From positions 224,001-288,000 of the forward strand of contig JBCCHT010000006.1 of the NCBI GenBank assembly GCA_039028615.1: a stretch of DNA of 64,000 nucleotides, in the 5' to 3' direction. The position numbers and the translations under genes are program-made. This DNA comes from Myxococcota bacterium (GTDB taxonomy: Bacteria; Myxococcota_A; Polyangia; Nannocystales; Nannocystaceae). The notes beneath the pieces were generated by a model. That model saw only the letters and a program-made list of their open reading frames with translations. It did no database searches and had not been told where the DNA came from. Positions 1 to 64,000 of this stretch are shown piece by piece. The stretch's first letter is position 1; the number at the start of each line of letters is the position of its first letter.

Positions 1-945
1 GCCCTCACCTTTGCGCTGGCCACCCCCGCCCTCCCCTACGCCACGGTGTTCTACGGGCACCCGCTGTGCGCCAGCCTGCTGCTGTGGGCCTTCACCCTCG
101 TCACGCTGACGCCCGAGGAGGAGGCCGGCCCGCGCACGGGGGTGGTGGTGGGCACCTTGCTCGGCGTGGCGGTGTGCACCGAGTATCCCGCCGCCGTACC
201 CACGCTGATCCTCATGGGGCTCGCCGCGTGGCGACTGGGCTGGCGCTTCACGGTGTACGTCGCGCTCGGCGGCCTGCCTTGGGCGGCGGCGCTGGCCGGC
301 TATCACGTGGCTGCGTTCGGCTCGCCCTTCAAGACCGGCTACGACTTCGTGTACCTCGAAGAGTTCGCCGAGGGCATGCGCGTCAACTACGGCATCGGCG
401 TGCCTCGGCCCGAGGTGGCGTGGTCGCTGCTGTGGGGGAGCTATCGCGGGCTGCTCTACCTGTGCCCGGTGCTCATGCTGGCGCTGTGGGGCTTGGTCCC
501 CGTGATCCGCGACCCGGGGTCACTGCCGCGGGCCTCGGTCGTCGCCGCCATCGCCATCGCGGCGTTCTTCCTCCTGCTCAACTCCGGCTACTACATGTGG
601 GACGGCGGCGCGGCCTTTGGACCGCGTCACCTCGTGCCCTTGCTCGGCCTGCTCATGCTCGGCGCCCTGCCGGCCTACCAGGTCGCGCCCCGACTCTTCG
701 CCGTGCTCGCGGTGGTCAGCGTGATCCACATGGTGCTGGGCGCGGCCGCCACCCCCGAGGCGCCCCAGTTCGGCAACCCCCTGTGGGAGTACGCCTGGCC
801 CCGGACCCAGGGGGCCGTGGCCGCGGTCCCCGGGCGAGCCACCAACGTGGGGCTGCTGCTCGGCCTCCCCGGCCTGCTCAGCCTGATCCCGTTGCTCGGC
901 CCGTGGCTGTGGGCCGCCCCGGCCGCTCTCAAAAACGACCCGTGA
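1..945 (+). CDS. Polytopic membrane protein, GT-C/ArnT-like glycosyltransferase family (5'-truncated by window edge)
   Basis: Frame is open from base 1 (ALTFALATPALPYATVFYGH...). Many TM segments and the motif WDGGAAFGPRHLVP, shared with 4439-5947. Confidence 0.65.
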   Translation, partial: ALTFALATPALPYATVFYGHPLCASLLLWAFTLVTLTPEEEAGPRTGVVVGTLLGVAVCTEYPAAVPTLILMGLAAWRLGWRFTVYVALGGLPWAAALAGYHVAAFGSPFKTGYDFVYLEEFAEGMRVNYGIGVPRPEVAWSLLWGSYRGLLYLCPVLMLALWGLVPVIRDPGSLPRASVVAAIAIAAFFLLLNSGYYMWDGGAAFGPRHLVPLLGLLMLGALPAYQVAPRLFAVLAVVSVIHMVLGAAATPEAPQFGNPLWEYAWPRTQGAVAAVPGRATNVGLLLGLPGLLSLIPLLGPWLWAAPAALKNDP

Positions 946-1765
946 CGCCCACGCCCGAGCCCGTACGGCCGGCGTAGGGCACCACGAAGACCCGCGCCTG
1001 CGAGTCGCTCGACGACTTGCGCGACAGCATCCACCAGCGCACGCCGCCGGCCGCCCCCACCGCGAGGCCGACCCCGGTCAGGATGCCGCCGCCCAGCAGC
1101 AGCTTGGGCTGCAGCTCCAGGCGATCGACGAAGGTCCCGTAGTCGGGCGCGCGATCGGGCGAGAGCACGCCGGCCGAGATGAGCAGCGCCGCGCCGACCA
1201 ACACCGAGGTTCCACCCACGCCCACCAGCGCTCCGCCGAGCGGATCGCGATACCAGGGGTTGTCATCCCGTGGGGTGGGCTCGGGCGTAACCGGCTGGAT
1301 ATCCAGGTCGTCATCGCCGGGCGCGGGCCCGATGTCTTCACCCGTACCGTCGTCGGTGGCCCGAGCGCTCGCGGCGAGTTCCTCGGCGCAGATTCCCTTG
1401 GCCTGCAGCGCGTTTTGTTTCATGTCCTCGTTCGTCGTCATCTCGATGAACGAGTTGAACAGCGGCACCGCCTCGACGCAGTTGCCGTTCTGGCGCTCGG
1501 CCTGGGCCCACAGAAACAGCAAGCCCTCGTTGGGCTCGAGCTCGTAGCCGGCCTCGGCCTCCCGAATGGCCCCGTCGAAATCCTTGGCGGTATAGAACTC
1601 GACCGCGCGATCGAAGTGCGCCCGTGCCTTGGCGTTCTTGGGCTTGGAGGGCGCCGCTTCGGCCGTGGTCGCCGCGAGACTCAGGGCGGCTCCCAGCGCA
1701 AACGCCAGGCCCACCCGGCGACGGGAGCTTCGGGTCAGATCGGAAAAGGAGAGTCGGGATCCCAT
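929..1765 (-). CDS. Secreted TPR protein with Gly-rich hydrophobic hairpin and C-terminal GRF (myxobacterial type)
   Basis: Signal peptide (AATTAEA-AP), TPR-like helices (ARAHFDRAVEFY...AIREAEAGYEL.P), two hydrophobic helices, ends GVGVTGRF. Confidence 0.7.
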   Translation of the reverse strand: MGSRLSFSDLTRSSRRRVGLAFALGAALSLAATTAEAAPSKPKNAKARAHFDRAVEFYTAKDFDGAIREAEAGYELEPNEGLLFLWAQAERQNGNCVEAVPLFNSFIEMTTNEDMKQNALQAKGICAEELAASARATDDGTGEDIGPAPGDDDLDIQPVTPEPTPRDDNPWYRDPLGGALVGVGGTSVLVGAALLISAGVLSPDRAPDYGTFVDRLELQPKLLLGGGILTGVGLAVGAAGGVRWWMLSRKSSSDSQARVFVVPYAGRTGSGVGVTGRF

Positions 1766-3381
1766 TGTTTGGGCTTGGAGCCAGACGAGCCGCTGGAGGT
1801 GGGTCGCTTGGTCCGCTTCTTCGTCCGCTTGGCCGGGGCCTCGGCGGGCGAGTCCGTCTTATCATCTTTCGACTCGTCCGAGGATTCGGGCTCCGCCGTC
1901 CCCTCCTCGGACGCAGGCTCGTCGACCACGATTTCCGGCTCGGGTTCGGGCTCCGGTTCCACCGGGACGATTTCGGGCTCGGGCTCGGGCTCGGGCTCGG
2001 GTTGAGGCTCGGCGACCGGCTCGGCCGGAGCGGGCGACTCGACGATCGTGCTCGGCACGAGTCGTTCTTCGCCGGTCGGAGACTCGCTGCCCGCAAAGAA
2101 GCTGAGGTAGACGGTGGCCACGATTCCACCGATCAAACCGATCGCCGCCACCAGAGCCAACGCGAACACCGCGGGGCTGGTCTTGCGCTGCTGCTCACCG
2201 AGCCGAATGTCGGTGGCCGACGCCGCCGCGTGGCCGAGACCCCCGGGCGCGGGCGTGCCTTGCATCTGGCTGTGGCGAACCTCGCTGGGGGTGAGGTCCG
2301 CGACGGCATCCTGCATCGGGGGCGGCGCTCCGGCGCCCAGCATCTCGCGCGACAACGCGGGCCGCGGCGTCGTCGGTTGCTCCTCGAGCCGGTCGAAGGC
2401 CAGTCGCTGCTGGCTCTCGCGAATCTCGTCCTCGAACAGCCCGCGCATGAACTTCGCCATGCGAGCGGAGGACACGGGCAGGCGAGCCTCTCGGGCGAAG
2501 TCCTCGAGGTCGACTTGCAGGTCGAGCGCCGAGCGATAGCGGTGGTCGCGATCGGCCTGCAGCGCCCGCATCACGATGGCTTCGAGCTCGGGCGGATAGT
2601 CGCCGCGAATGGTCGTGGGCAGAGGCACCTCGCCCTTGGCGACCTTGTTGATCACCGCGAACTCGTTGTCGCCCGCGAACAGCCGCGCCCCGGTGGTCAG
2701 CTCCCACATCAGCGTACCGATGGAGAAGATGTCGCTGCGGCGGTCGACCAGCTCACCCCGACACTGCTCGGGCGACATGTAAGGGATCTTGCCCTTGAGC
2801 GTGCCCGCCACCGTGTTCGACTGCGCCGTCGCTGCCTTCGCGATGCCGAAGTCCACGATCTTCACCCCGCCGTCGTAGGTGACCAGCACGTTCGACGGCG
2901 AGACGTCGCGGTGCACGATGCCCAGCGGTTGCCCGTCCAGGCCAATCTTCTCGTGGGCGTGGTTGAGGCCGGCCGCGACCCCCATGATGATGTGGAGGAT
3001 GTGCTCGAGCGGGAGCGGTTGTTGTGCCCGCCGAGCCGCCCGAACCAAGTTGCGCAGGTCCTGACCCGCGACGTACTCCATCGTGAAGAAGTACGACTCG
3101 CCGTGCTCCCCGATGTCGTAGACCTGGACGATGTTGGGGTGGTGCAAGGTCGCGGCGAGCCGAGCCTCGGCCAGGAACATGCGGATGAAGTCGTCGCTCT
3201 GCGCGTGCTGGGGCAGAATCTTCTTGAGGACGACGATCTTCTCGAACCCGTGAATTGCGGTCGCACGGGCCAAGAAAATCTCGGCCATGCCCCCCGTCGC
3301 GAGGCGCTGGATCAGCTGGTACTTGCCCAGCATGGCTCCGGCTCCGCCTAGAACCGGGTCGACTCCTAAGCCCCCCTTCAC
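1735..3381 (-). CDS. Membrane-anchored Ser/Thr (Hanks) protein kinase with Pro/Glu-rich extracytoplasmic tail
   Basis: ATGGMAEIF, VVLKKI, HRDVSPSN, DFG, GKIPYMSPEQ, one TM, PE repeats, ends WDPDSPFPI. Confidence 0.95.
   Translation of the reverse strand: MKGGLGVDPVLGGAGAMLGKYQLIQRLATGGMAEIFLARATAIHGFEKIVVLKKILPQHAQSDDFIRMFLAEARLAATLHHPNIVQVYDIGEHGESYFFTMEYVAGQDLRNLVRAARRAQQPLPLEHILHIIMGVAAGLNHAHEKIGLDGQPLGIVHRDVSPSNVLVTYDGGVKIVDFGIAKAATAQSNTVAGTLKGKIPYMSPEQCRGELVDRRSDIFSIGTLMWELTTGARLFAGDNEFAVINKVAKGEVPLPTTIRGDYPPELEAIVMRALQADRDHRYRSALDLQVDLEDFAREARLPVSSARMAKFMRGLFEDEIRESQQRLAFDRLEEQPTTPRPALSREMLGAGAPPPMQDAVADLTPSEVRHSQMQGTPAPGGLGHAAASATDIRLGEQQRKTSPAVFALALVAAIGLIGGIVATVYLSFFAGSESPTGEERLVPSTIVESPAPAEPVAEPQPEPEPEPEPEIVPVEPEPEPEPEIVVDEPASEEGTAEPESSDESKDDKTDSPAEAPAKRTKKRTKRPTSSGSSGSKPKQWDPDSPFPI
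1933..2010 (-). repeat. Hexamer-like (CCCGAG)n coding repeat giving a PEPEPE linker
   Basis: tcgggc tandem units on the + strand inside the kinase gene. Confidence 0.85.
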
Positions 3382-3535
3382 CGCGCACCGACTCTATCGT
3401 GAGCTTTCGCGGCGGATCAAACGCCCGGCGCGCACCGTTGCGGAATGAACGGCGTTCGGTGGCGCGAGCCCCCAGACCCGAACGGGCGCGACGGCCGTCG
3501 GCGCGCCCCGTTTTCGATGCGCTATCCTCCCCGCG

Positions 3536-3772
3536 ATGTCGCACCCCCGTGTCGTCCGAGCCGCGCTGATGGGCCTGTTGATGGTGGGCGTGTTGGCGTG
3601 GGCCGACGCCACGCCCGCGCACGCATCGACCGAAGACGTCCTGGTCAACGACGAAGCCGCGGCCGAGTCCGGCTCGTCCGGCTGGGGTCCCATCGTGGGC
3701 GGGTGCCTCGGTGTGCTGTTCGGCGGCGGGCTCGCCGTCTGGCAGATCCGCAGCATGGCCAACCGGGATTGA
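3536..3772 (+). CDS. Small protein with signal peptide and C-terminal TM anchor
   Basis: 78 aa: hydrophobic N-terminus ending AHA, short acidic linker, Gly-rich TM, basic tail. GC-rich third positions. Confidence 0.6.
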   Translation: MSHPRVVRAALMGLLMVGVLAWADATPAHASTEDVLVNDEAAAESGSSGWGPIVGGCLGVLFGGGLAVWQIRSMANRD

Positions 3773-3969
3773 TCACTTCCTGGGTCCAGAGGTCGAAAAT
3801 GCGCATTCGCCCCACGGGCAGTGCGAAAATCTCGGGCCTGGCGCGCATCCCGTATGCCGCAGAACGTTGATCCCATTAGGCAATCAGCGCTGAACCGGCA
3901 TGCGCAATCGTGAGCGCCCGCGTGTGCAGACACTTGACCACCCGCGCACAACCGGGCCAAAGTGGCCCC

Positions 3970-4404
3970 ATGGTTCGGCAGGGGCTCTTAGCTTTTCTCG
4001 TCATTGGACTCGTCGCCTGCACGCAGGACGTCGACGACCCCGCCACCTTTACGGCTGGTAACACTGCGGGCGCCAGCACCACTGGCGAGGTCAGTGCTCA
4101 GACTTCGTCGACCACCGACCCCGGCAACACCTCGGTCGACGACAACGGCAACGGAATGACGTCGACGACCGGCGACGCGGCCGACTCGAGTGGCGGCGGC
4201 GGCATGAACACCTCGACCGGCGGCGGCGGCAACGGCAACTGCGGGAACGGGGCCATCGACGCGGGTGAGCAGTGCGACGGCATGGACCTGCAGGGCTTCG
4301 ACTGCGCGGCCCTTGGCCTCAGCGGCGGCACCCTGGCCTGCGACCCGATGATGTGCACGTTCGATACTTCGATGTGCAACGCCGGCCCCGGCACCTCGGG
4401 CTGA
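3970..4404 (+). CDS. Ser/Thr/Gly-rich lipoprotein with a myxobacterial Cys-rich repeat
   Basis: Lipobox LVAC after ATG 3970; CGNGAIDAGEQCDG followed by a further Cys cluster. Confidence 0.85.
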   Translation: MVRQGLLAFLVIGLVACTQDVDDPATFTAGNTAGASTTGEVSAQTSSTTDPGNTSVDDNGNGMTSTTGDAADSSGGGGMNTSTGGGGNGNCGNGAIDAGEQCDGMDLQGFDCAALGLSGGTLACDPMMCTFDTSMCNAGPGTSG

Positions 4405-4438
4405 GCCTCCTGTTCCCCGGCTAGCCGGCTCGCTCGCC

Positions 4439-5947
4439 GTGGGTTCGAGACCGCGCATCGCCCTGTGGCTGTTGTGCGCGGCCGTCTATCTTTGCTTCGC
4501 CCCGGGCCGGATCCTCTACCCGGACGACGAGATCGTCTTTCAGACCACGCGCTCGCTGTGGGAGAGAGGCGATCTCGCAATTGAGGGGATCCCCAAACGA
4601 ACCGGGGAAAACAAAGGCCGACCCGACGGCACGTTCGGCTGGGCCCACGGCGTCGACGGGCGCCGCTATGGGTTCTTCGGCCACGCCCAGTCCATCGTCG
4701 CTCTGCCCCTTTATGGCGTAGGCCGGGCCGCGATCACGAGCACCCCGCCTGCCTGGCGCCACGTGATCCGCTCGGATCACTACTTCATGCACCGCCGCTC
4801 ACCGCAGGCGGACTGGCCCCGGCTCACCGTCAGCCTCACCAACGCGTTCATCACCGCGTTCGCGGTGCTGCTGCTGGTGGAGTGGCTGCGTGCGCTCGGC
4901 TATCGCGACCGCATCGCGGTGCTCGTGGGCTTGGTCTACGCCTTCGGCACGACCGCCTGGGCGTATAGCGGCACCTTCCTGTCGGAGCCGCTGTCGAGCG
5001 CGATGTTGCTGGCCACCGCGTGGGGCATCGCGAAGTTCCATCGGCGAAGACGCGACGACCCCGACGACCCGATCGCACGCCGTTGGTTGTGGATGGCGGG
5101 ACTCGTCGCCGGGCTGTCCGTGCATGCCCATGTGCTGAACCTGCTCGCGGTCCCTCCCCTGCTCGCCTACGCGCTGGTGCCCATCCATCGCGACGGCGCA
5201 TGGCGACGGGAACGAAGCGCGTGGATCGGCGCCGTCGTGTTGGGCGCCCTGGGCCCGCTGCTGCTCGGCCTGACCCAGTACCTGCGCTTCGGCGATCCCT
5301 GGCAGACGGGTCGCTACGATCACTACGGCTACTGGGTGAACCCGCTGCCGGGTGCCATCGGACAGCTGGTGGGGCCGGGTCGCAGCATCCTGTGGTACTC
5401 GCCCGCGCTGCTCGTCGCCGCGCTCGGCTGGAAGCGCGCCTGGGTGCGTCACCGCGACGTGGCCATCATGGTGCTCGCGGTGTTCGTCATTCGCTGGCTG
5501 TTCACCGCGACGCGCAGCGACTGGTGGGGCGGCTGGGGCATCGGGCCGCGCTACCTCGTGCCCATGCTTCCGCTGTTGCTGTTGCCGCTGGCGCCCCTGC
5601 TCGAAGGGCTCACCGACGCCTCGCGACGCAAGAAGGTGGCGGTCGCCATCGCTCTGGTCGCATGTGGGCTGGTGCAGCTGCACTTGGCCCTACACAGCAT
5701 CTTCGAATGGATGCTCCGCCTGCTGGCCCAGACGGACGCTTCGCTCGACTACCTCGATCGCTCGCACTGGGACCCCACCGCCAGCCCGTTGCTCGGGTTC
5801 TTCTCGCTGCCGCCCGACGTATTGTCGTGGCAAGCCTGGCGCCTGGCCCAACATGGACACACGGGGCCGCTGTGGATCTATGGGGGTGTCGTGTTCGTCG
5901 GCCTCATCGGTGCGTTCTTACTGATACGATGGTTGCTCGAGAGGTGA
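4439..5947 (+). CDS. Polytopic membrane protein, GT-C/lipid-carrier-dependent glycosyltransferase-like
   Basis: Acidic DDE after the first TM, about 10 TMs, WWGGWGIGPRYLVP motif. Confidence 0.7.
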   Translation: MGSRPRIALWLLCAAVYLCFAPGRILYPDDEIVFQTTRSLWERGDLAIEGIPKRTGENKGRPDGTFGWAHGVDGRRYGFFGHAQSIVALPLYGVGRAAITSTPPAWRHVIRSDHYFMHRRSPQADWPRLTVSLTNAFITAFAVLLLVEWLRALGYRDRIAVLVGLVYAFGTTAWAYSGTFLSEPLSSAMLLATAWGIAKFHRRRRDDPDDPIARRWLWMAGLVAGLSVHAHVLNLLAVPPLLAYALVPIHRDGAWRRERSAWIGAVVLGALGPLLLGLTQYLRFGDPWQTGRYDHYGYWVNPLPGAIGQLVGPGRSILWYSPALLVAALGWKRAWVRHRDVAIMVLAVFVIRWLFTATRSDWWGGWGIGPRYLVPMLPLLLLPLAPLLEGLTDASRRKKVAVAIALVACGLVQLHLALHSIFEWMLRLLAQTDASLDYLDRSHWDPTASPLLGFFSLPPDVLSWQAWRLAQHGHTGPLWIYGGVVFVGLIGAFLLIRWLLER

Positions 5948-5992
5948 TCGTTCCGTCGCTTCTCGGCACTACCGTGGCAGAGGTGCGCCTTG

Positions 5993-7012
5993 ATGCAGAC
6001 CCGATTTAGCTTTGTTAGTTCCTTACTCTCCCTCTCGACAGCAGCGTTCGTTTCGATGGCGGCTAGCGGCTGTTGGTCGTCCAGCAACGCCGACGACGAC
6101 GACTTCGAGCTCGACGACGGTGACCCCATCGACAACGACGAAGTCGTCGACCCGCACTCGTCCGACTCCATCTCCACCGAAGATCTGCTCCAGTGCGCGG
6201 ATCGGGAGGACATCGACCAATCCCTCGCGATCACCTTCGATTTCGAGATCAGCGCCCACGAGATGATCGCCTGCGGTGGCCTGGTCTTCGGCATCGTCGG
6301 CGCGTTGGTCGAGGGCATCATCGAGCTGGCCGAGAACCCCAACGCGTCCACGCTCCCCGATGGCGTCGAGTTCGATGGCGAGGGCACCTACTTCGTCCAG
6401 CCCGCGACCTTCGACGACCTCCGCATGGAGAACCGCTTCTACTTCGGCCGCGACTACGAGGTCGGGGCGCGGGGCGAGCTCATCACCGACAACCTGTTCG
6501 TGATGTCGAGCTACCTCCGGTCGCCGCAGACCACGGTCGACGTCTCCAACTTCCCCGAGGTCCGCATCGAGATCAGCCACGACGGCCCGGGGCCCTTGGT
6601 CGAGCTGCTCGGGCTGGGTGCCGAGCCGCCCAACCCCATCGTGGTCGGGAACAGCACCCTCAACGAGGCGCAGGCCAACCTCCGCGACATCGAGGTCGAG
6701 TCGATCATCTTCTTCACCGATCGCCCCGGCTCCTCCACCATCGAGTACTCGGTCGACTCGCCGCGCATGCTCGCGCAGTCCTTCCTGACCGGCAGCCCGA
6801 TGGCGCTGAACATGGTCAACGCCAGCGGTACCGGCATCCCGCTCGACCAGGAGCTCACCGTCGATGTGTGGGGCATCGAGTACGACGATGGCGTGGGCGC
6901 CCTCAACGGCAACATCGACTTCACCGTGCGGGGCGGCCCCTTCGACTACGTCTCGCGCTTCTTCTACGACGGATCGGGCTGGCCCGAGATTTCCTTCGCC
7001 TGCGCCGAGTAG
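5993..7012 (+). CDS. Acidic lipoprotein of unknown function
   Basis: Signal peptide with ASGC lipobox, strong coding codon bias, no recognisable domain. Confidence 0.75.
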   Translation: MQTRFSFVSSLLSLSTAAFVSMAASGCWSSSNADDDDFELDDGDPIDNDEVVDPHSSDSISTEDLLQCADREDIDQSLAITFDFEISAHEMIACGGLVFGIVGALVEGIIELAENPNASTLPDGVEFDGEGTYFVQPATFDDLRMENRFYFGRDYEVGARGELITDNLFVMSSYLRSPQTTVDVSNFPEVRIEISHDGPGPLVELLGLGAEPPNPIVVGNSTLNEAQANLRDIEVESIIFFTDRPGSSTIEYSVDSPRMLAQSFLTGSPMALNMVNASGTGIPLDQELTVDVWGIEYDDGVGALNGNIDFTVRGGPFDYVSRFFYDGSGWPEISFACAE

Positions 7013-7017
7013 CGCGC

Positions 7018-8649
7018 TCAGCCGGCGGGCGGCGGCGGTGGCTCGGCGATGACCGAGACCCCGCTGCCCCCGGGATAGCCGTAGCTCACGTCCTCGGAGT
7101 AGCCCACCGACACGATGCCGAACCCGACGTCCTCGGTCTCGGTGCGGATCACGTGCGAGCCGACGCCGACGGGGACGTGGGCGTATTCCCAGCCCGCGCC
7201 CTCGAGCAGCGGCCCCGGGTGCCAGGTGACACCACCGACGACCTGCTCGTCGAGCAGGATGGGCTCGCCCTGCGGGCGATACACGGTCACGTAGTTCGCC
7301 TCGTAGCCGGCCGGCACGAGGAACACATACCGGTCGCGGAACTGGGCCGCGGCCGGCAGGGCGATCATGGCCGGGTCTCCGGGCTGCCCTGCCGGCCCCG
7401 CGAGGAACACGTTGCTCAGCAGGAACTGCGTGAGCGAGATGGGCTTGTCCGGGTCGAGGCTCCGCACCGAAAAGGGCGTGCTCGACTCGAAGCGTAGGGT
7501 CTGCCCCGCGTCGATGGTCATCGGCGCGCCCGCGGGCGCAGCGGGGGAGTACTCGAGTAGGGTGCCGTCGTAGACCCCGGTGATCCGAAACGCGCTGCGA
7601 TCCCCCGTGCCTGCACCCGAAGGCGCCGCCGCGGGGGCGGCCAGGTACGCGGTGCCCCAGGCCACCATGGGGAGCATCTGGTGCTCGAGGTGGTCGGCGC
7701 AGCACTGGCCCGGCTGAGGCTCGAGCGCGGCCACGTTGCCCGAGAACACCGCCACCGGAGCATCGGCCGTGACTCGACTGCCCGACAGGTTGCCGTCGCC
7801 CACCTGCCCCGGCACGGAGCCCGAAGACAAGAAGGTCGCCACCTCGCCGCGATCGAGGGTCACCTGGGTCGAGCCGGGATACAGCGACGCCGTCGCGTAC
7901 AGATCGACGGTGGTGCCGTCCTCGGTCGCGACCACCGAGACGAAGGCCCCCGCGTTGCTCGTGCCCGCGTCGGTGGTCAGCATCAGGCTGTCGCCAGTCA
8001 CCGCCGTATAGGCCTCGCCGAGCACGTGGGAGGGAAAGAGCAGCGAGGCATCGTTCGAGAACACGGGCGTCGTGTTGTCCAGCGGCTGGAACTGGTACGC
8101 GGTGATCGGCACGTCGGCCTCGATGCGATAGGCCATGCCCACGCTGTTGCCCTGCGAAGGCACGCTGGCCGCGGGCAGCCGGAACTCGTGCACCCCTCCC
8201 ACCGAGACGGTGGCCGCATCCACGGGCTGGTCGCTCGCCCCCGCGAAGATGTGCACCTGCGCCTCCACGTCACCCGCCGTATTCGCGACCACGACCGCGA
8301 ATTGCTGGTCTTCGGGCGGAGGGTTGCCGTGGGTGCTGGCCCAGACGTTGGGCAGATCGACCGCCCAGAACTCGCAGCCCTGGTTCGATGCCGCCTCCGC
8401 GACTTCCTGGCAGGGATCTTCGTGGCCGTCGCCCGCGTTGCCCTCGGCGCCCGCCGTGCCGGCCACGTCGAGCTTGTCGCCCGTGTCGTCGCCATCGGGG
8501 CTCACCCCGCCCGTGCTGCCGTCGCCGCCGTCGGTGCCGAAACCGCCGAGGCCTCCGCCCGCGCTCGCCGCGGTCGTTCGCGTTCCGTCATTGCCCCCGC
8601 ACCCGGCCGCGATGATGCACGCGGCCAATCCCCTCGTGACTGCTCCCAT
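7018..8649 (-). CDS. Lipoprotein with IgGFc-binding-protein N-terminal-like domain
   Basis: GGAG SD then MGAVTRGLAACIIAAGC; motifs GCEFWAVDL, YQFQPL, SNDASLL, DHLEHQM.P...WG..Y, SYGYPGG. Confidence 0.85.
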   Translation of the reverse strand: MGAVTRGLAACIIAAGCGGNDGTRTTAASAGGGLGGFGTDGGDGSTGGVSPDGDDTGDKLDVAGTAGAEGNAGDGHEDPCQEVAEAASNQGCEFWAVDLPNVWASTHGNPPPEDQQFAVVVANTAGDVEAQVHIFAGASDQPVDAATVSVGGVHEFRLPAASVPSQGNSVGMAYRIEADVPITAYQFQPLDNTTPVFSNDASLLFPSHVLGEAYTAVTGDSLMLTTDAGTSNAGAFVSVVATEDGTTVDLYATASLYPGSTQVTLDRGEVATFLSSGSVPGQVGDGNLSGSRVTADAPVAVFSGNVAALEPQPGQCCADHLEHQMLPMVAWGTAYLAAPAAAPSGAGTGDRSAFRITGVYDGTLLEYSPAAPAGAPMTIDAGQTLRFESSTPFSVRSLDPDKPISLTQFLLSNVFLAGPAGQPGDPAMIALPAAAQFRDRYVFLVPAGYEANYVTVYRPQGEPILLDEQVVGGVTWHPGPLLEGAGWEYAHVPVGVGSHVIRTETEDVGFGIVSVGYSEDVSYGYPGGSGVSVIAEPPPPPAG

Positions 8650-8681
8650 GTCTCCAGAGTCGGGAGCGGGAGCCGAGCGGT

Positions 8682-9320
8682 TCACTCCGGTTGTTCGAAA
8701 TCTCGAACGGCCCGCGCCCAGCCCTCCAGATCGCGCAAGGTGGACTCGCGCAGCGCCTCCGAGGGGGTCACCAGGGCAATGGCTTCCCGGAGCTTGGTCC
8801 GCCCCCGCATGAGCCGCGTCTTGATCGTGCCCTGAGGTACATCGAGCACCGTGGCGATCTCGGCCGTGGACAGGTCCTCCCAGTAGTGCAGCTCCAGGGC
8901 GATCTGGAGGTCGAGCGGGAGCCGGCGCAGCGCGACCAGCAGGACCCGCTGCTCCTCCCCCCGCACCGCGACCACGCTCGGCGAGGCCTGAATCTCGTGC
9001 AGCGAAAGCTCGCCGCGCTCCAGAGCGCCCAGCGAGGCCTGGTCGGGCACTCGGGTGCGCAAGCGATCGAGCAGCTTGAAGCGAGCGATGCCCAGCAGGT
9101 AGGCCACGAAGCTGCCTTCGCCCCGAAATCCGCGGCCCGCCTCCGACTCGACGCAGGCCAAGAAGGTCTGCTGCACCAGGTCGTCGACCCCGTCGTCGAC
9201 CTTGCCCGCGAAGAACCGAAACACCGAGCGAAAGTGGCGCGTCACGAGCCGATTGCCCGCGTCCGCGTCCCCGGCCCGCCAGGCATCGAGCAGCGCGAGG
9301 TCTGTGGCGGGCTCGACCAA
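8682..9320 (-). CDS. ECF-type RNA polymerase sigma factor
   Basis: DLALLDAWRAGD..AG..L; sigma2 DDLVQQTFL; sigma4 LRRLP...LELHYWEDLS..EIA.VL.VP.GTIKTRL.R.R. TTG start at 9320 assumed. Confidence 0.92.
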   Translation of the reverse strand: MVEPATDLALLDAWRAGDADAGNRLVTRHFRSVFRFFAGKVDDGVDDLVQQTFLACVESEAGRGFRGEGSFVAYLLGIARFKLLDRLRTRVPDQASLGALERGELSLHEIQASPSVVAVRGEEQRVLLVALRRLPLDLQIALELHYWEDLSTAEIATVLDVPQGTIKTRLMRGRTKLREAIALVTPSEALRESTLRDLEGWARAVRDFEQPE

Positions 9321-9379
9321 GGACCGCAGTGTAGTGCGCGACCCGGTCGGGGAGAAACCGGCGCGGGCCCGAGGCGCGT

Positions 9380-12298
9380 TCACGAGGGCACGACGTGGTC
9401 CTCGAGCCACTGCGCGACCGCATCCGCATGATGACGACGCAGCCGCGGCGTGCCGAGGTCGGCGGCCCCACGCTCGGCCAAGGCGCGGGCCTGCACTGGG
9501 TCTCGGGGCCACAGCGCGCGGGCCAGCGCCACGCGCAGCCGGGCGAGCTCACGACGATTGCCGCTGACCGCCTCCACCAACTCGATGGCCCGTCGCAGCC
9601 GCGCCACCGCTTGGTCGTGCTCCCCTCGCTGCGTCTCGATGACCGCGAGCCCCCACAAGGTCTCGACCATGGCCGGGTGCCGAGGCCCGTGCACCCGCTC
9701 CCACACCTCCAGCGCCCGCTCGAACCACGGGTAGGCTTCGTCGTCTCGGGACAGCTCGAGCAGCGAAAAGCCCAGGTTGGAGTAGCTGGGCGCGAAGTCC
9801 CCGTGCGAGGGGTCGAGCGTGGACTTGCGCAGCTCCAGCACCCGCAGGTGTTGCTCGAGCGCCTCCTCGTGCCGACCCAGCATGTCCAGCGCGGCCCCTA
9901 CGTTACCCAGCGCTCGCGCATAGTCGGGATGGGTCTCGCCCACCGTCTCGCGGTAGATCGGCAGCGACTGCTCGTGGGCCCGCAGCGCCCGCTCGAGCTG
10001 CCCCGAGGCCAGATACACGTTGGCGAGGTTCCCCCGCGTCGCGCCCACTTGATACGCCCGGGGCCCCAGCGTCTGCTCGAACCCGGCGAGTGCATCCTCG
10101 TAAAACGCGACGGCCTCGTCGAAGGCACCGACCTCGAACGCCTGGTTGCCGAGATTGGACTGGACCCGCCCCACGTCGGGATGCCCCGGTCCGAGCTTCG
10201 CTTCCAGGATGGTGCGGGCCTGCTCGAAATGCCCCCGCGCGTCGTGGGCCCGCCCGGACAGCAGCGCCACCACCCCGAGGCCGTTGTGGCAGTCGGCGCT
10301 CGGAAGCGACTGCGGCCCGAGCTGCGCGTCGAACACGGCCAACGCCTCGCGATAGTCGGCCGCCGACTCCGGGTAGCGACTCGCTGCTTGCCGTAGCTGA
10401 GCCGTCGCGAACGACAGCCGAGCCCCCAGTAGCGGCCGCTCACCGAACCCCGAGATCTTGGCCCGGGCCAGGCGGCCCAAGTGCTCGGCCCGCTCGGTTC
10501 GCGCCAGGTGCAGCCCCGTCGTCGTCACCAGCCCCAACACTGCCTCCACCGCCAGGGCGGAGTCTCCCGTGCGCTCCGCCTCGACCCAGGCTTGCTCGTA
10601 CGCCCGCTGGGCTTCGGCATGGTCGTCACGCGCTCCGCTGACCCGCGCCAAGGTCAGTCGGGCATGGGCCCGCGTGGACGCATGGTCGAGCGACGAGGCC
10701 GCGTCCACGGCCTCTCGCGCCTTCGCTCCTGCCTCCGCCAGCCGCCCCGCCTGCTGCAGCGCCTGCGCCCGCAGTCGCACCCGCTGGACCTCCGTGACCT
10801 GGTCGCGCTCGTGGGCCGGCACGGGCAGCGCCGACGCCAGGCTCTCGTCGTCTTCACAGGAGGACAGCGGCGTCAGGGCGGAGACCGAACGCACCGCTCG
10901 GGCCACCGCCGCATCGTCGGCCTCGGCCAAGACCTCGGTCAGCGCCTCGGTCTCGCGGCGGGCCAGCTCCAGGCACTCGATACGACGATTGGCGACCGGG
11001 CTCCCCTGCGCTTGCTCGACCTTCATGCGACAGGCCTCGGCCCGCTGCTCGGTCCACCGCTGCGCCCGGGCATCGAGGCCCTGCTTCACCAACGCCCAAG
11101 TCGACGCCCCCAGCGGCCCGCGTTCCACTCCCTGCTGCACGCGCTCGCGGGTCTGGGAGCCCCAGGCGTCGTCCAGATGGGCCTCGAACGAGCCGAGTTC
11201 ACACGCCTGCTCGACCGCGGAGGCCCCCGACTCTCGCCCCGACAACAGCCCCGCCACGCTCGCGCCCGTGAGCACGGCCGTGAGCGCGAGGGCCCAGCGA
11301 CGCCGCGTGGGTACGGCCAGCGCCCGCAGCAGCGCCTCCATCGAGGGGAATCGTTCCGCCGGATCCGCGGCCAAGCCCCGCCGCAGCGCTCGACCGATGG
11401 AGCGGGGCACGGCGCTGTCTTTGGTGGGCGTCGCGAAGCGGCCGGCTTCTTTGGCCGCCTGCATCTGCCCGATGTTCTCCCCGCGAAACGGCACCGTGCC
11501 GTGCAAGCACTGGTAGAGCGCCACACAGAAGCTGAACTGGTCCGCCCGCGCGTCGACCGGCTCGCCGCGGTACTGCTCGGGCGCCATATACGAAGGCGTG
11601 CCCGCCACCGAGGTCGTCTGATCGAAGTCGGTCTTGCGCCCCGCCGTGGCCGGTGAGGGGGCACCCTTGGAGTGACTGCGGCGGGCCAGGCCGAAGTCCA
11701 GCACCCGCACCCGCCCATCGGCGCCCACCATCACGTTGCCCGGCTTGAAGTCGCGGTGCACCAGCTGGCGGGCGTGCGCCGCGACCAGCCCGCGGCCGGC
11801 CTGGAGGAAGACCTCGACCACCGCCCGCCACGATCGCGGCGTCTCGATCCACTCCGACAAGCGCTGGCCGTCGACCAGCTCCATCACCAAGTACACGCCG
11901 CGGCGCAGGGCGTCGGAGCCCGCGCGAGGGTCGGTCGGCTCCGCCGAGGGTTCCTCGCCCCAGTCGTAGGTACCCACGTCGTGGATCGCCACCACGTTGG
12001 GATGCGACAGCTGAGCGATGGCCTTGGCCTCGCGCAGAATCTCCTCGGAGCCGCTCTTCGAGCCCTCGCCCAGGCCACCGCCGTGCAGCAGCTTCACCGC
12101 GACCTTGCGATCGAGGCTCGGGTCGAACGCGTGATAGACGACACCGGCCCCGCCCGCGCCGATCCGCGACAGCAGCAGGTAGCGATCGAGGTGCATCGCC
12201 GGCCGCGGTCGACCGAAGAGCCGTGATTGCAGCTCGGCCAGCCCCTCTCGTTCCCGCGGGGTCAGCCGCCGGGTGCCGTCGTCACCAGGATGGTTCAA
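9380..12298 (-). CDS. Ser/Thr kinase with TM and C-terminal TPR array
   Basis: GAGGAGVVY, VAVK, HRDFKPGN, DFG, GTPSYMAPEQ; TM; kinesin-light-chain-like TPRs (LGP.HP.V....NLG). Start uncertain; the ORF extension to 13135 overlaps the opposite gene. Confidence 0.93.
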   Translation of the reverse strand: MNHPGDDGTRRLTPREREGLAELQSRLFGRPRPAMHLDRYLLLSRIGAGGAGVVYHAFDPSLDRKVAVKLLHGGGLGEGSKSGSEEILREAKAIAQLSHPNVVAIHDVGTYDWGEEPSAEPTDPRAGSDALRRGVYLVMELVDGQRLSEWIETPRSWRAVVEVFLQAGRGLVAAHARQLVHRDFKPGNVMVGADGRVRVLDFGLARRSHSKGAPSPATAGRKTDFDQTTSVAGTPSYMAPEQYRGEPVDARADQFSFCVALYQCLHGTVPFRGENIGQMQAAKEAGRFATPTKDSAVPRSIGRALRRGLAADPAERFPSMEALLRALAVPTRRRWALALTAVLTGASVAGLLSGRESGASAVEQACELGSFEAHLDDAWGSQTRERVQQGVERGPLGASTWALVKQGLDARAQRWTEQRAEACRMKVEQAQGSPVANRRIECLELARRETEALTEVLAEADDAAVARAVRSVSALTPLSSCEDDESLASALPVPAHERDQVTEVQRVRLRAQALQQAGRLAEAGAKAREAVDAASSLDHASTRAHARLTLARVSGARDDHAEAQRAYEQAWVEAERTGDSALAVEAVLGLVTTTGLHLARTERAEHLGRLARAKISGFGERPLLGARLSFATAQLRQAASRYPESAADYREALAVFDAQLGPQSLPSADCHNGLGVVALLSGRAHDARGHFEQARTILEAKLGPGHPDVGRVQSNLGNQAFEVGAFDEAVAFYEDALAGFEQTLGPRAYQVGATRGNLANVYLASGQLERALRAHEQSLPIYRETVGETHPDYARALGNVGAALDMLGRHEEALEQHLRVLELRKSTLDPSHGDFAPSYSNLGFSLLELSRDDEAYPWFERALEVWERVHGPRHPAMVETLWGLAVIETQRGEHDQAVARLRRAIELVEAVSGNRRELARLRVALARALWPRDPVQARALAERGAADLGTPRLRRHHADAVAQWLEDHVVPS

Positions 12299-12379
12299 AC
12301 CTGCTCCGCCCCAATTCAGCCTGTCACGTTTTTTTCGCCTCGTGTGAACCGATCGCCGCCGGGCCCCGACTTGTTCGGT

Positions 12380-14020
12380 ATGGACCCCTCCGTCCTGCGA
12401 TTGTTGGTCGCGCTGCCCTTGGCGTGGTTGATGGCCTGCACCATGCCCCCGCCCGAAGGGCACAACCCCTTCGACGACGTGCCCACGCCTGCCGCGGACG
12501 ACGATGCATCGGCGGACACGGACGGCACCGCTGACGGCTCGACGGATGAATCGACCGGGGATGCCCCCACCGATCCGCCCCCGGCCGGGCTCGCCGCGGG
12601 CATCACCGTCACCCGGGTTACCGCCAACCAGGGCGTGCAGGTCGACATCGGCCGCGACGGGTTCGGCGTGGGCCCGGCCGAGCGCCAGGCCCCGCTCGTC
12701 GCGGGCCGTCGCACGCTCGTCCGCGCGTTCTGGACCCTCGACGACGATTTCGAAGCGCGAGAGATCCGAGCCCGGCTCACCCTGCGCTCCCCCGCCGAAG
12801 AGCACTCGCTGACCTACACGCAGACGATCGACCGAGACGCCGAAGACCACCCCGAGGGGCCCTACTTCTGGTGGATCCTCGAGCCGGACGACGTGGTGCC
12901 CGGCCTCGAGTACTCCGTGGAACTCAGCGACGCCGAGCCCTCCGAGGCCCCGGTCGATACCGACACGAGCGCGGCTCGACTCCCCGTGTCCGGCGTGACC
13001 GCCTTCGGCGTGGAGGCCAGTCCGACCCAGCTGCGCGTCGTGGTCGTGCCCATCGTGCACCAGCTCGGAGGCTGCGCTCAGGTCCCGCCCATCGGCCCGT
13101 CCGAGGCCGAGATCTTCAGCCGCACTCTCGATCAACTCAACCCCGTCGCGCAGCTCGACCTCCAGGTCCGCGACGCGGTGCTCTACGAGGCCAGCCTGGG
13201 CGGCGCCTCGGACTTCTCCGACCTACTCACGGGCCTCAGTCAGCTCCGCAGCCAAGACGGCGCCGCGCCCAACGTCTACTACTACGGCATCGTCGCGTCG
13301 TGCGATGGCCTGCCCGGCGGCGGCATCGTGGGCCAAGCCTTCAACACCATCCCGTCGCCGCTGCCCGAGCTCGGCTACCAACGCGTGGCCGTGGGCTGGT
13401 GGGGCGGCAACGCGGCCACCACCGTCATCACCATGATCCACGAGCTGGGACACACCCAGGGTCTGCGGCACGTCGCGTGCGCGGGCACCGAGGGCGCCCC
13501 CGATCCCAGCTATCCCTGGCCGGGCGGCATCACCAACACCTGGGGCTTCGGCATTCACGACGAGTCGCTGCACGCTCCCGGCACCTCGCGCGACTACATG
13601 ACCTACTGCGCCGGCTACTGGGTGTCCGGGTTCACGTGGCGCAAGACCTTCGACGTCATCCGCACGCTCAGCGGTTGGGACGGGCAGGCCCCCGACCCGG
13701 GCTCGTCCCCCGGCATGGTCGTCCACGCCGCCATCTACGGCGACGGGCGCTCCGACTGGTGGACGACGAGCGGAGACCTCGGAGCCGCGGTCGTCGACCC
13801 GAGCCTCCGACTCCGGGCTCGGGTCGACGGCCGAGACCACGACGTGCCCGTGTTGATCTCGCAGCGCCCGCACGGGCACACCATCGACATCGCGGCCGCG
13901 CTGCCCCGGGGCACCACGCTCGATGCCCTGGCGCTGCACGGTCTCGATGAAGTGATACGCCCCGTCGATTCCGCGGCCGTGCGTCGCCTCGATGGCGCCG
14001 CGGACGAGCTCAGCCCGTAG
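12380..14020 (+). CDS. Lipoprotein zinc metalloprotease (M66/StcE-like metzincin)
   Basis: Lipobox LMAC; HELGHTQGLRH (HExxHxxGxxH); downstream DYMTYC Met-turn. Confidence 0.85.
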   Translation: MDPSVLRLLVALPLAWLMACTMPPPEGHNPFDDVPTPAADDDASADTDGTADGSTDESTGDAPTDPPPAGLAAGITVTRVTANQGVQVDIGRDGFGVGPAERQAPLVAGRRTLVRAFWTLDDDFEAREIRARLTLRSPAEEHSLTYTQTIDRDAEDHPEGPYFWWILEPDDVVPGLEYSVELSDAEPSEAPVDTDTSAARLPVSGVTAFGVEASPTQLRVVVVPIVHQLGGCAQVPPIGPSEAEIFSRTLDQLNPVAQLDLQVRDAVLYEASLGGASDFSDLLTGLSQLRSQDGAAPNVYYYGIVASCDGLPGGGIVGQAFNTIPSPLPELGYQRVAVGWWGGNAATTVITMIHELGHTQGLRHVACAGTEGAPDPSYPWPGGITNTWGFGIHDESLHAPGTSRDYMTYCAGYWVSGFTWRKTFDVIRTLSGWDGQAPDPGSSPGMVVHAAIYGDGRSDWWTTSGDLGAAVVDPSLRLRARVDGRDHDVPVLISQRPHGHTIDIAAALPRGTTLDALALHGLDEVIRPVDSAAVRRLDGAADELSP

Positions 14021-14930
14021 CGACCCGCTGCGGTCGTTTGTTGTGCGCCCCTCCGGCCGCGGCCGCGGGCGAGAACAGCCGCCCGAGAAAATCGACGACG
14101 GCCCGGATCCGTGCCGCCCCGACCAGGTCTCGATGCACCGCCTGCCACACCACGCGAGGTTCGGGGCAGCCCTCGAGCGGGGTGCGGATGAGCCCCGCGT
14201 CCCGCTCGGCGACGTAGCAGGGCAGCAGCGCAATGCCCAGCCCGCCCAGCGCCGCCGACATCACCGACGACACGCTGTCCGAGCGGAGCACGACTTGTCC
14301 GTCGCCCACGTGCTCTTGCAGCCACGAGTTCTCGCGACGGAAGGGCCGGGTGTCGGCGAACAAGATGAAGCGATGCCCCGCGAGCTGCCCGGGCGTCGGC
14401 ATGCCCTTCTCGGCGACGTAGGCCTCCGACGCGTACAGGCCCAGCTCGATCGACAGCAGCTTCTTGACCACGATGTCCTCTTGCCGCGGCCGAGACAGGC
14501 GCAAGGCGATGTCCGCCTCGCGGCGCCCGAGGTCGACCTCTTGGTTGGTGCACCACAGCTCGAGCTGGATGCCGGGATAGTCCTCGTGGAAGCGGGCGAG
14601 GTACGGGGTGATGACCCGGGTCGCGGTCATCTCGGTGCAGGTCAGGCGCACGCGCCCTTCGAGCTTCTGGTCTTCTCCGGCCAGGTCGAGGCCGAGCGCC
14701 AGCGCCTCGCGCTCGATGCCCTCGGCGCGCGGCAGCAAGCGGTGCCCGGCCGCGGTGAGCGCGTAGCCCCGTGGCGTGCGATCGAACAGCCGCGCGCCCA
14801 GCTGCCGCTCGAGGTTGCCGAGGCGCCGCCCCACCGTGGTCGCATCCAGGGACAGCGCTGTTCCCGCGCGCGCCAGGTTGCCTTCGCGAGACACCGCCAA
14901 GAAGAAGCGCACGTCGTCCCAGTTGAACAC
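14010..14930 (-). CDS. LysR-family transcriptional regulator
   Basis: WDDVRFFLAV...G.L..A...L....TVGRRL..LE..LG.RLF.R HTH followed by a substrate-binding domain. Confidence 0.97.
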   Translation of the reverse strand: MFNWDDVRFFLAVSREGNLARAGTALSLDATTVGRRLGNLERQLGARLFDRTPRGYALTAAGHRLLPRAEGIEREALALGLDLAGEDQKLEGRVRLTCTEMTATRVITPYLARFHEDYPGIQLELWCTNQEVDLGRREADIALRLSRPRQEDIVVKKLLSIELGLYASEAYVAEKGMPTPGQLAGHRFILFADTRPFRRENSWLQEHVGDGQVVLRSDSVSSVMSAALGGLGIALLPCYVAERDAGLIRTPLEGCPEPRVVWQAVHRDLVGAARIRAVVDFLGRLFSPAAAAGGAHNKRPQRVATG

Positions 14931-14931
14931 C

Positions 14932-14947
14932 CCTGCATTCTTGCAGG
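14932..14947. promoter_or_regulatory. Palindromic operator candidate CCTGCA-TTCT-TGCAGG between lysR and the divergent hydrolase
   Basis: Perfect 6-bp inverted repeat abutting the lysR start; a further ATGCAGG lies at about 14974-14980. Confidence 0.55.
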
Positions 14948-15036
14948 CTATGGCGGCATCGCAACCGGTGATTATGCAGGCGCGTTCTGCACGCTTGGGG
15001 GCGGCCTCACGTCTTCGGACGTCTCAGGCTGAAGTC

Positions 15037-15969
15037 ATGGCGCTCCACAACGATATCGAGATCCCCACCGGCGACCTGAGGACCCTCGGAGCGCGCCTGT
15101 ACGAACCCGGTCGCGAAGCGGTCGCGCAGGTCGTGATCCACGGCGCCACCGCGGTGCCCCAGCGCTTCTACGACGCCTTCGCGCTGCACCTCGCGCAGCA
15201 GGGCTTCCGCGTGCTGACCTACGACTACCGTGGCATCGGACAGTCTCGCGTCGAGCCGATCGCCGAGGACCCGGTCACCATGGAGGGCTGGATCGAAGAC
15301 GCCGAGGCCGCGCAGCGCTGGTTGGTCGGCCGAGCCCCCTCCCTGCCGCTGCTCACCGTCGGCCACAGCTTCGGGGGCCAGGTCGCCGCTTCCATCGATG
15401 CTGGCCGCCGCCCCGACGGACTCATCTTGGTCGGAGCCCAGAGCGGCTGGTGGCGCGCCTTCCCTCCGACCTCACTCGCGCGCATGTGGCTGACCTGGTC
15501 CGTGCTGCTGCCGGTCGTGACCCGCTCCTTCGGCTACGTGCCGGGGTGGACCGGCCTCGGCGAGGACCTGCCCGCGGGCGTCGCCCAGCAGTGGGGCCGC
15601 TGGTGTCGCTCCCCCAACTACTTCCTGTCCGAGCTGCCGCACCTGCGCACACGCCTGGCCGCCTACGACGGCCGCATCCTCGCGCTGAGCTTCACCGACG
15701 ACGAGCTCGCGCCTGCGGCCAACGTGCACTGGCTGCTCGATCGCCTCGGCGGAGCACACATCGACCACCTGCACCTCAGCCCCGAGCAGCTCGGCCTGCC
15801 CCGCGTCGGCCACTTCGGCTTCTTCCGCACCCGCTCGGCGCCGACGCTGTGGACCCGCGCCGCCAGCTTCTTGCTCGAGACCGCACAAAAAGCGGGGGAA
15901 CGCGGCCCTCGGCCACTTTCCCCCGCCCTCGAGGAGATCCTGGTGGATCTCCACTACGGTCGCGACTGA
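15037..15969 (+). CDS. Alpha/beta hydrolase (predicted COG4757-like)
   Basis: HGATAVP..FY, DYRGIG.S, GHSFGG nucleophile elbow, FTDD, GHFGFF. Confidence 0.92.
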   Translation: MALHNDIEIPTGDLRTLGARLYEPGREAVAQVVIHGATAVPQRFYDAFALHLAQQGFRVLTYDYRGIGQSRVEPIAEDPVTMEGWIEDAEAAQRWLVGRAPSLPLLTVGHSFGGQVAASIDAGRRPDGLILVGAQSGWWRAFPPTSLARMWLTWSVLLPVVTRSFGYVPGWTGLGEDLPAGVAQQWGRWCRSPNYFLSELPHLRTRLAAYDGRILALSFTDDELAPAANVHWLLDRLGGAHIDHLHLSPEQLGLPRVGHFGFFRTRSAPTLWTRAASFLLETAQKAGERGPRPLSPALEEILVDLHYGRD

Positions 15970-15972
15970 GGG

Positions 15973-16845
15973 CTACTCGCCCGCGTCGGCCTCGCCCGTG
16001 CTGCTGCCCCCGTCGGTGCCGGAGGACGATTCACCCCCCGTGGTGCCTCCGGTGTCGCCGGTCGAGTCGCCCGCGGTCTCGTCCTGACCCACGGTCTCCG
16101 AGCCGCTGTCCCCGGTGTCCATGGTCTCCGAGCACGACACCAAGCTGACCTCGTCGACGAAGAAGCTGGTGAGCCCCGTGCCCGCGTGGTCGGAGGCGAA
16201 GGACAGCTCGTAGGTCCCGCCGTCGGCCCACGGCGTGACGTCGATGTCGACCTGCGTGTAGTCGCTGTACTCGGGCATGTCCATGTCGGTGACCATGAAC
16301 AGCGCGTCGCCGTCGAGGCTCACCGTGAACATGTCGTCGCCCGTGCCCGCGCCGCTGCGGATCTGGAACCAGAACGAGAGGAACGCGGTGTCGGGCTCGA
16401 TGGTGACTCGCTGCGTCACGCTGGCCATCTCGGGCTCGTCCTCGACGCCACCCAGCCAGACCCAGTGCTCACCCATGTAGGGCTCGGCGCCCTCTTCATC
16501 GGTGCAGGTCGAGTCGCAGATGGGCGTGCCGAACACGTCGGACACCTCGTCCCAGTCGTTGTTGGGTGTGCCCGCCTCGAAGCCCGGGTCGATGATGATG
16601 TTGTCGCCGCAATCCCCCACCGGGCCGCCGGTCGTGGGATCGGTGTCGTCGTCGTTACCGTCGGTGTCGGGATCGCCACCGGTCGTCCCCGGCGTCTGCT
16701 CACCGGTGGCCGGCGGCGTGCCGTCGTCGGTCGCCTCGAGCGAGCCGTCGTCGTCGTCGGTGGTGTTGATGATGCAGGCGGTCGACAGCAGGCAGAGCCC
16801 GACGGCGCCGACCAGAGGACGAAAGGAAAGTTTGGATATGGTCAT
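15973..16845 (-). CDS. Acidic lipoprotein with a jelly-roll/carbohydrate-binding-like domain
   Basis: Lipobox STAC; NIIIDPGFEAG...FFVDEVSL pattern; D/T/G-rich linkers. Confidence 0.75.
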   Translation of the reverse strand: MTISKLSFRPLVGAVGLCLLSTACIINTTDDDDGSLEATDDGTPPATGEQTPGTTGGDPDTDGNDDDTDPTTGGPVGDCGDNIIIDPGFEAGTPNNDWDEVSDVFGTPICDSTCTDEEGAEPYMGEHWVWLGGVEDEPEMASVTQRVTIEPDTAFLSFWFQIRSGAGTGDDMFTVSLDGDALFMVTDMDMPEYSDYTQVDIDVTPWADGGTYELSFASDHAGTGLTSFFVDEVSLVSCSETMDTGDSGSETVGQDETAGDSTGDTGGTTGGESSSGTDGGSSTGEADAGE

Positions 16846-17066
16846 CGAACTACGCCGTCTGTTTGGACGGTAAGGCTGGCTTCAGGATGCAAGGAAGCCT
16901 GAAATTCGCAACAAAAACCGGCGATTCGTAGGGGTTGTCGCCCACCGAGGGACCCCGCGGGGGGTCGATCCCCGTGGGGCGATTCCCCCGGTACGTACCG
17001 ATCACTCCAGGCTCGCGGTCGCGCGCTCCCACCTGGGCCTACCGCCCGACCGCGCGACGCGAACGC

Positions 17067-17822
17067 TCAGGTCTTGCGACGACGCAGCAGCTCGGGACGG
17101 CCTTCGAGCGCCTTGTTGAGCTCGGCCACCTCTTCGGGCTTCACGTAGCTCAGGCTCGTCGCGCCGGCCAGGTAGAGCTTCACGATGTGCTGCTCGCCCT
17201 CGACCACGGTCTCGAAGGACTCGCAGCGCTCGATGCTCGTCATCAGCCGCCCCATGCGTGGCGACTTGAACTTGTGCGCCTTGATCTCCCGCTTGTAGCG
17301 GAAGACCTTCTTCACCTTGAAGCCCTGCGTGCCCTCGGCGCGGGTGAACGAGTCGACCACGTCGTTGAGCCGCGAGTTCATCGCGTTGTTCTGCTGACGC
17401 AGCTCGTTGTGCTCGAGGTCGCTGATGTCGGCATCGTGATGCCCCATCACCGTTTGCTCCTCGAGCTCACCGTTGTCGACGGCCCACTTTCGGCACTCGA
17501 CCTGAACCCGGCGCCGATGGAAGAGCGACGCCACCGTCTTGAGCACGAGCAGCGGCACTTTCGCCTCGCCTTGGACCAGACGCGCCAGATCGCGAACGAT
17601 CTGGTCGTCGTGCACGCGGATCGCGAGCACGCCTTCGCCGTTGTCGAGTAGCTCGAGCGCGGTGAGCTTCTCTTCCGGGTCTTCTTCCTCCGGCGGCGCT
17701 TTGCCGGAGTAGGTCTTGGCGTAGCCCAGATGCGTGAGGGCCTTGTCCATGGCCTTCTCGAGCTTCGGCATCTTGAGCTCGCCTCGGGCCTCTATGATTC
17801 CCAATCCCCAGTGCTGAGCCAT
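17067..17822 (-). CDS. Hypothetical cytoplasmic protein
   Basis: 251 aa from ATG 17822 with GAGGGA upstream and strong coding codon bias; no motif recognised. Confidence 0.75.
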   Translation of the reverse strand: MAQHWGLGIIEARGELKMPKLEKAMDKALTHLGYAKTYSGKAPPEEEDPEEKLTALELLDNGEGVLAIRVHDDQIVRDLARLVQGEAKVPLLVLKTVASLFHRRRVQVECRKWAVDNGELEEQTVMGHHDADISDLEHNELRQQNNAMNSRLNDVVDSFTRAEGTQGFKVKKVFRYKREIKAHKFKSPRMGRLMTSIERCESFETVVEGEQHIVKLYLAGATSLSYVKPEEVAELNKALEGRPELLRRRKT

Positions 17823-17920
17823 GAGTCCCTCGTCGGGCGCCGAGTATGGCACAGGCCCCCTGGTCGGGAAAAATCGCCAAAAACTGGCCCCTCCACGGGG
17901 GGCTACGGCACGGTGGCCGC

Positions 17921-18046
17921 ATGCCCACCCTCCGACACATCGACGAGCTGCTCGGTAACGCCTGGGCCTGGGACGAGGACGACGACGAGCCCGAGGGCCG
18001 CGCCACGGACGAAGAGCCCGGCTCCCGGACCGACGACTGCCCCTAA
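17921..18046 (+). CDS. Putative small acidic protein (41 aa)
   Basis: MPTLRHIDELLGNAWAWDEDDDEPEG...; nearly all codons end in G/C; fills the gap before greB. Confidence 0.4.
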   Translation: MPTLRHIDELLGNAWAWDEDDDEPEGRATDEEPGSRTDDCP

Positions 18047-18166
18047 AAGGCGTTCTACTGCGGTTTCCCGGGGGTTTGGCCCGCGCGATTCCGCTGACCG
18101 CGCGCATCCCGGCTCGCCCCCGTGGCGCGAACGCGTCATCATTGAGGTTCGCCCCGAGGCACGCCC

Positions 18167-18676
18167 ATGGCCAAGGCCCAGCTCCCCGTCTTCATCACCC
18201 CCGAGGGGTACGCCAAGCTCCAAGCCGAGGCGGACCACCTGTGGAAGGTGGAGCGGCCCAAGGTCACACGTGAAGTCGAGGCCGCGGCCGCCCTGGGCGA
18301 TCGCTCCGAGAACGCGGAATACAAGTACGGAAAGCGGCGGCTCCGAGAGATCGACAGCCGGATGCTCTTTCTCAAGCGCCGCATGGAGAAGCTCAAGGTC
18401 ATCCATCCCGCGGCTCAAGCCGCCGCGGGCACGGACAAGGCGGGCTTCGGCGCCTGGGTGACCATCGAAGACGACGACGGGGCTCGGTTCTGCTATCGGC
18501 TGGTCGGACCCGACGAGCCCGATCCCGACAACGGGCACATCAGCATCCGCTCGCCGGTCGGTGCCGCCCTGCTGGGCAAGCACATCGACGACGAGGTGGA
18601 GGTCCGACGCCCGCGCGGCGAGGCCTACTACACCATCGTGTCCGTCGCGTACGGCGAGCGCCCCCCCGACGTCTAG
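18167..18676 (+). CDS. greB: Transcription elongation factor GreB
   Basis: ITPEG..KL..E...LW..ERP.V...V..AAALGDRSENAEY.YGKRRLREID; IS..SP.G.ALLGK. Confidence 0.96.
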   Translation: MAKAQLPVFITPEGYAKLQAEADHLWKVERPKVTREVEAAAALGDRSENAEYKYGKRRLREIDSRMLFLKRRMEKLKVIHPAAQAAAGTDKAGFGAWVTIEDDDGARFCYRLVGPDEPDPDNGHISIRSPVGAALLGKHIDDEVEVRRPRGEAYYTIVSVAYGERPPDV

Positions 18677-18691
18677 AGCCCTCGAGGCCGA

Positions 18692-21600
18692 CTAGAGCGC
18701 TTCCGCGAACGCTCGCGCGAACTCCATCGGGTAGGGTCGATCGGCGGGGTTCATGGCCGTCGCCGCGCGCAGCAGCTTGGCGACCTCGGTCGGGTAGACC
18801 CGCAGCGGGCTGTCGTCCTCGAAGGGGTCGCGCTGCATGTGGGCGAGGATGCGATCGCGGTAGTTCTCGACGTCCTCGAAGAACGAGCGCCCGGTGGTGA
18901 CGTTGAAGATGGTCCCCGCCAGCGCGTAGACGTCGGCGCGCGGGTCGAGCTCGACGGGATCGAGCACCTGCTCGGGAGCGATATAGCCCACGGTGCCCGC
19001 CACGAAGCGGCCGCCGACATCGGGCGCGACCTTGGCCGCCCGCACCATGCCGAAGTCGATGACCACCGTGGACAGCGGCGCGGCCACGGCTGGGTCGCGG
19101 TGCTTGGCCGGGTCGAAGCGCTCACCGCCTTGCAGCGGCAGCCGCAGCCACAGGTTGGCCGGCTTGATGTCGCGATGGATGAGCCCCGCGGTGTGCAGCG
19201 CCGACAGCCCCGCGCAGGTGTCGAGCACCACCTTGCGCAGCTCGAATAGCGACATCTTGCGCGCCGCCGCGTACTGCTTGAGGTCGGCCCCGATGAGGTA
19301 CTCGAGCACGAGATAGGGGGAGCCGTTGGAGACCCCGCGATCGATGATGTTGGCGACGTTGGGGTGATAAAGGCCCGCCAGCGCGGCCGCCTCTTCCACG
19401 AACGAAGCCAAGATGCCCTCGCGTTCGAAGTCCGAGGCGGCCTCGAGCGCCTCGACCTTGGGGATCTTGAGCACGAAGAGCCGATCGGCGCCGGGCTTGC
19501 GGACGAGCCACACCGTGCCCACGCCGCCTTCGCCGAGCGACTTGACCAGCTCGTACCCCTCGATGACGGTGATCTCTTTTTTCGCCTTGGGCGGGGGCGG
19601 AGGCGTACGCGAGATGGCGCCGCGAATCGCCGCATCGACCAGGGCCGAGACCACCGGGCCGAGCGAGGCCAGCCACACCTCGACGATGGAGGGATCGCGG
19701 GCGGAGATGGCCCGCGCCACCAAGCTGGCGACACGCGGCGCGTTGGGGGCCGCGTCGCGGGTCAACGAGTCCGGCATCTCGCCGCCGGGCTCGGCCGTGT
19801 GCAGCGCCTTGACGGGGTCGGCCAGGGCACGGACCAGGCGATCGGAGGCGAGCACCAGCTCGACGCACAGCCCCTCGAGGCCCGCGCTTCGCCCCACCGC
19901 CCCGGAGAAGCCTCCGATGGCGCGCGACAGGCCCACCAAGGCCTGCGCGAGCTCGGTCTCGGCGGCGTGCAACGAGTGCAACGCGGCCTCGGCTTGCAGG
20001 ATCCAGTCGGGATTGGCCGCCCCCGCCGACACGGCCGTGCGCAGCACCTCGGCCCGATCGCAGCACGAGGCCAGCGCATCGTCGTCGACCATGGGCAGCG
20101 CGTTGGCCAGTCGCCGCAGCACGGCGGGGCGATCGACGACCAGCGCCCACCAAGCGGCAAAGGGCCCCAGCCACTCTTCGTCGTCGTCATCGATGCCGCG
20201 GGTCGTGCCGCGGGTGGTGTCGACCAGCCGCCAGAACACGTCGCTGAGCGCTCGCTCGAGCACGGGCGGGAAGGTCCGCGAGCCATCGGACAGCCCCTCG
20301 AGCTTACGGAGCCACCGACAGGTGTGGTGCGCCGTCTTGCCGTCGGTGCGATGGTCGGTGGTGCAGGGGTTGGACCCCGCGTCGAGGGCATAGCCGCCGA
20401 GGGTCAGCGCCAGTACTTCGAGCGGAACGTCGACGTGCAGCTCGGCTCCGTCGTCGCGCCGACGCTGCCGTACGACCTCGAGGATCTCGGCCGGCATCTG
20501 CAAGATGGCCGTGCGGGCGTCCTCGGGCTGCTGCACCTCGACCGCCTCGCCGCGGGGGTTGGTGGCCAACAGCGGCGCCCACAGCCCGAGCGCGAAGGCC
20601 CGCGTACAGGCGACCAACGAGTTCATGGCGGCGGCGCGATGCCGCGGCCGGTCGGTGCTCATCGAGATGCGATGGGTCTCGACGATCGCGGGGCCGAGCG
20701 CGGCGGCGAAACGAGCCGCCCGGGCGTCCGCCTCCTCGTCGTCGTACTGCGCCGCGATGCGCACCAGGTTGTCCATGCCGCGCTCGAGATCCAGCGGGTC
20801 GCGCTCGGCTCCGTCGAGCACGTCGGTGATCGCGATGACCTCGATCCAGCCTCGCAGGTCCTCGGGGCTCGACGAGGGCGGGAAGCGAGCGATGTCGCGA
20901 AGCGCCCGCAGCGGGCTCGCCACGGGGTCGTTGGTGTTGCCGCCCCGCCACAGCGCCGCCAGACCGCGGGCCAACGAAGCCGCCGCCAGCGGGCCGCCGT
21001 CGCCGTCGAGGATGCGCGTGCACAGCCGCGTCCAGATGTCGTTGCGCTCGTGGAACAGATACGGCGTGGCCGCGGCCGCGGCCGCCAGGACCCAGGGATC
21101 TTCGTCGGGCGACGACACGATGGCGCGCAGCTGCCCCGCCATGAACCCCAGGCGCTCGGCGGGCACCGAGGCCAGCGCGGTGATGGCCCGCTGCCGCAGC
21201 ACCTTGGTCTCGCCGTTGACCCAGTCGAGCAGCATGCCTTGGAGCTGCTCCATCGGCCCGAGCAAGCGCCCGAGCGCCCGAGCGGCGTGCACCCAGACCA
21301 TCGGCTCGGGATGCAGCAACAGGGGCTGGAGGGCGGCGAGCGTGGGCGCGAGCGGATCGCTCGGGCCCGACGTGGGCATGCCGCTCACGCTGATCTCCAG
21401 CCCGCGCGCCGCGAGCACGCGTCCCCGCAGCGAGCCGAAGGCCGGGCGCGAGATCATCGTGTCGAAGGTCGACGGCGAGCCCCACATCCACGGGCCGAGC
21501 TCCGGCACATGCAGCGCGGTGGCCCCGGCCTCCCACACCAGGATCTCGAGCCGGGCACGAACTTGGGCGTGCTCGTCCCGGTCGATCTGCGCTCCGTCGC

Positions 21601-22006
21601 CGAAGAGCGGAGCGCACCGCAGCGCATCGAGCAACGGCCCGGCCACCACGCGATCGCCTGCCGCCGCGGCGACCCGCGGCGCCAGCTCGGGGTGCTCGGC
21701 CGCCCGCTCGAGCAAGGGCGCGATGCGAGGCTGAGCCCGCCATGCGCTCGCCGAGCACCACGCCAAGATCGTCGACCCGCCCGGCCCGGCCAAAAGCGGC
21801 AGTAGGCCCGCAATGCCATCGTCGGTCTGACTCCGCTCGGGGATCTGTTGCGACAACACCGTCGCCGCCTTGGCCAGGTCACCGCTCAGCGCTCCCGGGC
21901 GCGGCGATGCGGTACGCCACCACGCGCGCACCTCCTCTTCGAGCTGGGGCGAACGAGTGACCGCCTCGGTCAGGGTTTCTACGGCCGTTTCGAGCTCGCC
22001 CACCAT
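18692..22006 (-). CDS. Large cytoplasmic protein: about 810-aa alpha-helical (HEAT/ARM-like) region plus C-terminal Ser/Thr kinase
   Basis: GEGGVGTVW, LKIP, HRDIKPAN, DFG, GTVGYIAPEQ at the C-terminus; N-terminal HEAT-like segments (LLLHPEPMVWVHAARALGRL; VLRQRAITALA). Confidence 0.88.
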   Translation of the reverse strand: MVGELETAVETLTEAVTRSPQLEEEVRAWWRTASPRPGALSGDLAKAATVLSQQIPERSQTDDGIAGLLPLLAGPGGSTILAWCSASAWRAQPRIAPLLERAAEHPELAPRVAAAAGDRVVAGPLLDALRCAPLFGDGAQIDRDEHAQVRARLEILVWEAGATALHVPELGPWMWGSPSTFDTMISRPAFGSLRGRVLAARGLEISVSGMPTSGPSDPLAPTLAALQPLLLHPEPMVWVHAARALGRLLGPMEQLQGMLLDWVNGETKVLRQRAITALASVPAERLGFMAGQLRAIVSSPDEDPWVLAAAAAATPYLFHERNDIWTRLCTRILDGDGGPLAAASLARGLAALWRGGNTNDPVASPLRALRDIARFPPSSSPEDLRGWIEVIAITDVLDGAERDPLDLERGMDNLVRIAAQYDDEEADARAARFAAALGPAIVETHRISMSTDRPRHRAAAMNSLVACTRAFALGLWAPLLATNPRGEAVEVQQPEDARTAILQMPAEILEVVRQRRRDDGAELHVDVPLEVLALTLGGYALDAGSNPCTTDHRTDGKTAHHTCRWLRKLEGLSDGSRTFPPVLERALSDVFWRLVDTTRGTTRGIDDDDEEWLGPFAAWWALVVDRPAVLRRLANALPMVDDDALASCCDRAEVLRTAVSAGAANPDWILQAEAALHSLHAAETELAQALVGLSRAIGGFSGAVGRSAGLEGLCVELVLASDRLVRALADPVKALHTAEPGGEMPDSLTRDAAPNAPRVASLVARAISARDPSIVEVWLASLGPVVSALVDAAIRGAISRTPPPPPKAKKEITVIEGYELVKSLGEGGVGTVWLVRKPGADRLFVLKIPKVEALEAASDFEREGILASFVEEAAALAGLYHPNVANIIDRGVSNGSPYLVLEYLIGADLKQYAAARKMSLFELRKVVLDTCAGLSALHTAGLIHRDIKPANLWLRLPLQGGERFDPAKHRDPAVAAPLSTVVIDFGMVRAAKVAPDVGGRFVAGTVGYIAPEQVLDPVELDPRADVYALAGTIFNVTTGRSFFEDVENYRDRILAHMQRDPFEDDSPLRVYPTEVAKLLRAATAMNPADRPYPMEFARAFAEAL

Positions 22007-22042
22007 GCGTTGGGCGTAGCGTACCCCGAACCGGCGGCCGAA

Positions 22043-24640
22043 TCAGCCGACGATGGCCCGCAACCGGAGTAAGGGCTCGTCGACCGCATCGGGCTCGCGC
22101 AGGTCGACCTCCGCCTGCACGCGCCACGGCGAGGGCCCTTGGGGGCCCACCAGCGTGTGCTCGACCGACCACCGTCGCTCGCCCGCCGACTCGATCTTGG
22201 TCAGCGCAGGGGCCCGGGCCTCGGCCCCGAAATGCAGCGTTCCTTCTTCCTCGAACACCGGTTCCAGCGCTTTTTCGAGGCGCTCCACCGTCCACGCGTC
22301 GTCGGGATCGACGGCCAGACCGACCAGCGCTTCTTCGTGGTCGCCCATCGCCATCGCCTTGGCCACCGCGTGCAGCTCGGCGCGAACGCGGGCCGTCAAC
22401 GCCTTTTTGTCCTTGGCCAGGTCGTAGGGCTCGGGCTCGGCCTCTTCTTCCACCTCGGCGTCCGACTCGCCGGGCTCCGGGCCGCCCTTCAAGATCCGCT
22501 CCCACTCGCTGACCAGGCTCGAGTCCACCCGCGCGAGCATGGCCCGCAAGAACGCGATCACGTCCTCGACCTCTTGGTTGTGATAACTGACGGGGACGTT
22601 CTGCAGCAGGGTCTTGTAGGTCTGGCTCAGGTAGCGCAGCAGCACGCCTTCGATACGGCCGAGCCCGTACTCCTTGACGTACTCGTTGAAGCTGGCGAAG
22701 CGCTCCTGCATGTCGCGGGCGACCGACTTGGGGGCGACGTTCTCGCCCCGTACCCACGGGTGCCCGGTCCGAAACTCGTCGAAGGTCCGATAGATGAGGT
22801 CGGCCAGCGGCTTGGGGTAGTCCGCCTTCTCGAGCTCGGTCATGCGGTCTTCGTACTCGACGCCTTCTTGCTTGAGGCGCGCCACGAGCTCGCCCTTGAC
22901 GTAGTCGAGCTGGCGCATGAGCACCGCCCGCGGGTTCTCGAGGATCGACTCGACCAGGCTGAGCACGTCGAGCCCGAAGCCCTCCGACTCGGCGTCGAGC
23001 TGCGCCAGCGCCTCGAGCAGGTACAGCGACAGCGTGTGGTGGAGCGAGAAGTCGCGCTGCAGGCCCGGGCTCACCCGCACGCAGCGTCGCGGCCAGCCCT
23101 CGGGGCGCTCGACCTCGATGATCTCGGCCTCCCGCAGGTGTCGAAACAGCATCGCCGCCTGTCGACGATGCCGCTTGCGGGCCCCCGAGCGCTCGTAGGA
23201 CCGCCCGATGATCTCGATGATCGTCTTGTACCCGCCGTGGGGCTGATCGACGTTGAACTCGCGATCGAGCACCGTCATCAGCATGCCGTGCGTGACCGAG
23301 AACCGGGACTCGAGCGCCTCCGGGTCGGACTCGATCAGCTTTTGGAAGGTGTGCTCGTCCCAGGGCACGTAGCCGCGCTCGGGCGGCTTCTTTCGCACGA
23401 AGCGCTTCTTGTTGCCCTTGCCCGCCGCCGCCTTGGCCTCGAGCTTCTTGTTCTCGATGACGTGCTCGGGCGCCTGAGCCAGCACCCAGCCGTGATCGTC
23501 GAAGCCCTTGCGACCGGCTCGACCCGCGATCTGCTTGAAGTCCCGCACCGCCAAGATGCGCACCTTCTCGCCGTCGAACTTGCACAGCTTGGTGAACAGC
23601 ACGGAGCGAATGGGCACGTTGACGCCCACGCCGAGCGTGTCGGTGCCCGAGATGATCTTGAGCAATCCCTGCTGCGACAGGCGCTCGACCAAGGTGCGGT
23701 ACTTGGGCAGCAGGCCCGCGTGGTGCAGGCCGATCCCGTGGTGGAGGAAGCGCTTGATGTCCTTGCCGTAGTGGGTATCGAAGCGAAAGTTGCCGATCAC
23801 CTTGGCGATCGCCCGCTTCTCTTCCTTGGTGCACAGGTTCACGCTGGTGAGGTTCTGCGCCTGCTCGGCCGCCTCGCGCTGGGTGAAGTTCACCACGTAC
23901 ACGGGGGCTCGACCGGCTGCGGCCAAGTCCCCGATGGTCTCGTGGAGCGGCGTCTCGCGGTACTCGAACTCGAGCGGCACCGGGCGCTGGCGCGAGCGCA
24001 CCACCGTGACCGGCTTGCCCGTGAACGCCTCGATCTGCCGTTCGAACTCCCCGACGTTGCCCAGCGTCGCCGACATCAACAAGAAGGTCGCGTGAGGCAT
24101 GGTCAATAGCGGCAGCTGCCACGCCATGCCCCGATCTGCGTCGCTGTAGTAGTGGAACTCATCCATCACCACGATGTCGGTCGAGGTGTACGCCCCGTCG
24201 CGGAGGGCCTGGTTCGCCAAAATCTCGGCGGTGCAGCACTGCACGGGCGCGCGCGGGTTGATCGACGCGTCACCCGTCATCATTCCGACGTTTTGCGCCC
24301 CGAGCTGTCGGCACAAGTCGAAGAACTTCTCGCTCACCAGCGCCTTGATGGGGCTGGTGTAGGCGCTGCGCTTGCCTTGGCACAGCGCCTTGAAGTGCAG
24401 CGCCAGGGCGACCATCGACTTGCCCGACCCGGTCGGAGTGGCGAGCACCAAGTGCTGCCCGCCCATGAGCTCCAAGATCGCCTCTTCCTGGGCGTCATAA
24501 AGGTCGATCCCCCGCTGGCCTACCCACTCGAGGAAGCGCTCGAGGATTTCGTCTCCGTCGAGCGTGCCTTCGGTCGGGAGGTACTGCTCGAGGGTGGCTG
24601 CGTCAGCGGAGGGCGGCACAGGGGGCTGAGCGTATCTCAC
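22043..24640 (-). CDS. Ski2-like SF2 (DEAD/DEAH-box) helicase, DUF3516-type
   Basis: [51 protein letters not shown]. Confidence 0.95.
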
Positions 24641-24691
24641 AACCCCGCGACGTCGTCATCCGCGAGCCCCCCCGGACTCGCGGAAGCACCA

Positions 24692-24706
24692 CGGAATTGA
24701 CGTTGC
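24692..24706 (+). promoter_or_regulatory. Candidate sigma54 -24/-12 promoter for the stem-loop array
   Basis: CGGAATTGACGTTGC = GG(24693-4)-N10-GC(24705-6) with TTGC. Predicted +1 at about 24718, two bases before the first stem. The -24 half deviates from TGGCAC. Confidence 0.5.
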
Positions 24707-24717
24707 CTTCGAAAAGG

Positions 24718-24964
24718 GACTGGGCCCGTCTCGGGGGAGAGACGAGCCCAGGTGGGGATTGAGCCTCGCGTCGGGGGAGATACGAGGTCTCTTCGGGGAT
24801 GGCCTCCGAACTCGGGGGAGAGGGAGGAGGCCGGGGTCGAACTCGGGAACCGGGGAGAACCCGAGTCGGACGAAGTGGGGAAGACTTGGGGTCGGGCGGC
24901 TCACGCGCCCCGGAGGGGAACCGGGGGCGGGGGAAGTAGGGGAAGGCGGAGCCTGCCCGACCCC
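24718..24964 (+). ncRNA. Putative multi-hairpin small RNA with ten GGGGA motifs (strand not certain)
   Basis: Stems at 24720-24751, 24761-24791, 24801-24832, 24841-24866, 24873-24887 and 24888-24964; GGGG(G)A in loops and linkers; no convincing ORF. Confidence 0.65.
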
Positions 24965-24970
24965 GGCGGA

Positions 24971-25849
24971 CTACTCGAGGTCGTACTGCTTGAGCTTGCG
25001 GTACAGAGTGGTCTTGCCGATGTGCAGCAGTCGAGCGGCCTTGCGCTTGTTGCCGCGGGCGTAGCTCAGCGCGCGACGGATGGCTTGCTTCTCGGCCTCT
25101 TCGAGGCAGAGCTGACGCTCGGGCGACTCGGCGCGAGTCTGGTGCACGTCGCGAACGCGAAGCTTGGCCGGAAGGTCGCGAAGCTCGATCTGCTCCGACG
25201 CACCGGCTGCGATGGCGTGGACCATGACCTCTTCGAGCTCGTCGACGTTGCCGGGCCAGGGGTAGCTGCGCAGGCAGTCGAGGGCGTTGTCGGCGATGCC
25301 ACCGATGGGGCGTCGGGTGGGCGTGCGCCGGATGATGTCCATGGCCAGCAGCTCGAGGTCTTCGATGCGCTCGGCCAAGGTCGGCACGTCGATGCGAACT
25401 CCGCTGGCCCAGCGAACGATCTGCGGGTGAAGGCGGTTGCGGCCTTCCTCGCTCTCGGGGCGAAGCTGAGTGCCGATGACGATGCGGCCGAGGCCGGTCA
25501 GCGCGGGAAGGCGAGCTTGCTCTTCGAGGGGGAGGTCTTCGAGATCGCCGAGGTAGGTGAACCCACCGAGACCAACGAGGCGCGACTGCTGGTCGCAGGC
25601 GCGGATGACCTCGAGCGCGGGGGACTCACCTCCACTAAAGTGGTGAAGGACCCGGGCGATGGTCTCTCGACCGGTGCCCGTGGCTCCGACCAACAAAACA
25701 GGGAGGTTGCTCCGAACGGCGCGATGCACCAACGCCTGCACACGGCGAGACGCAGGCGCGTGGCCTACGAACACCGGAGGCGGAGTACGAATCCGCGCCT
25801 CGGCAATGTTGTCGGAGAACGATGGGGAGAAATGATCGGCGATTTGCAT
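24971..25849 (-). CDS. Degenerate sigma54-activator-like (AAA+/Fis-HTH) regulator lacking a sensory domain and GAFTGA
   Basis: PVLLVGATGTGRETIAR.LH, P.LAERIED, YPWPGNVDEL, GNKRKAARLL.IGKTTLYRKL; no GAFTGA; altered Walker A and B. Confidence 0.88.
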   Translation of the reverse strand: MQIADHFSPSFSDNIAEARIRTPPPVFVGHAPASRRVQALVHRAVRSNLPVLLVGATGTGRETIARVLHHFSGGESPALEVIRACDQQSRLVGLGGFTYLGDLEDLPLEEQARLPALTGLGRIVIGTQLRPESEEGRNRLHPQIVRWASGVRIDVPTLAERIEDLELLAMDIIRRTPTRRPIGGIADNALDCLRSYPWPGNVDELEEVMVHAIAAGASEQIELRDLPAKLRVRDVHQTRAESPERQLCLEEAEKQAIRRALSYARGNKRKAARLLHIGKTTLYRKLKQYDLE

Positions 25850-25887
25850 CGGGGGCTTCCGCTCTCGCGAGGGGTTTCCTGCAACCG

Positions 25888-25990
25888 GCATGCGAGATGC
25901 CACTAGGAACGCCGAAGATCCGTATTTTCAACGATTTGCCGGCGATGCGCGACTTTGTCTAGTGTCAAAGTAGTGTTTACCCTTAGTAAA
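25888..25990 (-). promoter_or_regulatory. Sigma54-type promoter with IHF-like site and two upstream palindromes
   Basis: Minus strand TGGCATCTCGCATGC (25902-25888) = GG-N10-GC; TTTCAACGATTTG (25926-25938) resembles WATCAANNNNTTR; palindromes ACTTTG-N8-CAAAGT (25952-25971) and TTTAC-N5-GTAAA (25976-25990) in an AT-rich patch. Confidence 0.55.
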
Positions 25991-26214
25991 ACCGTCATGA
26001 TGATGGCGGCTTGGGCCACCAACGACCACCCAAGGCCCAATGTCGGACAAAAAATCGTCAGGGGTTTGGCACCCGAGTTCCCGTTCGAGCCACGGGACTC
26101 TGACGGTCCGCTTTCGGATCGAGATCGTCCCGCATTGAGATCCCGACCACGCGGCTGGCGCCGGCACGGATCGATCGCTTGCGCCAGGAGCAGGGACCCG
26201 GCAAAAGGTGCGTC

Positions 26215-27063
26215 ATGTCGAAGGCCGACGAAGCCGAGCTGAGCACTTTGCGCACCCGCGTCAATGCCGCGTGGGAAGACCGAGCCTTGCTCGAGGACGA
26301 CGATCACCGAGCCGCTGTGCGACGGACGATCGCCCTGCTCGACGCCGGCTCGATCCGGGTCGCGTCCCCTCCCGCCGAAGACGGTGGCGACTGGGCGGTG
26401 CACATCTGGATCAAGCAGGCGATCGTTCTCTACTTCATTACTCAGAAGCTGCGGACCGATAACGTCGGCCCCTTCGAGTACTACGACAAGATCCCGCTGG
26501 GACGAGACTGGGCGCAAGCCGGCGTCCGCGTGGTGCCTCCCGCGACGGCGCGGTATGGCGCGTTCATCGAGTCGGGCTGCGTGCTCATGCCCAGCTACGT
26601 CAACGTCGGTGCCTATATTGGTACGGGCACGATGGTCGACACCTGGGCCACGGTGGGCAGCTGCGCCCAGATCGGTCGCAACGTGCACCTGTCGGGCGGC
26701 GTGGGCATCGGTGGTGTGCTCGAGCCCCCCGGAGCCACCCCGGTCATCATCGAGGACGGCTGTTTCGTGGGCTCCCGCGCCATCGTGGTCGAGGGCGTCC
26801 GCCTCGAGCGTGAGGTGGTCCTCGGCGCCAACGTCGTCATCACCGCGTCCACGCCCATCATCGACGTCACTGGCGAGGAGCCGGTGACGTACAAGGGCCG
26901 AGTGCCCGCGCGAAGCGTGGTCATCCCGGGCACCCGACCCAAGAAGTTCCCCGCGGGGGAGTACCAGGTTGCCTGCGCCCTCATCATCGGACGACGCAAA
27001 GAGAGCACCGATCAGCGCACCAGCCTCAACGATGCGCTGCGGACCTTCGACGTCCAGGTGTAG
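26215..27063 (+). CDS. dapD: 2,3,4,5-tetrahydropyridine-2,6-dicarboxylate N-succinyltransferase
   Basis: YYDKIPL, RVVPPA.ARYGAFI, LMPSYVNVGAY, VDTWATVGSCAQIG.NVHLSGGVGIGGVLEP. Confidence 0.97.
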   Translation: MSKADEAELSTLRTRVNAAWEDRALLEDDDHRAAVRRTIALLDAGSIRVASPPAEDGGDWAVHIWIKQAIVLYFITQKLRTDNVGPFEYYDKIPLGRDWAQAGVRVVPPATARYGAFIESGCVLMPSYVNVGAYIGTGTMVDTWATVGSCAQIGRNVHLSGGVGIGGVLEPPGATPVIIEDGCFVGSRAIVVEGVRLEREVVLGANVVITASTPIIDVTGEEPVTYKGRVPARSVVIPGTRPKKFPAGEYQVACALIIGRRKESTDQRTSLNDALRTFDVQV

Positions 27064-27210
27064 CGACCGGGGCAAAACGCTCGCAGGGCGGGCGGACGGG
27101 GGCCGCATCACGCAACGACACGGGCTGCGGTGCGTCCCCTCTGCTACGATGAACTCACCGTCGATGACTCGCGTTCATCAGCCGTCCGCATCGCCTCGGG
27201 GGACTCGCTC

Positions 27211-28026
27211 ATGAGTCGCCCTCGCGGTCGTCGTCTGCTCGAGCGGGTTCGGCGCAATCGTGTCGGCTCCGGCGGGAGCAACAACCAGCGGGGCCCTTCG
27301 CCCGGCACTGGTTTCGGTCTCGAAGATGAAGGGCCTCCGCCCGAGTCCGTGCCGGCTGGCGTCGGGTGGGATCACACCGCCCGCACCGCCGACGCCTCGT
27401 CGCCCAGCGCGGGCATGAGCAGCGACGAACTCCGCTCCGCGTTGCTCAGCTTGCTCGCCGATCCACGCACGAGCTCCGTCACCGCGTCGGTGGCCGCCAA
27501 GACCCTCGGGCTCCCGGCCACCGACATCGAGAACACCCTCGACACCATGGTGCAGGCCGGCGAGCTCCAGCGAGCGGGCGGCGTGCCCAAGCGCTACCAG
27601 CTGCCCGCCGAGCAAAAGGCTCGCCTCGAGAACCTCTTCGTCGAGAGCGCGCGCGAGCTGGGTGAGCACGGGGTGTTGATGCAGGCGTCGCCCGACGACG
27701 CCCTCGCCACCCTCGACGACGAAGCCGAAGAGCCGCGCCTGCCCGTCACCGCGGGCTTGCTCAGCATGTTCTTGCCGGGCACGGGGCAGCTGCTCAACGG
27801 CGACGTGGGCCGAGCCTCGCTCGTGTTCGCGGTGTGGAGCCTGGCCTGGATCACCCAGCTGTCGCCCGTCTGGACCTTCGTGTGTCTGTACGCGGGCGCC
27901 GAGGCGTTCTTCACCGCGAAGATCCGCAGCATGGAGCGCAAGCTCGCCAAAGAGACCGCGCTCGGAAGCGGTGGGGCACCGCCGCCCTCCCCTCCTCAGC
28001 TGCCGCCCAAGCCGTCGACGCCCTGA
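27211..28026 (+). CDS. Membrane protein with a cytoplasmic winged-helix and C-terminal 'S..LPG.GQ..NG' TM module
   Basis: LLSLLA...VTASVAAKTLGLP..DIENTL..MV.AG.L...GG.PKRY wHTH; AGLLSMFLPGTGQLLNG plus hydrophobic helices. Confidence 0.65.
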   Translation: MSRPRGRRLLERVRRNRVGSGGSNNQRGPSPGTGFGLEDEGPPPESVPAGVGWDHTARTADASSPSAGMSSDELRSALLSLLADPRTSSVTASVAAKTLGLPATDIENTLDTMVQAGELQRAGGVPKRYQLPAEQKARLENLFVESARELGEHGVLMQASPDDALATLDDEAEEPRLPVTAGLLSMFLPGTGQLLNGDVGRASLVFAVWSLAWITQLSPVWTFVCLYAGAEAFFTAKIRSMERKLAKETALGSGGAPPPSPPQLPPKPSTP

Positions 28027-28124
28027 TCCCGCTCACTGCTGGAGCGAACGCTTCGGCGCGAAGTCCCGCGAGGCGTTCGGAGTGCGATGCCGTTCAACCC
28101 GTGCTTCCATCGGACTGGGGTGAG

Positions 28125-28799
28125 ATGAAGCTTCGAGACATCGTCCCGTGGGGCCGGTCGCAGACCGAGTACCGCAGCATGTTCAACCTCTCGGATGCGG
28201 ACCTCGGCGGCACGCTGCTCGGCTGCGGTGATGGTCCGGCGTCCTTCAACGCAGAGATCACCGCGTCGGGCGGCCGCGTGGTGTCCGTCGATCCGATCTA
28301 TCGCTTCGATGCGACGCAGCTGCGGGGGCGGATCGAAGCGGCGTACGAGGAGGTCATGCCCCAGGTCATCGCTCGGCCCGACGAGTACTCGTGGAAGAGC
28401 ATCCGTGACCCGGACGAGCTCGGGCGCGTGCGCATGAGAGCGATGGAGACCTTCCTCGGGGACTATGAACGAGGCAAGGCCCAGGAGCGCTACATCGAAG
28501 GCGCCCTGCCCGAGCTGCCCTTCGCCGATGAGCGCTTCGATCTCGCGCTGTGCTCTCACTTCCTGTTTCTGTACAGCGAACGCGTCTCGCTCGAGCAGCA
28601 CCTCGCGTCGGTGCGAGAGCTGTGTCGAGTCGCCAAGGAAGCACGCATCTACCCGCTGCTCACGCTCGCGGGCGAGCCTTCTCCGCACGTGGATCCGCTG
28701 CGCGGCATCCTGAACGACACGGGCATCGATACGCGCCTCGTCACCGTGGAGTACGAGTTCCAGAAGGGCGCGACCCAAATGCTGGTCGCCCGCGCGTAG
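28125..28799 (+). CDS. Class I SAM-dependent methyltransferase-like protein
   Basis: WGRS..EY..MF.L, LGCGDGPASFN, VSVDPIY, LPF.D..FDLALCSHFLFLY. Confidence 0.88.
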   Translation: MKLRDIVPWGRSQTEYRSMFNLSDADLGGTLLGCGDGPASFNAEITASGGRVVSVDPIYRFDATQLRGRIEAAYEEVMPQVIARPDEYSWKSIRDPDELGRVRMRAMETFLGDYERGKAQERYIEGALPELPFADERFDLALCSHFLFLYSERVSLEQHLASVRELCRVAKEARIYPLLTLAGEPSPHVDPLRGILNDTGIDTRLVTVEYEFQKGATQMLVARA

Positions 28800-28935
28800 C
28801 CACTACGGGAAGCAACCGGAGGTGTCGAAGGCGCACGACCCGTCGCACGCCAACGCCCCGCCCGAAAATCCACCGTGGGTAGGAAGTTGCTGACTCTCAA
28901 CCAACGCTCATGCGTCGAGCACCGCGAATCCGTGG

Positions 28936-29140
28936 GACTTTTTCTCGACGATTCGACATCGAGAAAAGTCGGCTCGGCGATGTAATGCCCGAGCCGATCA
29001 CGGAAAGGGCAAGTCGTAGAGACGCTATCCGCTGGCCACGATGACCGAGCTTCGGTTCGCCACCCATAGAGTGGACGCGAAGCTTCGGGTTCGACCTCGG
29101 ACCTCGGTCGCTCGACGACGAGCCGCGGCCGCACGGATGC
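28936..29140 (+). promoter_or_regulatory. Structured leader; possible divergent GEMM-I (cyclic dinucleotide) riboswitch
   Basis: Two inverted repeats (28936-28970, 28969-28997), then GAAAGGGCAA ... GGACGCGAAGCTTCGGG ... GACGAGCCGCGGCCGC resembling GEMM-I blocks, with an atypically long P2. Confidence 0.35.
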
Positions 29141-29168
29141 GTCGCACCGAGCAAAGGAACGACGAGCC

Positions 29169-29810
29169 ATGAAGAAACTACTGTCTGTTTCGTGTCTGAT
29201 GACCATCCTCTTGCCGCTGACGATGGCGAGCGGATGCGATTTCGAGTTCCCGCATCCCGATCTCCCTGGCGGGGACACGGGAGAACGAGGCGGTGACGAA
29301 GCTGGCGAGGGCGGCGACCTCGAAGCATGTGATGCGGTGTTCGAGGCCTGCCTGGACGAAGGCGCCGACGAAGAAGCGTGTGTCGAGGTTCTCGAGGCCT
29401 GCTGGGACGAGGGCGGTGCCGAAGCCAACGGCGGTGGCGAGGAGCCCCCGATCGACGCGTGCGCGGGGGAGTTCGAGCTGTGCCTGGAAGAGGGTCACCC
29501 GATCGAGCTGTGCGAGGAGATCCTCGACGCATGCGACCCCGACGGCGAAGGCGAGTGCGAGGACCCCGACGGTGACGGCGAGGGCGAGCCCGACGGCGAG
29601 GACCCGGGAGGCGAGGAACCGGACGGGGAGGAGCCCGATGGCGAGGGCGAGCCCGATGGCGAAGACCCGGGAGGCGAGGAACCGGGCGGTGAGGAGCCCG
29701 ATGGCGGACCCGCAAGCGAGCACTGCGTAGAGGAACTCGTCGCCTGTCTCGAGGCGGGCGAGCCCGCGTGGGTCTGCGAAGAGCTGCTCGAGGCCTGCGA
29801 ACCGATGTAG
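29169..29810 (+). CDS. Highly acidic lipoprotein with three C-X6-C-X9-C-X6-C repeats
   Basis: AAGGA SD; lipobox ASGC; repeats CDAVFEAC..CVEVLEAC, CAGEFELC..CEEILDAC, CVEELVAC..CEELLEAC. Confidence 0.85.
   Translation: MKKLLSVSCLMTILLPLTMASGCDFEFPHPDLPGGDTGERGGDEAGEGGDLEACDAVFEACLDEGADEEACVEVLEACWDEGGAEANGGGEEPPIDACAGEFELCLEEGHPIELCEEILDACDPDGEGECEDPDGDGEGEPDGEDPGGEEPDGEEPDGEGEPDGEDPGGEEPGGEEPDGGPASEHCVEELVACLEAGEPAWVCEELLEACEPM
29574..29705 (+). repeat. 63-bp tandem duplication encoding about (DGEGEPDGEDPGGEEPDGEEP)x2
   Basis: Units start at 29574 and 29637 with few substitutions. Confidence 0.85.
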
Positions 29811-29923
29811 TCCGAGAGCGAGACGGTCTGGGGCGCGGCTCCTTCGGGAGTCGCGCCCCATTTTCCACGGCGCCCAGGCCCACTCGCGCAGGCCAGCGGC
29901 GACCCGGAAGGCGAGCGCGTCGC

Positions 29924-32317
29924 TCAGACCTTCGAGGGGGTCGTCAGCGGCAGGAAGGGCACGCGTTCCTCCGCATCGCCTTCGCCGTATAGCCACCGAT
30001 ACGCGAGCCAGCGCCCGAGCACGGACTGCGTGTACTTGCGCGTCTCGTCGTAGGGAATCGACTCGATGAACAGGTCGAGATCCCACTTGCCCCGCTCGCC
30101 CAGCCAGCGATCGACCGAGCCCGCCCCCGCGTTGTAGCTGGGGATCGCCAGGGCCACCGCCCCGTTGCCGCCGCCGTAGCGCGCGGTGAGGCGGCCGAGG
30201 TAGCGCATGCCGAGATCGAGGTTGAGCGCGGGATCGAAGAGCACCCGCTCATTGTCGATGGAGACCCCCGCCGACTTGGCCAGGCCGCGCGCGGTGGCGG
30301 GCATCAGCTGCACCAAGCCCCGCGCCCCTGCGAACGAGGTCACGCCCGGATCGAAGCGACTCTCGGTCTGCATGATCGCGAAGGTGAGCAGCGAGGGCAC
30401 CTCGTGGGTCGTCTCGCCGACGCCGATGATCTCGGTGAAGGGCTGCGGATAGGCCCCACGCCAGCGATCGAGGTTGCCGGCCCCGGGTGCGTCGGCACGC
30501 CAGCGCGCGCCGAGATTGGCGATCTCCCGCTGAGCGGCGGGATACAGCCCCGCCTGGTTGAGCACCGCCACCGCGGGCCACCCCTTGACCTCGGCGTGCC
30601 GAAGCTCGGCGCGGGCCTCGGTGCCCAGCCCCAAGCGCGCGAGCACGTCGGCGCGATGCAGCGCGTCGTCGCCCGCCGCCGCAGGTGCGGACGGCTCTGC
30701 GGGTGCACCCCGCAGGCGGTCGAGTCCCTGGGTGAGCAGCTCGGGCCCGCGCTCGCGAAGCCGCGACAGGGCCTGCAGCGAGGGGTAGTCGAGCGGAGCC
30801 GCCTCCACCGCTTCGAGCCAGGCCTGCTCGGCGTCCTCGGGGCGCCCGAGGTGATCGAGCGCCCGCCCACGGAAGTACAGCAGCTTGGCGCGCTCGGCCG
30901 GGTGCGCGATCGAACCTTTGAGCGCGGCATCGATCAGCGCGAGCGCCTGCTTGTGCTTGCCCCCGGCGAAGTGCATCACGAGCAGCCGGCGTCGGGCCTC
31001 GTGGCGCTTGTCGCCGGGGTGCTTTTCGATGGCGCGCACATACGCCTTGGCCGCGCGCGCTTCGTTGCCGTGGGACTCCCACGACTCGCCCGCGAGCACC
31101 AGCGCATCATCGGCATAGCTGTGCTCGCCGTGATCGGAGGCCAAGGCCTCGAAGCGCTCACCCGCCTTGGAGTACTGACCCGCGGCATACCACCCGCGCG
31201 CGCCCTGGTATCGCGACTTGACGCGTAGGGTCTCGAACTTCTTGCCCGCGGCCTTGCAGTCGCGATCGGCCCGGTCGAAGGCATCCCGTGCTTCGGCGCG
31301 CTTGCGTTGCTTGAAGATCGACGACCCCTTCACGTACCAGAGCCGACAACGCTGGGCCGCGCTGAGCTTGGACTTGGACTTCACGCCGTCGACGGCCTTG
31401 ACCGCCGAGGCATAGCGATGGCGATCGAGCAGGGCCTCGGCCCGCAATACCGACAGCTCTCGCCTGTGGCTGGCCGCCGCCCCGCCCTTGCGCAAGGGCC
31501 CGAGCTCCCGCTCCAGCTTGGGGATCGTCTTCTTGGCTTCTTGGCCGTAGTCGCTCAGCGGCACCGCGGTGCGCAGACCATCGTAGAGGGTCAGCCCTTC
31601 GCGACGGCGCTCGTCGTCGTCGTCCTCGACCAGCATGCGCGCGAGCTTGGCCCGCACCTCGAAGCGTCGGTCTCCCTTTTTGTGGTCGGCGAGGTACTGG
31701 CGATAGGCCTTCTCCGCCCCGTCGGGATCCTTGGTGCGACGATGCGCGTCACCTTCGATGACCAGCAGATCGCCGCCGACGGCGGAGGCCGTCCACACCT
31801 TGCGGTCGAGGCCTTCGAGCAAGCTCCGTGCGACCTCCGGCTGGCCAGCGTCGAGCCGTGCTTGGGCCTCCCAGCGAACCAACCAGACCGCCACCGACTC
31901 GAGCCCGGGCGCCTTGCGAGCCGCCGCGAACCGATCGGCCGCCTCGGCGTCTTGCCCCTGCTTTTGATGCTCGAGGGCGCGAAGGAGCTCGGCCGCGCCG
32001 CGGTCGTCGGCGCTCAGGCTCTCGTCGGCGAGCAGGCGATCCAAGGCCTCGCGGGCGGCGTCGTGGTCCCGTCGCTCCCGCGCCACGATGGCGCTGCGGC
32101 CGGGCCCGCTGGCAAACCAGAGTTCACGATCACCGCCGTCGTTGTCGGCGTCGCTCGGCGCCTCGGCTTCCAGCTCGGGCTCGGCGGCGGTATCCGGCGA
32201 CTGCGGCGGCGTATCGGCCGGGAGCTGCGCCGCCGGGAGATTGCCATCGTTTCGACAACCGGGCGCCGCAAGCACTCCGAGCAGCACCAGGGCGAGTCGG
32301 GCGCGCGGGCTCACCAT
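29924..32317 (-). CDS. Lipoprotein lytic transglycosylase, Slt-type with TPR superhelix
   Basis: Lipobox APGC; TPRs; AIMQTESRF, GARGLVQLMP, SYNAG, ESIPYDETRKY. Confidence 0.92.
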   Translation of the reverse strand: MVSPRARLALVLLGVLAAPGCRNDGNLPAAQLPADTPPQSPDTAAEPELEAEAPSDADNDGGDRELWFASGPGRSAIVARERRDHDAAREALDRLLADESLSADDRGAAELLRALEHQKQGQDAEAADRFAAARKAPGLESVAVWLVRWEAQARLDAGQPEVARSLLEGLDRKVWTASAVGGDLLVIEGDAHRRTKDPDGAEKAYRQYLADHKKGDRRFEVRAKLARMLVEDDDDERRREGLTLYDGLRTAVPLSDYGQEAKKTIPKLERELGPLRKGGAAASHRRELSVLRAEALLDRHRYASAVKAVDGVKSKSKLSAAQRCRLWYVKGSSIFKQRKRAEARDAFDRADRDCKAAGKKFETLRVKSRYQGARGWYAAGQYSKAGERFEALASDHGEHSYADDALVLAGESWESHGNEARAAKAYVRAIEKHPGDKRHEARRRLLVMHFAGGKHKQALALIDAALKGSIAHPAERAKLLYFRGRALDHLGRPEDAEQAWLEAVEAAPLDYPSLQALSRLRERGPELLTQGLDRLRGAPAEPSAPAAAGDDALHRADVLARLGLGTEARAELRHAEVKGWPAVAVLNQAGLYPAAQREIANLGARWRADAPGAGNLDRWRGAYPQPFTEIIGVGETTHEVPSLLTFAIMQTESRFDPGVTSFAGARGLVQLMPATARGLAKSAGVSIDNERVLFDPALNLDLGMRYLGRLTARYGGGNGAVALAIPSYNAGAGSVDRWLGERGKWDLDLFIESIPYDETRKYTQSVLGRWLAYRWLYGEGDAEERVPFLPLTTPSKV

Positions 32318-32330
32318 GACCTCCTCGGCG

Positions 32331-33245
32331 TCAGACCAGGCGAGTGGGTTCGTTTTCGGGGTCGTAGATCTCGACCCGGTTCTTCCCGCTGCGCTTGGCG
32401 AGATACAACGCCGCGTCGGCCGCTTCGACCAACGCCTCGGCCTTGGGCTCGACCAACATCCCCAGGTCGGCCACACCGACGGAAACCGTCACTTGGAGGG
32501 TCGTGCCTTCGATGTCGAAGGGCTTGCCGCCCACCGTGTCTTTGATCCGATAGGCCGCTCGCGCCGCCCGAATCGCGTCGACGTCCCGACATATCAGCGC
32601 GAACTCCTCGCCCCCGTAGCGCGCGAAGATGTCCTCGCTGCGGGTCGTGCCGAGCACGCGGTGCGCCAGCGACGACAGCACCTGGTCTCCCGCGGGGTGC
32701 CCGTTTTCGTCGTTGATCTTCTTGAAGTTGTCGATGTCGAAGATGACCAGCGACAGCGGCTTGCCGTGCCGCAGCGCGAAGGCGACGTCGCTCTCGAGGC
32801 GGTTGGAGAAGTAGCCGCGGTTGAAAATGCCCGTGAGGCGGTCGCGCAGCGCCGACTCGTAGAGGTTCCGCTGGAAGTCCTCGTCGATGTCGTCGTGATA
32901 CGTGAACTTGAGCACGCTCGACGCACCGATCTGGATCTTGTCGCCCTCCTGGAGCTTGTAGCGATCGACCTTGTTGCCGTTGGCGAAGGTCCCGTTGGTG
33001 GACCCCGCGTCGCTGAGCAAGTAGTCGTCATCCTCTTTTTCGACGACGGCATGGGTACGAGATATTCCCTCGTCGTTGATTCTGACGTCGGTCTGCAGCC
33101 CGCGACCGATGGTCGTGCGGTCGTTCTTCAGGGGGAACATCTCCCCCATTCGATCGCCAGACAGCACCACCACGAAGGCCCGCTTCTTGCCGCCACGAAT
33201 TCGCTCCACGGCATCGGGCTCCAGGCGAATCGTCGACTTCGACAT
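32331..33245 (-). CDS. FHA-GGDEF diguanylate cyclase
   Basis: FHA: IGR...ISRTHA...STNGT; GGDEF: DRLTGIFNR, DIDNFKKIND..GH.AGD, RSED I-site, RYGGEEF. Confidence 0.96.
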   Translation of the reverse strand: MSKSTIRLEPDAVERIRGGKKRAFVVVLSGDRMGEMFPLKNDRTTIGRGLQTDVRINDEGISRTHAVVEKEDDDYLLSDAGSTNGTFANGNKVDRYKLQEGDKIQIGASSVLKFTYHDDIDEDFQRNLYESALRDRLTGIFNRGYFSNRLESDVAFALRHGKPLSLVIFDIDNFKKINDENGHPAGDQVLSSLAHRVLGTTRSEDIFARYGGEEFALICRDVDAIRAARAAYRIKDTVGGKPFDIEGTTLQVTVSVGVADLGMLVEPKAEALVEAADAALYLAKRSGKNRVEIYDPENEPTRLV

Positions 33246-33416
33246 ATCCGGGGCAGGATGCTATCAGGCCTTCGTTTGGGTCGCTACGGGCGCCGCCACC
33301 CGGGTCTCGGGCGCGCCGTCGGTGGACCGGGGTCGTGGCGAGCCGCCCGCCCCCCTTCGGGCCGTAGCAGTGGCCAGGACGGCCAAACACGGCGTATAGT
33401 CGGCATCGGCCGACCC

Positions 33417-34355
33417 GTGAAGTCCTCTCTCCGAGATCATCACCACCGTGGCCTCCCCCCCGTTGCAGGGGCAGGCCACACCGGGATAGCTCGCGGCCTC
33501 GCGGTCGCGCTGACCCTTGCTCTCGTTCAGATCCCGCTATCGGCTCGAGCCCAGGGCGCGGACGAAGCGCAACCCGCGGACGATGCCTCGTCGGCAGGTT
33601 CTGCCGAGGAGCCGGAGCGAGACGCCAAGCTCGATCAAGCGATGCGGGCCTACAACCGAGGCAAGCAAAACTACAACCTGGCGCAGTACGAGGCCGCGCT
33701 GGCCGACTTCCAGGAAGCGGCGAGCCTCTACGCCTCGCCCGACTTCCAGTACAACATCGGGCTCTGCTACGAGAAGCTCGAGAAGTACGAGGAAGCCATC
33801 TTGGCCTTCGTCACCTATCTCAAGACCAAGCCCGGGGCCGAGGATCGACCCAACGTCGAAAACCGCATCCGTGAGCTTCGCGAAGAGATCGAAAAGCAGA
33901 AGCAAGAAGAGGCCGACGCCAAGGCTCGCGCCGAGCAGGACGCGAAGAACCGCAACCAGCCGGTCCAGCCCACTCCGCCGGTCGACGAAGGCCCGGAGAA
34001 CCCGGGGCGGGGTCTGGTGATCGCGGGCGCGGCCCTCATCGCCGCGGGCGGAGCGGTGGCGCTGGGCGGTGGCGTGGGCTTCGGCGTGCTCGCCAGCCAG
34101 CGCAACAACAGCCTCAACGACGTGCAGACCGGCGGCAACCCGGACATGCTCACTTTCAGCGAAGCCCAGACTCTGGAGTCCGAAGGCCAGCGCTTCGAGA
34201 CCATCCAGATCGGCATGGCGGCCGGCGGCGCCGTGGTGGCGGTGACCGGCACCGTCCTCCTCGCGCTCGGCCTCCGCAAGCGCAAAGCAGCCGTAGAGCC
34301 GAGCGCCTGGCTCAGCCCTTCGATGGCCGGCCTGTCCTTCCGCGGCAGGTTTTGA
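33417..34355 (+). CDS. Secreted TPR protein with Gly-rich hairpin and C-terminal GRF
   Basis: Signal peptide (ARA-Q); AY.RG...Y....YE.AL..F.EA......P..QYNIG.CYEKL; ends LSFRGRF. Start uncertain. Confidence 0.78.
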   Translation: MKSSLRDHHHRGLPPVAGAGHTGIARGLAVALTLALVQIPLSARAQGADEAQPADDASSAGSAEEPERDAKLDQAMRAYNRGKQNYNLAQYEAALADFQEAASLYASPDFQYNIGLCYEKLEKYEEAILAFVTYLKTKPGAEDRPNVENRIRELREEIEKQKQEEADAKARAEQDAKNRNQPVQPTPPVDEGPENPGRGLVIAGAALIAAGGAVALGGGVGFGVLASQRNNSLNDVQTGGNPDMLTFSEAQTLESEGQRFETIQIGMAAGGAVVAVTGTVLLALGLRKRKAAVEPSAWLSPSMAGLSFRGRF

Positions 34356-34367
34356 CGGAAGACCGCG

Positions 34368-35342
34368 ATGAACAGATCCATCGGGACCGCAGCCAGCACC
34401 GCGCTGGCATCCCTATTCCTCACGGGTTGTTTCACGACCGAGCTCGACCCCGACCTCGGGGGCGTGTTCGCCTGCACCGTGACCGAGGGCGAGGATGACT
34501 GCCCCGCGGGCCTCAGCTGCGTCAACGAGCGCTGCGAGGCCATCGAGGACCTGCCCTCCCTGGCCATCCCCAACCCCGAAGACGAAGAGCCGCTGTCCAC
34601 TCCGGCCGTCGACTTCGTCGACAACGGCGGGGAGACCATCGACATCACGATGACGGTGCAAGGCCAGCTCAACCTGGTCGACTCGTCCTCGGGTGCCGAC
34701 CACGTCTTCGGCGAAGGGCACATCGTCGTGTTCGTCGACGGCGTCGAGAATCAGATCATCGACTCGGGGGGCGTCAGCGCACCGCAGGCGATCACCGTGC
34801 AGGTCGACTCGACCCCCGGTCCGCATCGGCTCTCGGTTCAGGCCCGGCGCAACGACGGGATCGACTACGACAACGAGGGCTCGCTCGCGACTCGGCTCTT
34901 TTGGCTGGAGAGCGACTCGAGCGTGAGCCCGCGCCCCTTCGTCGCGATCAAGACCCCGTGGCCCGGCACGACCTATGGCCTCGACGCCACCGCGACCGAG
35001 GTGACCATCGCCACCCTGAACTTCGACCAGGTGGTCCCGGGCGACACCGCGATCGAAGGCAGCGGGCACTCGCACATCTACTACGAGGACGAGTTCCCGG
35101 CCTGCGTGGACGATGCGCTCTGCGACGGCGGGTACATCACGGTGTTCCCCGCCTTCGACGACATCACCGTGGCCTCCGAGGGCCTGCTACCCAGCTCGTC
35201 CGAAGGCACGGCCACGCTGACCGCCGTGCTGCGCAACATCAACCACGGGCTCTACGCCATCCCCTTCGGGTGCGAGCGCGGCGTGGACGACGACTGCGAG
35301 CCCGTGCTCGAGACGATCACGCTCAACCGCGTCGCCCAGTAG
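34368..35342 (+). CDS. Lipoprotein with a small Cys-rich domain and two DUF4399/DUF6130-like beta-sandwich repeats
   Basis: Lipobox LTGC; GHIVVFVDG...PGPHRLSVQ and GHSHIYY...LTAVLRN.NH. Confidence 0.7.
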   Translation: MNRSIGTAASTALASLFLTGCFTTELDPDLGGVFACTVTEGEDDCPAGLSCVNERCEAIEDLPSLAIPNPEDEEPLSTPAVDFVDNGGETIDITMTVQGQLNLVDSSSGADHVFGEGHIVVFVDGVENQIIDSGGVSAPQAITVQVDSTPGPHRLSVQARRNDGIDYDNEGSLATRLFWLESDSSVSPRPFVAIKTPWPGTTYGLDATATEVTIATLNFDQVVPGDTAIEGSGHSHIYYEDEFPACVDDALCDGGYITVFPAFDDITVASEGLLPSSSEGTATLTAVLRNINHGLYAIPFGCERGVDDDCEPVLETITLNRVAQ

Positions 35343-35367
35343 GCGACGCGGCCGCAGCGGCTGCGGG

Positions 35368-36219
35368 TCAGTCCTCGATCTCGCCGGCCATCGCCCGCTT
35401 GGCTCGGTCCCCGACCCAGTGCGCGATGCCGCGGAGAGGATCGGCGGCGGGGCCCAGGTCGGCCACCAGCTCGCCACACTCGGCGACCAGCTCCTCGACG
35501 CGCGCGAGCGCCTTTTGGCGGAGCGCGGGCTGGTCGTCGTCGAGCACGTCGTCGGCGTGCTGGAACGCGATGCCGAACGCCAGGCCGAAGCGGCGCAGCT
35601 TGGCCACGAGGTCGTCGTCGGCTCCGGCCAGCAGCGCCCCCATGGCTCCGCCCGCCTGGTACAGACCGCCGGTCTTGAGCGCATGGAGCTGCTCGAGCCG
35701 CTCGAGGTCGCGAATGTCCTGGCCGTCCTCGAGGTCGATGCCCTGACCGCCGACCATGCCCTTGACGCCCGAGCGCAGCGCGAGTTCGAGCGCCGCTTCG
35801 AGCGGTCGGCCGGGGCCTCCCTTGGCGCCTTCGAAGGCGCTGAAGGCCATGGTCAGCAGCGCGTCGCCCACCAAGATCGCCGCCGGCTGGCCGAAGGCGA
35901 CGTGCACGGTCGGCTTGCCGCGACGCTCGGTGTCGTCGTCCATCGCGGGCAGATCGTCGTGCACCAGCGAGTAGGCGTGCACCAGCTCGACCCCGCAGGC
36001 CGCGGGCATGGCTGCCTCCGCGGTCCCGCCCGCCGCCTCGCAGGCGGCGATGGTCAGCAAGGGACGCATCCGCTTGCCGCCGCCGAGCACCGCGTAGCGC
36101 ATGGCCTCGTGCAGGCGCAGCGGATCGTCCCCCTCGGGCATCGCCAGCAGAGCGTCCAGCGCTCCGTCGACCTTGGCCCGACGATCATCGAAGTACCCCA
36201 TCAATTCAGCTTCGTTCAT
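35368..36219 (-). CDS. ispA: Polyprenyl (farnesyl/geranylgeranyl) diphosphate synthase
   Basis: GGKRMRP, HAYSLVHDDLPAMDDD..RRGKPT, GGQ..D, KTG, FQ..DD.LD. Confidence 0.93.
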   Translation of the reverse strand: MNEAELMGYFDDRRAKVDGALDALLAMPEGDDPLRLHEAMRYAVLGGGKRMRPLLTIAACEAAGGTAEAAMPAACGVELVHAYSLVHDDLPAMDDDTERRGKPTVHVAFGQPAAILVGDALLTMAFSAFEGAKGGPGRPLEAALELALRSGVKGMVGGQGIDLEDGQDIRDLERLEQLHALKTGGLYQAGGAMGALLAGADDDLVAKLRRFGLAFGIAFQHADDVLDDDQPALRQKALARVEELVAECGELVADLGPAADPLRGIAHWVGDRAKRAMAGEIED

Positions 36220-36220
36220 C

Positions 36221-36505
36221 TCATTCCCCGTCATCGAACGGCACCGCTTCGTCGCGATCCGCGAGCAACTCCTCGACTCGCTCCTCGACCGCATCGAGCA
36301 CGGTGCTCCCCTTGCGCGCCAGCTCGACCCCCTGCTCGAAGCGCTTGAGCGCGTCTTCCAGGGGGAGATCGCCCGCTTCGAGTTCAGTCACCACCGACTC
36401 GAGTCCATCGAGGATCTCGTCGATGCTGAGGCTCGGCTCCTGCGCGGCCTTGCCCTTTTTCCCCCGGCCCCCCGCCGAAGACGATGCTTTACTGGTCCGC
36501 GCCAC
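36221..36505 (-). CDS. xseB: Exodeoxyribonuclease VII small subunit
   Basis: LE.VV.ELE.GDLPLEDAL..FE.GV.L......L...E.RVE.L; classic xseB-ispA order. Confidence 0.93.
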   Translation of the reverse strand: MARTSKASSSAGGRGKKGKAAQEPSLSIDEILDGLESVVTELEAGDLPLEDALKRFEQGVELARKGSTVLDAVEERVEELLADRDEAVPFDDGE

Positions 36506-36612
36506 GAGCGGCCGGAGTATAGAGGTGGCCTCAACGGGGTGCCAACGGGTACGGACCTTCTGCGGCCACCCCGCTTGCGGGGAGCGAAGGCCCGATATAC
36601 GGTACCGGCACG

Positions 36613-37125
36613 ATGGCTCCACAGGAGCGCGAAGAAAGCAACGTCGAGAGCCTGATGGGCCAGTTTCGGGCCTACCTCACGAAGAAAGGCCTCAAGTCCA
36701 CCCGGCAGCGCGACATCATCGCCGAGAGTTTCTTCTCTCATTCGGGTCACCTCAGTATCGAGGACTTGTTGGCGCTGGCTCGCAACGACTACCCGCGCCT
36801 GGGCTACGCCACCGTCTATCGCACGCTGAAGCTGCTGACGGAGTGTGGCCTCGCCGCGGAGCGCCGTTTTGGCGAAGGGCAGACGACCTACGAGGCGGCG
36901 GGTGATCTGGAGCACCACGATCACCTCATCTGCCTCGAGTGCAACCACGTGCTCGAATTCCACAACGAGGAAATCGAGCGCGAGCAGGAGCGAGTGGCGC
37001 GGAGCTTCGGCTTCACCGTCATCCGCCACCGCCACGAGCTGTACGGGTTGTGCCCACGCGCCCGCGGGATCAAGGGCGGCTCCTGCCCCGGCGACGAAGC
37101 CCGCGCCGCCAAAGAGCGCGACTAG
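36613..37125 (+). CDS. fur: Fur-family transcriptional regulator
   Basis: GLKST.QR, HLS.ED, ATVYRTL.LL.E.G, HHDHLIC..C, LYGLC. Confidence 0.92.
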   Translation: MAPQEREESNVESLMGQFRAYLTKKGLKSTRQRDIIAESFFSHSGHLSIEDLLALARNDYPRLGYATVYRTLKLLTECGLAAERRFGEGQTTYEAAGDLEHHDHLICLECNHVLEFHNEEIEREQERVARSFGFTVIRHRHELYGLCPRARGIKGGSCPGDEARAAKERD

Positions 37126-37133
37126 GCGCCCCC

Positions 37134-37328
37134 ATGTCTCCGTTCGCGCAACAGCTCGTGGTCTACGCCGCCATCGCGGTGGCCACGGGCTGGCTGCTGC
37201 GGCGATGGCTGGGGAACAAACGCAGCGCCAGCGCCAGCGCCAGCGCCTGCGAGCGCTGCGGGTCCAAGGCCACGCGCCGAACCCCGACGCGGGCCGTCCG
37301 CCCGGCGTCGCTGCGCGTACTCCCCTGA
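37134..37328 (+). CDS. Small single-TM protein with CxxC (FeoB-associated Cys-rich-like)
   Basis: MSPFAQQLVVYAAIAVATGWLLRRW...CERCG; 8 nt after the fur stop. Confidence 0.6.
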   Translation: MSPFAQQLVVYAAIAVATGWLLRRWLGNKRSASASASACERCGSKATRRTPTRAVRPASLRVLP

Positions 37329-37429
37329 GCCCCTCGGCCACGGCGTTCCACCGCTGAAGTCGGGCATTCACACGCGCGGCCGCGAGCGGTTCGACCTCGC
37401 GCCCCGTTTCGCGTCAAGATCGGGTGGCC

Positions 37430-38995
37430 ATGCCGCGTCGGCCCCGGTCCCTTCGGCTCGAGCTCGTAGCCACGTTGACCGTGGTGCTGATGATGGCCGT
37501 GGTCTCGCTGTCGCTCGCGGCCGAGGTGCTCGGACGCTGGCGCTACGAAGCGCAGCAGAACACGCGGCTGGTCGAGCACACCCGCAGCCTCACCGCGATC
37601 ATCGAGCCCCTGCTCGACCCCGGTGCGCCCGCCACCTTGCGCGGCGGACCCATCGAGCAGGTCCTGCGCCCCAGCCTGGGCAGCATGGGGATCGAGGCGC
37701 TCGAGGTTCACCGCATCGATCTCACCCGTGACCGCCCGTCGGTCCTGGTCGCGGTGGGGCTGGCCACCGACCTGCCCCCGCCCGCCGCCGGAGCCGATGG
37801 CCAGCTCGTCGAGGCCGACCCGGGACGCGTGGTCTTGGACCAGAGCCTGCTCGTGTTCGGCCCCGACCGCACCCGCGTGGCCCTGGTGCTCCGCGTCGTC
37901 GCCCGCCCCTCGGTGTGGACACGCCTCGGGGACTGGAGCACCACCCTGCTGCTCGCGTGCGGCGTGGGCTTGGTGTTGGTGTTGCTCGGCGGCGTGCTGC
38001 TCGAGGTCCAGGTGCTCCGCCCTCTGCGAGCGGTGCGACGCGCCGCCGATCTGGTGGCCGACGGTGAACTCGAGACGGAGGTGCCCAATGAAGGCCCGGC
38101 CGAGTTCTCCGCGCTCGCCGACACCTTCAACCGCATGACCGCCTCGCTGCGCCAGCAGATCGAGCGCAACGCCGCCCAGCGCGAGTCGCTGGCCCGTGCC
38201 GAGCAGCTCGCCACCGTGGGGCGCATCTCGGCCGGGGTCGCGCATGAAGTCGGCAACCCGCTCGCGGCGATCTTGGGCTACGTGGAGCTCCTGCTCGACC
38301 CGCGCTCGGAGCCGGCCCTCGACGACGAGCAGCGCATGCTGCTCGAGCGCAGCCGCACCCAAATCGAGCGCATCCAAGCCATGGTGGGGCAGCTGCTCGA
38401 CTTCAGCCGGCCGCCCAAGGGCGAGGTCCGAGCGGTCGACCTGCACGCGTCGATCGAGCAGATGCTCGCGCTGCTCAAGCACGACGCCCGCTGCCGAGAC
38501 ACCGAGCTGCGCCTCGAAGGCGACGCGTCGCTGCAGGCGTGGGCCGACCCGGCTCGCCTCGATCAAGTCCTGCGCAACCTGCTGGTCAACGCCTGCCGAG
38601 CCGCCCGCGAGGGTGAGGGCCCCGCGCTGGTGGTGCTGCGAGTCGCCGCGGCAGCAGACGACGAGCACGTCGCGATCGAGCTCCAGGACACAGGCCCGGG
38701 CGTGGCCGAGACGCTCCGCCCGCGCCTATTCGATCCCTTCGTCAGCACAGCGCCCGCCGGCGAAGGCACCGGGCTGGGCTTGGCCATCGGGCGAGGCCTG
38801 GTCGAGGGCATGAACGGTCGCCTCGACTGCCTGGAGTCAGGCGCCCGGCCGCCGCTGCGAGACGATGCCTTGCCCGGAGCCGTATTTCGCGTCACGCTCC
38901 CGCGCGCGAAGGCCGGCGAAGAGGCACCGCAGAATGCGACGCCCCCTGCCGCCGTCCAAGCCGCTACATCCGAGGAAAACGCCGATGCGCCGTAG
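37430..38995 (+). CDS. Sensor histidine kinase (2 TM, HAMP, HisKA, HATPase)
   Basis: AHEVGNPL, QVLRNLLVNA, DTGPG, FDPF, GTGLGL. Confidence 0.96.
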   Translation: MPRRPRSLRLELVATLTVVLMMAVVSLSLAAEVLGRWRYEAQQNTRLVEHTRSLTAIIEPLLDPGAPATLRGGPIEQVLRPSLGSMGIEALEVHRIDLTRDRPSVLVAVGLATDLPPPAAGADGQLVEADPGRVVLDQSLLVFGPDRTRVALVLRVVARPSVWTRLGDWSTTLLLACGVGLVLVLLGGVLLEVQVLRPLRAVRRAADLVADGELETEVPNEGPAEFSALADTFNRMTASLRQQIERNAAQRESLARAEQLATVGRISAGVAHEVGNPLAAILGYVELLLDPRSEPALDDEQRMLLERSRTQIERIQAMVGQLLDFSRPPKGEVRAVDLHASIEQMLALLKHDARCRDTELRLEGDASLQAWADPARLDQVLRNLLVNACRAAREGEGPALVVLRVAAAADDEHVAIELQDTGPGVAETLRPRLFDPFVSTAPAGEGTGLGLAIGRGLVEGMNGRLDCLESGARPPLRDDALPGAVFRVTLPRAKAGEEAPQNATPPAAVQAATSEENADAP

Positions 38996-39344
38996 CTTCA
39001 TTCCGCTCACCTGCCTCTGTGTCGCCACCCTGCTGTCCGCCTGCGCGTCCCCGTACCGAAGCTTCTATCGAGAGACCAACCACAAGCTGAAGCCCGCGCC
39101 CATCCCGGCGGAGCAGGTCAAGCCGGTGCTCTCGGCCGATCACCTGACCACCCCATGGGTCGAGGTCGGTATCTATCGCGGCCACGCTCCCACGGTGGAA
39201 GAGGCGATGGAGACCGCTCAGGACGCCTGCGGCAAGGCCGGCGCCGACTTCTTCATCCTCAATACCGAGCCCTTCGAGGCCGGCGGCCTGTGGAAGCTCG
39301 ACGGCTTCTGCGCCGCCCGCGACGACGGACAGCCCGAAGAGTAG
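38985..39344 (+). CDS. Small lipoprotein
   Basis: Lipobox LSAC; overlaps the kinase stop. Confidence 0.75.
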   Translation: MRRSFIPLTCLCVATLLSACASPYRSFYRETNHKLKPAPIPAEQVKPVLSADHLTTPWVEVGIYRGHAPTVEEAMETAQDACGKAGADFFILNTEPFEAGGLWKLDGFCAARDDGQPEE

Positions 39345-39375
39345 CCAGCGGTGAGCCGGGGCCCGCCGCCTCGGC

Positions 39376-40470
39376 TCACATCACCGCTTTGGCTTCGTCC
39401 TCGCGCCGCGCGTGCTCCATGAGCAGATACGTCAGCGGCGTGGTGGCGTGCTCTTCCGAGCCGGGCGGCAGCGGGGCGTCGGCGACGAACTCGAAGTCGC
39501 CCTGCGTCCAGCTTAGCAATTGGAACACCCGATCGTGGGGATGGTCGTAGTGGCCGAGCCCCTCGACGAACTCGAGCGTACCCTGGTCGAGGTAGAGCTT
39601 GCAGGTGTCGCTGCCGGCCATGAGCTCGAGGGCGCCGCTGCGGCGCTCGGACTCGAGGAACGCGAGCAAGCTGCCCAGGCGCACGTGCTCGAGCCGGCCC
39701 CGTAGGCCCCCCTGGCCGGCTCCCATGGTGCCTTCGTTCTGCGGCTCGACGTGACGACGTCGGGCCAGCACCCCTTGGAGCCGAGCGATGATCTCGTCGG
39801 CGGGCATGGTCTTGGGCAGGTAGTCGTCGACGCCGAGCCGATACCCCTTGAGCCGAGACAGGTCGTCGCTCAGGCGGGTGAGGAACACGATCGGCACCGT
39901 CGCCAGGCTGGGCCGAGCGCGGACGGTGCGGACGAAGGTCCAGCCGTCCATCTCCGGCATCTCGACGTCGGTGAGGATCACGTCGGGCAGTCGCTTGAGC
40001 GCCGCCGACAACGCGACGAGGCCGTTTTCGGCGACGCGTACCCGAAGCCCGCGCTCGCGCAGCGCGTCGCCGAGCTCGAGTCGCATGCTGACCGAGTCAT
40101 CCACCAGCAGGACGTTGAAGCCGAGGACTCCGTCATCCGCGCTGGCAGCGGGCTCCGCCTTGGCGACCTCGTCGACCTGCATCAGGCCCTGCACGCAGGA
40201 TTCGAGGATCCCGCGCTGCTCGTCGGTCATCGCGAGGCGAACCGGGGTCGCCCCCGTATCACCGTGCTCGCGGCGCGCCGGAGCGATGGCCGATCCCAAG
40301 AGGTAGAGGACTCGACGATCGGGGAGTTCGACCTTCAGCCGCACCGGAGTTCCGGGGGGGAGCGGCTTGGCCAGCGGCAGCAGGGCTTGGCCATGCCGCA
40401 ACCGGTCGGTGTACTCGACCAGGAAGTCGTCTTGAGTCTCGAAGCGAACGCTGTAAGTCGGTACACCCAT
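39376..40470 (-). CDS. Degenerate PilZ-like + receiver + DUF4388 response regulator
   Basis: VRF....DF..EYT...P.PPGT.V.L...LP; VLLVDD...LTDVEMPEMDG...PIVFLT...DDYLPK; GLRG.L....L..LL..LE..RRSG.L...W..G.FEF. Confidence 0.88.
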   Translation of the reverse strand: MGVPTYSVRFETQDDFLVEYTDRLRHGQALLPLAKPLPPGTPVRLKVELPDRRVLYLLGSAIAPARREHGDTGATPVRLAMTDEQRGILESCVQGLMQVDEVAKAEPAASADDGVLGFNVLLVDDSVSMRLELGDALRERGLRVRVAENGLVALSAALKRLPDVILTDVEMPEMDGWTFVRTVRARPSLATVPIVFLTRLSDDLSRLKGYRLGVDDYLPKTMPADEIIARLQGVLARRRHVEPQNEGTMGAGQGGLRGRLEHVRLGSLLAFLESERRSGALELMAGSDTCKLYLDQGTLEFVEGLGHYDHPHDRVFQLLSWTQGDFEFVADAPLPPGSEEHATTPLTYLLMEHARREDEAKAVM

Positions 40471-40739
40471 GGGGCCTGGGGAAAACCGTGCTCCATCCTA
40501 CAGATTTCCTTCCGAGTGATCCAAGGAAACGGAGTTCGCCCTCCGCTTTATTCGGCCTGAAATGGTCCTCTATGGTCGGAAATGCCCTCCATGTGTTCTC
40601 CATCGGGACTGGGTCGATCACCGGATGTGATCCCAAAATTTGATGCGTCGGTGACCGTGATTGCGGGCCCTACGGCGCCGAAATCACTCGAATCGGCGCC
40701 GGATGCTCCCCTCGAGAACGGTGCTACCATTCGGAATTC

Positions 40740-42050
40740 GTGAGTTCCGCGGCTCCCCGCTCCGCCCCCGGGCCGGATCCGTCGCCTCGGCCCCGACGTC
40801 GCCCTCGGCCCAACAAACCGCGGCCGCAGCGTTCGCGCCGTGGTCATCGGACCACAACGACCGTCAATTCGGTGCTCATGGCCCTGGCGTGGGTTCTGCT
40901 CGGTCTGGGGTCCTTGGCGAGCTTCGTGGTCGCGATGTGGATCGTGGTCTCCATGGCCAGCGCCGCCGCGGCGGCTCGAGCCGGGTTCACCGCCAGTTCC
41001 ATCTGGATCTGGTTCGTCGCGCTGAGCATCACGCTCGGCGTGCCCTTCGGCATCGCGGTGTGGAAGCACCAGGGCGACGCGCGTCGCATCAGCCTCACCA
41101 TGGCGTGGCTGCCCATGCTGTGGAACGCGGGCGCGGTGCTGCTCACCATGCAGATCGTGCCCGACCTCATGGGCACCGCGCTGCGCAGTCAGGGCGCGTG
41201 GGTGGCCGAGGACCGCTTCGGGGACTCGCACTCGGCCACGCGGGTCATGTCCGCGCTGGGCCACCAAGTCGCCGAGGTCACGGCCCCCGATACCAGCCCC
41301 GACGGGACGAATCCCGGTCGTGGGGTGCTCCCGCTGTGGAACCAAGGCGAGGTCGACCGCAGCAAGGTGCTGTCGGTGCCCTTCGCCGAGGAAGGCACCG
41401 CGATCCTCATGGACGCGACGCTGCACGGGCCCTCGGCGGAACTGACTCTTCCCTACCTGTTCGATACCGGGGCCTCGTACACCACGATCAGCACGGCCAC
41501 CGCGGCCAAGCTGGGCATCGCGGTACCTGCCGACGCGCCCACGCTGACCTTCAATACCGCCAGCGGCCCCCGAGAGAGCCGCATGGTGCACTTGCCCGCG
41601 GTCCAGCTGGGTCAGGTTCGCATCCCCGGGCTGCTGGTCTCCGTCTGTGACGCCTGCGTCAACGAGCGCACCGAGGGCCTGCTGGGCCTCAACGTCATGC
41701 GCGAGTTCTTCGTGCAGATGGACTACAAAAACCAGCGCATGCAGCTGCTGCCGCGCATCGCCGAGGCGCGCCCCAACCGGGCGTACGACATCGAGCCGGT
41801 CGTCGAGCTCAAGGTCGAGGGCGCGGCCGAGGTGTGGCTGGGTCGCGTGCGGTGGATGGTCCTCATCCGCAACCGCGGCACCGCGCCGCTCACCGACGTC
41901 GTCCCCGTGGTGAAGTTCACCGACGGCCCCGCGCTGCGCGGCGCCACCGTGGCCGAGATTGCGCCCGGCAAGGTCGGTCGCTCGCTGGTCGAGGGCAAGA
42001 CCGACACGAAGGGTCACTACACCCTGGGTCTGGTCGAGGCGTACTGGTGA
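40740..42050 (+). CDS. Membrane-bound retropepsin-like (clan AA) aspartic protease
   Basis: Three N-terminal TMs; LFDTGASYTTI, TASG, GLLGLN. Alternative start ATG 40878. Confidence 0.85.
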   Translation: MSSAAPRSAPGPDPSPRPRRRPRPNKPRPQRSRRGHRTTTTVNSVLMALAWVLLGLGSLASFVVAMWIVVSMASAAAAARAGFTASSIWIWFVALSITLGVPFGIAVWKHQGDARRISLTMAWLPMLWNAGAVLLTMQIVPDLMGTALRSQGAWVAEDRFGDSHSATRVMSALGHQVAEVTAPDTSPDGTNPGRGVLPLWNQGEVDRSKVLSVPFAEEGTAILMDATLHGPSAELTLPYLFDTGASYTTISTATAAKLGIAVPADAPTLTFNTASGPRESRMVHLPAVQLGQVRIPGLLVSVCDACVNERTEGLLGLNVMREFFVQMDYKNQRMQLLPRIAEARPNRAYDIEPVVELKVEGAAEVWLGRVRWMVLIRNRGTAPLTDVVPVVKFTDGPALRGATVAEIAPGKVGRSLVEGKTDTKGHYTLGLVEAYW

Positions 42051-42775
42051 TCGCCGCCGCGCTGCACCAGCTGTGGTGGGCCCCGGGCCAGGCCGCGGGG
42101 GACGACAACCCCTTTGCCATGTTCGCCGACTGGGACGCCTCGTCGCTGATGTGGCTGGGCTTGTTGGTCCCGGTCGCGGTGGTGGTGTTCTTCGTCGGCT
42201 CCAAGCGCTTTCGATCGCAGATGGGCGCAGGCGCGATCATCCCGCGCGGCCGCGACCGATTCGTCGGCGGCCGGGTGAAGGGTCATGGACCCCAGTGGCG
42301 GGCGACCGTCGAGCGGCTCCAGGAACGCCCGCCCACCGCCATCGCCGAGGCCACGCCGGGACCGGTGCGGATCGAGGCCGAGATCGTGCGAGCCTCGGGC
42401 AATTTGGGGGGCAGCCCCGGGCGCGAGTGTGTCTGGCGCAATCGGGCGGGAGCGGGCCCTCAGACCGCCGTGGGAGCCGATCTGCTGATCGTGGCCGACG
42501 CCACCGGACGCTGCGGGGTCGAAGAGTTCGAAGCGGCGCGGATCAATGCCCCAGTGGAGCGAGCCGGAGCCCACTACGAGAGCGTTGCGCTCTATGTCGG
42601 TGACCGCATCGAGGTCGTCGGCACCTTCGAGGCCGACCGCGTGGGTGAGCACGAGGATCCCGCGATGCTGGTATACGGTACGCTCGGCACCGACGGCCGG
42701 GTGGAGATTCGCGTGCTCGAGCGCCCCGCCCCCGTCGAGACTCCTCCCGAGACCACGGACGACGACGAGCCATGA
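42047..42775 (+). CDS. Single-TM protein with GIDE-like domain
   Basis: GTGA overlap with the previous gene; TAIA....GPVRIE, GRECVW, D.TG, E...L.VGD.I.V.G pattern. Confidence 0.55.
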   Translation: MIAAALHQLWWAPGQAAGDDNPFAMFADWDASSLMWLGLLVPVAVVVFFVGSKRFRSQMGAGAIIPRGRDRFVGGRVKGHGPQWRATVERLQERPPTAIAEATPGPVRIEAEIVRASGNLGGSPGRECVWRNRAGAGPQTAVGADLLIVADATGRCGVEEFEAARINAPVERAGAHYESVALYVGDRIEVVGTFEADRVGEHEDPAMLVYGTLGTDGRVEIRVLERPAPVETPPETTDDDEP

Positions 42776-43626
42776 CCCGCACTCTCTCTCCTCTGCTCGC
42801 CCTGCTCCTGCTGACCCCCGCGTGCGGCAAGAAACAGCCCGACACCACGAACCCCGAGGACGCGACCGCGGGCGACACCACCGGTGACCCCACCGCCACC
42901 TCGCCCGACGATCCTCCCGCCGAGACGGCGCCGCCCCAAGATCCCGATCCGGCCGAGCTCGCCGAGGGCGTGCACCAGGTGCTGACCGGTCACTACGAGG
43001 AGGGCATCGCGATCCTCGAGCCCATCCACAGCGGCATGACCGAGCCCAGCCAGTACCGCGCCCGCGGCCTGGCCGGGGGTTGGCTGGCCGTGGCCCACGC
43101 TCAGATCGTGTTCGAGAACGCCGAGGGGCCCGCCAACGTGGCCCTCGAGATGGCCGACAAGCTCCAGGACCCCGAGGTCGACGCCGTCGCCAAGCTCGGC
43201 CGCGGTGCGTTCCTGCTGGCGCAAGAGGACTACGCCGCCGCCAAAGAGGCCTTCCAGGCCGCTTCGACCGCGTCCCCCGAGTCGGCGCCCGGCATCTACG
43301 CCCAGGTCCTGCACGGCGAGGCGCTCATCGGCGCCGCCTTTGGGCAGGCCTCCAACACCCAGCTGGAAAACCCCGCGGACCTCGACGAAGCCAAGGTCCA
43401 CTACGAGGCAGCCGCTGCGGCCGCGGGTGGCTCGGCCGACCCCGAGATCCTCCTGGGCCGGGCCAAAGAAGGCCTCGCCGCCGTCGCCAAGATCAAGCGC
43501 GACCAGGAAGCGCTGTGCAAGAACGCCGTCGAGGCGGTCGGGCACTACCAGGCCGCCAAGGCCTCGACCTTCCTCGTCGACGGCCCCTCGCGCCTGGCCA
43601 GCGACGCCAAGTGCGACAAGAAATAG
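42772..43626 (+). CDS. Alpha-helical (TPR-like) lipoprotein
   Basis: ATGA overlap; signal peptide ending TPAC; helical repeats. Confidence 0.75.
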   Translation: MTRTLSPLLALLLLTPACGKKQPDTTNPEDATAGDTTGDPTATSPDDPPAETAPPQDPDPAELAEGVHQVLTGHYEEGIAILEPIHSGMTEPSQYRARGLAGGWLAVAHAQIVFENAEGPANVALEMADKLQDPEVDAVAKLGRGAFLLAQEDYAAAKEAFQAASTASPESAPGIYAQVLHGEALIGAAFGQASNTQLENPADLDEAKVHYEAAAAAAGGSADPEILLGRAKEGLAAVAKIKRDQEALCKNAVEAVGHYQAAKASTFLVDGPSRLASDAKCDKK

Positions 43627-43694
43627 CGACGAGCATAGTCCGCACGCGGGCGGGTCTTGCCAGCACGGGGTGATCTCGGCCAAAACGGGGCACC

Positions 43695-45320
43695 ATGTCC
43701 AACCGTGATCCGCACCTCAACCACTGGGCCGACCAGGCCGCCGAGCGAACCCTACGGGCGCACCCCGGCGCCAAATCGGTCGCGGTGGCGGCCGGCATCA
43801 CTCCGTCGGGCCAAGTCCACATCGGCAACTTCCGCGAGGTCATCACCGTCGACCTCGTCGCGCGTGCACTCCGGGACCGCGGGCTCCCGGTGCGCTTCAT
43901 CTACTCGTGGGACGACTTCGACGTCTTCCGCAAGGTGCCCAAGGACGCGCCCCAGCCCGAGATGCTGCAGGAGCAGCTCGGGCGCAGCATCGCCGACGTG
44001 CCCGATCCCTGGGGCGAGCACGACAGCTATGCCTCGCACCACATCGCCGCTTTCGAGCAGAGCCTGACCCCGCTGGGCATCGAGCCCGAGTTCATCCGGC
44101 AGCACCGCATGTACAGGGCGGGCACCTACGCCGAGGGCATTCGCAAGGCGCTGGCCGGCGCCGACCGGATCCGCGGGCTCATCAACGACGCCCGCCGCCA
44201 AAACGGCGCCCGCACCATGCTGGCCGACGACTGGCTGCCCCTGTCCGGCTTCTGTGACTCCTGCGGCAAGGACGAGCTGAGCTTCACCTGGGATGGCGAG
44301 TGGACCGTGCACTACAAGTGCAGCAACTGCGGTCACGAGCACGACGTCGACCTGCAAAAGGGCGGCAACCTCAAGCTACCCTGGCGCGTCGACTGGCCCA
44401 TGCGCTGGGCCCACGAGAGCGTCGCCTTCGAGCCCGGGGGCAAGGACCACAGCTCGGCGGGTGGCAGCTACGACACCGCCAAGGGCATCGTGGCCGATCT
44501 CTACGATTGGACCGCGCCGCAATACGTCGGCTACGACTTCGTGTCGTGCAAGGGCCAGGGCGGCAAGCTCTCCAGCAGCCGGGGCGGTGTCGTCACCGTC
44601 AACGACTGCCTGGAGGTCTACGAGCCCGAGGTCTTGCGCTGGCTCTTCGCTAGCTACCGGCCCAACACCGAGTTCGCGATCTCGTTCGACCTCGACGTCA
44701 TCAAGATCTACGAGGACTACGACCGCGCCTACCGGCTCGCCCACGACGCCGACGACGGCGGGCGCAAGGACAAGAAGCGCCAGGTGGCCCGCCGCACCAT
44801 GCAGCTGGCCTCCGTCGATCACACCCGCTTTATGCCGGGCAGCGAGGCCACCTTCCTCGCCGGGTTCCGCCACCTGTCGGTCATCCTCCAGATCTTCGAC
44901 GGGGACATCGCAGGCACGCGGGCGCACTATGAGGCGCAGGGTCAGCTCGACGCGCCAGAGGCCAAGCGGCGCTTCGAGCAGCGGGCCCGCTGCGTGTGGA
45001 ACTGGATCGAGCAGTACGCGCCCGAGGACTTCCGCTACCGCATCCGCACCGAGCCCGTCGTGCGCACGGTGGAGGGCGAGCACCTGGTCGCGTTGACTCG
45101 GCTGGTCGAGATCCTCGAGGGCAATCCCGAGGCCGACGACGCCGCGCTGGGCAGCGCATTCAAGGGGCTGGCCGGCGAGCTGTCGATCCCGCTCAAGGAG
45201 TTCTACCCGCTGGTCTACGACCTGCTGCTCGGGCGCGACCGCGGGCCCAAGCTCAGCGGGCTGCTGGCCACCATGGGCAGCGCGCGGGCGCTGCCGCTGC
45301 TCAAGCCCTCGCTCGGCTGA
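43695..45320 (+). CDS. lysS: Lysine--tRNA ligase, class I
   Basis: HWAD, GITPSG.VHIGNFRE, DD.D.FRKVP, C..CG..C..CG, KLPWRVDWPMRW, EPGGKDH, KLSSS.G, GPKL. Confidence 0.96.
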   Translation: MSNRDPHLNHWADQAAERTLRAHPGAKSVAVAAGITPSGQVHIGNFREVITVDLVARALRDRGLPVRFIYSWDDFDVFRKVPKDAPQPEMLQEQLGRSIADVPDPWGEHDSYASHHIAAFEQSLTPLGIEPEFIRQHRMYRAGTYAEGIRKALAGADRIRGLINDARRQNGARTMLADDWLPLSGFCDSCGKDELSFTWDGEWTVHYKCSNCGHEHDVDLQKGGNLKLPWRVDWPMRWAHESVAFEPGGKDHSSAGGSYDTAKGIVADLYDWTAPQYVGYDFVSCKGQGGKLSSSRGGVVTVNDCLEVYEPEVLRWLFASYRPNTEFAISFDLDVIKIYEDYDRAYRLAHDADDGGRKDKKRQVARRTMQLASVDHTRFMPGSEATFLAGFRHLSVILQIFDGDIAGTRAHYEAQGQLDAPEAKRRFEQRARCVWNWIEQYAPEDFRYRIRTEPVVRTVEGEHLVALTRLVEILEGNPEADDAALGSAFKGLAGELSIPLKEFYPLVYDLLLGRDRGPKLSGLLATMGSARALPLLKPSLG

Positions 45321-45474
45321 TCGAGCGGGGACTCATCCCTCGCCCGCGGTGACGGGGGCGAGGGCCGTCGACTCGGCGACTCATCGGCGTCGACCGCTCA
45401 TCCACGAGCGCAGCCGGGTGCGCCCCGGGCCGCGCTTTGACATGTGGCCGGCATCGGGCGACACCTGCTGCCAG

Positions 45475-47343
45475 ATGGCTCCCACGTCCGACTCTTCGCT
45501 CGAGCTCTCTCGTCGCCAGCTCCTCGGCGGTCTCGGGGCGAGCGCTTCGCTCCTGGCTCTCGGCTGCAAGCCTTCGGGGAGCGGGACCACTTCGCCTACG
45601 GACGCAACAACCTCTGCGGACGCCTCGGGGTCGGCGCTGCTGGACGAGGTCGCCTACCACTTGCTGCAGCACGAGCCGGAGCGCGCCACGAACCTCGGTG
45701 TCGACACGGGGGACCACGCCGATCTGCGGGCCTGGCTCGAAGACCAGAGCCAAGCGGGACAAGACGCCTACGCGGCCACGCTGCGAGCGGACCTCGAGCG
45801 GATTCGCAGCACCGACACATCCGGGTTCGATGCCGACACGCGCACGAGCTACGAGGTGGTGGCGAGCGCCTATGCGACCGCTCTCGATGGCTTCGCCCTG
45901 CCCTACGGTGATGTGGCGGTGGGCAGCTGGCGCAACGCCCCCTACGTGGTGATTCAGAACGTCGGCAGCTATCTCGACATGCCGCGGTTCATGGACTCGG
46001 TGCACCCGATTCGGGACGAGGCCGACGCGGTCGCGTATCTGGCTCGGATCCAGACCTTCCCCAAGGTGCTCGACGGCGAGCTCGAGCGCATGCGGGCGGC
46101 CACCGACATGGGCGTCGTTCCGCCCGACTTCTTGCTGACCAAGGCGATCGCACAGCTGGAGCGGACCATCACCGACGCCAAGAAGGCCGAGCTGTTCGTG
46201 CCGCAGCTGCGCGAGAACCTGAAGACGGCCAAAATCCCACACAACTGGGCCGACGACGTCGAGATGCACGTGCGCGAGCTCGTGGCCGAAGCCATGGAGC
46301 GCCAGCTCGAGGAACTACGACGGCAGCAGTCCAAGGCCTCGGGCGACCCGGGGATGTGGGCGCGACCGCATGGCGACGAGTGGTACGCGTGGGCGCTGCG
46401 GGCCAGCACCACGACCACGCGGACCCCCGACGAGGTCCACGAGGGCGGGCTCGAAGAACTGGCCGCCTTGCATGCGCGCATGGACCCGATCCTGCGCGAG
46501 ATCGGCTACACGGAGGGCACGGTCGGCGCCCGCATGCAGGCGCTCAGCCAGGACCCGCGCTACAAGTTCCCCGAAGGCGATCCGGGGCGGGCCGAGATCA
46601 TGGCGTTCATCCAGGAGCGCATCGAGTGGATCACCGCGCAGATGCCCCGGGCCTTCAACACGGTGGTCGACCCCAACCTCGAGGTGCGGCGCCTGCCCCT
46701 GGCCGAGGAAGCGGGCGCCCCCGGGGCCTACGGCGGGGCGGGCAGCAAGGACGGCTCGATCCCCGGGCGCATGTGGATCAACCTGCGGACCACCGATCTG
46801 CACCGCAAGTACGACCTGCCCGACCTCACCTTCCACGAGACCATCCCCGGGCACGTGTGGGAGGGCGAGTACTCCAACCGCCTGCCGCTCATCCGCTCGC
46901 TGCTCGCGTTCAATGCCTTCTCCGAGGGCTGGGCGCTGTACGGGGAGCAGCTCGCCGACGAGCTCGGGGCCTACGACGAGTTCAAGGTGGGGCGCCTGGG
47001 CTACCTGCAATCGCTGGCGTTCCGGGCGTGCCGCATGGTCGTGGACACCGGCCTGCACCATAAACGCTGGAACCGAGACCAGGCGGTCAACTTCTTCGTG
47101 GAGCGCAACGGCAGCAAACGTGAAGAGGTCGAGAGCGAGGTCGACCGCTACTGCGCGTGGCCGGGGCAGGCCTGCGGCTACAAGGTCGGGCACAGCGAGG
47201 TCGTCCGGCAGCGCGCCCGGGCGCAACAGCAGCTGGGCGACCGCTACGACCTCAAGGCGTTCAACGATGCGGTGATCCTCGGGGGCAACGCCCCGCTCGA
47301 CGTGCTCGCCAAGAACGTCGACCGCTACATCAACGGCGGCTGA
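45475..47343 (+). CDS. DUF885-family protein (putative metallopeptidase) with Tat-lipoprotein signal
   Basis: SRRQLL...LALGC; HETIPGH, F.EGWALYGE, R.VVDTGLH...W, EVDRY..WPGQA..YK.G. Confidence 0.92.
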   Translation: MAPTSDSSLELSRRQLLGGLGASASLLALGCKPSGSGTTSPTDATTSADASGSALLDEVAYHLLQHEPERATNLGVDTGDHADLRAWLEDQSQAGQDAYAATLRADLERIRSTDTSGFDADTRTSYEVVASAYATALDGFALPYGDVAVGSWRNAPYVVIQNVGSYLDMPRFMDSVHPIRDEADAVAYLARIQTFPKVLDGELERMRAATDMGVVPPDFLLTKAIAQLERTITDAKKAELFVPQLRENLKTAKIPHNWADDVEMHVRELVAEAMERQLEELRRQQSKASGDPGMWARPHGDEWYAWALRASTTTTRTPDEVHEGGLEELAALHARMDPILREIGYTEGTVGARMQALSQDPRYKFPEGDPGRAEIMAFIQERIEWITAQMPRAFNTVVDPNLEVRRLPLAEEAGAPGAYGGAGSKDGSIPGRMWINLRTTDLHRKYDLPDLTFHETIPGHVWEGEYSNRLPLIRSLLAFNAFSEGWALYGEQLADELGAYDEFKVGRLGYLQSLAFRACRMVVDTGLHHKRWNRDQAVNFFVERNGSKREEVESEVDRYCAWPGQACGYKVGHSEVVRQRARAQQQLGDRYDLKAFNDAVILGGNAPLDVLAKNVDRYINGG

Positions 47344-47367
47344 CCGGTCACGGCCGCGCCCGCGGGC

Positions 47368-49818
47368 TCAGCTCGCGGCGCGGTGCTCCCCCGAGGGCGT
47401 GTCGTCGTAGCGCGAGTGGTAGTACGAGTAGTCGGCGTCGCGCCGCGTGACGCCGTTGAGCACCAAGCCCTTGGCGGCGTCGACCCGATGCAAGGCCGCG
47501 ACGGCGTTGCGCAACGCGGCTCGCTCGACCATGTCGGGTCGGGCCACGAGCAGCACGAGGTCGGCGTGCTGCGCCAATATGGCTGCGTCCGCGACGAACG
47601 CGGGCGGGCCGTCGACGATGACGTCGTCGTAGCGCTCGACCCAGTGGTCGAGCAAACGCCCCAACGACGGGCTCATGAGCGACGCGAGGGTATCGGGCAG
47701 CGGAGTCCCGGCCGAAAGGAGTGCAGGACCATCGTCACCGGGCTGTTGCAGCATGGAGCGGGCGACGTCGGGCGTACCGCCCTGCCCCACCGCGTCGGAG
47801 TAGCCGGGCACGCGACGGGCCGCCCACAGGCGATGCTGCACCGGTCGCCGTAGATCGAGGTCGAGCAGCAACACGCGGCGCCCGGTGGCCGCGAGGGCGT
47901 GCGCCAGGTTGGCGGCGACGGTGCTCTTGCCCTCGCCCGCCTGGCTCGAGGACACCTGCACCACGCGACCGCGCTCGGCTTGCCCCGGCGACAGGCTCAC
48001 GCTGACACACAGAGCGCGGAAGGCCTCGGCCGCGGGATGGGTGGCGTCGTCCCACAGCTCGGTGGGGCGAAGCCGCGGCGGCTGTCCCCGGCCACGACGG
48101 ATCTTGGGCACGGTGCCGTAGGTGGCCAAGCCGCTGAGGCGCTGGACCTCGTCGGCCGTGCCCACTCGGCGGCGCAGCAGCTGTCGCAACGACACCGCGA
48201 TCATGGCGAGCAGCAAGCCGCCCAGGCCCGCGCCGCCGACGAGCTTGAGTCGATTGGGCGTGGCTTGGCGATGGGGCAGGCTCGCCCGGTCGACGACCCG
48301 CTTGTCGGTCGTGCTGGAGGCCTGGAGGATCTCGGCGTCCTGCGACTTCTCGAGCAAGAACGCGTACAGGCGCTGGCTGACCTCGACGTCGCGCACGAGC
48401 CGAGCGAGCTGGAGTTCCTTGTCGGGATAGGCGGCCATCGCCTGGTCGGTCTGCTCGAGGCGACGACCGAGCTCCGCCCGACGGGCGCGCAGGCTCTTCT
48501 TGGCGCTGGAGACCAGCCGCGACACCTCTTTTTGGCGCAGGCCGATCTTGGCGGCGAGCTCGATGACCCGCGGATGATCGGCGGTCAGGGTGGCCGCGAG
48601 CACGGCATGCTGCGTCTCGGCCTCGGTCAGCGAGGCGATGGCCGCTCCCAGCACGGGGTCTTCGACGAGGTTGGCGGTGAGGTGCGCCCGGCCCTTGCTC
48701 CCGCTGCGCGCCAGCCCGGCCGACAGCGTGTCGAGCACGCGGAGCTGCAGGTCGAGCGACAGCTGCTCCGCCCGAATCTCGGCCGAGCTCTCGATGGTGA
48801 CCCGGGCCTGGGTATCGAGCTGCACCGCCTGCTGCCCGGACGCGAAATCGCGGAGGCCCTCTTCCTGGCCGGATAGTCGCGTCTGAGCTTCTTCGAGGCG
48901 CTCGCGAATGAAGCTCGCCGCCTGCCCGGCGCCTTGGGTCTGCCAGCGCAGGCTCTGCTCGACGTAGTGGGTCATCACCCCTTCGACCACCGCCTGCGCC
49001 ACATAGCGATCGGGGTCGGAGAAGCGGACCTCGACCAAGTTGGTGCGCTCGCGGGCCCGACCCAGGCTGCCCACCGACAGACGCGGCAGCAGGTCTTCGA
49101 GCAAGGCACCGTCGGGCACGACCTCGACCCGCACCGACTCACCCACCGCCAGCGGGTTCCCCCGCAGGTGCAGACGCAGCGCGTCGGTCTCGAGCGGCTC
49201 GCCGACCACCAGCGTGTGCTCGGCCGCCGCCCCCTGGGGATCGGTGAGCACCGCCAGGTGGGTCTCGTCTTCGGCCCGCAGCTCGACGGTCAGCGGGTTG
49301 AAGCGCCCCGCGGGCAGGGTGGCCTCGACCAGCTCCCGACGCAGCGCCAGCAGGCCCGACGCGGTGGGGCGCTCGCCCTCGAGGGTGATCGAAGTATCGG
49401 TGCTGAGCCAGCGTGCCCCGGTCGGATCGACGACGTGCAGCCCCTGGCCCTTGAACACCTCGAGCAAGAAGTCGCGGCGCTGGAGCACCTGGACCTCGGT
49501 GTCCAGCTGGTCGTTGCCGCCGACGCCCGCCATGTCGGCCAGAGGATGGAGGCTGGGCACGGCCGAGCCGCCCACCTGCACCACGCCGACCGAGGCGTAG
49601 GTCGGCACGGCCAACACCGCGTAGGCCCCCGCCGCCCCCACCACCATCAACCAGACCACGGCCACGAGCACGATGTGCCGACGCAGATCGCCGAGCCGCC
49701 CCAGCACGAACGCATGCAGGCCCGCCGCCTCGGCCGGAGCGACCGGGGGTGGAGCGCTCGGGGCAGCGGGCTGCACCGGAGCCAGCTCCGGGCGGCGGCG
49801 ACCTGAACGGTCGGTCAT
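47368..49818 (-). CDS. wzc: Polysaccharide co-polymerase / BY-kinase (Wzc/GumC-like)
   Basis: Two TMs around a coiled coil; AEAFR.L, SSQAGEGKST, LLDLDLRRP, IVDGPP, C-terminal DYSYYHSRY. Confidence 0.88.
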   Translation of the reverse strand: MTDRSGRRRPELAPVQPAAPSAPPPVAPAEAAGLHAFVLGRLGDLRRHIVLVAVVWLMVVGAAGAYAVLAVPTYASVGVVQVGGSAVPSLHPLADMAGVGGNDQLDTEVQVLQRRDFLLEVFKGQGLHVVDPTGARWLSTDTSITLEGERPTASGLLALRRELVEATLPAGRFNPLTVELRAEDETHLAVLTDPQGAAAEHTLVVGEPLETDALRLHLRGNPLAVGESVRVEVVPDGALLEDLLPRLSVGSLGRARERTNLVEVRFSDPDRYVAQAVVEGVMTHYVEQSLRWQTQGAGQAASFIRERLEEAQTRLSGQEEGLRDFASGQQAVQLDTQARVTIESSAEIRAEQLSLDLQLRVLDTLSAGLARSGSKGRAHLTANLVEDPVLGAAIASLTEAETQHAVLAATLTADHPRVIELAAKIGLRQKEVSRLVSSAKKSLRARRAELGRRLEQTDQAMAAYPDKELQLARLVRDVEVSQRLYAFLLEKSQDAEILQASSTTDKRVVDRASLPHRQATPNRLKLVGGAGLGGLLLAMIAVSLRQLLRRRVGTADEVQRLSGLATYGTVPKIRRGRGQPPRLRPTELWDDATHPAAEAFRALCVSVSLSPGQAERGRVVQVSSSQAGEGKSTVAANLAHALAATGRRVLLLDLDLRRPVQHRLWAARRVPGYSDAVGQGGTPDVARSMLQQPGDDGPALLSAGTPLPDTLASLMSPSLGRLLDHWVERYDDVIVDGPPAFVADAAILAQHADLVLLVARPDMVERAALRNAVAALHRVDAAKGLVLNGVTRRDADYSYYHSRYDDTPSGEHRAAS

Positions 49819-51101
49819 GTCGACCTCGGCATGCCCGACCGATTATCCACCCGCGGCAGCAAGGCCACCACCACCATGACTAGCAGCACCCCATGGGTCA
49901 ACAGCGAGGTCAGCAGCGCGGAATTGGTCAGGGTGACCGCCGGGACCGCGAACAATGCGGTGGCCAGGCGCGGCGACAAGCCAGCCGCGGCGTAGTCGTA
50001 CAGGCGCAAGACGGCGGCGAGCAGCCCAGTGGCCAGCACCATGCCCAGCTCGCCGAAGTTGGCGTAGCCGTCGGCCCACACGTTGGCGTTGGCGTTCGTC
50101 ACTGCGACGAAATACTGCCCGCCCACCACCTTGGGCGGCGCGAGGCCGGACGCGTGCGGCACGATGCCCCCGAGTACGCTGTGCCCCAGCCACGCCTTGT
50201 CGTGCACCGCGTAGTAGTCGACATAGAGCCCGGTCAGCTGCCCCGGCACCATGAAGGTCCGCCGCACGAGCACGCCCGAGGCTAAGCCGCCGTCGCTCCA
50301 CTGGGACTCGAGCACGCCCAGCACCAACACGCCGAGCGCACCGAGCAAGACCCACGCCCCGAAGCGCCGCCCGCCGTCGCGCAGGATCACGATGACCAGC
50401 ACGATGAGCACGGCCGACAGCAGCACCGACTTGAGCCCGGTGAGGCCGAAGATCAGCAGCTGCCCGGCCACGCCCAAGCCCACGACCACCGTGCGGCGGC
50501 GGGTCGCTCCCCAGGCGATGAGCAGCGGGTTGATGACGTTGGCCACCCAGGGCACCGCGTAGGCCGACAGCCGCCCGCCTTCGCGGGCCAGATCGCGAAA
50601 CTCGGCGCGGACGTCATAGATCTCGGAGAGCGACGGCAAAGAGGTCGGCAGACCGAAGCTCGAGATCACGACGACGTAGAGCCCAGCCGCCACGACGGCG
50701 AGACCCAGCCAAAAGCGGGGCTCCGCCTGCGGAGACTCGCGACGAGGCCGCGGGTCGAGGGGTACGGCATAGGACCAGACCAGCCCGCCCATGCACGCCA
50801 GCAGCACGAAGCCGAACTCCAGCCACCGCACGGGCGAGCCCCCCAGGGCCTCCATGGGCACCAGCTGCGAGGGCACATAGACCAGCAGGTAGATGAACCA
50901 CAGACCGAGCTGCGACGGTCGGGCCAAGCGACGGGGCATCAGCGCCGACGGAGCGACCGCCAGCGTGCTCAGGACCAGCCGCAACCACGGCGCCGGGGCA
51001 TGGTGCTCGAGGCCGAGATACGCCCAGCGCGGGTGAATGTCGTGGACGTAGGTCCACTGGAAGAGCACGACGTAGGCGAGTGCGAGCGCGGGAATCGGCA
51101 T
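49815..51101 (-). CDS. Putative Wzy-type polysaccharide polymerase (polytopic membrane protein)
   Basis: About 10 TMs; YDVR..FR, RRTFMVP, NAN.WADGYANFG.LG; stop overlaps the wzc start. Confidence 0.6.
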   Translation of the reverse strand: MPIPALALAYVVLFQWTYVHDIHPRWAYLGLEHHAPAPWLRLVLSTLAVAPSALMPRRLARPSQLGLWFIYLLVYVPSQLVPMEALGGSPVRWLEFGFVLLACMGGLVWSYAVPLDPRPRRESPQAEPRFWLGLAVVAAGLYVVVISSFGLPTSLPSLSEIYDVRAEFRDLAREGGRLSAYAVPWVANVINPLLIAWGATRRRTVVVGLGVAGQLLIFGLTGLKSVLLSAVLIVLVIVILRDGGRRFGAWVLLGALGVLVLGVLESQWSDGGLASGVLVRRTFMVPGQLTGLYVDYYAVHDKAWLGHSVLGGIVPHASGLAPPKVVGGQYFVAVTNANANVWADGYANFGELGMVLATGLLAAVLRLYDYAAAGLSPRLATALFAVPAVTLTNSALLTSLLTHGVLLVMVVVALLPRVDNRSGMPRST

Positions 51102-51172
51102 TCGATCGAGCCATCGCCGGGGTGCCGCCTCCACCCGATCGACGGTAGCGGACCGCCTGGGCAGCGCCAAGC

Positions 51173-52321
51173 TCAACGGACCAAGAAGACCTGCTGCTCC
51201 CAGCCGAAGGCCACCCCGCCCCCGGTCTGCACCACGAGACGAACCGAGGTCGGCAGCACCACGGCGGGCGGCAGCCCGGTCAGATCGGCATCGGTCAGCC
51301 CGGTCGTGCCCGCCACCACGGACGAATCCGCGGCGTGGGACCACAAATAGAAGGCGGACATCGAACCGGCGGCGGGCCAGTCGTCGGCCCCGCCGCACTC
51401 CCCGTTGGTGCCCGGCGACAGCAAGGTCAGGTCGCCCGAGGGGCCACGCACGTAGACCTCGTGCCCGCCCATCATGTCGGTATGCCAGTCGTTGTTGTCG
51501 TCGTCTGCGGTCATCGCCACCATCCGGGTGCTCGGGCTGAGCTCGGAGACGACGCTGCGGAGAGCCTCGACCTGGACGGTGCTGTAGATCGTGCCGTCGG
51601 CGGGGTTTTGGTACGACAGCGCGACTTCCTCGTCGAGGCTCCCGCCCGGGCTGATGTCGGCGGAGATGGTGCCCTCGTCGATCCACGCGAAGTAGCCCGC
51701 GCCGTCGTCGGCACACTTGTCCCAGGGGTTACCCGCGCTGTCCTGGGCCACGACGACGCCATCGCTGTTCTGGAGCGACAGGCGGATCCAGCCCCCGCCG
51801 TCCGTGGACATGTCACACGAGACCCCCATGGGGTCGACGCCGCCGGGGCCGTCGGGATCGATCATGAACACGCCGTCGAGGGCGCTCGGGTCGTGCTCGA
51901 GCAGCTCGCGGCAGCTGGTCGGGTAGTCGCAGGCCATGTCGCGACAAAAGCCGGTCTCGCAGTCCTCCGGCCCGACGCACTGACCTTCGAAGGGACACCC
52001 GGGGCAGCTGCCCCCGCAATCCACGTCGGTCTCGCCGCCGCTGAGCAGCCCGTCGTCGCACGAGGGCGGCTGGCACTGACGCGTGCAGGCATCGGTGTCG
52101 TCGTCGTTGCCGTCGTCGCATTGCTCGCCAGGGTCGACCACTCCATCACCGCAGGTCACGGGGATGTTGCCGCTCTCGCCATCGCTCACCGCGGCCGCGG
52201 TCCCGCTACCTTGCGTGTCTGCGCCATCGACTTCGCCCCCGGAGCCCAGGCCCGGAGAGTCGCTCTCGAAGGTGCCCTCTCCCAGCGCACACCCGTGCAT
52301 GGCGAGGACGACCGCAATCAT
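51173..52321 (-). CDS. Lipoprotein with Cys-rich repeats and a fibrinogen/intelectin-like domain
   Basis: MHGC lipobox-like; CGDGVVDPGEQCDDGN, ETDVDCGG.C; SC.E......DG...IDPDG....V.CDM.TDGGGW. Confidence 0.8.
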   Translation of the reverse strand: MIAVVLAMHGCALGEGTFESDSPGLGSGGEVDGADTQGSGTAAAVSDGESGNIPVTCGDGVVDPGEQCDDGNDDDTDACTRQCQPPSCDDGLLSGGETDVDCGGSCPGCPFEGQCVGPEDCETGFCRDMACDYPTSCRELLEHDPSALDGVFMIDPDGPGGVDPMGVSCDMSTDGGGWIRLSLQNSDGVVVAQDSAGNPWDKCADDGAGYFAWIDEGTISADISPGGSLDEEVALSYQNPADGTIYSTVQVEALRSVVSELSPSTRMVAMTADDDNNDWHTDMMGGHEVYVRGPSGDLTLLSPGTNGECGGADDWPAAGSMSAFYLWSHAADSSVVAGTTGLTDADLTGLPPAVVLPTSVRLVVQTGGGVAFGWEQQVFLVR

Positions 52322-52486
52322 CCCGCCACGACTCCCGCCGTTTCCCCCGCGCCGCACCGAGACGATGGTACCGCGAATGGGCCCGGCTGCACGCGCATGG
52401 GGGCCACGCGCCCCGAGGAAACCGGAGCGCGCGGCCAAACGAGCCTCGCCCGCCCCGTGAGGGGCCAGCGTACGTGGGGCTGTGCC

Positions 52487-53338
52487 CTACTGCGTATCGA
52501 AGCAACGCACGTCGAAGTCGTCCGACCCCCAGGGGCTGTCGACCACGAACCAGTCGGTATACGAGGGGCAATTGACGCTGTCGGATTCCAGGTTCTCCGA
52601 GCACAGCGTGTTGAAGTGATGACCGGTGGCGTGGAAGCTGCGACGGCTCCCCGGGCTCATCACCAGCGGCCCGAAACGCAGGTTCCAGTCGCAGTCGATG
52701 CCCTTGTCCTCACCACGGTAGTCGTGGAAACGCCACGCCTGGTTTGCACCACCGTGACACGGGTAGAGCTGGATCGCCGCCTGGTTGGTCTTCACCGCCC
52801 CCCGTACGTCGAGGCACATGTGCGTGGCCGAGCGCGGCCGAATGGTGGCCGACTGGCTGTCGAACCCGAAGGTACGGAACACCTGGTTGCTACCGCCATG
52901 ACAGGGGTACAGCTGCAGCCCCTGGCCGGTGACGTAGTTCGAGCTGGGCACGTCGAGGCACAGATCGTCGTCGTCCTTGGAGTGGATGGTGAAGCCGCCT
53001 CCAGACGCGGGACGGAACAGCCACAGCTGGTTGTCCTTGCCGTGACACTGGTACTGCTGGAACGGGCGCACGGAGCCGCTGGGCGAGGTATCCCAGCAAC
53101 CGCCGTTGTCACCGCCGTAGGTGGCCGCGTTCATCGAAGTGACCAGCGTGGGGAAGTCGGGCAGCACGGTCGTCCAGCGGTACTCGCTGTCGTCGTCGGC
53201 ACCATCGGAGTCTTCGCTACCGTCGGAGTCGACCACCGGGTCTTGTTCGACGGTCGCGTCGCAGGCGAAGGCAAGGCAAGACAACAGCGCAATCGAAGCG
53301 GGCACGAGGCCCATGCGAAAGAGGGGGGATTGGGGCAT
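52487..53338 (-). CDS. Lipoprotein with ricin-B (beta-trefoil) lectin domain
   Basis: Lipobox AFAC; three C.D...Q.Y.CHG..NQ.[WF] repeats. Confidence 0.92.
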   Translation of the reverse strand: MPQSPLFRMGLVPASIALLSCLAFACDATVEQDPVVDSDGSEDSDGADDDSEYRWTTVLPDFPTLVTSMNAATYGGDNGGCWDTSPSGSVRPFQQYQCHGKDNQLWLFRPASGGGFTIHSKDDDDLCLDVPSSNYVTGQGLQLYPCHGGSNQVFRTFGFDSQSATIRPRSATHMCLDVRGAVKTNQAAIQLYPCHGGANQAWRFHDYRGEDKGIDCDWNLRFGPLVMSPGSRRSFHATGHHFNTLCSENLESDSVNCPSYTDWFVVDSPWGSDDFDVRCFDTQ

Positions 53339-53439
53339 GCCCTCCCTATGAGCAAGCCCCGGGCCAACAACGACACGGCCCGCAATGTGGCGCATTCACC
53401 CCCATTGCGGGCCATTCGGTGCCCCGTCGCCGCACGGCG

Positions 53440-53459
53440 CCCATGGGACATCCCATGGG
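53440..53459. other. Nested palindrome CCCATGGGA-CA-TCCCATGGG just downstream of the sulfotransferase (terminator or operator candidate)
   Basis: Perfect 9-bp inverted repeat whose arms each contain the palindrome CCCATGGG. Confidence 0.4.
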
Positions 53460-53469
53460 TCTGCCCCCC

Positions 53470-54486
53470 TCAGCGTACGTAGCTGCGGTCGGCGTCGTTC
53501 TTGCGCAGCTCGATCCCCGTACGCACCGACGCGGGCACGACTCGCTTGGTCAGCCGGTCGGCCAGCCACAAGCCGAGGCCATAGCGTTTCAACGCCGCCT
53601 GGGCCCGCTTGTAGCGGTTGTCCAGATCCAGGGCGACCCGCTCGGCCACGGTCGGCGTGCGGGGCCCGTGCTCGCTGGGCAGGTAGTCGCGTGCAGTCAG
53701 CATGTCGCCGCAGCGATACTCGACGTTCTGAATCTCCCGCGGGGTGAGGCGGCGGCGCCACTGCTCGACCAACGAGGGATCGGGCGGGTCGTAGGTGCTG
53801 TCGCGCCAGAACTCGAGCATCTCGGGGTCGTACTCGAGGCCGAGGAACTCGCAGACCTCGGACAGCACGGTCTCCGGGTTGCGCACCAGCGCCTCGTAGC
53901 GGACCTCCATCCACTGGTCGTCACGGATCTCGGCCTTCAGTCGCTCCCAGCGCTTCTCGGCCTCGAGCCAGATCTCGGCGCCGCGATAGACGTTGCCGAC
54001 CCAGCCCATGCCGATGCAGGAGCGCGCCACGTCCCGCGGGTCACGGATGACGTGGATGAAGCGAGCGTCGGGCCACAGGTCGGGACAACGATCGAAGCGG
54101 GAGTGGATGGTGATGCCCGTGACCGCCTCGGGGTGATTGGCGACCCGCTGCTCGAGCAGGTCGCGGACCAGCTCCGGGTAGTCCAGGTCGGGATCAATCT
54201 CGAGCTGCGCGGCCTCGAACTGGCGGCTCGTCGCGAGGTGAGCGTGGAGCTCGGAGACCTCGGGGAAGCCTCGGTTGTCGAGGAGCTCGACCGCTTCCTC
54301 GTACTCGCCGACGTGGACCACGTCGCGGTGATGACCGAGCATGAGGTTGAACAGCGTGGTGCCGGACCGCAGCGCCCCCACCACGATGACCGGGGGTCGC
54401 GAGGTCTGTTGCCCCACGGGCAGCGGCGCGGCGAGGCACTCGCTGGGGGAAGCAACGGCGGACGACGTGGGAATATCCTGGCACAT
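53470..54486 (-). CDS. PAPS-dependent sulfotransferase
   Basis: VVGALRSGTTL, FIHVIRDPRDVARS, VRYEALV..PE..L..VCEFLG. Confidence 0.93.
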   Translation of the reverse strand: MCQDIPTSSAVASPSECLAAPLPVGQQTSRPPVIVVGALRSGTTLFNLMLGHHRDVVHVGEYEEAVELLDNRGFPEVSELHAHLATSRQFEAAQLEIDPDLDYPELVRDLLEQRVANHPEAVTGITIHSRFDRCPDLWPDARFIHVIRDPRDVARSCIGMGWVGNVYRGAEIWLEAEKRWERLKAEIRDDQWMEVRYEALVRNPETVLSEVCEFLGLEYDPEMLEFWRDSTYDPPDPSLVEQWRRRLTPREIQNVEYRCGDMLTARDYLPSEHGPRTPTVAERVALDLDNRYKRAQAALKRYGLGLWLADRLTKRVVPASVRTGIELRKNDADRSYVR

Positions 54487-54668
54487 AGTCTTTCAGCTCT
54501 TTCGAGTGAGAAGCCGAAAGCCGCGGCCCGAGTTCGCGTCCCATCCCCGGCCGCAAACGTCGAGTCATCGAGACTCTCTACAAAGGGAGTACCGATCGGC
54601 CCCAATAGTGCTCACCTTCTCCGAAAAAACTTCCGGCCAGATTTGGACCCTGCGAAGACCCCGTCACC

Positions 54669-54711
54669 ACTGGCAGCTTCAGCCCGCGATGGCTGCCGCT
54701 GAAATGCCAGT
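54669..54711 (-). terminator. Imperfect hairpin downstream of the mutase operon
   Basis: ACTGGCA-GC-TTCAGC ... GCTGAA-A-TGCCAGT; no clear U tract. Confidence 0.35.
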
Positions 54712-54757
54712 AGTGCACGCGAAAGATACGGGAAGAGGTGAAATATCGATCGGAGCG

Positions 54758-56913
54758 TCAGCCCTCCGAATTCACCGATTCGACCGCGTCCAGCACCCGT
54801 AGCGCCGCATTGGTGAGCTCGGTGCCGGGCCCGAAGATTTCAGCGACGCCCATCTGCCGCAACGCATCGTGATCTTGGGGAGGAATGACGCCACCGGCCA
54901 CGACCACGATGTCTTCGCGCCCCTCGTCGGCCAGCGCCTTACGCAGCTCCGGGACCAGGGTCAGGTGCCCGGCCGCCAGTGAGCTCATGCCGACCACGTG
55001 CACGTCATTTTCGACCGCCTGTCGTGCCGTTTCAGCGGGAGTCTGAAATAGCGGACCGATGTCGACATCGAAGCCCATGTCGGCGAAACCGGTCGCGATC
55101 ACCTTGGCGCCGCGATCGTGTCCATCCTGGCCCATCTTGGCGACGAGCAGTCGCGGCCGGCGTCCCTCGGCCTCCACGAACGCATCGACTCGCTTCAGCA
55201 CCGCAGCCATCGCGTCGTCGTTGGCTCGTTCCTTGTGATAGACGCCTGCGATCGATCGTTGCGTCGGCATGTATCGCCCCCATGGTTTCTCGAGCGCGTC
55301 CGAGATCTCCCCGACCGTGCCCTTGGCTCGGGCCGCATCGATGCACAGCTCGAGCACGTTGCCTTCGCCCGTCTCCGCGCAGCGCGTGAGCGCGTCGAGG
55401 TGCTGCTTCAGCGCCACCTCGTCCCGCTCGGCCCGAAGCTGACGGAGCCGCGCGAGCTGGGCTTCGCGGACGGCCCGGTTGTCGATCTTGAGCACGTCGA
55501 GCTCGGGCTCGTCTTCCACGGGCCAGCAGTTGACCCCCACCAGCGGCTGCTGCCCCGCGTCGATCCGGGCCTGCGTGCGGGTGGCCGCCTCCTCGATGCG
55601 CCGCTTGGGCAGGCCTTGCTCGATGGCCTTGGCCATGCCGCCCATCTGCTCGATCTCCTCGATGCGCGCCCAGGCCCGCCGCGCCAGCGCGTCGGTGAGC
55701 CACTCCACGAGTAGCTACCGCCCCACGGATCGATGCTGCGGGTGAGTCCCGCCTCCTGCTGCAGGTACAGCTGCGTGTTGCGAGCGATGCGGGCGGAGAA
55801 ATCGGTGGGCAGCGCCAGGGCCTCGTCGAAGGCGTTGGTGTGCAGCGACTGCGTGTGCCCGCCCACCGCCGCCAAGGCCTCCACACAGGTCCGCGCCACA
55901 TTGTTGTACGGGTCGGCCGCGGCCAGGCTCCAGCCCGAGGTCTGGCAGTGGGTCCGCAGCGCCAGCGACTTGGGATGCTTGGCCCCCACGCTCTTCATGA
56001 GCTTGGCCCACAGGATTCGTGCCGCCCGCAGCTTGGCCACCTCCATCATGGAGTGCATGCCGATGCCGAAGAAGAACGAGATGCGCGGCACGAAGGCGTC
56101 GACCTCCAGCCCCGCTGCGATGCCCGTGCGCACGTACTCGAGACCATCCGCCAGCGTGTAGGCCAGCTCGATGTCGGCCGTCGCTCCGGCTTCCTGCATG
56201 TGGTAGCCGGACACGCTGATGCTGTTCCACTTGGGCATGTGCTCCGCCGTGTAGGCGAAGATGTCCCCGATGATCCGCATGGAGGGCTCCGGCGGATAGA
56301 TGAACGTGTTGCGGACCATGAACTCCTTGAGGATGTCGTTCTGGATGGTCCCGGAGAGCTTGTCGGGGCTGACGCCCTGTTCCTCGGCCGCGAGGATGAA
56401 CAACGCCATCACGGGCAGCACGGCGCCGTTCATGGTCATCGACACGCTGATGCGATCGAGGGGAATCGAGTCGAACAGGATCCGCATGTCGAGGATCGAG
56501 TCGATGGCCACGCCCGCCATGCCCACGTCACCGACCACGCGCGGGTGATCGGAGTCGTAGCCGCGGTGGGTGGCCAGGTCGAACGCGACGCTGAGGCCCT
56601 TTTGGCCAGCGGCGAGGTTGCGCTGGTAGAACGCGTTGCTCTGCTCGGCGGTGGAGAAGCCGGCGTACTGCCGGACGGTCCACGGCCGCTGCACGTACAT
56701 CGTGGGGTACGGCCCGCGCAGATACGGGGGGAAGCCCGGCATCGCGCCCTCGTGCAGCGCAGTGGGACGCTGCTCGGCGCCGTAGCGAGCGGCGATGTCG
56801 ATGCCCTCGGGGGTCGACCAGGGCTCGGCGGCCTCGGGCTGCGATCCCGACGCGGCGGGGCCGGCCAGGAGCGCGTCGTAGTCGAGCGAGGAGAAATCGG
56901 GAAGCTGGCTCAT
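54758..56913 (-). pseudogene. scpA: Methylmalonyl-CoA mutase catalytic subunit with a 1-nt frameshift near 55709 (or an assembly error)
   Basis: [45 protein letters not shown] up to DPWGGSY; continues in another frame as VEWLT...[15 protein letters not shown] (B12 domain). Confidence 0.9.
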
Positions 56914-58739
56914 CGAACGGCCTCGGAGGTGGAAGCGAAGAGGTCGGCTTGCAGCGCGCCGAGCACGGCGACGACGTCTCGCCCGCGATGGATGAAGTCG
57001 TAGACGCCGGCTTCACGCAGCGCGTCGGTGGGGCGCCCAGCGACCAGGACCCGGGCGATGCCCCCGGCGATCAGGCGACGCGCCCCCGCGGGGCCTTCGG
57101 CCTCGAGCGCCTCGGCCGGCCCGCACAAGATGGCGAGCTGAACCTTCTCGGAGAGCGTGGCGTCGGGGGTCATCAGCAGGACCTCGAAGCCACCGACGTT
57201 GGCAAAGCCGCGGGCAAAGTCGATCTGGCCGCGCGCGCGTCGAGGATCGCCGACGGGTACGAGCATCGCCCGGGGGCGTCGACCCCTGGCCTGGGTGGCC
57301 TCGTCGGCGCGATCTCGCAGTGCCTCGAAGGGCTCGGTCAATCGACGGGTCGACAGCGGCAACGCGGTGACGGCCGCGGTCCGGGTGACGCCGCTGCTCG
57401 GTGCGGTCGGGGCCGGTACCTCCAGCTGCGGCTCGTCGAGCGAGGGATAGGCGGTCGTGCCCGTGGCCACCAGCTTGCCCGTGGCCAGCGCGGTCGAGCG
57501 TGCCGCCGCTCGCTCGGCGATCTCGCCCTGCAGCCGTCCCGAGGTGAGGACCTCGCCCATGCCGCCCGCGCCGAGCCACTCGCGGACCCGCGCCCAGGCG
57601 CCCTTGGCCAGGTCGTCGGTCAGCGACTCGAAGGCAAAGCTGCCCGCCGCCGGATCGTCGACCGCCCCGAGGTGCGACTCGCCGCGCAAGATGTGCTGCG
57701 TGTTGATGGCCCAGCGCCGTGCATCGGCCTCGGGCGCGCCCAGGGTCTCGGTGAAGGGCTGCACCGCGAGCACCGAGCATCCGCCCACAATCGCCGCGAA
57801 CGCGCCGACCGTGCCGCGCAACAGGTTGACCCACGGGTCTCGAACGGTGGCGTGTCGCCACGAAGTCCGTACCCACAGCGGCGTGGGTGCCCCCTCGGCC
57901 GCGCCTGCGTGCGCACGGACCCTGGCCCACAACCTTCGGACGGCACGGAGCTTGGCCACCTCGACCAGCAGGTCGCCGCCCACCGCCATCTGCATCACGA
58001 TGTGGGGCATCACCGTGGCCGCGTCGAGACCGGCTGCCTGCAGGCGCTGCAAGTGCTCGAGCCCGGTCGCGATCGCGACCGCGACCTCTTGTTCCGCCGA
58101 CGCCCCCGCGTCGTGGGCCGGCACCGCATCGATGGCAATGGTGGCCAAGCCGGTACCCGCCTCGATCGCCAGCGTCGTGGTCTGGGCCAGCTGGGCGTAG
58201 GCATCGTCGAGCGAGACCCCGAGTCCGCCCGCGCTCGCCAGCACTGCCAGCGGATCGCAGAGCACGGCGTCGCGCGGCGCCTCTTTGCCGCGCGCGTCGA
58301 TCAACGCCCGCGCCAGGTCGGGCGCGGCCAGGCCCGCATCGAGCTGCAACGCAGTGCTCGTCGTCAGGCTCTCGACGAGCGTGGGAATCGACGCCGCGGT
58401 GAGCACCGAGCCCGTCGCGGCGCTCGACACGGCAGCACCCGCTCGAAGCTCACCATGCAGAGTCACCCACGCCGCCTCGAGCCCTCGACTCACGTCCCGT
58501 TTCAGAACTTCATCGAGCGTGCTCACGTCGCCGCATCCGTACTGCTGAGCGATGCGCCAACCGGGCGTTCGCGCCGGAGGGCGAGGTCCGGCTTCGCCGT
58601 CCTGCGCGGTATAGAGCGGCCGAACGGTGAGCCCTTCGACGGTCGGCGTTTCGAGGCCGTCGTCGACCTTGTCGAGCCAACGATCGAAGGCAACGGGAGA
58701 GAACTCGGGGAGCAGAGGCTTGGCGTCGTCGGTAGACAC
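56910..58739 (-). CDS. mutA: Methylmalonyl-CoA mutase small (non-catalytic) subunit
   Basis: T.EG..V.PLYT, HDAGA...[27 protein letters not shown]...E.LT, FE.LR; no DxHxxG; ATGA overlap with the large subunit. Confidence 0.88.
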
Positions 58740-58885
58740 GGGCGCACGAGCGTCCGGAGCCTTCCTCACCGCGATCCGCCGACGAGCCGAGGCGCCGAGA
58801 CGTGGGTGCACTCTATCAGGGCGTAGCCACCCCGGGGCCCTCCGCGAATCCGGCGGCTCGTCGTATGCTCACGCCACCGCACGCC

Positions 58886-60436
58886 ATGAGTCTCAACCTC
58901 GCCTCCATCCTCCGCAGTTCGGCCCTCCTGCACCCCGACCAGCCCGCGGTCGCGATCGGCGAACGAAAATTCACGTACGTCCAGCTGGACACGATGGCCC
59001 GTCGTTTCGCGGGCTCACTGCGCGCCCTGGGGCTGCAGCGCGGTCAACACGTGGCGCTGATGCTGCCCAACGTGCCGCAGTTCATCATCGCCTACTTCGG
59101 GGCCCACTATGCAGGCTGCCCGGTCGTACCGCTGAACGTGCTGCTCACCGGGCCCGAGGTCGCCTATCACCTGCGGGACTCGGACGCGGTGGCGCTGGTC
59201 GCCTGGGAGGGGTTTGGCGAGCACGCCAAGGCCGGCTTCGACGAGGTCGAGGGTTGCAAGCACCTCGTCATCGCCAAGGCCGATCCCACCGACCTGAGCG
59301 CGGACGAAGGCACGCTCAACTTCAGCGCCCAAGTCGGCGGCGCGACCCCGGTGGAGGACCTGCCGCCCACCATGCCGGACGACACGGCGGTGATCCTCTA
59401 CACCTCGGGCACCACCGGTCAGCCCAAGGGCGCCGAGCTCACCCACTTCAACCTGTTTTACAACGCCGAGTACTCGCGGGCGAAGCTCATGGGCATGGAC
59501 ACGGGCACGGTGGGCCTGGTCACCCTGCCCTTGTTCCACAGCTTTGGTCAGACCGTGCTGCAGAACGCGGTGCTGGGCGCGGGGGGTTGTCTCGTGTTGC
59601 TGCCGCGCTTCACCCCCGACGACGCCTTCGCCCTCATGCAGGGACACAAGGTCACGCTCTTCGCGGGCGTGCCCACCATGTACTTCGCCCTGCTCAACCA
59701 CCCCGACGCCGACAAGTACGATCTGAGCTCGCTGCAGCTGTGCGTCTCTGGGGGCTCGGCCATGCCGGTCGAGGTCATGAGCGCCTTCGACGAGAAGTAC
59801 GGCGTCAACATCCTCGAGGGCTACGGCCTGTCCGAGACCTCGCCCGTCGCCAGCTTCAACGTGCTCGACAAGCCCAAGAAGGCGGGCAGCATCGGGCTGC
59901 CCATCCAGGGCGTCGAGTTCCGGCTCGCCGACGACGATGGCAACGTGATCACCGAGTCGGGCAAGCCGGGCGAGATCTGGATCTTCGGCCCCAACGTGAT
60001 GAAGGGCTACTACGGCAAGCCCGAGGCCACCGCGGCCTCCATCGACGAGGCGGGCTGGTTCAAGACCGGCGACATCGCCACCCGCGACGACGAGGGCTAC
60101 TACTTCATCGTCGATCGCAAGAAGGACATGATCATCCGCGGCGGCTTCAACGTGTACCCGCGGGAGATCGAAGAAGCCCTCTACGCCCACGCGGCGGTGG
60201 CCGAGGCGGCCGTGGTCGGCATTCCCCACGAGAGCCACGGCGAGGAGGTCAAGGCCATCGTCGCGCTCAAGCCGGGGCAATCGGTCGACGAGGCGGGGAT
60301 CATCGAGCACTGCAAGCAGCGGCTCGCCGCCTACAAGTACCCGCGCATCGTCGAGTTCCGCGACGCCCTGCCCAAGGGCGCAACGGGCAAGATCCTCAAG
60401 CGGGTGCTCCGCGACGAAGCCCAGGGCAAGGGCTGA
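58886..60436 (+). CDS. Long-chain fatty acid--CoA ligase
   Basis: YTSGTTGQPKG, LPLFHSFG, EGYGLSETSP, TGDI, DRKKDMIIRGGFNVYPREIE, TGKILK. Confidence 0.95.
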   Translation: MSLNLASILRSSALLHPDQPAVAIGERKFTYVQLDTMARRFAGSLRALGLQRGQHVALMLPNVPQFIIAYFGAHYAGCPVVPLNVLLTGPEVAYHLRDSDAVALVAWEGFGEHAKAGFDEVEGCKHLVIAKADPTDLSADEGTLNFSAQVGGATPVEDLPPTMPDDTAVILYTSGTTGQPKGAELTHFNLFYNAEYSRAKLMGMDTGTVGLVTLPLFHSFGQTVLQNAVLGAGGCLVLLPRFTPDDAFALMQGHKVTLFAGVPTMYFALLNHPDADKYDLSSLQLCVSGGSAMPVEVMSAFDEKYGVNILEGYGLSETSPVASFNVLDKPKKAGSIGLPIQGVEFRLADDDGNVITESGKPGEIWIFGPNVMKGYYGKPEATAASIDEAGWFKTGDIATRDDEGYYFIVDRKKDMIIRGGFNVYPREIEEALYAHAAVAEAAVVGIPHESHGEEVKAIVALKPGQSVDEAGIIEHCKQRLAAYKYPRIVEFRDALPKGATGKILKRVLRDEAQGKG

Positions 60437-60457
60437 GTCGCGGCCGTCGCATCGACC

Positions 60458-61030
60458 TCAACGACGGTCGGGGTCGATGCCCAGCGGGCGGAGATAGCGA
60501 GCGATGGTGGCCTCGCGATCGCTGGTGCCATCGAGCGACTGATACAGCGAGATGACCTCCTCGCTGATCGCGGGGATGATCGCCGCGAGGCCCCCGCCCG
60601 CGGGCACGGCCGTGTCGGGGCCGAGTGTGTCGTGGACGAACTTGGTCAGCAGCGCCTGCACCTCGGCCTCTTTGCCCGGCTCCATGGGCGAGATGATCGC
60701 CTTGGTCACGTCCAGCAGGCGCTCGATCCTGGTGGCCGTGGCGGGCAGCCCGGTGGAGAGCTTCTCGGCTCGTCCGGCGAGTTCGTCGAGCACGGGGAGC
60801 ATGGGCGCGGCCGTGCCGTTCTTGGCGACCTGGGCCATGATCTCCAGGTAGGCCCGCAGCAGCAGCCGAGCCTCGCGCTTGAGCGCCTCGGGATCCGCCT
60901 TGGTCGTGTCTTCGGTCTTCCCCTTCGACTCCGACTTGGCCTTGCCCTCGGCGGTCGCGGGTTTTTTGTCGTCGCACCCGGTGGGCAACAGCAGCGCAAG
61001 GGTGACGATGACGGCGATTTTCTGGAGCAT
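60458..61030 (-). CDS. Helical lipoprotein of unknown function
   Basis: MLQKIAVIVTLALLLPTGC lipobox; starts 1 nt after the upstream stop. Confidence 0.75.
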   Translation of the reverse strand: MLQKIAVIVTLALLLPTGCDDKKPATAEGKAKSESKGKTEDTTKADPEALKREARLLLRAYLEIMAQVAKNGTAAPMLPVLDELAGRAEKLSTGLPATATRIERLLDVTKAIISPMEPGKEAEVQALLTKFVHDTLGPDTAVPAGGGLAAIIPAISEEVISLYQSLDGTSDREATIARYLRPLGIDPDRR

Positions 61031-61031
61031 C

Positions 61032-62600
61032 TCAGCCTCCGCCGGCCAGCATGGCCCGGGCGTCGAACCCATACATCAGCGCATCACTGAGCGCCATGCC
61101 CTTGCGGGCCGCCCCCCGAGCGTTGAAGTGCAGGTAGTCACCCCGCGCGAGCGGAGGATCGGCGTTCACCCACGTCTCCATCGAAAACTCGCCGCCCATG
61201 AAGGCCACGCCGTCCCAGAAGCCGCAGCCCTCCTGGGCCGCGATGTGGCGCTGGACCTCGATGATCTCGTTGAGCTGGGTCCGCGTCCGCAGCTCGCCGT
61301 CTTCCCGAATCGGGAAATCGACCGGGCCGATGATGAGACAGCTGGCCTCGGGCAGCGCCCGCTGGAAGCGATGCAGCTGCGCCCGCAGGTCCTCGGCGTA
61401 GAGCGGAATCGACATTTCCTCGTCGACCGACTCGTTGGTCCCGTACGAAAGCGTGTACAGGTCGGGCGCGCGGCGAGCCAGGTTGTCGGCCCACAGCGGC
61501 TCGTTCCACGCCAGGTGGTTGGGGCCGCGGGTACCATCGATTCCGAGCACGTCGACCACGACGCCCGGGTCGTTGCGCTCGAGCACCACCCCGAACACGC
61601 GGACCTCGGCCTCGTCGATCGTCTCGACGCGCAGCCGATGCGGCCCCGGCTCGACCTCGAGCGCGTGATACCCCGGCCCGAGTTCCTCGCCGTCGGTGCT
61701 GACGACCACCGCGGGGCCATCGTCGAGGCTGAAGCGAAACGAGCCGCCGCCGGGGTGGCGCAGGAAGAAAAGCTCGACCTTCGCCAGCTCTTGGCTGGAC
61801 GTCGATTTTTTCTTGGGCTCGACCGTCGACCACTGCTTCTTCTTGGTCGCCGTGAACGAGGCCCCGAGCAGGCCGTAGTGTCCGTCGAGACGACCGCTGC
61901 GAACCTGCGCGTGCTCTTTTTGCCAGCCCTTGGAGGCCTGGACCTTCACCTCGTTGTGTCGATACCAGCGCGACAGCGGAGCCAAGGGCACGAAGCCGGG
62001 GCCACCGTCCCCGAAGCGGGTCTGCAGGTAGGTTCGGATGTAGCCGACGCCGAGGTCGGCCGCGGTGCCCGACGCCCCGTACATCGCCACCCGCACCTTG
62101 CCGTCGGGGTCTCGACCCTCGACGAGCGCCTGGAGGGCAGCATGGAAGTGGGCCAGCGCGGGGCCGGAGTCGGGGTCGGTGACCGGAATGAAGTAGCCGG
62201 GCATCGGCGCCGGGCTCGGCTCGGCTTCCGTCTCCGCTTCGGCCTCGGCCTCGGCCTCGGTGACGGCCTCACTCACGTCGGTCGTCTCGACACCAACCTC
62301 CTCCGGCAAAGGCACGGGATGCAGCAGCGGCAAGTGGCCCCCGCGAAGCAGGCGCTCCTGCGCTCGAGCGTGGGCCTCCGCCGTCTCGACCGTGCGCACC
62401 GGTCCCGGCGGTAACGGTGCGGGCTCCGGCTCCGGCTCCGGCTCGGGTTCGACCGGCGGCTCCTCGATGACCGCGACGGGCTCCGGCTCCGGCTCGACGG
62501 GCGTGGAGCCCGCATCGGGCGAGACCGGCTGGCTACAGGCGCTCGCACCCAAACCCACCATCATCAACCAGGCCAGGGTGCGCGTGGGCATCCCTTTCAT
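61032..62600 (-). CDS. SGNH/GDSL-family lipoprotein (PatB/Ape-like O-acetyltransferase or esterase)
   Basis: Lipobox ASAC; PE/AE linkers; YGAS.TAAD, LQ.RFGDGG.GF, GIDG, YGTNE, DYLHF...G. Confidence 0.85.
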   Translation of the reverse strand: MKGMPTRTLAWLMMVGLGASACSQPVSPDAGSTPVEPEPEPVAVIEEPPVEPEPEPEPEPAPLPPGPVRTVETAEAHARAQERLLRGGHLPLLHPVPLPEEVGVETTDVSEAVTEAEAEAEAETEAEPSPAPMPGYFIPVTDPDSGPALAHFHAALQALVEGRDPDGKVRVAMYGASGTAADLGVGYIRTYLQTRFGDGGPGFVPLAPLSRWYRHNEVKVQASKGWQKEHAQVRSGRLDGHYGLLGASFTATKKKQWSTVEPKKKSTSSQELAKVELFFLRHPGGGSFRFSLDDGPAVVVSTDGEELGPGYHALEVEPGPHRLRVETIDEAEVRVFGVVLERNDPGVVVDVLGIDGTRGPNHLAWNEPLWADNLARRAPDLYTLSYGTNESVDEEMSIPLYAEDLRAQLHRFQRALPEASCLIIGPVDFPIREDGELRTRTQLNEIIEVQRHIAAQEGCGFWDGVAFMGGEFSMETWVNADPPLARGDYLHFNARGAARKGMALSDALMYGFDARAMLAGGG

Positions 62601-62715
62601 CGTTCGCCGTTGTGCGCCGCGGGTCAAATTCCCGGAGCAATGGCGGGTCGATCGCCTCCGACTCCCGCTTCGGCCGATTCGCGTTCTCGCGCAGTCTTGG
62701 GGCATGGTGCGGGCC

Positions 62716-63210
62716 ATGGGAAAGGACAAGACCCCGGTCACCGCGGCCATTCGCGTGCTCCGCAAGCATGGGGTGAAGTTCACGCCCCGCCTCTACGACT
62801 ACGAGCCTCGCGGCGGTACCGAGCATAGTGCAGCCTGCCTCGGCGTCGACGAGCACGCGGTCATCAAGACCCTGGTGATGGAAGACGACGCCCGCCAGCC
62901 GCTGGTGGTGCTCATGCACGGGGACTGCTCCGTGTCGACCAAGGCACTCGCGCGACACCTCGGCGTCAAGACGATCCGTCCTTGCGAGCCCGCCGTCGCC
63001 GATCGCAACAGCGGCTACCAAGTCGGCGGCACCTCCCCCTTCGGTACCCGCAAGGCCATGCCGATCTACATGGAATCCACCATCGCCGACCTGTCCGAGC
63101 TGTACATCAACGGGGGCAAGCGGGGCTTTTTGGTGTCCATGGCTCCGGCCGAGCTCGTGCGCGTGCTGTCACCGACGCTGGTCCAGGTCGCCATCGCGGC
63201 GGGTTCCTGA
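62716..63210 (+). CDS. ybaK: Cys-tRNA(Pro) deacylase YbaK
   Basis: TP.T.A...L, VIKTLV, SGY.VGGTSPFG, INGG.RG. Confidence 0.92.
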   Translation: MGKDKTPVTAAIRVLRKHGVKFTPRLYDYEPRGGTEHSAACLGVDEHAVIKTLVMEDDARQPLVVLMHGDCSVSTKALARHLGVKTIRPCEPAVADRNSGYQVGGTSPFGTRKAMPIYMESTIADLSELYINGGKRGFLVSMAPAELVRVLSPTLVQVAIAAGS

Positions 63211-63231
63211 GCGGGGTGGTAAGACTGCCGC

Positions 63232-64000
63232 ATGAAGCTCACCGTGCTCTCCGAGGCGGTCGTCCGCGAGATCATCACCGTCGAGCTCGCCTTCGAGGCC
63301 GTCGGTGAGGCGCTGAAATCCGTCGCCACCAGGCACGCCAGCATCATGCCCGTGGTGCTCGCCGAGGGCGGCCCGGGCGGAGCGATGTTCGGGGTCAAGA
63401 CGGCCACGCATCTGTCCGCGGGCCTGCTCGGGCTGAAGGTGGGCAGCTACTTCCCCGAAAACCACGCCCGCGGTATTCCCAATCACGGTTCGACCACCCT
63501 GCTGCTCGACGGTGAGACCGGCCTGCCTCGCGCCATCGTCAGCGCCGGCTACCTCAACGGCCTGCGCACCGCGGCTGCCAACGCGGTGGCCGTCGATCGA
63601 CTCGCCCGCGAAGACGCCAGCGTGCTGGGGGTCATCGGCGCCGGGCACCAGGCGGAGTTCGAGGTCCGCGCCGTCGCGGCCCGTCGCGCCCTGCGGCAAG
63701 TGAAGGTCTGGAGCCGCACGCCCACCAGCGCCGCCGATCTATGCCAGCGCCTCGGCGACCTCGACCTCGAAGTCACCGCCGTCGACCAGGCCCGCGCCGC
63801 CGTGGAAGGAAGCGACATCGTCACCACCGTCACCCCCGCCCGAGCGATTCTCGTGGAAGCGGGCTGGGTCGGCCCCGGGACGCACATCTCCGCCATGGGC
63901 TCGGACACCGACGGCAAGCAGGAGCTCGACCCGCGGCTCATGGAGCGCGCCACCGCCTTCGCCGACCTGCCCGCGCAGTCCGTACGCATCGGCGAGTTCC
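63232..64000 (+). CDS. Ornithine cyclodeaminase/mu-crystallin family protein (3'-truncated by window edge)
   Basis: My translation from ATG 63232: GLKVGSYFP.N, LLDGETGLP, RTAAA, GVIGAGHQA, VWSR, DIVTTVT, HISAMGSD..GKQE. Confidence 0.9.
   Translation, partial: MKLTVLSEAVVREIITVELAFEAVGEALKSVATRHASIMPVVLAEGGPGGAMFGVKTATHLSAGLLGLKVGSYFPENHARGIPNHGSTTLLLDGETGLPRAIVSAGYLNGLRTAAANAVAVDRLAREDASVLGVIGAGHQAEFEVRAVAARRALRQVKVWSRTPTSAADLCQRLGDLDLEVTAVDQARAAVEGSDIVTTVTPARAILVEAGWVGPGTHISAMGSDTDGKQELDPRLMERATAFADLPAQSVRIGEF

What the first reader, a model, noticed from the sequence alone, without database searches (positions are those of the whole stretch)
24718..24964. Periodic stem-loop array displaying ten GGGGA motifs: candidate undescribed sponge or anti-SD sRNA
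Seen: this intergenic stretch folds into consecutive hairpins. H1 CTGGGCCCGTCTC-GGGGGA-GAGACGAGCCCAG (24720-24751), H2 GAGCCTCGCGTC-GGGGGA-GATACGAGGTCTC (24761-24791), H3 GGCCTCCGAACTC-GGGGGA-GAGGGAGGAGGCC (24801-24832), H4 ACTCGGG-aaccGGGGAgaa-CCCGAGT (24841-24866), H5 AAGT-GGGGAAG-ACTT (24873-24887), and a long closing stem (24888-24964) enclosing an AGGGGAA hairpin plus two unpaired GGGGAAG. Loops start at 24733, 24773, 24814 and 24852 (about 40-nt period), and the linkers carry GGGGAT (24754, 24795). Stems differ in sequence yet keep pairing while the loop motif is constant, which indicates selection on structure. Known: CsrB/RsmY/RsmZ display repeated GGA in loops and linkers to titrate CsrA, and alphaproteobacterial cuckoo/CcsR RNAs display repeated C-rich anti-SD loops. 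Inference: a + strand transcript sponges a GGGGA-binding protein, or a - strand transcript with UCCCCC loops pairs with G-rich ribosome-binding sites. Strand is unresolved: H1's C.A mismatch is a G.U wobble on the minus strand, whereas H3's purine-rich internal loop and the upstream promoter favour plus.
Basis: partly seen in the sequence, partly recalled or inferred. Interest (0 to 1): 0.88.

Follow-up and report, generated by a model that had tools for sequence, protein, structure and literature searches.

The report
C-rich hairpin RNA tail in myxobacteria
Behind a regulator gene of a myxobacterium lies a row of RNA hairpins that each display the same short C-rich loop, probably a new lineage-specific version of the small RNAs that silence other messenger RNAs by pairing with their G-rich ribosome-binding sites.

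Summary
The array is real: 10 motifs in 250 nt is the genome maximum (next 7), and it is single-copy. The evidence points to the minus strand, so the displayed motif is UCCCC, not GGGGA. It starts 6 nt after the stop of a degenerate sigma54-type regulator and ends in a terminator-like hairpin, so it is most likely that gene's 3' UTR. Related arrays follow the same gene in 5 of 10 rows of one clade (3 to 11 motifs in the first 260 nt, 20 in all in one) and in none outside it. Stems change while loops stay C-rich, although synonymous sites are near saturation. A second, free-standing C-loop RNA is shared by four genomes of the genus. Rho was found in 0 of 73 family genomes; Hfq was not found in this genome. 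Best reading (0.45): a cuckoo/6C-like RNA that pairs with G-rich ribosome-binding sites. Rivals: plain 3'-end structure (0.28), sponge for a C-binding protein (0.17), plus-strand CsrA sponge (0.05). No Rfam family is reached. Transcription, processing and targets are not shown.

The parts
24971..25849 (-). Host gene: degenerate sigma54-type (bEBP-like) regulator with a Fis-type HTH, 292 aa from the ATG at 25849 (the frame is open to 25903). The Walker A lysine and the GAFTGA loop look lost (read from the sequence; motifs recalled).
   Evidence: orthologs in 46 of 73 family genomes
24888..24964 (-). Domain 1: long stem enclosing a C-rich interior with three UCCCC motifs; starts 6 nt after the stop codon
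   Evidence: a long stem also forms in G004 and G002 when folded singly, but consensus folding of the alignment did not recover it
24873..24887 (-). H5: weak 4-bp hairpin or single-stranded linker with one UCCCC
24841..24866 (-). H4: hairpin with a CCCC loop
24801..24832 (-). H3: hairpin with a UCCCCC loop
24792..24800 (-). Single-stranded linker with AUCCCC; a like linker lies at the same place in G004
24761..24791 (-). H2: hairpin with a UCCCCC loop; the G004 counterpart has a different stem and a CCUCCCCC loop
24752..24760 (-). Single-stranded linker with AUCCCC, also in G004 and L086
24710..24751 (-). H1 and tail: 13-bp terminator-like hairpin with a UCCCCC loop and an imperfect U-tract; the counterpart of the hairpin that follows this gene in most relatives
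24629..24634 (-). Possible -10 element of the helicase gene. A TTGCGC-N17/18-TA motif precedes the helicase in 6 of the 8 clade rows examined, but the -35 part is not matched in G000 or G004.
   Evidence: 9 of 40 rows overall; inference
22043..24619 (-). Downstream DEAD/Ski2-like helicase with DUF3516 (start GTG 24619 by my gene caller; the frame is open to 24640)
26179..27063 (+). dapD-like gene, divergent from the regulator (context only)

Best explanation
The array is the 3' untranslated end of the mRNA of the degenerate bEBP regulator (minus strand), closed by the terminator-like hairpin H1. Its stems hold about ten UCCCC(C) motifs single-stranded in loops and linkers. As in cuckoo/CcsR, 6C and sX13 RNAs, these motifs most likely act in trans: from the whole mRNA or from an RNase E/G-released fragment of about 255 nt, they pair with GGGGA(G)-type ribosome-binding sites and lower translation of those mRNAs without Hfq. 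Computed here: strand preference, position, terminator-like end, motif exposure, persistence in a clade, change of copy number, presence of RNase E/G, no Hfq found. Inferred, not shown: transcription, processing, pairing and targets.
For: Strand: fold z-scores and motif exposure; minus-strand terminator-like site; in 29 strong hairpins behind orthologs of the regulator the non-Watson-Crick positions are 27 G-U against 3 A-C in the gene's sense. Persistence: 3 or more UCCCC within 260 nt of the stop in 5 of 10 rows of the clade (G000 10, G004 6, G002 3 in 143 nt before its contig ends, L106 11, L086 3) and in 0 of 50 rows outside it, nor in 14 of 14 further family genomes. G004 keeps the order long stem, hairpins, linker, hairpin, linker, terminal hairpin, with all four 3' hairpin loops pure pyrimidine, while fourfold sites of the host gene are 46-55% identical against 44% by chance. 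Only 17 of 1,122 strong hairpins in the genome have such a loop. Terminal hairpin: 8 of 13 pairs change on both sides, 93.4% of cells pair, 0 of 500 shuffles reach that, slid controls 30-61%. The base before an unpaired C-run is U in 10 of 11 cases in G000 (background 0.47 without G, p 0.003). Possible targets exist: GGGGA lies in the ribosome-binding window of 162 of 8,715 called genes against 97 in control windows, GGGGAG 57 against 23. RNase E/G is present; Hfq was not found. A second, free-standing C-loop RNA with a U-tail on its C-rich strand is shared by G000, G004, G002 and G005. Best Rfam matches, all far under cut-off, are C-loop RNAs on the C-rich strand: Scr3202 24.3/52 and 6C 22.5/47, ar14 22.1/58.8 for G004. 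Precedents: PMC6486639, PMC3771888, PMC4615179, PMC8034643.
Against: No transcript, end or target is shown; the one RNA contig cannot give strand or level. The array is patchy: G001 and G003 have 0 UCCCC, G005 0 and L083 1, so 4 of 10 clade rows do without it. The covariation count concerns a terminator-like hairpin, which would covary anyway; it rests on 7 rows that I chose for likeness (7 of the 10 clade rows), with a structure taken from G000, and one row (G005) looks shifted by a column, which inflates both-side changes. The C-loop itself is kept in only 5 of those 7. Consensus folding did not recover domain 1. C-rich loops and C-rich tracts also occur at unrelated terminators of the family, and 3' regions of this genome lean mildly to C (CCCC 569 against GGGG 423 in the first 20 nt). 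The loop motif is UCCCC, not the cuckoo CCUCCUCCC, and the commoner GGAGG sites (337 genes) pair with it less well. In the near-identical RNA contig one UCCCC copy is changed (depth 2.6, may be error). Ten to twenty copies is more than pairing needs. Gene starts come from my own crude caller, which misplaced the regulator's start.
Confidence: 0.45

Rival explanations
1. Cis 3'-end architecture only: tandem hairpins that terminate and protect the regulator mRNA in a family without Rho. The loops are C-rich because unpaired bases in a 68% GC RNA drift to C rather than G, and hairpin-driven slippage multiplies the unit nearly neutrally.
For: Nearly every ortholog has one strong hairpin here. U-tracts are weak. 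Rho was found in 0 of 73 family genomes. Recent tandem duplications are seen in L106 (63 nt x 3.2, 47 nt x 4.3) and short repeats in L136. The array is missing in 4 of 10 clade rows. PMC6486639 (Discussion) mentions the older idea that C-rich stem-loops are alternative terminators.
Against: No tandem repeat is detectable in G000: its stems have diverged while the loops have not. One hairpin suffices in most relatives. Of 318 terminator-like hairpins in G000, 5 have CCCC and 8 GGGG in the loop, so C-loops are not the default. The U before the C-run and the free-standing second RNA are not predicted by drift.
Confidence: 0.28
2. A protein sponge with CsrB-like logic but a C-rich motif: the minus-strand RNA titrates an unknown UCCCC-binding protein, and copy number tunes its capacity.
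For: The same short motif sits in loops and linkers alike, in 2 to 20 copies across the clade, a layout recalled for CsrB/RsmZ. Expansion by duplication in L106 keeps the loops, with one double change in a stem between copies (read from the sequence). CcaF1 binds the C-rich CcsR RNAs (PMC8034643 passages).
Against: No candidate protein was found: Rho 0 of 73, DUF1127 and Hfq not found in G000. KH, S1, cold-shock and RRM proteins were not searched. The tested C-loop RNAs in the papers read act by pairing.
Confidence: 0.17
3. A plus-strand RNA displays GGA motifs and sequesters CsrA.
For: csrA is present in G000 and in 63 of 73 family genomes; the plus strand has 18 GGA and three of its hexaloops are predicted open.
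Against: Folding, wobble direction and the terminator all point to minus. No plus-strand promoter was found and no terminator right of the array. ANGGA occurs only twice and CANGGANG never (consensus recalled). csrA lies next to fliW, the arrangement in which a protein antagonises CsrA (PMC4894983 passages). csrA was not found in G004 (88% complete), which has the array, and is present in G001, G003 and G005, which lack it.
Confidence: 0.05
4. A leader or attenuator that controls read-through from the regulator into the helicase gene.
For: Both genes are on the minus strand and adjacent in most relatives; H1 has a weak U-tract; a GGGGGGG run lies about 35 nt behind H1.
Against: A promoter-like motif sits directly before the helicase in 6 of 8 clade rows, including L106 and L086, which have C-loops. 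The G-run lies after the terminator, so it cannot act before termination. Both strands' folds show no obvious alternative structure for H1.
Confidence: 0.05

Closest known systems
Cuckoo / CcsR RNAs of Alphaproteobacteria (Rfam ar14)
   Same: Modular adjacent hairpins with variable stems and a constant C-rich anti-SD-like loop, in variable number (PMC4615179, passages). In Rhodobacter sphaeroides they are cut by RNase E from the 3' UTR of an upstream gene (PMC8034643, passages).
   Different: Loop UCCCC(C), not CCUCCUCCC; motifs also in linkers; 5-6 domains; host gene is a degenerate bEBP, not a DUF1127 gene (not found); ar14 score 22.1 of 58.8 for the G004 copy and no ar14 match listed for the window.
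6C RNA (RF01066) and Scr3202 (RF02833) of Actinobacteria
   Same: High-GC host without Hfq; the last hairpin resembles the 6C terminal hairpin. 6C pairs with G-rich ribosome-binding sites without a chaperone (PMC6486639, abstract and first part of Discussion).
   Different: Scores 22.5 of 47 and 24.3 of 52; only the last one or two hairpins match; many more loops; another phylum; placed as a 3' UTR.
sX13 of Xanthomonas
   Same: Several stems with 4C/5C loops that repress mRNAs with 4G motifs, Hfq dispensable (PMC3771888, passages).
   Different: sX13 is a 115-nt RNA with three loops; no match to it was listed by Rfam here.
Pxr of Myxococcus
   Same: A myxobacterial stem-loop sRNA directly behind a sigma54-type regulator gene (PMC5684412, first part of the text). 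The antisense probe printed in PMC5568312 implies a C-rich stretch; I did not see where it lies in the structure.
   Different: Pxr has its own sigma54 promoter and about 260 bp of upstream spacer, three stem-loops and an intact response regulator. Here there are 6 nt of spacer and no sigma54-like motif in the last 300 nt of the gene in 0 of 56 sequences. RF01812 does not match this locus.
CsrB / RsmY / RsmZ
   Same: One short motif repeated in loops and linkers (layout recalled).
   Different: The likely transcribed strand shows UCCCC, not GGA; ANGGA is rare on the other strand; csrA is fliW-linked.

Membership tests
Cuckoo/CcsR (ar14) | Adjacent hairpins with variable stems and a constant C-rich loop | tested here: met
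Cuckoo/CcsR (ar14) | Loop motif CCUCCUCCC | tested here: not met
   loops are UCCCC(C), CCUCCC, CUUCCCCC
Cuckoo/CcsR (ar14) | Rfam ar14 gathering score 58.8 | tested here: not met
   22.1 bits for G004; not listed for the window
CcsR subgroup | Adjacent DUF1127 gene | tested here: not met
   PF06568 not found in G000
CcsR subgroup | Released from a 3' UTR by RNase E | not testable with these tools
   position fits and RNase E/G is present; no read ends available
6C RNA (RF01066) | Gathering score 47 | tested here: not met
   22.5 bits; best in the genome 26.7 elsewhere
C-rich-loop pairing sRNAs as a kind (6C, sX13) | C-runs exposed in single-stranded loops | tested here: met
   10 of 10 motifs predicted unpaired at 0.84-1.0
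C-rich-loop pairing sRNAs as a kind (6C, sX13) | Pairs with G-rich target sites and represses them | not testable with these tools
   candidate sites exist; pairing not shown
Pxr (RF01812) | Gathering score 80 | tested here: not met
   no match at this locus; best 26.9 bits elsewhere
Pxr (RF01812) | Own sigma54 promoter behind the regulator gene | tested here: not met
   0 of 56 sequences match a recalled consensus
CsrB/Rsm sponges | Repeated ANGGA motifs in loops of the transcribed strand | tested here: not met
   ANGGA 2, CANGGANG 0 on plus (consensus recalled); strand evidence favours minus
CsrB/Rsm sponges | CsrA encoded in the genome | tested here: met
   beside fliW; not found in G004
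REP-like dispersed repeat | Many copies behind unrelated genes | tested here: not met
   single copy; hairpin pattern in 1 of 73 genomes
Rho utilization site | Rho encoded in the genome | tested here: not met
   0 of 73 genomes, controls 8 of 14;

The most novel reading that the evidence does not exclude
A lineage without Rho, and apparently without Hfq, runs a C-motif counterpart of the Csr system: UCCCC arrays whose copy number ranges from 2 to 20, one in the 3' UTR of a conserved pseudo-bEBP and at least one free-standing, titrate an as yet unknown C-binding regulator. The mRNA of a transcription factor would then also be a tunable protein sponge.
Probability: 0.17. Interest if true: 0.82.

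Novelty: new variant of a known kind. Interest (0 to 1): 0.52.

Why it matters
In the papers read, Pxr is the studied myxobacterial sRNA and its direct targets are still only predicted (PMC11928866, passages); a search for Nannocystaceae with small RNA listed two papers, neither on such an RNA by title. If the reading holds, C-rich-loop regulation known from Actinobacteria and Alphaproteobacteria arose again in a myxobacterial family in which Rho was not found. The locus also gives a natural series (0, 1-3, 6, 10, 20 motifs behind one orthologous gene) in which to ask how a terminator grows into a modular regulatory RNA, and whether motif number sets dose.

Tried and rejected
Rfam: nothing at gathering level for the window or four related loci. 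DNA search of 73 family genomes: 13 had a match at E 0.01; the G004 hit at the syntenic site is real; 13 other hits that I printed were short matches outside such arrays. Terminal-hairpin pattern with 3 mismatches: 1 of 73, G000 only. Model R1: 41 of 73 genomes had hits at E 0.01; besides the three training loci I printed 27 loci and two further G000 hits, mostly single terminator-like hairpins, some C-rich, none an array like this; R1 scored the inner hairpins of the window poorly (best 11.4 bits). Three-motif pattern: 15 of 73 genomes, with control hits in a similar number; by the matched letters the others are mostly simple repeats; their loci were not folded. Consensus fold of domain 1 failed. 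Coding: the 82-aa minus-strand ORF 24656-24904 is not kept in G004 beyond its first codons and G002 lacks its start (read by eye). Rut site: no Rho found. G-quadruplex: G4Hunter-type maximum 2.36 on plus, but the runs sit in hairpin loops and wobble direction follows the C-rich strand; not favoured, not excluded. Internal promoter: sigma54-like 0 and sigma70-like 0 of 56; fourfold sites in the last codons are slightly more conserved (0.67, 9 sites, against 0.43-0.58), unexplained. RNA runs: two runs with share 0.05 gave the same 214-nt contig over 24891-25097 at depth 2.6, probably one data set; strand, level and ends cannot be read, and the uncovered part proves nothing. The 16S 3' end was not recognised among 10 motif hits, so the organism's own anti-SD was not read. 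G002's array is cut by a contig end and the helicase N-terminus was not found in it. No gene-by-gene target prediction was run. Earlier findings: four look-ups, nothing. Paper searches listed no description of this RNA; one search was too loose to count. No supplements were read; RNA motif surveys or myxobacterial transcriptome tables could list it.

Full report
Observation. The cluster is the densest of its kind in the 12.27-Mb, 68% GC genome: 10 motifs in 250 nt, next 7; first among 3,340 gene 3' regions, next 6; and one of two among 4,308 intergenic regions with five CCCC hairpin loops, the other folding weakly. It is single-copy and shows no tandem repeat.

Setting. The array fills the gap between two minus-strand genes: a 292-aa degenerate sigma54-type regulator with a Fis-type HTH (24971-25849) and a DUF3516 DEAD/Ski2-like helicase (22043-24619). 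The regulator has orthologs in 46 of 73 family genomes. Named records with the gene are largely Nannocystaceae; record L136, titled Paraliomyxa miuraensis SMH-27-4, is 85% identical, within the 78-89% range of same-genus handles. The clade is therefore probably Paraliomyxa-like; this is an inference.

Strand. Four results point to minus, the sense of the regulator. The minus strand folds far better than its shuffles (z -7.4 against -3.8), as in G004 and G002, and keeps all ten UCCCC motifs unpaired, while on plus four of ten GGGGA motifs are half or mostly paired. H1 with its tail is a minus-strand terminator-like site, and no sigma70-type promoter is found on either strand. In 29 strong hairpins behind orthologs, found with Watson-Crick scoring only, the odd pairs are 27 G-U against 3 A-C in the gene's sense. 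The best, though sub-threshold, Rfam matches are C-loop RNAs on minus. The array begins 6 nt after the stop and no promoter motif was found in the gene's end (0 of 56), so it is most simply the 3' UTR. None of this is a measured transcript.

Relatives. I read the DNA behind the gene in all 46 genomes with an ortholog and in 28 of 29 metagenome loci (one lacks the gene's end). Most have one strong hairpin. In a 10-row clade (support 100/99) UCCCC counts in the first 260 nt are G000 10, L106 11, G004 6, G002 3 (143 nt, contig end), L086 3, L084 2, L083 1, and G001, G003 and G005 0; none of the 50 other rows, some of them duplicates, and none of 14 further genomes exceeds 2. L106 has 20 motifs in about 600 nt, built by recent duplications. 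G004 keeps the order of elements with all four 3' loops pure pyrimidine, although the H2 stems differ, while fourfold sites of the gene are near chance identity (46-55% against 44%). The terminal hairpin changes on both sides in 8 of 13 pairs, beyond all 500 shuffles and the slid controls. Limits: seven rows chosen for likeness, one probably misaligned; terminators covary anyway; template switching can also produce double changes in hairpins (recalled); and domain 1 was not recovered by consensus folding. Against a vital role, 4 of 10 clade rows lack the array.

A sister RNA. A second C-loop element lies at about G000:C25:126460-126760 (minus), free-standing, with four C-rich hairpin loops and a clear U-tail on its C-rich strand. 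It matched 6 of 73 genomes; G004, G002 and G005 share the body, G001 only the last hairpin, and the G031 hit was not examined. Its consensus fold has 59 pairs, 10 with a double change, and it scores 23.8 of 58.8 against ar14. C-loop RNAs therefore appear to be a habit of this genus and are not confined to one gene's end.

Partners. Hfq and DUF1127 were not found in G000 (96.7% complete); RNase E/G is present. Rho was found in 0 of 73 family genomes while 8 of 14 controls scored, which removes the rut-site reading. csrA is common (63 of 73) but lies beside fliW in G000 and does not track the array; the plus strand has two ANGGA and no CANGGANG (consensus recalled). GGGGA is enriched where ribosome-binding sites lie (162 against 97 of 8,715 called genes) and TCCCC is depleted there (104 against 152), so targets for pairing could exist; starts come from my own crude gene caller.

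Mechanism. Most likely (0.45) the regulator's mRNA ends in this array, and the array, whole or cut out, pairs through UCCCC loops with G-rich ribosome-binding sites without a chaperone. That is how 6C (PMC6486639: abstract, first part of Discussion) and sX13 (PMC3771888: passages) are reported to act, and CcsR RNAs are cut from a 3' UTR (PMC8034643: passages; family description PMC4615179: passages). A plain 3'-end structure with drifting C-rich loops (0.28) is a serious rival, since C-rich loops occur at other terminators of the family and the unit clearly duplicates; against it, only 5 of 318 terminator-like loops in G000 hold CCCC, the run is preceded by U in 10 of 11 cases, and G000's stems have diverged while the loops have not. 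A sponge for a C-binding protein (0.17) explains the high and variable copy number best but has no candidate partner. The plus-strand CsrA sponge and a helicase attenuator are unlikely (0.05 each).

Known or new. It works like a C-rich-loop RNA but is a member of none of the families tested: cuckoo motif and score not met, 6C and Scr3202 under half their cut-offs, Pxr not matched and without its promoter (Pxr from PMC5684412, first part of the text, and PMC5568312 and PMC11928866, passages; FliW from PMC4894983, passages). Nine paper searches and four look-ups of earlier findings showed no description of it; most subscription journals and all supplements were outside what I saw. The only expression hint is one 214-nt contig, the same in two RNA runs, over the gene's end and domain 1; its differences fall in the loop interior and the spacer after the stop, none in stems or codons, but at depth 2.6 it shows neither strand nor level.

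Verdict. A real, clade-conserved, copy-number-variable C-rich hairpin array on the minus strand, best read as a new variant of anti-SD-type regulatory RNA in the 3' UTR of a pseudo-bEBP. Interest 0.52: worth an experiment, but the kind is known, the distribution is narrow and patchy, and function is inferred.

Noticed in passing
G000:C25, about 126460-126760 minus (L007, L127; relatives L128, L129, L130): Free-standing RNA candidate of about 300 nt with four large C-rich loops, a U-tailed terminator and a conserved upstream motif; shared by G004, G002 and G005 with compensatory changes; weak ar14 score 23.8 of 58.8. Better conserved in the genus than the array itself.
   Followed up: partly
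G000:C25, about 126870-126910 minus (L127, L128, L130): Just upstream of that RNA, a hairpin with a CCCCCAA loop and a U-rich tail: one copy in G000 and G004, three in tandem in G005.
   Followed up: no
family f1, 73 genomes: Rho (TIGR00767) found in 0 of 73 genomes, 42 of them at least 90% complete, while 8 of 14 controls scored. One paper search listed nothing on this by title.
   Followed up: partly
L113:1043-3056 (G000:C44): fliW, csrA and a sigma54 activator gene in a row; csrA in 63 of 73 family genomes.
   Followed up: partly
window 24971-25849: The regulator lacks recognisable ATPase motifs yet is 75-90% identical across much of the family, with an almost invariant C-terminal HTH; function unknown to the libraries searched.
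   Followed up: partly
G000:C59:20009-20075 plus (L114): C-rich tract and C-loop terminator behind another gene; best 6C-like score in the genome, 26.7 of 47.
   Followed up: no
window 24655-24681: A hairpin between the array and the helicase with a seven-G loop on the minus strand, complementary to the C-loops; not seen in relatives by eye.
   Followed up: no
L187, L190, L191, L193 (genus g29): A shared C-rich tract and CCCCUCCCC-loop terminator behind one gene in four genomes.
   Followed up: no
L196 (G000:C22:186043-186147): Weak Pxr-model hit, 26.9 of 80 bits, across a gene end followed by several hairpins; probably chance.
   Followed up: partly
window 29169-29810: A 213-aa acidic protein with repeated cysteine-containing segments and no Pfam match.
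   Followed up: no
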